This document shows, piece after piece, positions 1 to 64,000 of a stretch of 64,000 bases of DNA. The notes beneath the pieces were generated by a model. The model did no database searches, was not told where the DNA came from, and was given only the letters and a program-made list of their open reading frames with translations. Location of the stretch: assembly GCA_963707435.1 (NCBI GenBank), contig CAVPPF010000005.1, forward strand, positions 390,832 through 454,831. Direction: 5' to 3'. A program made the translations under genes and the position numbers. Numbering within the stretch: position 1 is the first letter of the stretch; each line of letters begins with the position of its first letter. This DNA comes from an uncultured Actinomycetota bacterium (GTDB lineage Bacteria; Actinomycetota; Acidimicrobiia; Spongiisociales; UBA4744).

Positions 1-3000
1 TCGGATCACCGGGGCCGTCACCGATGTCGGACCCACCGCCCCGGCCGCCGACGTCGAAGGGCTGGGCTACAACCCGTACGGTCAGCTGATGGGAACCTCC
101 GGTTCGGGCGCCCAACTGTGGGACTTCAACGAGACCACGGGGGCTGCCTCCAATCCCCGCAACCTGAACTACGGAGACTATGAATCAATCGACTGCAACA
201 CCGGCGGCAGTAATGCGATTAGCGGCACCGTGTTCAACGATCTCGACTCCAGCGGCGGCCAAGGAAGCGGCGAGCTGGGGATTCCCGGCGTCACCGTCAA
301 CCTCTACCGGGACACCAACGGAAACGGCTCCATCGATGCGGGTGAACCCCGGGTTGGAACGGTGACCACCGACGGGAACGGTCACTACGCCTTCGCAGTA
401 CGCACGACCGGTGCCTTCGTCCTCGACATTGACACCGGCACGCTCCCGGCCGGGGCCGTCATGACCACCGACAACCTCGAGGCAGCCGACTTCGGGACAG
501 CGTTCGGACAGTCGGACACCGGAAACGACTTCGGAGCGGTCGTGCCTCCCGCCATGTCGGTCACCAAGACCTCCGACCTGGCCGGACCGGTCGGACCCGG
601 TGATGTCATCACCTACACAATCACGGCGACCAACACCAGCACCGAAACCCAGACCGACATCGTGATCTCCGACCCGCTGCCGACTGGCACTACCTACGTC
701 TCGCAGTCGACCGTGGCCACAGGATATGAGAGCACCGCCGGCTCGTCGACCGTCACCTACGACAACATCGCCGACGTGGCCATCACATCAAATAGTTGCT
801 TCAACCGCACATTCTCCGTCTCGGAGGACCTGACATTGACCGACGTGGATCTCGGGTTCAACGCAGACCACACCTACCGGGGTGACATTCGACTCCGGTT
901 GACCTCTCCAGACGCCACCACGGTGACACTCGTGAACACGTCCAACGATTCCCGCGATGGATACGACTTGAAGTTCGACGATGCTTCGACGAATCCCATC
1001 AACGACGGCACCAACGACTCGACCGCCTCCCCCTACTACGACCGAACGGCCCGCCCGCAGAGCTTGTTGGGTGCCTTCAACGGAGAATCTTCGGCGGGAA
1101 CCTGGACTCTCGAGGTTTGCGATCTCGTGAGTGGCGATGTCGGCACCTACCACCGCTCACAGCTGGTCCTATCCGGAACCACATCCGGAATCTCCGCCGT
1201 TACCAGGGACAACGTTCCGGGCGGCGCCAATCCGGATCTGGTGGACGGTGTTCCCGCCGATCTCGTCGAAGCCGCCGACGGGTTCCTGCTCACGCAGGGA
1301 TCCTCGATGACGGTGACCTTCCAGGTTCAAGTCGACAACCCGCTAGGGGGTGGGATCACCGAAATCGAGAACACCGTAGCGGTCACATCCGATCAGCAAA
1401 CGACGCCAGTGACCGCATCCGACCTGCTTCCCGTCGGCTATGCCCCTGCCCTGGAAGTGGTGAAGTCGGGACCTGCCACGGCTGATGTCGGTGACACGGT
1501 CACGTACACCTTCTCGGTCACCAACGACAACGTCACCGGCGACGGGTCACCCATCACCATCACTGGTGTCACCGACGATGTGGCCGGAGCCGCTTCGTTC
1601 ACCGGAGGCGACGACGGCGACAACCTCCTCGAAGTCGGCGAAACCTGGACCTACCAAGCCACCCACACGGTCGGACTCGGCGACCCGGACCCCCTCGACA
1701 ACACCGTCACCGTCACCGGAACCGACCAGGACGGCGACCCCGTCCCCGACGCCACCGACACCCACAGCCTCGACATCGACTACGGTCCTGCCCTGGCGGT
1801 CGCCAAGTCCGGACCTGCCACCGCCAACGTGGGTGACACGGTCACCTACACCTTCTCGGTCGCCAACGACAACGTGGCGGGAGACGGGTCACCGATCACC
1901 GTCACCTCGGTCACCGACGACAACGCCGGGGCGGCTTCGTTCACCGGCGGCGACGACGGGGACAACCTGTTGGAGGTCGGTGAAACTTGGACCTACGAGG
2001 CGACCCACACGGTTGGGCTGGGCGACTCGGACCCACTGGTCAACACCGTCACCGTCACCGGCACCGACCAGGACGGCGACCCCGTAGCCGACGCCACCGA
2101 CACCCACAGCTTGGACATTGACTACGCCCCGGAGATCGATGTGGTGAAGTCGGGGCCGGCTACCGCAGACGTGGGTGACACGGTCACCTACACGTTCTCG
2201 GTCACCAACGACAACGTGGCCGGCGACGGATCCCCCATGACCGTCACCGGTGTCACCGACGATGTGGCCGGAGCCGCTTCGTACACCGGAGGCGACGACG
2301 GCGACAACCTCCTCGAAGTCGGCGAAACCTGGACCTACCAAGCCACCCACACTGTCGGACTCGGCGACCCGGACCCCCTCGACAACACCGTCACCGTCTC
2401 CGGCACCGACGCCGATGGAGACCCCGTGGCCGACGCCACCGACACCCACAGCTTGGACATCGACTATGAGCCTGTTCTCGACGTCACCAAGGCCGGACCT
2501 GCCACGGCAGATGTCGGCGACACGGTCACCTATACGTTCCAGGTGTTCCACGACGGGACCAGCGACGGCTCACCGGTCGCCAACGTGTTGGTCACGGACG
2601 ACATCGCTGGTACCGCGACCTATGTGTCCGGCGACAATGGCAACGGATTGCTCGAAGGGACCGAGATCTGGTTCTTCTCGGCCACCCACACCATCACCCT
2701 CACCGACCCCGACCCACTGAGCAACACTGTCACGGTTGCGGGAGATGACAGAGATGGGGACCCGATCACGCCTCCGACGGACGGTCATTCGCTCGATATC
2801 GACTACGCCCCTGCCCTGGATGTAGTGAAGTCGGGACCTGCCACGGCTGATGTCGGTGACACGGTCACGTACACCTTCTCGGTCACCAACGACAACGTCA
2901 CCGGCGACGGGTCACCCATCACCATCACTGGTGTCACCGACGATGTGGCCGGAGCCGCTTCGTTCACCGGAGGCGACGACGGCGACAACCTCCTCGAAGT

Positions 3001-6000
3001 CGGCGAAACCTGGACCTACCAAGCCACCCACACGGTCGGACTCGGCGACCCGGACCCCCTCGACAACACCGTCACCGTCACCGGAACCGACCAGGACGGC
3101 GACCCCGTCCCCGACGCCACCGACACCCACAGCCTCGACATCGACTACGGTCCTGCCCTGGCGGTCGCCAAGTCCGGACCTGCCACCGCCAACGTGGGTG
3201 ACACGGTCACCTACACCTTCTCGGTCGCCAACGACAACGTGGCGGGAGACGGGTCACCGATCACCGTCACCTCGGTCACCGACGACAACGCCGGGGCGGC
3301 TTCGTTCACCGGCGGCGACGACGGGGACAACCTGTTGGAGGTCGGTGAAACTTGGACCTACGAGGCGACCCACACGGTTGGGCTGGGCGACTCGGACCCA
3401 CTGGTCAACACCGTCACCGTCACCGGCACCGACCAGGACGGCGACCCCGTAGCCGACGCCACCGACACCCACAGCTTGGACATTGACTACGCCCCGGAGA
3501 TCGATGTGGTGAAGTCGGGGCCGGCTACCGCAGACGTGGGTGACACGGTCACCTACACGTTCTCGGTCACCAACGACAACGTGGCCGGCGACGGATCCCC
3601 CATGACCGTCACCGGTGTCACCGACGATGTGGCCGGAGCCGCTTCGTACACCGGAGGCGACGACGGCGACAACCTCCTCGAAGTCGGCGAAACCTGGACC
3701 TACCAAGCCACCCACACTGTCGGACTCGGCGACCCGGACCCCCTCGACAACACCGTCACCGTCTCCGGCACCGACGCCGATGGAGACCCCGTGGCCGACG
3801 CCACCGACACCCACAGCTTGGACATCGACTATGAGCCTGTTCTCGACGTCACCAAGGCCGGACCTGCCACCGCCAACCTCGGTGACACCCTCACCTACAC
3901 ATTCTCGGTCACCAACGACAACGCCGCAGGCGACGGATCCCCCATCACCGTCACCGGTGTCACCGACGATGTGGCCGGAGCCGCTTCGTACACCGGAGGC
4001 GATGACGGTGACAACCTGCTCGAAGTCGGCGAAACCTGGACCTACCAGGCGTCACACACGGTGACACTGTCGGATCCCGACCCGCTCCTCAATACGGTCA
4101 CCGTCTCCGGCACCGACCAGGACGGCGACCCCGTCCCCGACGCCACCGACACCCATTCACTTGACATCGACTACGCCCCGGAAATCGATGTAGTGAAGTC
4201 GGGGCCGGTTACCGCAGATGTTGGCGATACCGTCACCTACACATTCGCCGTGACCAACGACAACGTCACCGGAGACGGATCCCCCATCACCATCACCGGC
4301 GTCACCGACGACATCGCCGGAGCCGCCACCTATCAATCAGGCGACGACGGCGACAACCTCCTCGAAGTCGGTGAAACCTGGACCTACCAGGCATCACACA
4401 CGGTGACACTGTCGGATCCCGACCCGCTCCTCAATACGGTCACCGTCACCGGCACCGACCAGGACGGCGACCCCGTCCCCGACGCCACCGACACCCACAG
4501 CCTCGACCTCGACTACGGTCCTGCCCTGGCGGTCGCCAAGTCCGGACCTGCCACCGCCAACGTGGGTGACACGGTGACGTACACGTTCGCAGTCACCAAC
4601 GACAACGTCGCCGGAGACGGATCCCCCATCACCATCACCGGCGTCACCGACGATATCGCCGGAGCAGCCTCGTACACCGGTGGCGATGACGGCGACAACC
4701 TCCTCGAAGTCGGCGAAACCTGGACCTACACGGTGTCGTACACCATCCAGCCAATCGACCCGGATCCCCTCGCCAACACCGTCACCGTCACCGGAACCGA
4801 CCAGGACGGTGGAACGGTCACGGCCACCGACGGCCATTCGTTGGATGTCGAATTCGTTCCGGCAATGGGGGTCGTCAAGTCCGGTCCAGCTAGTGCAAGT
4901 GTTGGGGACACGGTCACCTTCACCTTCACCGTCACCAATGACAACGTCACCGGAGACGGCTCACCCATCACCATCACCGGCGTCACCGACGACATCGCCG
5001 GAGCCGCCACCTACCAATCCGGCGATGACGGGGACAACCTCCTCGAAGTCGGCGAAACCTGGACCTACCAAGCCACCCACACGACGACGCTGACCGACCC
5101 GGACCCGTTGGTAAACACGGTCACCGTCACCGGCACCGATGCCGATGGAGACGCAGTCACTCCCGCAACCGACACCCACAGCCTCGACATCGACTACGAC
5201 CCAGAGATCGATGTGGTGAAGTCGGGGTCGGCTACCGCAAACGTGGGTGACACGGTCACGTACTCGTTTGCGGTCACCAACGAAAACGTCATCGGGGACG
5301 GGTCACCAATTTCGGTCACTTCGGTCACCGACGACATCGCCGGAGCCGCCACCTACGTTTCCGGGGACGACGGCGACAACCTTCTCGAGGTCGGCGAAAC
5401 ATGGACCTACCAAGCCACTCACACGGTCGGGCTCGGGGATGCGGATCCGCTGGTCAACACAGTCACGGTCACCGGAACCGACCAGGACGGCGACCCCGTC
5501 ACCCCCGTCACCGACTCCCACTCCACCGACGTCGACTTCAACCCTCAACTCAACATCACTAAGGGGGGTCCGGCGAATGCCAATGTGGGTGACACACTCA
5601 CATTCACGTTCCTCGTGTTCCACGATGGAACGAGTGATGGGTCACCGGTCTACTCCGTCTCGGTCACCGACGACGTGGCTGGTAGCGCCACCTACGTGTC
5701 CGGCGATGACGGCGACGGGATCCTGCAGGCCAGCGAAATCTGGGCCTACTCCGTCACCTACACCGTTCAGCCGACCGACTCCGATCCGCTGATCAACACC
5801 GCCACCGTGACCGGCACCGATGCCGACGGAGATCCGATCACCCCTGCCACCGATACCCACTCCACCAACCTCGACTATGCCCCCGCCATGAGTGTGGCAA
5901 AGAGCGGGCCGGCCACCGCCAACCTCGGCGACACAGTCGCCTACACGTTCTCGGTCACCAACGACAACGTCACCGGGGACGGATCCCCCATCACCGTCAC

Positions 6001-9000
6001 CGGCGTGACCGACGACATCGCCGGAGCTGCCACCTACCAGTCCGGCGACGACGGCGACAACCTGCTCGAGGTCGGCGAAACCTGGACCTACCAGGCGTCA
6101 CACACCATCACCCTGTCGGACCCCGACCCGCTGATCAACACCGTGACCGTCACCGGCACCGACCAGGACGGCGACCTGGTCGCCAACGCCACCGACAGTC
6201 ACACGCTCGACATCGGATTCACCCCCGCCATCGACGTGGTCAAGAGCGGACCGGCCGGCGCCAGCGTGGGCGATACGGTGACCTATACCTTCTCGGTCAC
6301 CAACGACAACGCCACCGGGGACGGATCGCCCATCGCCATCGGCTCCGTCACCGACGACATCGCCGGAGCAGCCTCGTTCACCGGCGGTGACGATGGCGAC
6401 AACCTCCTCGAAGTCGGCGAAACCTGGACCTACCAGGCCACCCACACGATCCACCCGTCCGACCCCGACCCGCTGGTCAACACCGTCACCGTCACCGGCA
6501 CCGACCAGGACGGCGACCCAGTCGCCGACGCCAGCGACGGCCACTCAACAGGCATTGACTATGCCCCTGCTCTCGACGTCGTGAAGTCAGGGCCGGCCAC
6601 CGCCAACGTGGGCGACACCGTCACCTACTCCTTCGAGGTCACCAACGACAACGCAGCGGGCGACGGGTCGCCGATCACAGTTGCCTCAGTAACGGATGAC
6701 ATCGCCGGCGCCGCCACCTACCAATCAGGCGACGACGGCGACAACCTCCTCGAAGTCGGCGAAACCTGGACCTACCAGGCCACCCACACCATCACCCTGT
6801 CGGACCCCGACCCGCTGATCAACACGGTCACCGTCACCGGAACCGACCAGGACGGAGACCCCGTTCCGGACGCCACCGACACCCACTCCACCGCCCTCGA
6901 CTATGGACCTGGGCTGGATGTGGTCAAGTCCGGACCCGCCACCGCCAACGTGGGCAGCACTGTCACCTACACGTTCGCCGTGACGAACGACGGTGTTGTC
7001 GGGGATGGCTCACCGATCACCGTCACTTCAGTAACCGACGATGTGGCAGGTGCCGGCACATATCTGGCTGGTGATGACGGCGACAACCTCCTCGAAGTCG
7101 GCGAAACCTGGACCTACCAGGCCACCCACACGGTCGGACTCGGCGACCCGGATCCACTGGTCAACACCGTCACCGTCACCGGCAACCGACCAGGACGGAG
7201 ACCCCGTCCCCGACGCCACCGACACCCACTCCACCGACGTCGATTTCGGGCCGGTCCTCGATGTGACCAAGTCCGGGCCGGCTTCGGCGGCGATCGGCGA
7301 CACCGTGACGTACACCTTCTCGGTCACCAACGAAAACGTGACCGGAGACGGCTCACCCATCACCATCACCTCGGTCACCGACGACATCGCCGGAGCAGCC
7401 ACCTACCAATCCGGCGATGACGGGGACAACTTCCTCGAAGTCGGCGAAACCTGGACCTACCAGGCCACCCACACGGTCGGACTCGGCGACCCGGATCCGC
7501 TGGTCAACACGGTGACCGTCACGGGCACCGATGCTGACGGGGACCCGATCACCCCCGCCACCGACACCCACAGCCTGGACATCGGTTTCGCCCCGGTCCT
7601 CGATGTGACCAAGTCCGGGCCGGCCACCGCAGATGTGGGCGACACCGTCACCTACGCGTTTGCCGTGACCAACGACAACGTGGCCGGAGACGGCTCACCC
7701 ATCACCATCACCTCGGTCACCGACGACGTCGCCGGAGCAGCCACCTACCAATCCGGCGATGACGGGGACAACCTCCTCGAAGTCGGCGAAACCTGGACCT
7801 ACCAAGCCACCTACACCATCCAGGCCACCGACCCGGATCCGCTCACCAACACCGTGACCGCCACCGGAACCGACCAGGACGGAGACCCCGTCCCAGACGC
7901 CACCGACACCCACTCCACCGACGTGGGCTACGCACCGGCTCTCGACGTGGTCAAGTCCGGTCCGGCCATGGCGGCAGTCGGGGAAACGGTCACCTACACG
8001 TTCGCGATCACCAACGACAACGTGGCCGGAGACGGCTCACCCGTCACCATCACCGGAGTCACCGACGATGTCGCCGGAGCGGCCACCTACCAATCCGGCG
8101 ACGACGGCGACAACCTCCTCGAAGTCGGCGAAACCTGGACCTACCAAGCCACCCACACCATCACCCTGTCGGACCCCGACCCGCTCACCAACACCGTCAC
8201 CGCCACCGGCACCGACCAGGACGGCGACCCGGTGCCCGACGCCACCGACGCCCACGTCACGGACCTAATCAATCCGAGCATCGCCATCAGCAAGACCCCG
8301 GACCTGCAGACCGTCGTCACCGGCGGAACCGCCACGTTCACCGTCACGGTCACCAACACGGGGGACAGCACCCTGGCCGGTATCACCGTCACCGACCCGC
8401 TGGCACCCGACTGTGACCGTTCGCTGGGCGACTTCGGCCCGGGCGCCTCCATCACCTACACCTGCACGCTCTCCGGAGTGGCTGCCGACTTCACCAACAC
8501 GGCCACGACAGCCGGGACCGACCTGCTGGGCAACCCGGTGACGGACTCCGACACGGCCGACGTCACCGTGCTGATCCCGACGATCGACATCCAGAAGACC
8601 CCGGATCTGCAGACCATCGCCCTGAACGGAGATGCGACCTTCACGATCACCGTGACCAACACCGGACCGGTCGACCTCACCAATGTCGCCGTCGCCGATC
8701 CGCTCGCCCCCACGTGTGACTCGACCATCGGTGACCTGGCCGCCGGCGCGTCGACTTCGTACGCCTGCACGCTCGCCGGGGTGACGGCCGACTTCACCAA
8801 CACCGCCACCGTCACCGGGGACGATCCACTCGGTAACCCAGTCTCGGACAGTGACGACGCCGTCGTCGACGTCATTGCTCCGGCCATCGAGATCCAGAAG
8901 ACCCCCGACGTCCAGAACGCGGTCAGCGGGGCTGACGCCACCTTCACCATCTCGGTGATCAACAGCGGCGACACCAACTTGACCAACGTGGTCGTCTCGG

Positions 9001-12000
9001 ATCCGCTCGTTCCGGCCTGCGACGCCACTATCGGCGATCTGGCCGCCGGAGCGTCGACGTCGTACGTATGCTCACTGGCCGGGGTGACGGCCGACTTCAC
9101 CAACACCGCCACGGCAACCGGGTCAGACCTGCTGGGCAATCCCGTGACCGACACCGACACTGCCCAGGTGAACGTGCTGATCGGCTCGATCGAGATCCAG
9201 AAGACCCCCGACAGCCAGCTGGTGCCTTACGGCGGTGACGCCGACTTCACAATCGCTGTGACCAACACCGGACCGATCGACCTCACCAACGTGACCGTCA
9301 CCGATCCGCTGGCTCCCGCCTGCGACAACGCCATCGGTGACCTGCCGTCTGGAACGACCGTCACCTATGGGTGCACCATGCCGGGTGTGCTGGCCGATGT
9401 GACCAACGTCGCCACAGTGAATGCCAACGACACTGCGGGCAACCCCTACACGGGCACGGACGACGCCGACGTCACCATCGTCACCCCGGTCGTCGAAATC
9501 GAAAAGACGCCGGATCTGCAGACAATCCTGACCGGCGGAGACGCAACGTTCACCATCACCGTGAGCAACAACGGGGATGTCGATCTCAGCAACGTCGCCG
9601 TTTCCGATCCCTTGGCTCCCAACTGCGACAACGCCATCGGTGACCTGACTGCCGGGGCGTCGACGTCGTATGCCTGCACGCTCACCGGAGTGGCAGCCGA
9701 CTTCACCAACACCGCTACCGTGACCGCCGAGGATCCCTTCGGCAATCCTCTCACCGACAGCGACACGGCCGATATCGATGTGATCGACCCGGGCGTCGAG
9801 ATCCAGAAGACACCCGACACCCAAACCATCTTGTCCGGTGACGATGCCCACGTTCACCATCACCGTGACCAACACCGGCGATGTACTACTCACCGGCGTG
9901 ACGGTCACAGATCCGCTCGCTTCTGACTGCGATGCCCTCATCGGCGACATGGCCATCGGCACAACGACCTCCTATTCGTGCACGATGACGGCCGTCGCCG
10001 AGGATGTTGGTGAACATCGCCTCGGTGACGGCCGGAGATCCGCTCGGCAATCCTCATACGGACTCCGATGATGCCGCCGTGGACGTCGTCAACCCGGCGG
10101 TTGCCATCGAGCAAGACCCCGGACCTGCAGACCGTCGTCACCGGCGGGGACGCAACGTTCACCATCACCGTCACCAACACCGGAGACACCCACCTCACCG
10201 ACGTCACGGTCGTCGACCCGCAGGCCCCGGCCTGTGACACCGTCGTGGCCAGTCTCGACGCCGGCGACTCTTACACCTACAGTTGCGATGAGTCCGGTGT
10301 GGTAGCCGATTTCACCAACTCCGCATCGGTGAGTGCGACAGATCCGATCGGCAACCCCGTGGACGTCGACACCGCCCAGGTCAACGTGATCAAGCCGTCC
10401 ATCGAGATCCAGAAGATCCCCGACCTCCAGACCATCCCGGTCGGCGGCGATGCCACGTTCACCATCACGGTCACCAACACCGGACCCGTGGCCTTCACCG
10501 ACGTGGCGGTCAGCGATCCACTCGCTCCCGATTGCGACAACACGATCGGTGATCTGGCGATCGGCGCCTCGGTCACGTACTCGTGCACCATGCCAGGACT
10601 GCTGGCGGACATCGTGAATACGGCCACGGTGAATGGCGACGATCCGATCGGCAACCCGTGGACCGACAGCGATACCGCCGATGTCGATGTGATCGCCCCC
10701 GACATTCAGATCGACAAGACGCCGGACAATCAGAGTGTCCCGCTAGGTGACACCGCTACCTTCACCATCACGGTGACCAACACCGGTGACGTAGACTCTG
10801 TCCAATGTCACGGTGACCGATCCGCTGGCTCCCGGTTGTGACGCATCGTCGGTGACCTGGCTTCTGGCACGTCCACTTCCTATGTCTGCACCCTCACCGG
10901 AGTGATCGCCGATTTCACCAACACCGCCACCGTCACCGCCAACGACCCCCTCGGCGGCGTCACCGACACCGACACCGCCGACGTCAACGTGATCCTCCCG
11001 TCGATCGAGATCCAAAGACCCCCGACAACCAGACCGTGATCACCGGCGGCGACGCCACCTTCACCATCACCGTCACCAACACCGGACCCGTCGCCTCACC
11101 GACGTCACCGTGCCGACCCGCTCGCCCCGGCCTGCGACGCCACCTGCCGGCGACCTGGCCATCGGCGCCACCACCCCTACGCTGCACCCTCACCGGTGAC
11201 TGCCGACTTCACCAACACCGCCACCGTCACCGCCGATGACCCGCTCGGCGGCGCCGTCACCGACACCGACACCGCCGACGTCAACGTCCTCCACCCCTCC
11301 ATCTAATCCAAAAGACCCCCGACAACCAGCCGTCATCCCGGCGGCGACACGCCACCTTCACCATCACCGTCACCAACACCGGACCCGTCGCCCTGGCCAA
11401 CGTCACCGCCGACCCGCTCACCCCCCCTGCGACGACACCATCGGCGACCTGGCAGTCGGGCCACCACACCTATGTCTGCACCCTCACCGGGGTGACCGCC
11501 GACTTCACCAACACGCCACCGTCACCGGCATCGACCCCCTCGGCGGCGCGTCACCGACACCGACACCGCCGACGTCACCGTCATCGCTCCCCACGATCGA
11601 GATCCAGAAGACACCCGACAACCAAATCTGTGACACCGGGGCGACGCCACCTTCACCATCACCGTCACCAACACCGGACGCCGTCGCCCTGACCAACGTC
11701 ACCGAGCCGACCGCTGGCCCCCGCCTGCGACGCCACCGATCGGCGACCTCGCCACCGGCGCCACCACCGCCAATGCCAGCACGATCACCGACGTGACCCC
11801 CGACCCCAACGGACCGCCACCGACACCTACAACTACCCCCTCGGCGGCGCCCTCTGCGACACCGCCACCGTCACCATCACCGTGACCGCTGCAGGCGCAA
11901 ACACCAACCCGAGCGCGGCCGATGATGCAGCGACGACTCCCGAGGACGCGGCTGTGGGCATCAGTCCGCTGACCAACGACACCGACGCCGACGGTGACAC

Positions 12001-12856
12001 CCTCACCATCCATTCGGTCACTCAACCGGCCAACGGCACCGTCGTCGACAACGGCGACGGAACCATCACCTATACCCCCGACCCCAACTACTCGGGGACC
12101 GACAACTTCACCTACACCATCTCCGACGGGAACGGCGGCACCGCCACGGCCACCGTCACCGTGAACGTCACTCCGGTCAACGACGCACCGGTCGCGATCG
12201 ATGATGCAGCATTCACCGGACCCGGAACGCCGGTCGTCATACCGGTGCTCGGGAACGACACCGACGCCGACGGTGACCCCCTCACCGTGGCTTCGGCGAC
12301 TGCACCGACCAACGGAACGGTAACGATCAACCCGGATGGGACCATCACCTACACCCCCAACACCGGCTACAGCGGAATCGACACGTTCACCTATGTCGTG
12401 TCCGACGGGAACGGCAGCACTTCCACCGCCACCGTGACGGTCGAGGTCGGCGTCGCCAATAATCCACCGACCTTCACGAGCAATCCCGCCAATACCTCTC
12501 AAACAGTCGAGGTCGGAGGCACACTGCTTCCGCTGACAGGACTCGATCCGGACGGCGACACCTACAGCTTCATCCTGTCGGCCGGCTCTCTCCCACCCGG
12601 AGTCACCCTCAATCCCGACGGCACCTTCAGCGGTTCACCGACCAGCCCCGGGACCTTCACCGCCACCATCACTATCTGCGACAGCTACTGGTCTCGTGCT
12701 CGAGCGGAGTCCTAACGATCCAGGTAGTCGCTCCCGGCGCACTCCCCTACACCGGCGTCGACTTCCGGCGCTCTGGCCGTCGTGGGAATGCTGATGCTGT
12801 TGATGGGCGGTTCGCTCGTCGCGGCTTCACATCGACGGCGCGAACGGGGCATCTAG
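1..12856 (+). CDS. Giant LPXTG-anchored repeat adhesin, more than 4200 aa, 5'-partial. Domains: SdrD-B/Cna-B-like, DUF11, proprotein-convertase P-domain, about 20 DUF11-like type-A repeats (~114 aa), about 13 type-B Cys-containing repeats (~100 aa), cadherin/He_PIG Ig-like modules, then LPYTG+TM+RRRERG. Reading frame broken by at least 10 single-nt indels from ~7184 onward (pseudogene or sequencing errors).
   Basis: Frame 2 is open from nt 2 (no stop before the ATG at 89). The 2443-aa ORF 89..7420 shows SGTVFNDLDSSGG...GHYAF (SdrD B-like) and a P-domain (NRTFSVSEDLTLTDVDLGFNADHTYRGDIRLRLTSPDATTV...WTLEVCDL). Tandem units end in HSLDIDY. The repeat content continues in shifted frames: ORFs 7041..9926, 10068..10841 and 11882..12715. 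The C-terminus carries LPYTG followed by a hydrophobic stretch and RRRERGI*. Confidence 0.6.
1460..2503 (+). repeat. Copy 1 of a perfect ~1.04-kb intragenic duplication (about 3 adhesin repeat units)
   Basis: ORF-track translations 1485..2087 and 2850..3452 are 100% identical, as are 1438..1623 and 2803..2988. The nucleotide lines match exactly from ~1460/2825 up to the divergence at 2503/3868. Confidence 0.8.
2825..3868 (+). repeat. Copy 2 of the perfect ~1.04-kb intragenic duplication (offset 1365 bp)
   Basis: Identical to 1460..2503. Diverges at gccacggcagatgtc versus gccaccgccaacctc. Confidence 0.8.
12742..12856 (+). other. Sortase sorting signal of the adhesin: LPYTG motif, hydrophobic TM segment (ALAVVGMLMLLMGGSLVAA) and positively charged tail (SHRRRERGI*). 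The motif and the TM segment are separated by a 1-nt frameshift.
   Basis: Manual translation: ctc ccc tac acc ggc in frame 1 gives LPYTG. The TM segment plus tail read in frame 2 and end at TAG 12854-12856. Confidence 0.55.
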
Positions 12857-12862
12857 GCAAAC

Positions 12863-12893
12863 GAGGAGGGCGCCGCCGAAGCGACGCCCTCCT
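12863..12893. terminator. GC-rich perfect 10-bp-stem hairpin between the convergent adhesin and permease genes (candidate bidirectional terminator)
   Basis: gaggagggcg ... cgccctcctc are exact reverse complements. Followed by gattgtgttg. Confidence 0.45.
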
Positions 12894-12911
12894 CGATTGT
12901 GTTGACGTTGG

Positions 12912-14186
12912 CTATGCAGCTTTTTCGGCTGCCTCTTCGTACTCGGGCTCGTCGATGGCATTGGGCAGGATCACGTTGGCGACTACGCCAACCACCGCTG
13001 CCAGGGCGAGACCCGAAACGGAGACGTCGCCGATCTGAATCGGCGAATCGAGGCCGCTCACTCCCAGACCGAAGACCAGGATGAGGGCTGCCACGATCAG
13101 GTTGCGGCTCTGGGTGAAGTCCACACCAGCGTCCGTCAGAACTCGGAGACCGATCGAAGCGATCATGCCGAAGAGCACGATCGAGATACCACCGAGAACC
13201 GGCACCGGAACGGTCTGCAGCAGTCCGCCGAACTTCGGGATGAAGCCCAGCAGAATCGCAAACCCGGCACCGATGCGGAGTACGCGAGGGTCGTAGACCT
13301 TGGTGACGGCCAGCACACCCGTGTTCTCCGAGTAGGTGGTGTTGGGCGGTCCACCGATGAGCCCGGCGAACAGCGTTGCGAGCCCGTCGCCCAGCAGCGT
13401 CCGGTTGACACCAGGGTTGTCGAAGAAGTCCTTCCCGACCACCCGGCCGTTGGTGAGGATATCGCCCACATGCTCGATCATCGTCACGAACGCCACCGGA
13501 GCGATCAGCCACACGGCACCAAAGTCGAACTCGCCTCCGCCAAAGACCCCACCGAAATCGGGCCAAGCCAGCCACTTCGCATCATTGAATGCTGCGAAGT
13601 CAACTTGACCGAAGATGATGGAGACGACGTAGCCGACGATGAAGCCGGTCAGGATCGGGAGCATCTTGAAGATGCCCCGGAACCAGATCGATGCCACGAT
13701 TACCGCCGCCAGGGTCACCAGAGCCAGCCACCAGTTTCCTTGTGCCTGGCTAATGGCCACCGGGGCCAGCGTGATGCCGATCACCGCGATGATCGGTCCT
13801 GTCACAATCGCCGGGAAGAGCGCCCGGATCTTGTGGGTGCCGTCCGGGATCACCGTGACCAGGAACGACACGATCAGGTACACAACTCCGGCGCCGACAA
13901 TGCCAACCCCGATGCTCACGAGGCTGTAACCCTCGGCCTGGGCCAGACCGATCGGTGCGATAAACGCAAACGACGAGCCCAGGAACACCGGCACAATGCC
14001 CTTGGTCACCAGATGGAACAGCATTGTGCCGATCCCGGCTGAGAGCAGCGCAAGGCTCGGGCTCAGTCCAAGGATCAACGGCACCAGCACCGTGGCACCG
14101 AACATCGCCACCGTGTGCTGCAAACCGAGTACTACCCGGCGTTCGACAGCAATATCATCCATCCCCACTCCCCTCCTGAACGACAA
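12912..14186 (-). CDS. Uracil/xanthine permease (NCS2 family)
   Basis: 424-aa ORF. Multi-pass membrane protein with the uracil-permease-like N-terminus MDDIAVERRVVLGLQHTVAMFGATVLVPLILG and a typical NCS2 hydropathy/GxxG pattern. Confidence 0.75.
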   Translation of the reverse strand: MSFRRGVGMDDIAVERRVVLGLQHTVAMFGATVLVPLILGLSPSLALLSAGIGTMLFHLVTKGIVPVFLGSSFAFIAPIGLAQAEGYSLVSIGVGIVGAGVVYLIVSFLVTVIPDGTHKIRALFPAIVTGPIIAVIGITLAPVAISQAQGNWWLALVTLAAVIVASIWFRGIFKMLPILTGFIVGYVVSIIFGQVDFAAFNDAKWLAWPDFGGVFGGGEFDFGAVWLIAPVAFVTMIEHVGDILTNGRVVGKDFFDNPGVNRTLLGDGLATLFAGLIGGPPNTTYSENTGVLAVTKVYDPRVLRIGAGFAILLGFIPKFGGLLQTVPVPVLGGISIVLFGMIASIGLRVLTDAGVDFTQSRNLIVAALILVFGLGVSGLDSPIQIGDVSVSGLALAAVVGVVANVILPNAIDEPEYEEAAEKAA

Positions 14187-14330
14187 AAGCCGCCAAGAAG
14201 GCGGCCCGTTTCACATGTCCGTTGGAAAGACGGTCATTGTCTACGGAAGCTAGTCGTTCACGAACGCGCAATTCAAATGGGAGAGGGTCCCAATGGTTGG
14301 CCCAAAAGGCCCTAGTTGGGAAGGAGTATC

Positions 14331-14378
14331 CAGTTTCCAGTTTCCAGTTTCCAGATCTCAGTATCCAGTTCCCACCCT
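14331..14378. repeat. Six tandem heptamers (cagtttc x3, cagatct, cagtatc, cagttcc) upstream of the permease gene. Candidate regulator binding array.
   Basis: Direct reading of ccagtttccagtttccagtttccagatctcagtatccagttcc. Confidence 0.6.
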
Positions 14379-14477
14379 CTCCGCTCCGCCGCCCATCGGC
14401 GGCTACGCGCCTCTCCCGCGAGCGGGAGAGGCCAGCAGGCAGGGGAATTTGTTCCCCCTCCCGCCCGCGGGAGGGGG

Positions 14478-15371
14478 TCAGGGGGAGGGTGGCACACCCA
14501 CCCGGGTCCCACCCTCACCGGGGGAGGCCAGCACACCCAGACGGGACCGCTGGGCTGACCGCTCGAAGCTGATCGCTCTTCTACCCGAACAGTCGGAAGC
14601 CGGCCAGGAGCGACTCGGCCGCTTCACCTTCCACCTCGAGCCCGCCTGCAGCTTGGGCCATCTCGTGACGTCCGGCGACTCGAGCAGGTAGGCGAGTGCG
14701 GATCCCTCGATCCGCTCGATCGTCCCGGATTCAGCCTCAACCAGGTTGCCCCGTCGATCTGCGACGACAAGGTCTGCCACGGTGCCACCCCGTCCGCTGA
14801 GCTCAAGACGAATGCGGGTGCCGTCGGGCAGACAGGCGCCCTTGACCGCGCCCCACCCGGTCAAGCGCACGGCCCTTCCGACCACCAGAGATTCGGCGAG
14901 CGGCGCAGCGGGACTTTCCAGAGGCAATCCGAGCGCGAACCGCAGATCAAGCAGATGGACGTAGAGGTCGCTGAGGCGAATGTCTGCGAAATTGATCACG
15001 CTGGTCATGCCGAGCGGACCCATGGTCGGCTCCTGCCAACCCGTTTCTTCCAGACCGCGCAATCGCTCGAGCCGGGTCCGCGAGGCTGTGCGGAACTCTT
15101 TGAGAACTTCCTCGTTCGACCAGCTCCGGCGGGCCACCACTCCGGTATCAGTTACCTGATGCAAACCGGTGTGCTCGGAAGACCATCCCACCGGCGGTTC
15201 GGGTTGCGGGAGCCCCAGAAACAACGACTCCAAACCACCAAGGTGCGCAGCCAGATCCTTGATGTCCCATTCTGTGTTGGGCGTGGGGAGCGCCCACTGC
15301 TCGTCCGGGAGTGCGTCCAGAAGTGCACCGATGCTGCTCCAGGTTTCTTCAAGTGCGCGAAGAATCTCCAT
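14478..15371 (-). CDS. DinB_2 / mycothiol-dependent maleylpyruvate isomerase N-terminal-domain family protein (TIGR03083-like). The C-terminal ~50 aa are probably spurious read-through into the GC-rich palindromes.
   Basis: N-terminus MEILRALEETWSSIGALLDALPDEQWALPTPNTEWDIKDLAAHLGG is characteristic of the family. The low-complexity tail is encoded by the palindromic region 14400-14480. Confidence 0.55.
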   Translation of the reverse strand: MEILRALEETWSSIGALLDALPDEQWALPTPNTEWDIKDLAAHLGGLESLFLGLPQPEPPVGWSSEHTGLHQVTDTGVVARRSWSNEEVLKEFRTASRTRLERLRGLEETGWQEPTMGPLGMTSVINFADIRLSDLYVHLLDLRFALGLPLESPAAPLAESLVVGRAVRLTGWGAVKGACLPDGTRIRLELSGRGGTVADLVVADRRGNLVEAESGTIERIEGSALAYLLESPDVTRWPKLQAGSRWKVKRPSRSWPASDCSGRRAISFERSAQRSRLGVLASPGEGGTRVGVPPSP

Positions 15372-15405
15372 GAGGAGCGGAGACTAGGAGATGAAGCGAA
15401 GTTGC

Positions 15406-15425
15406 GGGGGGTTGTTACACCCCCC
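15406..15425 (-). terminator. Hairpin GGGGGGT-loop-ACCCCCC about 90 nt downstream of the minus-strand AP-endonuclease/PolDom gene. An unusual AT-rich tract lies next to it (15475-15510).
   Basis: Perfect 7-bp G/C stem read directly from the sequence. No clear U-tract. Confidence 0.3.
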
Positions 15426-15516
15426 TGGCTTCGCCGCGCGCTCCTCCCTAGACCCGAAACGCGACGCAGAACACAAACTAACTCACAAACATGTAATTTG
15501 TCTAGAGGAAATATCG

Positions 15517-17322
15517 TCAGGACTCGGCGAGACCCAGCGCCGCTTCGGCGGGTTCCAATCGCTGGCCACCCGCCAGCGCCGGCGCGAACAGATCCCCGGA
15601 GCGCTGCAGCCGGTCCCAGATCGTCGCCATCGTGAAATCGTCGGGGCGGACGGTCTCCAGTTCGCTCCACAGGAAAGGCGCCGATACGGGCGCTCCCGGC
15701 CGGGGACGGACCGAGTAGACCGAGGCGATGGTCTTTCCGCCGACGTTCTGGTTGTGGTCGATGAAGACCTTGCCGGCCCGCCTGGGGATGTCCCACTCCA
15801 TGGTGATTTCATCCGGGTTGGCCGCCACCAGAAGGCGACCGAGCGATTCGACGAACTTGCGAACCCGGCCGTACTCGTAGATCGGGTCGAGGGGAACGTA
15901 GATGTGGAGGCCCGTTGCACCTGAGGTCTTGGGGTAGCCGGTGAGGCCCATCTGGTCGAGGGCCACTTTGATCAGCTTGGCGACTTCAACCACCTGGTCC
16001 CAGGTTGCCCCGTCGGCCGGGTCGAGATCGAAGATTGCGAAGTCGGGCCGGTCGACGCTCGCAGCCCGCGACAGCCACGGATGGATCTCGATGCACCCCA
16101 TGTTCGCCAGCCACATCAGCGACTCGGCATCCCGGGCCGTCACGAAGTCGATCGCCGCTCCGCGATGCCCGGAGTGGATGGGCGCCAGCGGCATCCAGTC
16201 GGGTTGATGGCCGGGGGCCTGCTTCTCGTAGAAGAAGCTGCCGTCGGCACCATCCGGGAATCGGGCCATGACGATGGCGCGGTCCTGCAGATGCGGGACG
16301 AGCACCGGTGCAATCGACGCGTAGTACTGGATGAGGTCGCCCTTGGTATATCCGTCCGGGAAGAACGGTTTGTCGACGTTGGAGAGCCGCAACGGCCGGT
16401 AGGGACCTACCGGGCGGGCATGCGCTCCGTCGGGTATCACTCGAATCGGTTCGGGGAACGCGATCGCTCCCGAGCCCAGCAGACGGCCGGTCGATTCCTC
16501 TGCGGTTCCGGCTGCCAGCGTCTGGCGGATCTCGGCCAGCATGGCGTCGTGACTGTCTTGTTCCTTCGCCTCGGAGATGATCACCATCCGCAACCCGGCG
16601 TCCTGCGCCGCCTCGACCAGCGGGCCGATCCTGATCGTGCCGGTCCCGTAGGGAATGTGCTTGATCTCTCCCTTGTCCCCGAACAGGTTGTCGGTGAACT
16701 GTGCCTGGAGCGGATCGATCATCCATCCCGGAAAGTTGTCCCGCAGGAACGAAATCACCGAGGCGAAGGCCTCCTTCGAGGTCAGGGCTCCACCGCTGAT
16801 GGCGTGCACGTGGGCCCAATCGACCAGGGGCCTGACGAAAGGGAACTCATTGGCCAGCAGCGCAATATCCCCGAGGGTGCCGTAGGCGCTTTCCTTGCCG
16901 GCGGTCTCCAAACCCAGGGCCACGCCAAGGTGCTGCACTTTGGGAGCCAGGTATTCGAGGCGAGCCCTTACGAGGTCGAGCAGGTCCGGGCCGGATCGCC
17001 CGTGTTTGTTGCCCAGATGGGCACAGATGATCCGTGAACCGAGGGCCTTCCCGAGCTTCATCGTGTGCTCGAGAGCCGCCAGGCATTGCTTGGCCCGGTC
17101 TTCTTCTTCAACGGTCAGAATCGCGAAGTACGGGGCATGGACGGACACTGCGATGTCGCGTTCCGCCGCCAAGCGCCCGAACGAAGCACACCGTTTCTCC
17201 TTCCAGGGGAAGTCCTTGACGAACGGCAGCTCGACCGCCTGGTGACCACGGGCGACCAGATCGTCGAGAAAGGCTGCGTCGTCGTCGCCGGGCGGGAGCC
17301 GCGATATGCCGAAGCGGATCAT
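15517..17322 (-). CDS. Fusion protein: N-terminal Endonuclease IV-like AP endonuclease (AP_endonuc_2 / xylose-isomerase-like TIM barrel) plus C-terminal LigD-type primase-polymerase (PolDom / Prim-Pol, AEP superfamily)
   Basis: N-terminal half carries Nfo-like motifs: SVHAPYF, ICAHLG, GLETAGK, VDWAHVHA. C-terminal half carries the three AEP/LigD-Pol motifs: FAIFDLDPAD (DxD), KTSGATGLHIYVPL (SGxxGxH), KVFIDHNQNVGGKTIASVYSVRP. Confidence 0.7.
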   Translation of the reverse strand: MIRFGISRLPPGDDDAAFLDDLVARGHQAVELPFVKDFPWKEKRCASFGRLAAERDIAVSVHAPYFAILTVEEEDRAKQCLAALEHTMKLGKALGSRIICAHLGNKHGRSGPDLLDLVRARLEYLAPKVQHLGVALGLETAGKESAYGTLGDIALLANEFPFVRPLVDWAHVHAISGGALTSKEAFASVISFLRDNFPGWMIDPLQAQFTDNLFGDKGEIKHIPYGTGTIRIGPLVEAAQDAGLRMVIISEAKEQDSHDAMLAEIRQTLAAGTAEESTGRLLGSGAIAFPEPIRVIPDGAHARPVGPYRPLRLSNVDKPFFPDGYTKGDLIQYYASIAPVLVPHLQDRAIVMARFPDGADGSFFYEKQAPGHQPDWMPLAPIHSGHRGAAIDFVTARDAESLMWLANMGCIEIHPWLSRAASVDRPDFAIFDLDPADGATWDQVVEVAKLIKVALDQMGLTGYPKTSGATGLHIYVPLDPIYEYGRVRKFVESLGRLLVAANPDEITMEWDIPRRAGKVFIDHNQNVGGKTIASVYSVRPRPGAPVSAPFLWSELETVRPDDFTMATIWDRLQRSGDLFAPALAGGQRLEPAEAALGLAES

Positions 17323-17372
17323 GGGGAGAGGTTATCGGGCGGCCACGTCAAACGGCCGGTACGCTGGCTCTC

Positions 17373-17780
17373 ATGCGCACACAAGCCACGTTCGTCTGGA
17401 CTTCGGAAGGACCCGACCCGGCGCGAACGCTGGCAGAGCTGATCATTCGCGGGGTGTCCGAAGCCGGTTTCGGGTGCACACCGGTCGAGGACCTCGACTA
17501 CGCCCACGCCTTCCGCACCGTTGTGGGGCGTCGCAACTTCTTCATCATGATGGGCGAGGTCGAAGATGGGGTCCGCCAATGGCTGGTCTCAACCAAGAGC
17601 GAGCTCGGGATCTTCGCCTATCTCATGGGCTCGCGGGACTATCAGGAATACGAGGTGCTCACCGGAGTTCTGCACGAATGCCTCAGCTCGCTGCCGGGGC
17701 TGACCGACCTCCGCTGGTACTCGCTCGAGGACTACAACGAGCGGCCGGACACCGATTGGGCGGCCACGCCCGGTGAGTAG
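17373..17780 (+). CDS. Hypothetical protein (135 aa), divergently transcribed 50 bp from the AP-endonuclease/Prim-Pol fusion
   Basis: Complete ORF with no recognisable motif. Its position is suggestive of functional linkage. Confidence 0.4.
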   Translation: MRTQATFVWTSEGPDPARTLAELIIRGVSEAGFGCTPVEDLDYAHAFRTVVGRRNFFIMMGEVEDGVRQWLVSTKSELGIFAYLMGSRDYQEYEVLTGVLHECLSSLPGLTDLRWYSLEDYNERPDTDWAATPGE

Positions 17781-17915
17781 CGGGTTGGTCCGTCGGTGGC
17801 GTGGACGGCGCGAACCTATGAACCCGCCGCAGGTGGCGATGCGGAGAGGGTGGCAGCAGTACGACGGGACTTCTTGGAGCGTGTTCGATCACGACCTTCC
17901 GTGTACCGTTGGTTC

Positions 17916-18405
17916 ATGACCAGCGGAGACATGGTCCGTCGGGCCCGTGAACGGGTCGGATCCGGAACCCGCCCCGGACCGCGCCCGTCGCAGGCGCTGG
18001 CGGTTGTCACGTGCATGGACACCCGCGATTGACCCCTTTGGGCTCTTCCGGTCACAGCCCGGCGACATCCACACCATCGAGAACGCAGGAGGTTTGGTCA
18101 CCGACGACGTGATCCGATCGTTGCTGATTTCGCAGCGCTATCTCGGCACTCGCCGGGTGGCCGTGGTCATGCACACCGACTGCGGGTTGCTGGGTCTCGA
18201 CTCGGCCGCCGAGGCAACCGCAATCTCTAACGAACTCGGTGTGGATCTGCCCTTCACGCTGGGCGGATTCGACGATCTCGGGCAACGACTTGCCGAGTCG
18301 GTCCGCCTGGTCCGCACGACGCCGCTGCTCCCCCACCGGGACAGTGTGCTGGGCTACATCTACGACGTGGACACGCAGCGTTTGGCCGAGGTCCCGATCG
18401 GCTGA
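17916..18405 (+). CDS. Beta-class carbonic anhydrase, interrupted by a 1-nt frameshift near 18030
   Basis: ORF 17796..18032 ends in ...LAVVTCMDTRD* (CxDxR motif). ORF 17947..18405 continues IDPFGLF...HTIENAGG...HTDCG (HxxCG motif). Together they match the Rv1284-type beta-CA layout. Confidence 0.6.
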
Positions 18406-18437
18406 CCGATGTCTCGTCCGGCGCTACTCTCCCGGTG

Positions 18438-18513
18438 GGGCCTGTAGCTCAGTTGGCAGAGCAGGGGACTTTTAATCCCAAGGTCGTGAGTTCGATTCTC
18501 ACCGGGCCCACCA
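18438..18513 (+). tRNA. tRNA-Lys (anticodon TTT), 76 nt, CCA encoded
   Basis: Manual cloverleaf: acceptor stem GGGCCTG/CGGGCCC, D-stem GCTC/GAGC, anticodon loop CTTTTAA, T-arm GTGAG-TTCGATT-CTCAC. Confidence 0.85.
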
Positions 18514-18559
18514 TCGAACCGGACTTCCGCGGGCCCCGGGGCTGCTTTCCCAGCCTTCC

Positions 18560-18892
18560 CTACCGGATGGTCTCGTCGAGCTTCGCTACGAATTCTTCCG
18601 GCCGGAGCGGGTAGAAATCGGCGCTTTCGCCGCCCAGGTTCAAGACGACCCGGGTCTGGGTCCAGCGCAGATAATTGACCTCACGCAGCGGGTATCGACC
18701 GAGCATCTGATCTCCCTGCTTGAGGATGATCGCTTCCCTTTCGATATCGATAACCAGATCTGCTTCGGCCGTCCCGTCGTGGAGGACGAGCCGGCCACCG
18801 AATTGCGTGTCGCTCACATCGTCCTCCCTACCGGAGCGTACAAACGTGTCGACCGGCTTTGCGGAGGTAGGCGAGTTTCTTTTCGCGACCAA
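18560..18892 (-). CDS. Small hypothetical protein (110 aa or shorter)
   Basis: ORF only. The true start is possibly an internal GTG (VSDTQFGGRLVLHDG...). Confidence 0.35.
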   Translation of the reverse strand: MVAKRNSPTSAKPVDTFVRSGREDDVSDTQFGGRLVLHDGTAEADLVIDIEREAIILKQGDQMLGRYPLREVNYLRWTQTRVVLNLGGESADFYPLRPEEFVAKLDETIR

Positions 18893-18949
18893 TCAATGAT
18901 CGCAAACGGAAGGTTTGGAGGAGCTGTCGACCGGGATCCCGAACCTGAT

Positions 18950-19483
18950 CTACTCGACGGTGGACCTCAGCATCCAGGCCGTCTTCTCGTGGATATTGAT
19001 GCGCTGGGTAGCCAGATCAGCCGAGGCAACATCGCCGGCCTTCTCGGCGGCCGCCACCACCGTTCGCGCTGTGCGCACCACGGTCTCGTGCCCGGTTGCC
19101 AGCCGGCGCACCATTTCGAGGGCGTCGGGAGATTCAGTGTCGTCGGGAATGCTCGACAACGCAGCAAAATCCGCATAGCCAAGCGGGGTGAGGTGCCCCA
19201 GAGCCCGGATACGCTCGGCGACTTCATCAACCGCATCGCGAATTTCCAGGTACTGCTCCTCGAACATCGTGTGCAAGGCCCGGAACATGGTTCCGGTCAC
19301 ATTCCAGTGATAGACGTGTGTCTTGAGGTAGAGCGTGTACGTGTCCGCAAGAAGGTGCGCCAGACCTGCTGCTATTTCCTTACGATCTGGCTCGGCGATA
19401 CCGGTGTTGATCTCCACTTCTGAGGCTCCTTCTGGATGGTGATCTCCTGGAGCCGAGTCTACGACGATGCCACATTGTGCCAA
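18950..19483 (-). CDS. dps: Dps (DNA-binding ferritin-like protein from starved cells)
   Basis: LADTYTLYLKTHVYHWNVTGTMFRALHTMFEEQY is the ferritin-like di-iron/Dps signature region. Confidence 0.75.
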   Translation of the reverse strand: MAQCGIVVDSAPGDHHPEGASEVEINTGIAEPDRKEIAAGLAHLLADTYTLYLKTHVYHWNVTGTMFRALHTMFEEQYLEIRDAVDEVAERIRALGHLTPLGYADFAALSSIPDDTESPDALEMVRRLATGHETVVRTARTVVAAAEKAGDVASADLATQRINIHEKTAWMLRSTVE

Positions 19484-19507
19484 CTCGGCATTGGATCCAG
19501 ACGGAGG

Positions 19508-21658
19508 TCAGTTCACATGGCCTGGTTCGAGAACGCCCGCCCGCGGGAGCAGGGCCGGAATGATGACCAGAGCCGTCAAGGCGGCGGTGGTCATCGACAC
19601 CCACATGATCATCGAAATCTGCGGGTGGACTCTGAACGGAGACAGCCACAGGGCCGTCAGCGCCACGGCGATCCCGAGAGCGTTGGCGATGATCGGCCGG
19701 CCGGCGCGGTCGATGGCGCGCAGCACATAGCCGTCCCCTTCGGTGCGGGCGAAGTCGATGGCGGCAACGAAGTGGATGGCGTAGTCGATGCCCACCCCGA
19801 TGACGATCGATGACAGGACCGCCGTCACCAGGTTGAGCTGTATGCCAGAGGCTGCGATGAACCCGAGCAGGGTGGCGCTGGTCAGGACCAACGGCGCCAG
19901 GCTGACCAGGGTCTGCCGGACCTTGCGGTAAGCAGCCAGCAACATCAGGGTCACCAGACCGTAGGCGACCGCCAGCGAGATGAACTGGGCGCGCAGCACC
20001 AAACGGGCTACCTCGTCCCAGATGACGGGCATGCCGGTCAGAATCCGGATCTCCTCCTTCCCGGCCGCAAATTCGAGCCAGCCCTGCAGGTCTTCGGTCT
20101 CGAATTGGGACGGCAAGAGCATGAAACGGAGCCCGTCAGTCGGACGCCATCTGACCGAGCGGCAAAGGTGTTTCTCCGCTGAGGGCACCCTGCAGCTGCG
20201 CATCGGGGACCACTCCTCGTAGGTCGGCCAGACTGAAGACCTTGCGGATCCCCGGCAATGACTCCAACTCCCTCGAGAGGTCCGTCACCCGGGCGAGACC
20301 GCCGAGACCGTCTGCCTGGTCGAAGACGAATTCACCGATGAGCGGGGTTGCCCCACCGAATAGCTCGGCGGTCTTCTCAAATCCAAGGCGGACCGGGTCG
20401 TCCTTCTTGAAGTAGATGAGCTGATCGCCGTCGACTTGCAGCTGCGGGATGAAGACGGCCGAAAAGGCGATCGAGGCCTCCAGCCAGGGCGGCAGCTACC
20501 CACCGTCGCGAGGCCGGTTTCTTGACGGCCGCGGTGAGCCGGGGTCCGAGCAATGCGGCGTGGTGTTTTGGTTCGACATGCATCCGGCTGAGCAGAGCGG
20601 GGAGAGCGAAGAACGAGATGATGCCGGCGAAGACGATGCCGATCGCGGTGAATGATCCCAGCTGGGCGATCGGGGCAACGCCGGTGAAGATCAGCGACAG
20701 GAACCCGGCGGCAGTGCTGATGGTGGTGAGGATCATCGGAACCCCAACCTGGCGAAGGGTCGAGGTCACCCGATCGACTTCATCGAAGGTGCGCTCGACT
20801 TGTTCCTGGTAGTGGGTCACGAAATGGAGGCCGTCGGCGGAGCCCATCACGATTACGAAGATGGGCACCAGGATGGTGATGATGTCGACCTCTCTCCCCA
20901 GGGCGAAGATGAACCCGAAAGTCCACACCGAACCAAGCAGAGCCGGGACAACGGCGAAAATGGTGAGCTTGCGATCGCCCACGTTGGCGAAGAACACGCC
21001 GAGCAAGCAGGATGACGATGACCGGCGGGATCACGATCAAGAACCAGCTCATCTTGTCGAGAATCGAAGCAAAGATGACTGGATTGCCCGAGAGGGTCAG
21101 CTCCAGTCCGTCCGGAGCGGTCACATCGTTCACCGCCTGGGCTACTTCCAGCGAATCACCCAGCGGAACGACCAGCATCAGCGTGTTGCGGCCGTCCTCA
21201 CTCACCAGCAGATCGGCCAGAGGGTTCTGTCCGACGAGATCGGTGATGAGTTGCTCGGGCACCAGGGCAATCTGCTCCGGTGTCAGCGGCGCGCCGGTCA
21301 ACGGGTTGACCTCAGGAACGACCGAACCAACCTGACCGACGCCCTCGACTGCAGCCAGGGTGTCCCGCAGTTCGACAACGGCGACCAGAAGGTCCTTCTC
21401 GAACAACGTGCGCCCCTCCGGCGCCGACACCAGCACGTTGATCGGATCCCCGGTGTCGTATTTCTCCTGGAGGGCGACCCACGCCTCACCCGTGGCGTTC
21501 CCTTCCGTGATGAACTTCGACACGTCGGCGTTGAAGGACATGCGGAACAACATGGCCACCGACACGAGCGTGATGATCCCGGTGAGGGCCAGCACCAGCT
21601 TGGAGCGTTCAACGATGAATCTGGCGATGCGGTCCAACGGCTGCCTTTCCGGCTCCAC
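19508..21658 (-). CDS. MMPL-family RND transporter, split into three ORFs by frameshifts near 20400-20500 and 21000
   Basis: ORF 20780..21658 is the N-terminal TM plus periplasmic domain. ORF 20377..21006 is the central TM bundle. ORF 19508..20203 is the C-terminal TM bundle. The order is collinear with MmpL proteins. Confidence 0.6.
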
Positions 21659-21862
21659 CCTAGAACAACCGCCTCTCGCCCCGTTCTACCAAATCCTGGG
21701 ACATATGCGTCCCTCGAATGGAATAGGACTTCATATGCAAGAAATCCGCCATTCGACCTAGGAAGAACCTTCCGGAAGGCCGGAGGCTTCCGTTACTGTC
21801 GCGCTTTCCGGTCCCGGGCATGCACGTTCGCCCGCCCGCTCCGGATGAGGAGAGAGGTAGGA

Positions 21863-64000: not shown

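Follow-up and report, generated by a model that had tools for sequence, protein, structure and literature searches.

Primase-polymerases of the bacterial LigD/LigC family have long been regarded as end-joining enzymes. Their proposed role in excision repair is based mainly on mycobacterial pull-downs and on in vitro reconstitution with endonuclease IV (Endo IV). Mycobacterial EndoIV co-purifies with LigC, associates with it in vivo, and is the best 3'-end processor for gap repair by Prim-PolC/LigC1 in vitro (PMC5663958). In this system EndoIV is a separate protein, and it contacts LigC1, not Prim-PolC. The hallmark of Prim-PolC is a C-terminal extension of ~43 residues, strictly conserved and containing alpha8 and Loop 3, and its 5'-phosphate pocket is formed by N20, K23, and K35 (PMC5663958). 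In bacterial PolX-PHP, AP/3'-end processing and gap filling are found in one polypeptide (PMC6616362), with AP-endonuclease, 3'-phosphodiesterase, 3'-phosphatase, and 3'-5' exonuclease activities (PMC6616362, PMC3479172).

Here we describe a gene within a 64-kb stretch of DNA (the window) that encodes an Endo IV-like barrel joined to a LigD-type primase-polymerase. The fusion protein consists of known parts in a new combination, and we found no paper describing its nuclease-polymerase arrangement. The preliminary description knew of no characterisation of this architecture; the concept has a precedent in PolX-PHP (PMC6616362). PolX-PHP, which occurs in bacteria and archaea and has its PHP domain at the C-terminus, is the closest functional analogue, as it also carries a gap-filling polymerase and a multi-metal His/Asp nuclease site in one polypeptide. 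It pairs a Pol beta-like nucleotidyltransferase with a PHP barrel, and both folds are unrelated to the AEP primase-polymerase and the xylose-isomerase-like TIM barrel of the fusion, so the resemblance would be convergence if the functions match. Another comparable module is the 3'-phosphoesterase (PE) of LigD, a 3'-end-healing metal phosphoesterase coupled to the polymerase domain (PolDom). It has the same conceptual role of providing a ligatable or extendable 3'-OH, but its fold is unrelated to that of the fusion barrel, and at least one genome with the fusion (locus L043) encodes a separate PE too.

Gene, domain architecture, and spread

The gene is a single uninterrupted ORF on the minus strand of the window (15517-17322), with no stop or frame break in the ORF listing. 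Pfam searches place AP_endonuc_2 (PF01261) at residues 20-258 (E 4.7e-22, 79.3 bits, cutoff 31.1) and LigD_Prim-Pol (PF21686) at residues 326-579 (E 2.4e-89, 299.7 bits), the latter covering profile positions 1-254 of 254. Both matches exceed the cutoff and are far above chance. The continuous ORF and the two Pfam domains bear out the single-polypeptide fusion proposed in the preliminary description, and all motifs quoted there are present in the same order. A promoter and terminator scan gave no signal beyond shuffled expectation. The features are as follows; conservation counts refer to 121 aligned fusion sequences.

15517..17322, minus strand: whole gene of the fusion protein, 601 aa, with the ATG at 17322 and the TGA stop at 15517-15519
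16513..17322, minus strand: N-terminal endonuclease IV-like TIM barrel, aa 1-270
17125..17139, minus strand: HAPYF, aa 62-66; H62 corresponds to E. coli Nfo ligand H69, and Y65-F66 to Y72-L73 (hhalign)
17011..17022, minus strand: AHLG, aa 101-104; H102 corresponds to Nfo H109 (hhalign) and is invariant (121/121)
16894..16908, minus strand: ETAGK, aa 139-143; E139 corresponds to the bridging ligand Nfo E145 (hhalign) and is invariant (121/121)
16801..16821, minus strand: DWAHVHA, aa 168-174; D168 corresponds to D179 and H171 to H182 (hhalign), both invariant (121/121)
16696..16710, minus strand: LQAQF, aa 205-209; Q206 lies at the position of Nfo ligand H216 (hhalign)
16645..16671, minus strand: GEIKHIPYG, aa 218-226 (HIPYG, aa 222-226); H222 corresponds to H231 (hhalign), and E219 and H222 are invariant (121/121)
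16570..16581, minus strand: IISE, aa 248-251; E251 is invariant (121/121) and aligned to the barrel-end Glu of MJ1311
16387..16512, minus strand: inter-domain linker, aa 271-312 (42 aa), fast-evolving by conservation and dN/dS
15520..16386, minus strand: C-terminal LigD-type primase-polymerase, aa 313-601, from the PF21686, TIGR02778, and PDB matches
16339..16383, minus strand: 5'-phosphate-binding pocket N315, K318, and K327 (SNVDK ... TKG), aligned to the Prim-PolC pocket
16018..16032, minus strand: AEP motif I, FDLDP, aa 431-435, with catalytic D432 and D434, invariant (121/121)
15904..15924, minus strand: AEP motif II, SGATGLH, aa 467-473, with H473 (H in 120/121)
15745..15759, minus strand: AEP motif III, DHNQN, aa 522-526, with catalytic D522; D522 and N526 are invariant (121/121), and YSVR follows at aa 536-539

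The full-length AlphaFold2 model has a mean pLDDT of 93.7 and a pTM of 0.92. The linker is predicted to be mostly ordered, with a pLDDT of 72 at residues 271-280 and 93-94 at residues 281-300. The high full-length pTM suggests a fixed two-domain arrangement, and the packing between the domains is apparently defined.

The phylogenetic distribution, which the preliminary description had proposed to survey, is wide: the fusion recurs in more than 180 protein clusters, nearly all from Acidimicrobiia. Among the matches listed, at least 120 clusters have the full-length architecture at 65-92% identity, and ~60 clusters lie beyond these. Intact fusions were found in 73 of 85 fetched, independently assembled loci, including closed MAG chromosomes, and the remaining loci were mostly cut by contig ends. 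The reversed order, with the polymerase preceding the Nfo-like domain, also exists but is rarer (clusters P0244, P0406, P0407, and P0408). The existence of both orders argues for selection acting on the linkage itself. When compared with the two closest relatives, dN/dS is 0.04-0.05 for the N-terminal half and 0.05-0.07 for the C-terminal half. At ~0.05 each, these values indicate strong purifying selection on the two halves. The linker evolves faster (dN/dS 0.25-0.32 against close relatives; block conservation 0.46-0.57), and its length is steady at 47-53 residues across relatives.

The gene is real and conserved in many Acidimicrobiia. A chimeric assembly, or an adjacent gene pair with a frameshift, might be suspected from split ORFs in a few relatives, such as the P0244 cluster with members of 345 and 255 residues and locus L027 with an N-terminal-only ORF of 386 residues. 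However, the frame is continuous, the linker length is constant, and the intact fusion recurs across independent assemblies, more than 180 clusters and 73 loci with closed MAG chromosomes among them. This recurrence effectively refutes an artefact, whose probability we consider negligible, and the frameshift or assembly join raised as a concern in the preliminary description is not seen.

The endonuclease IV-like barrel

The N-terminal half had been described as Nfo-like. It is indeed an Endo IV-like barrel with most of the ligands, but it differs from a canonical Nfo. With the NCBIfam nfo model (TIGR00587) it reaches 22.6 bits, below the cutoff of 129.65, and stand-alone relatives score 27-68 bits. 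Because its score is under the threshold, we refer to the domain as Endo IV-like and not as a member of the curated nfo family. Its identity to Endonuclease IV (Nfo/Apn1; E. coli 1QTW, T. maritima 2X7V) is ~15%. A PDB search with the single N-domain sequence found no match at E<10, and relatives emerged only through profiles, the nearest solved one being archaeal MJ1311 (PDB 3WQO). Unlike the fusion, MJ1311 and P. furiosus PF0258/PfuAPE, the latter with biochemically proven activity, are stand-alone proteins of ~270-290 residues, and MJ1311, which is without demonstrated nuclease activity, has F where the fusion has Y65. The structure paper of MJ1311 reportedly noted no obvious DNA groove.

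The fold is a xylose-isomerase-like TIM barrel that comes closest to solved Endo IV structures; by Foldseek E-values, Endo IV is not separated from tagatose/psicose epimerases, which rank beside it. Grouping with sugar isomerases had been named as an outcome that would undermine the Nfo-like assignment. The profiles and the ligand histidines argue against such a grouping, although the Foldseek E-values do not separate the two. No sugar isomerase is among the significant matches of one barrel profile (A1), and the only isomerase-type matches of the other (A2) are Art22 (7.2e-5) and IolI (1.6e-3), far down the list. Weak matches to CbiR phosphodiesterase are found in relatives of the barrel. E-D-H-E epimerases are not known to have the histidines found at metal sites 1 and 3 of Endo IV.

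Nine residues form the trinuclear site of the E. coli enzyme (H69, H109, E145, D179, H182, H216, D229, H231, and E261). The claim that the N-domain keeps most of these ligands stands for seven, which are identical (H62, H102, E139, D168, H171, H222, and E251), but not for the other two. In place of D229 there is a Glu one residue further from the His; this residue, E219, is likely a substitute for D229 with altered spacing. H216 is replaced by Q206, at a position that is split almost evenly among the 121 fusions (Q 60, H 61) and occupied by H in the stand-alone relatives. E251 is likely the equivalent of E261, a position that the hhalign alignment with E. coli Nfo does not reach. Also unlike Endonuclease IV, the barrel carries a Glu on strand 2 (E31), a feature shared with isomerase-like barrels. 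Residues H62, A63, P64, and Y65 are invariant in fusions and stand-alone relatives, and the Nfo residues aligned with Y65-F66, Y72/L73, are inserted into the minor groove of DNA (PMC13113976). Active Endo IV enzymes tolerate variation in ligands and metals (PMC13113976). No convincing equivalent of the DNA-flipping Arg37 was identified in the hhalign alignment, which starts past the Arg37 loop.

The polymerase half and its genomic context

The C-terminal half passes the NCBIfam ligD_pol model (TIGR02778; 238.6 bits, cutoff 214.7). Its top-scoring solved relative is Prim-PolC of the Prim-PolC/LigC complex (5OP0, 6SA0; 6.4e-57 for 5OP0), followed by the Methanocella NHEJ Pol (5DMU; 1.1e-55) and the M. 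tuberculosis LigD PolDom (2IRU; 1.3e-43). The catalytic residues D432, D434, and D522 are invariant and H473 is kept in 120 of 121 sequences, so the loss of catalytic residues that was feared for this half is not found. Of the pocket residues, N315 and K318 are kept in 120/121 and K327 in 121/121. With all catalytic and 5'-phosphate residues retained, the polymerase is predicted to be competent.

The preliminary description had read this half as LigD PolDom or Prim-PolC. The three AEP motifs and the passed ligD_pol model agree with it, but the identity with Prim-PolC does not hold. The alpha8/Loop 3 extension is absent: only ~14 residues lie beyond the end of the 5OP0 alignment, and the tail after the core is 23-36 residues in all 121 sequences. 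Because the C-terminal Loop 3 that defines Prim-PolC is missing, we classify the polymerase as LigD-type. Unlike mycobacterial Prim-PolC, it is also without a LigC operon. Like the LigD PolDom/Prim-PolD proteins (2IRU; P. aeruginosa 2FAO; Methanocella 5DMU), whose models PF21686 and TIGR02778 it passes, it has the three AEP motifs and the 5'-phosphate pocket and no Loop 3. Unlike them, it is neither fused to nor beside a ligase or phosphoesterase, and has an Endo IV-like barrel instead. The LigD model TIGR02776 matches only the polymerase part (positions 317-583), and Pfam finds no ligase domain (PF01068) with a KxDGxR adenylation motif in the 601-residue protein. The database name 'NHEJ DNA ligase' is therefore a misannotation, and the fusion flags a systematic use of this name for proteins without a ligase domain.

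A nearby ligase C or D, which the preliminary description had suggested looking for, is not present within the 64-kb window, where we found no ligase gene. In locus L043, a LigD phosphoesterase-ligase gene pair lies ~3.3 kb from the fusion, and the polymerase slot of the pair is empty; relatives of this ligase are usually set in phosphoesterase-ligase-polymerase arrays. Ligases were found close to the fusion in only two loci, L043 and L071; both are LigD-type (TIGR02779, 283.9 and 282.2 bits, cutoff 227.75) and score far below the cutoff of the LigC-like model NF006078. No Ku gene was found in the window, in ~10 Pfam-annotated neighbourhoods, or in L043 and L071. A tblastn screen of the window and 165 loci, including 80 LigD loci, gave zero matches with an M. 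tuberculosis Ku query; having no positive control, it carries no weight. Among the examined loci, genes for a ligase, Ku, or a glycosylase show no consistent link to the fusion, so for the pathway context we draw on two loci and on analogy. Unfused adjacent pairs of nuclease and polymerase genes were looked for near the stand-alone homologs P0242 and P0248, and none were found.

Several genes recur downstream of the fusion, encoding HisA/F-like, aldehyde dehydrogenase, histidine kinase, PlsY, LPG-synthase-like, and AhpC proteins. We rejected these conserved neighbours as a repair operon, as the pattern is that of clade synteny. In the window and in its closest relatives, the gene directly downstream is a DinB_2 gene, and locus L005 has an unrelated DinB_2 gene at the corresponding place. 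DinB_2 was likewise rejected as a partner, since the adjacency is not general.

Proposed function and alternative explanations

From its sequence and from analogy, we think it reasonably likely that the fusion is a bifunctional DNA-repair enzyme, combining Endo IV-like 3'-end cleaning or incision with 5'-phosphate gap filling and relying on a separate ligase. The barrel would be a divergent, putative endonuclease IV-type multinuclear-metal phosphodiesterase. It would yield a clean 3'-OH, either by incision 5' of an abasic site or by removal of a 3' block, with 3'-phosphate, 3'-unsaturated aldehyde, and 3'-phosphoglycolate as candidates. The primase-polymerase would bind the downstream strand by its 5'-phosphate and then fill the short gap, and a separately encoded ATP-dependent ligase would seal the nick. 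Through the covalent linkage, the repair intermediate may pass from the nuclease to the polymerase with no release in between. This proposed order, 3'-end cleaning by EndoIV, filling of the 5'-phosphate gap by Prim-Pol, and ligation, is that of the mycobacterial in vitro reconstitution (PMC5663958). What the nuclease does and on which substrates, how the hand-off proceeds, which ligase takes part, and in which pathway are points that we infer. The primary substrate seems to be a short single-strand gap, as in base excision, but the same chemistry would suit synapsed double-strand-break ends as well. Since the polymerase is not Prim-PolC-like and the nearby ligases are LigD-type, the assignment to base-excision repair is one that we infer, and end joining is equally open. 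We note several points against a repair enzyme: the nfo score of 22.6 bits, the Gln at H216, the D229 spacing, and the lack of an Arg37 equivalent. Further points are that MJ1311 is without demonstrated nuclease activity, that Foldseek does not separate epimerases, and that no ligase, Ku, or glycosylase is consistently linked.

The passed ligD_pol model and the absence of Loop 3, which separates gap-specific Prim-PolC from end-joining PolDom (PMC5663958), would also suit a dedicated end-joining enzyme. Such an enzyme would be the polymerase of a split LigD system, with a barrel that heals 3'-phosphate or phosphoglycolate at Ku-held ends, beside or replacing the LigD phosphoesterase, and it would not act in base-excision repair. 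The LigD-type, not LigC-like, ligases of L043 and L071 point in this direction, as does the empty polymerase slot of the L043 array ~3.3 kb from the fusion. However, no Ku gene was seen in the window, the Pfam-annotated neighbourhoods, or L043/L071, and L043 has its own phosphoesterase gene, so that the barrel is no simple replacement for it. Nor are the two roles sharply distinct, since LigD itself has been linked to excision-type repair (PMC4770248, PMC5663958). We consider a dedicated end-joining role unlikely. Less likely still is an accessory role in proofreading or ribonucleotide trimming, in which the barrel is mainly a 3'-5' exonuclease or 3'-ribonuclease that edits the products of an error-prone, ribonucleotide-preferring polymerase and not a lesion-recognising AP endonuclease. 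Endo IV family enzymes, including PF0258, do have 3'-5' exonuclease activity (PMC2770678, PMC13113976), and PolX PHP domains edit 3' termini (PMC2566882, PMC7893174). The missing Arg37 equivalent for orphan-base flipping and the fixed domain arrangement suggested by the high pTM are consistent with editing. Yet the Tyr-hydrophobic pair that inserts at a flipped abasic site is invariant, and the sequence has no feature that tells an exonuclease from an endonuclease. As known Endo IV enzymes use the same site for both activities, editing would be a shift of emphasis and not an exclusive alternative.

The barrel may also not be a DNA enzyme at all. If it were a metal enzyme akin to MJ1311 or to sugar isomerases, or a module without activity that has a structural or regulatory role, the fusion would be uninformative on abasic-site processing. 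The four histidines that match metal sites 1 and 3 of Endo IV (H62, H102, H171, and H222) are invariant, the HAPY(F/I) motif agrees with true Endo IV, and no sugar isomerase appears among the significant A1 matches. In addition, neither a sugar enzyme nor a dead domain would readily account for a dN/dS of 0.04 and for linkage with a DNA polymerase in both orders. We therefore regard this possibility as very unlikely, despite the nfo score below the cutoff, the Foldseek E-values that place epimerases alongside Endo IV, and the weak CbiR matches in relatives. Two further facts in its favour are that the closest solved structure, MJ1311, is annotated as 'D-tagatose 3-epimerase-like' with unknown activity, and that Gln here takes the place of a barrel ligand (equivalent to H216) that is conserved universally.

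The repair-enzyme reading allows a bolder proposal, which we find possible but somewhat doubtful: the fusion may join PolX-PHP and LigD PE-Pol as a third 'cut/clean-and-fill' machine, one that evolved independently. Its fixed geometry would channel incised abasic sites or cleaned 3' ends into 5'-phosphate-directed, probably ribonucleotide-based filling, with a stand-alone LigD-type ligase and without Ku. If true, Acidimicrobiia would have a Ku-independent, LigD-derived pathway for repair of single-strand breaks and abasic sites, and the fusion would serve as a natural Rosetta stone, confirming that outside mycobacteria, too, Endo IV and LigD-family Prim-Pols act in one pathway. Apart from this proposal, a fusion selected in both domain orders across a bacterial class gives independent evidence from evolution that the two activities share intermediates. 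It also offers a compact single-protein system for studying the hand-off from 3'-end cleaning or abasic incision to gap filling. Studies of metal use in the Endo IV superfamily may gain from the natural occurrence of both His and Gln at a metal ligand that is normally conserved.

Domain composition of the fusion protein

The fusion gene encodes one uninterrupted polypeptide with two domains joined by a linker:

15517-17322, minus strand: fusion ORF, single 601-aa frame, ATG to TGA
16387-16512, minus strand: inter-domain linker (aa 271-312), fast-evolving, constant in length and predicted to be mostly ordered

All motifs quoted in the preliminary description are found in the protein, in the order given there, and the HMM searches that it proposed match both domains. 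Pfam places an AP_endonuc_2/xylose-isomerase-like TIM barrel at aa 20-258 (E 4.7e-22) and LigD_Prim-Pol at aa 326-579, with the entire 254-position profile matched (E 2.4e-89). Among NCBIfam models, ligD_pol domain matches the C-terminal half at 238.6 bits, over its trusted cutoff of 214.7, and nfo (endonuclease IV, Endo IV) matches the N-terminal half weakly (22.6 bits; cutoff 129.65). The source-database names of relatives ("non-homologous end-joining DNA ligase", "bifunctional NHEJ protein LigD") are misnomers, because the 601-aa protein contains no ligase domain. The AlphaFold2 model (60-sequence alignment) has a mean pLDDT of 93.7 and a pTM of 0.92, and the linker is mostly ordered in it, with a beta-hairpin at aa 294-304. 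Such a high pTM for a two-domain chain suggests that the predicted inter-domain packing is defined, not a floppy tether.

A PDB search with the single N-domain sequence gave no match. With a broader profile of 47 relatives, fusion and stand-alone, the significant PDB matches were Endo IV (S. aureus, Geobacillus, B. anthracis, M. tuberculosis, T. maritima, E. coli, and T. thermophilus), Apn1, MJ1311, TTHB071, and UvdE only. The grouping with sugar isomerases, considered earlier as a possible refutation, was not seen with this profile: no sugar isomerase is among its matches, and the sole other listed chain is a racemase with a non-significant E of 0.48. A profile of fusion-type N-domains only placed archaeal MJ1311 (3WQO) at the top over its full length (E 1.6e-15), with bacterial Endo IV next (about 2e-8). 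The MJ1311 structure reportedly keeps nine of nine ligands without an obvious DNA groove, which is a caveat for the Endo IV reading.

Metal ligands were mapped by hhalign of the family profile against an E. coli Nfo sequence, on which nine of nine published ligand numbers land on the right residues, supporting its accuracy. H62, H102, E139, D168, H171, and H222 correspond to Nfo H69, H109, E145, D179, H182, and H231, and E219 or I220 adjoins the D229 position. Judging from the MJ1311 alignment, E251 (in the motif IISE) is likely the equivalent of E261. Q206 sits at the position of H216, and the window protein is therefore short of one canonical ligand. Eight residues at or near the Nfo-like ligand positions (H62, H102, E139, D168, H171, E219, H222, and E251) are invariant in 121 full-length fusions. 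Of these fusions, 61 carry H at position 206 and 60 carry Q; stand-alone barrel relatives carry H. Free alternation despite strong overall constraint suggests that both residues are functional. Endo IV structures have been reported with Zn only, Zn/Mn, Zn/Fe, Zn/Ca, and Zn/Mg, and in Gram-positive enzymes even E261 is replaced (PMC13113976). The HAPY(F) motif aligns to Nfo H69-D-S-Y72-L73, with Y65 invariant, and no R37 equivalent was identified in the barrel. P. furiosus PF0258 shares just 13.5% identity with E. coli Nfo but has proven AP endonuclease and 3'-5' exonuclease activity, and the same paper names MJ1311 as M. jannaschii's predicted EndoIV homolog (PMC2770678). By its predicted fold and active-site plan, the barrel is probably Endo IV-like, lying outside the curated nfo family.

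The best solved relative of the C-terminal half is M. smegmatis Prim-PolC (5OP0/6SA0, about 6e-57), followed by the Methanocella end-joining polymerase (5DMU, 1.1e-55) and the M. tuberculosis LigD polymerase domain, PolDom (2IRU, 1.3e-43); P. aeruginosa LigD PolDom (2FAO) is also among the best. Catalytic D432, D434, and D522 show no variation, and 120 of 121 fusions keep H473. The 5'-phosphate pocket residues N315, K318, and K327, matching Prim-PolC N20, K23, and K35 (PMC5663958), are kept in 120-121 of 121. Prim-PolC's C-terminal extension (PMC5663958) is absent, as only ~14 residues follow the alignment end (family tail 23-36 aa), which argues for a LigD-type, not Prim-PolC-type, polymerase half. 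Of the "LigD PolDom / Prim-PolC" label given earlier, the catalytic motifs stand and the Prim-PolC extension is missing.

Distribution, selection, and domain order

The full-length architecture is found in 120 listed protein clusters with 65-92% identity and in ~60 further clusters, and is widespread in Acidimicrobiia MAGs. When one genome per GTDB species was scanned, at least 574 stretches were found to encode N-domain relatives, and the best 80 are all from Acidimicrobiia-type MAGs, several of them closed chromosomes. ORF calls show an intact fusion in 73 of 85 loci, and contig ends truncate most others. We therefore reject an artefact, including the assembly join considered earlier: the intact architecture recurs across clusters, loci, and closed chromosomes, and the ORF is uninterrupted, with no frameshift. 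The linker keeps a constant length of 47-53 aa across fusions. Against the two closest relatives, dN/dS (Nei-Gojobori) comes to 0.04-0.05 in the barrel and 0.05-0.07 in the polymerase. The linker reaches 0.25-0.32 against these two, and 0.25-0.97 across comparisons. The low values in barrel and polymerase show that both are under maintaining selection.

Exhaustive searching by HMMER, with the N-domain as query, turned up a protein cluster in reversed order, P0244, in which LigD_Prim-Pol (aa 30-281) precedes AP_endonuc_2 (aa 347-581). Three divergent clusters from other Actinomycetota MAGs (P0406, P0407, and P0408; 47-51% identity, 97-99% coverage) are also reversed. Among the comparative arguments that the two predicted activities belong together, their linkage in either order is the strongest. 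A few close relatives appear as split ORFs: the P0244 cluster has such a case (P0380-P0382; 345 aa and 255 aa, both on a single 73-kb contig), and locus L027 (10001-11161), on the closed MAG chromosome CP070681.1, has an N-only 386-aa ORF; these are either gene fissions or frameshift/sequencing errors.

Ligase genes and the putative pathway

The nearby ligase proposed as a check was not found in the 64-kb window: none of its called ORFs has the adenylation motif of a ligase, and ligase and phosphoesterase baits from Acidimicrobiia gave no match by tblastn. In the relative locus L043, a free-standing LigD phosphoesterase gene and a 335-aa ligase gene share 4 bases (5098-6692), ~3.3 kb upstream of the fusion, and in L071 a 325-aa ligase lies ~4.6 kb from the fusion. 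These ligases score 283.9 and 282.2 bits against the LigD ligase-domain model (over 227.75) and far below the LigC-like model. The L043 pair, with no PolDom or Ku gene adjacent to it, represents a split LigD system in Acidimicrobiia. The L043 fusion appears to fill the polymerase role of this system, because most of 80 metagenomic relatives of the ligase belong to phosphoesterase-ligase-polymerase arrays, whose PolDom is an ordinary one that lacks an Endo IV-like domain. No PolDom genes lie next to close stand-alone homologs of the barrel. Ku did not turn up in any Pfam-annotated neighbourhood; a tblastn screen for Ku, run without a positive control, was uninformative.

In the best-supported scheme, the barrel would produce a 3'-OH by abasic-site incision or 3'-block removal, the polymerase, held on the downstream 5'-phosphate, would fill the short gap, and a separate ATP-dependent ligase would close the nick. 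The same order was reconstituted with mycobacterial Fpg, EndoIV, Prim-PolC, and LigC1; EndoIV, the most effective 3'-end processor there, also co-purified with LigC (PMC5663958). Bacterial PolX performs like steps via its PHP domain (PMC6616362, PMC3479172), and LigD has been tied to excision-type repair (PMC4770248). This chemistry would fit the repair of single-strand gaps as well as Ku-dependent end joining. End joining is favoured by the LigD-type polymerase and LigD-type ligase; gap repair is favoured by the Endo IV chemistry, by the precedent in mycobacteria, and by the lack of a Ku gene nearby.

The component families are known, and the functional logic is precedented by PolX-PHP and LigD phosphoesterase-polymerase. 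We found no description of an Endo IV-like/LigD Prim-Pol fusion, the full-text matches being only mycobacterial and B. subtilis LigD papers, with many subscription papers outside the search. The combination appears undescribed, as do its wide Acidimicrobiia distribution, the occurrence of two domain orders, and the H/Q polymorphism at one ligand.

Neighbouring genes

The fusion gene is surrounded in the window by genes for a xanthine/uracil permease, a carbonic-anhydrase-like protein, and the following:

89-7420 and 10068-12715, plus strand: giant cadherin/Big_9/He_PIG repeat surface proteins, including a 2443-aa ORF
14478-15371, minus strand: DinB_2/MDMPI_N-family gene, directly downstream of the fusion
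17373-17780, plus strand: divergent 135-aa ORF, with only 50 bp between it and the start codon of the fusion, no Pfam match
18950-19483, minus strand: Dps/ferritin-like gene, 1.6 kb from the fusion gene

The cadherin-repeat genes, a few kb downstream past the DinB_2-family and permease genes, are kept in the 89%-identical relative (L001 14734-21806). The same locus carries two IS110-family transposase genes (1323-3937), 6-8 kb upstream of the fusion and absent at the window counterpart. The divergent 135-aa ORF is kept in the three closest relatives (L001, L002, and L006) and was not found beyond them. The DinB_2/MDMPI_N gene also lies directly downstream in the window's closest relatives (L001 11951-12742), an unrelated DinB_2 gene takes this place in a 46%-identical relative (L005 3330-3839), and none was seen there in the remaining loci.

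Recurrent neighbours in the first 85 fetched loci are HisA/F-like, aldehyde dehydrogenase, histidine kinase, PlsY, LPG-synthase-like, and AhpC genes, which we read as clade synteny, rejecting a repair operon. AhpC belongs to a synteny block of 16 loci and, in L043, stands immediately upstream of the phosphoesterase gene; Fe-SOD occurs in L170-L173. Together with Dps/ferritin, these genes are a weak hint of an oxidative-damage context. Another gene follows reversed-order fusions in convergent orientation:

L170 11932-12735 and L172 12338-13141, minus strand: second Endo IV-like stand-alone barrel, 267 aa, motifs CLDTSHA, HLSDN..DDHLPPGQG, and LELN

This second barrel is very distant. In L172, genes for a 3-methyladenine DNA glycosylase and a PolX-PHP lie about 10 kb away as well.
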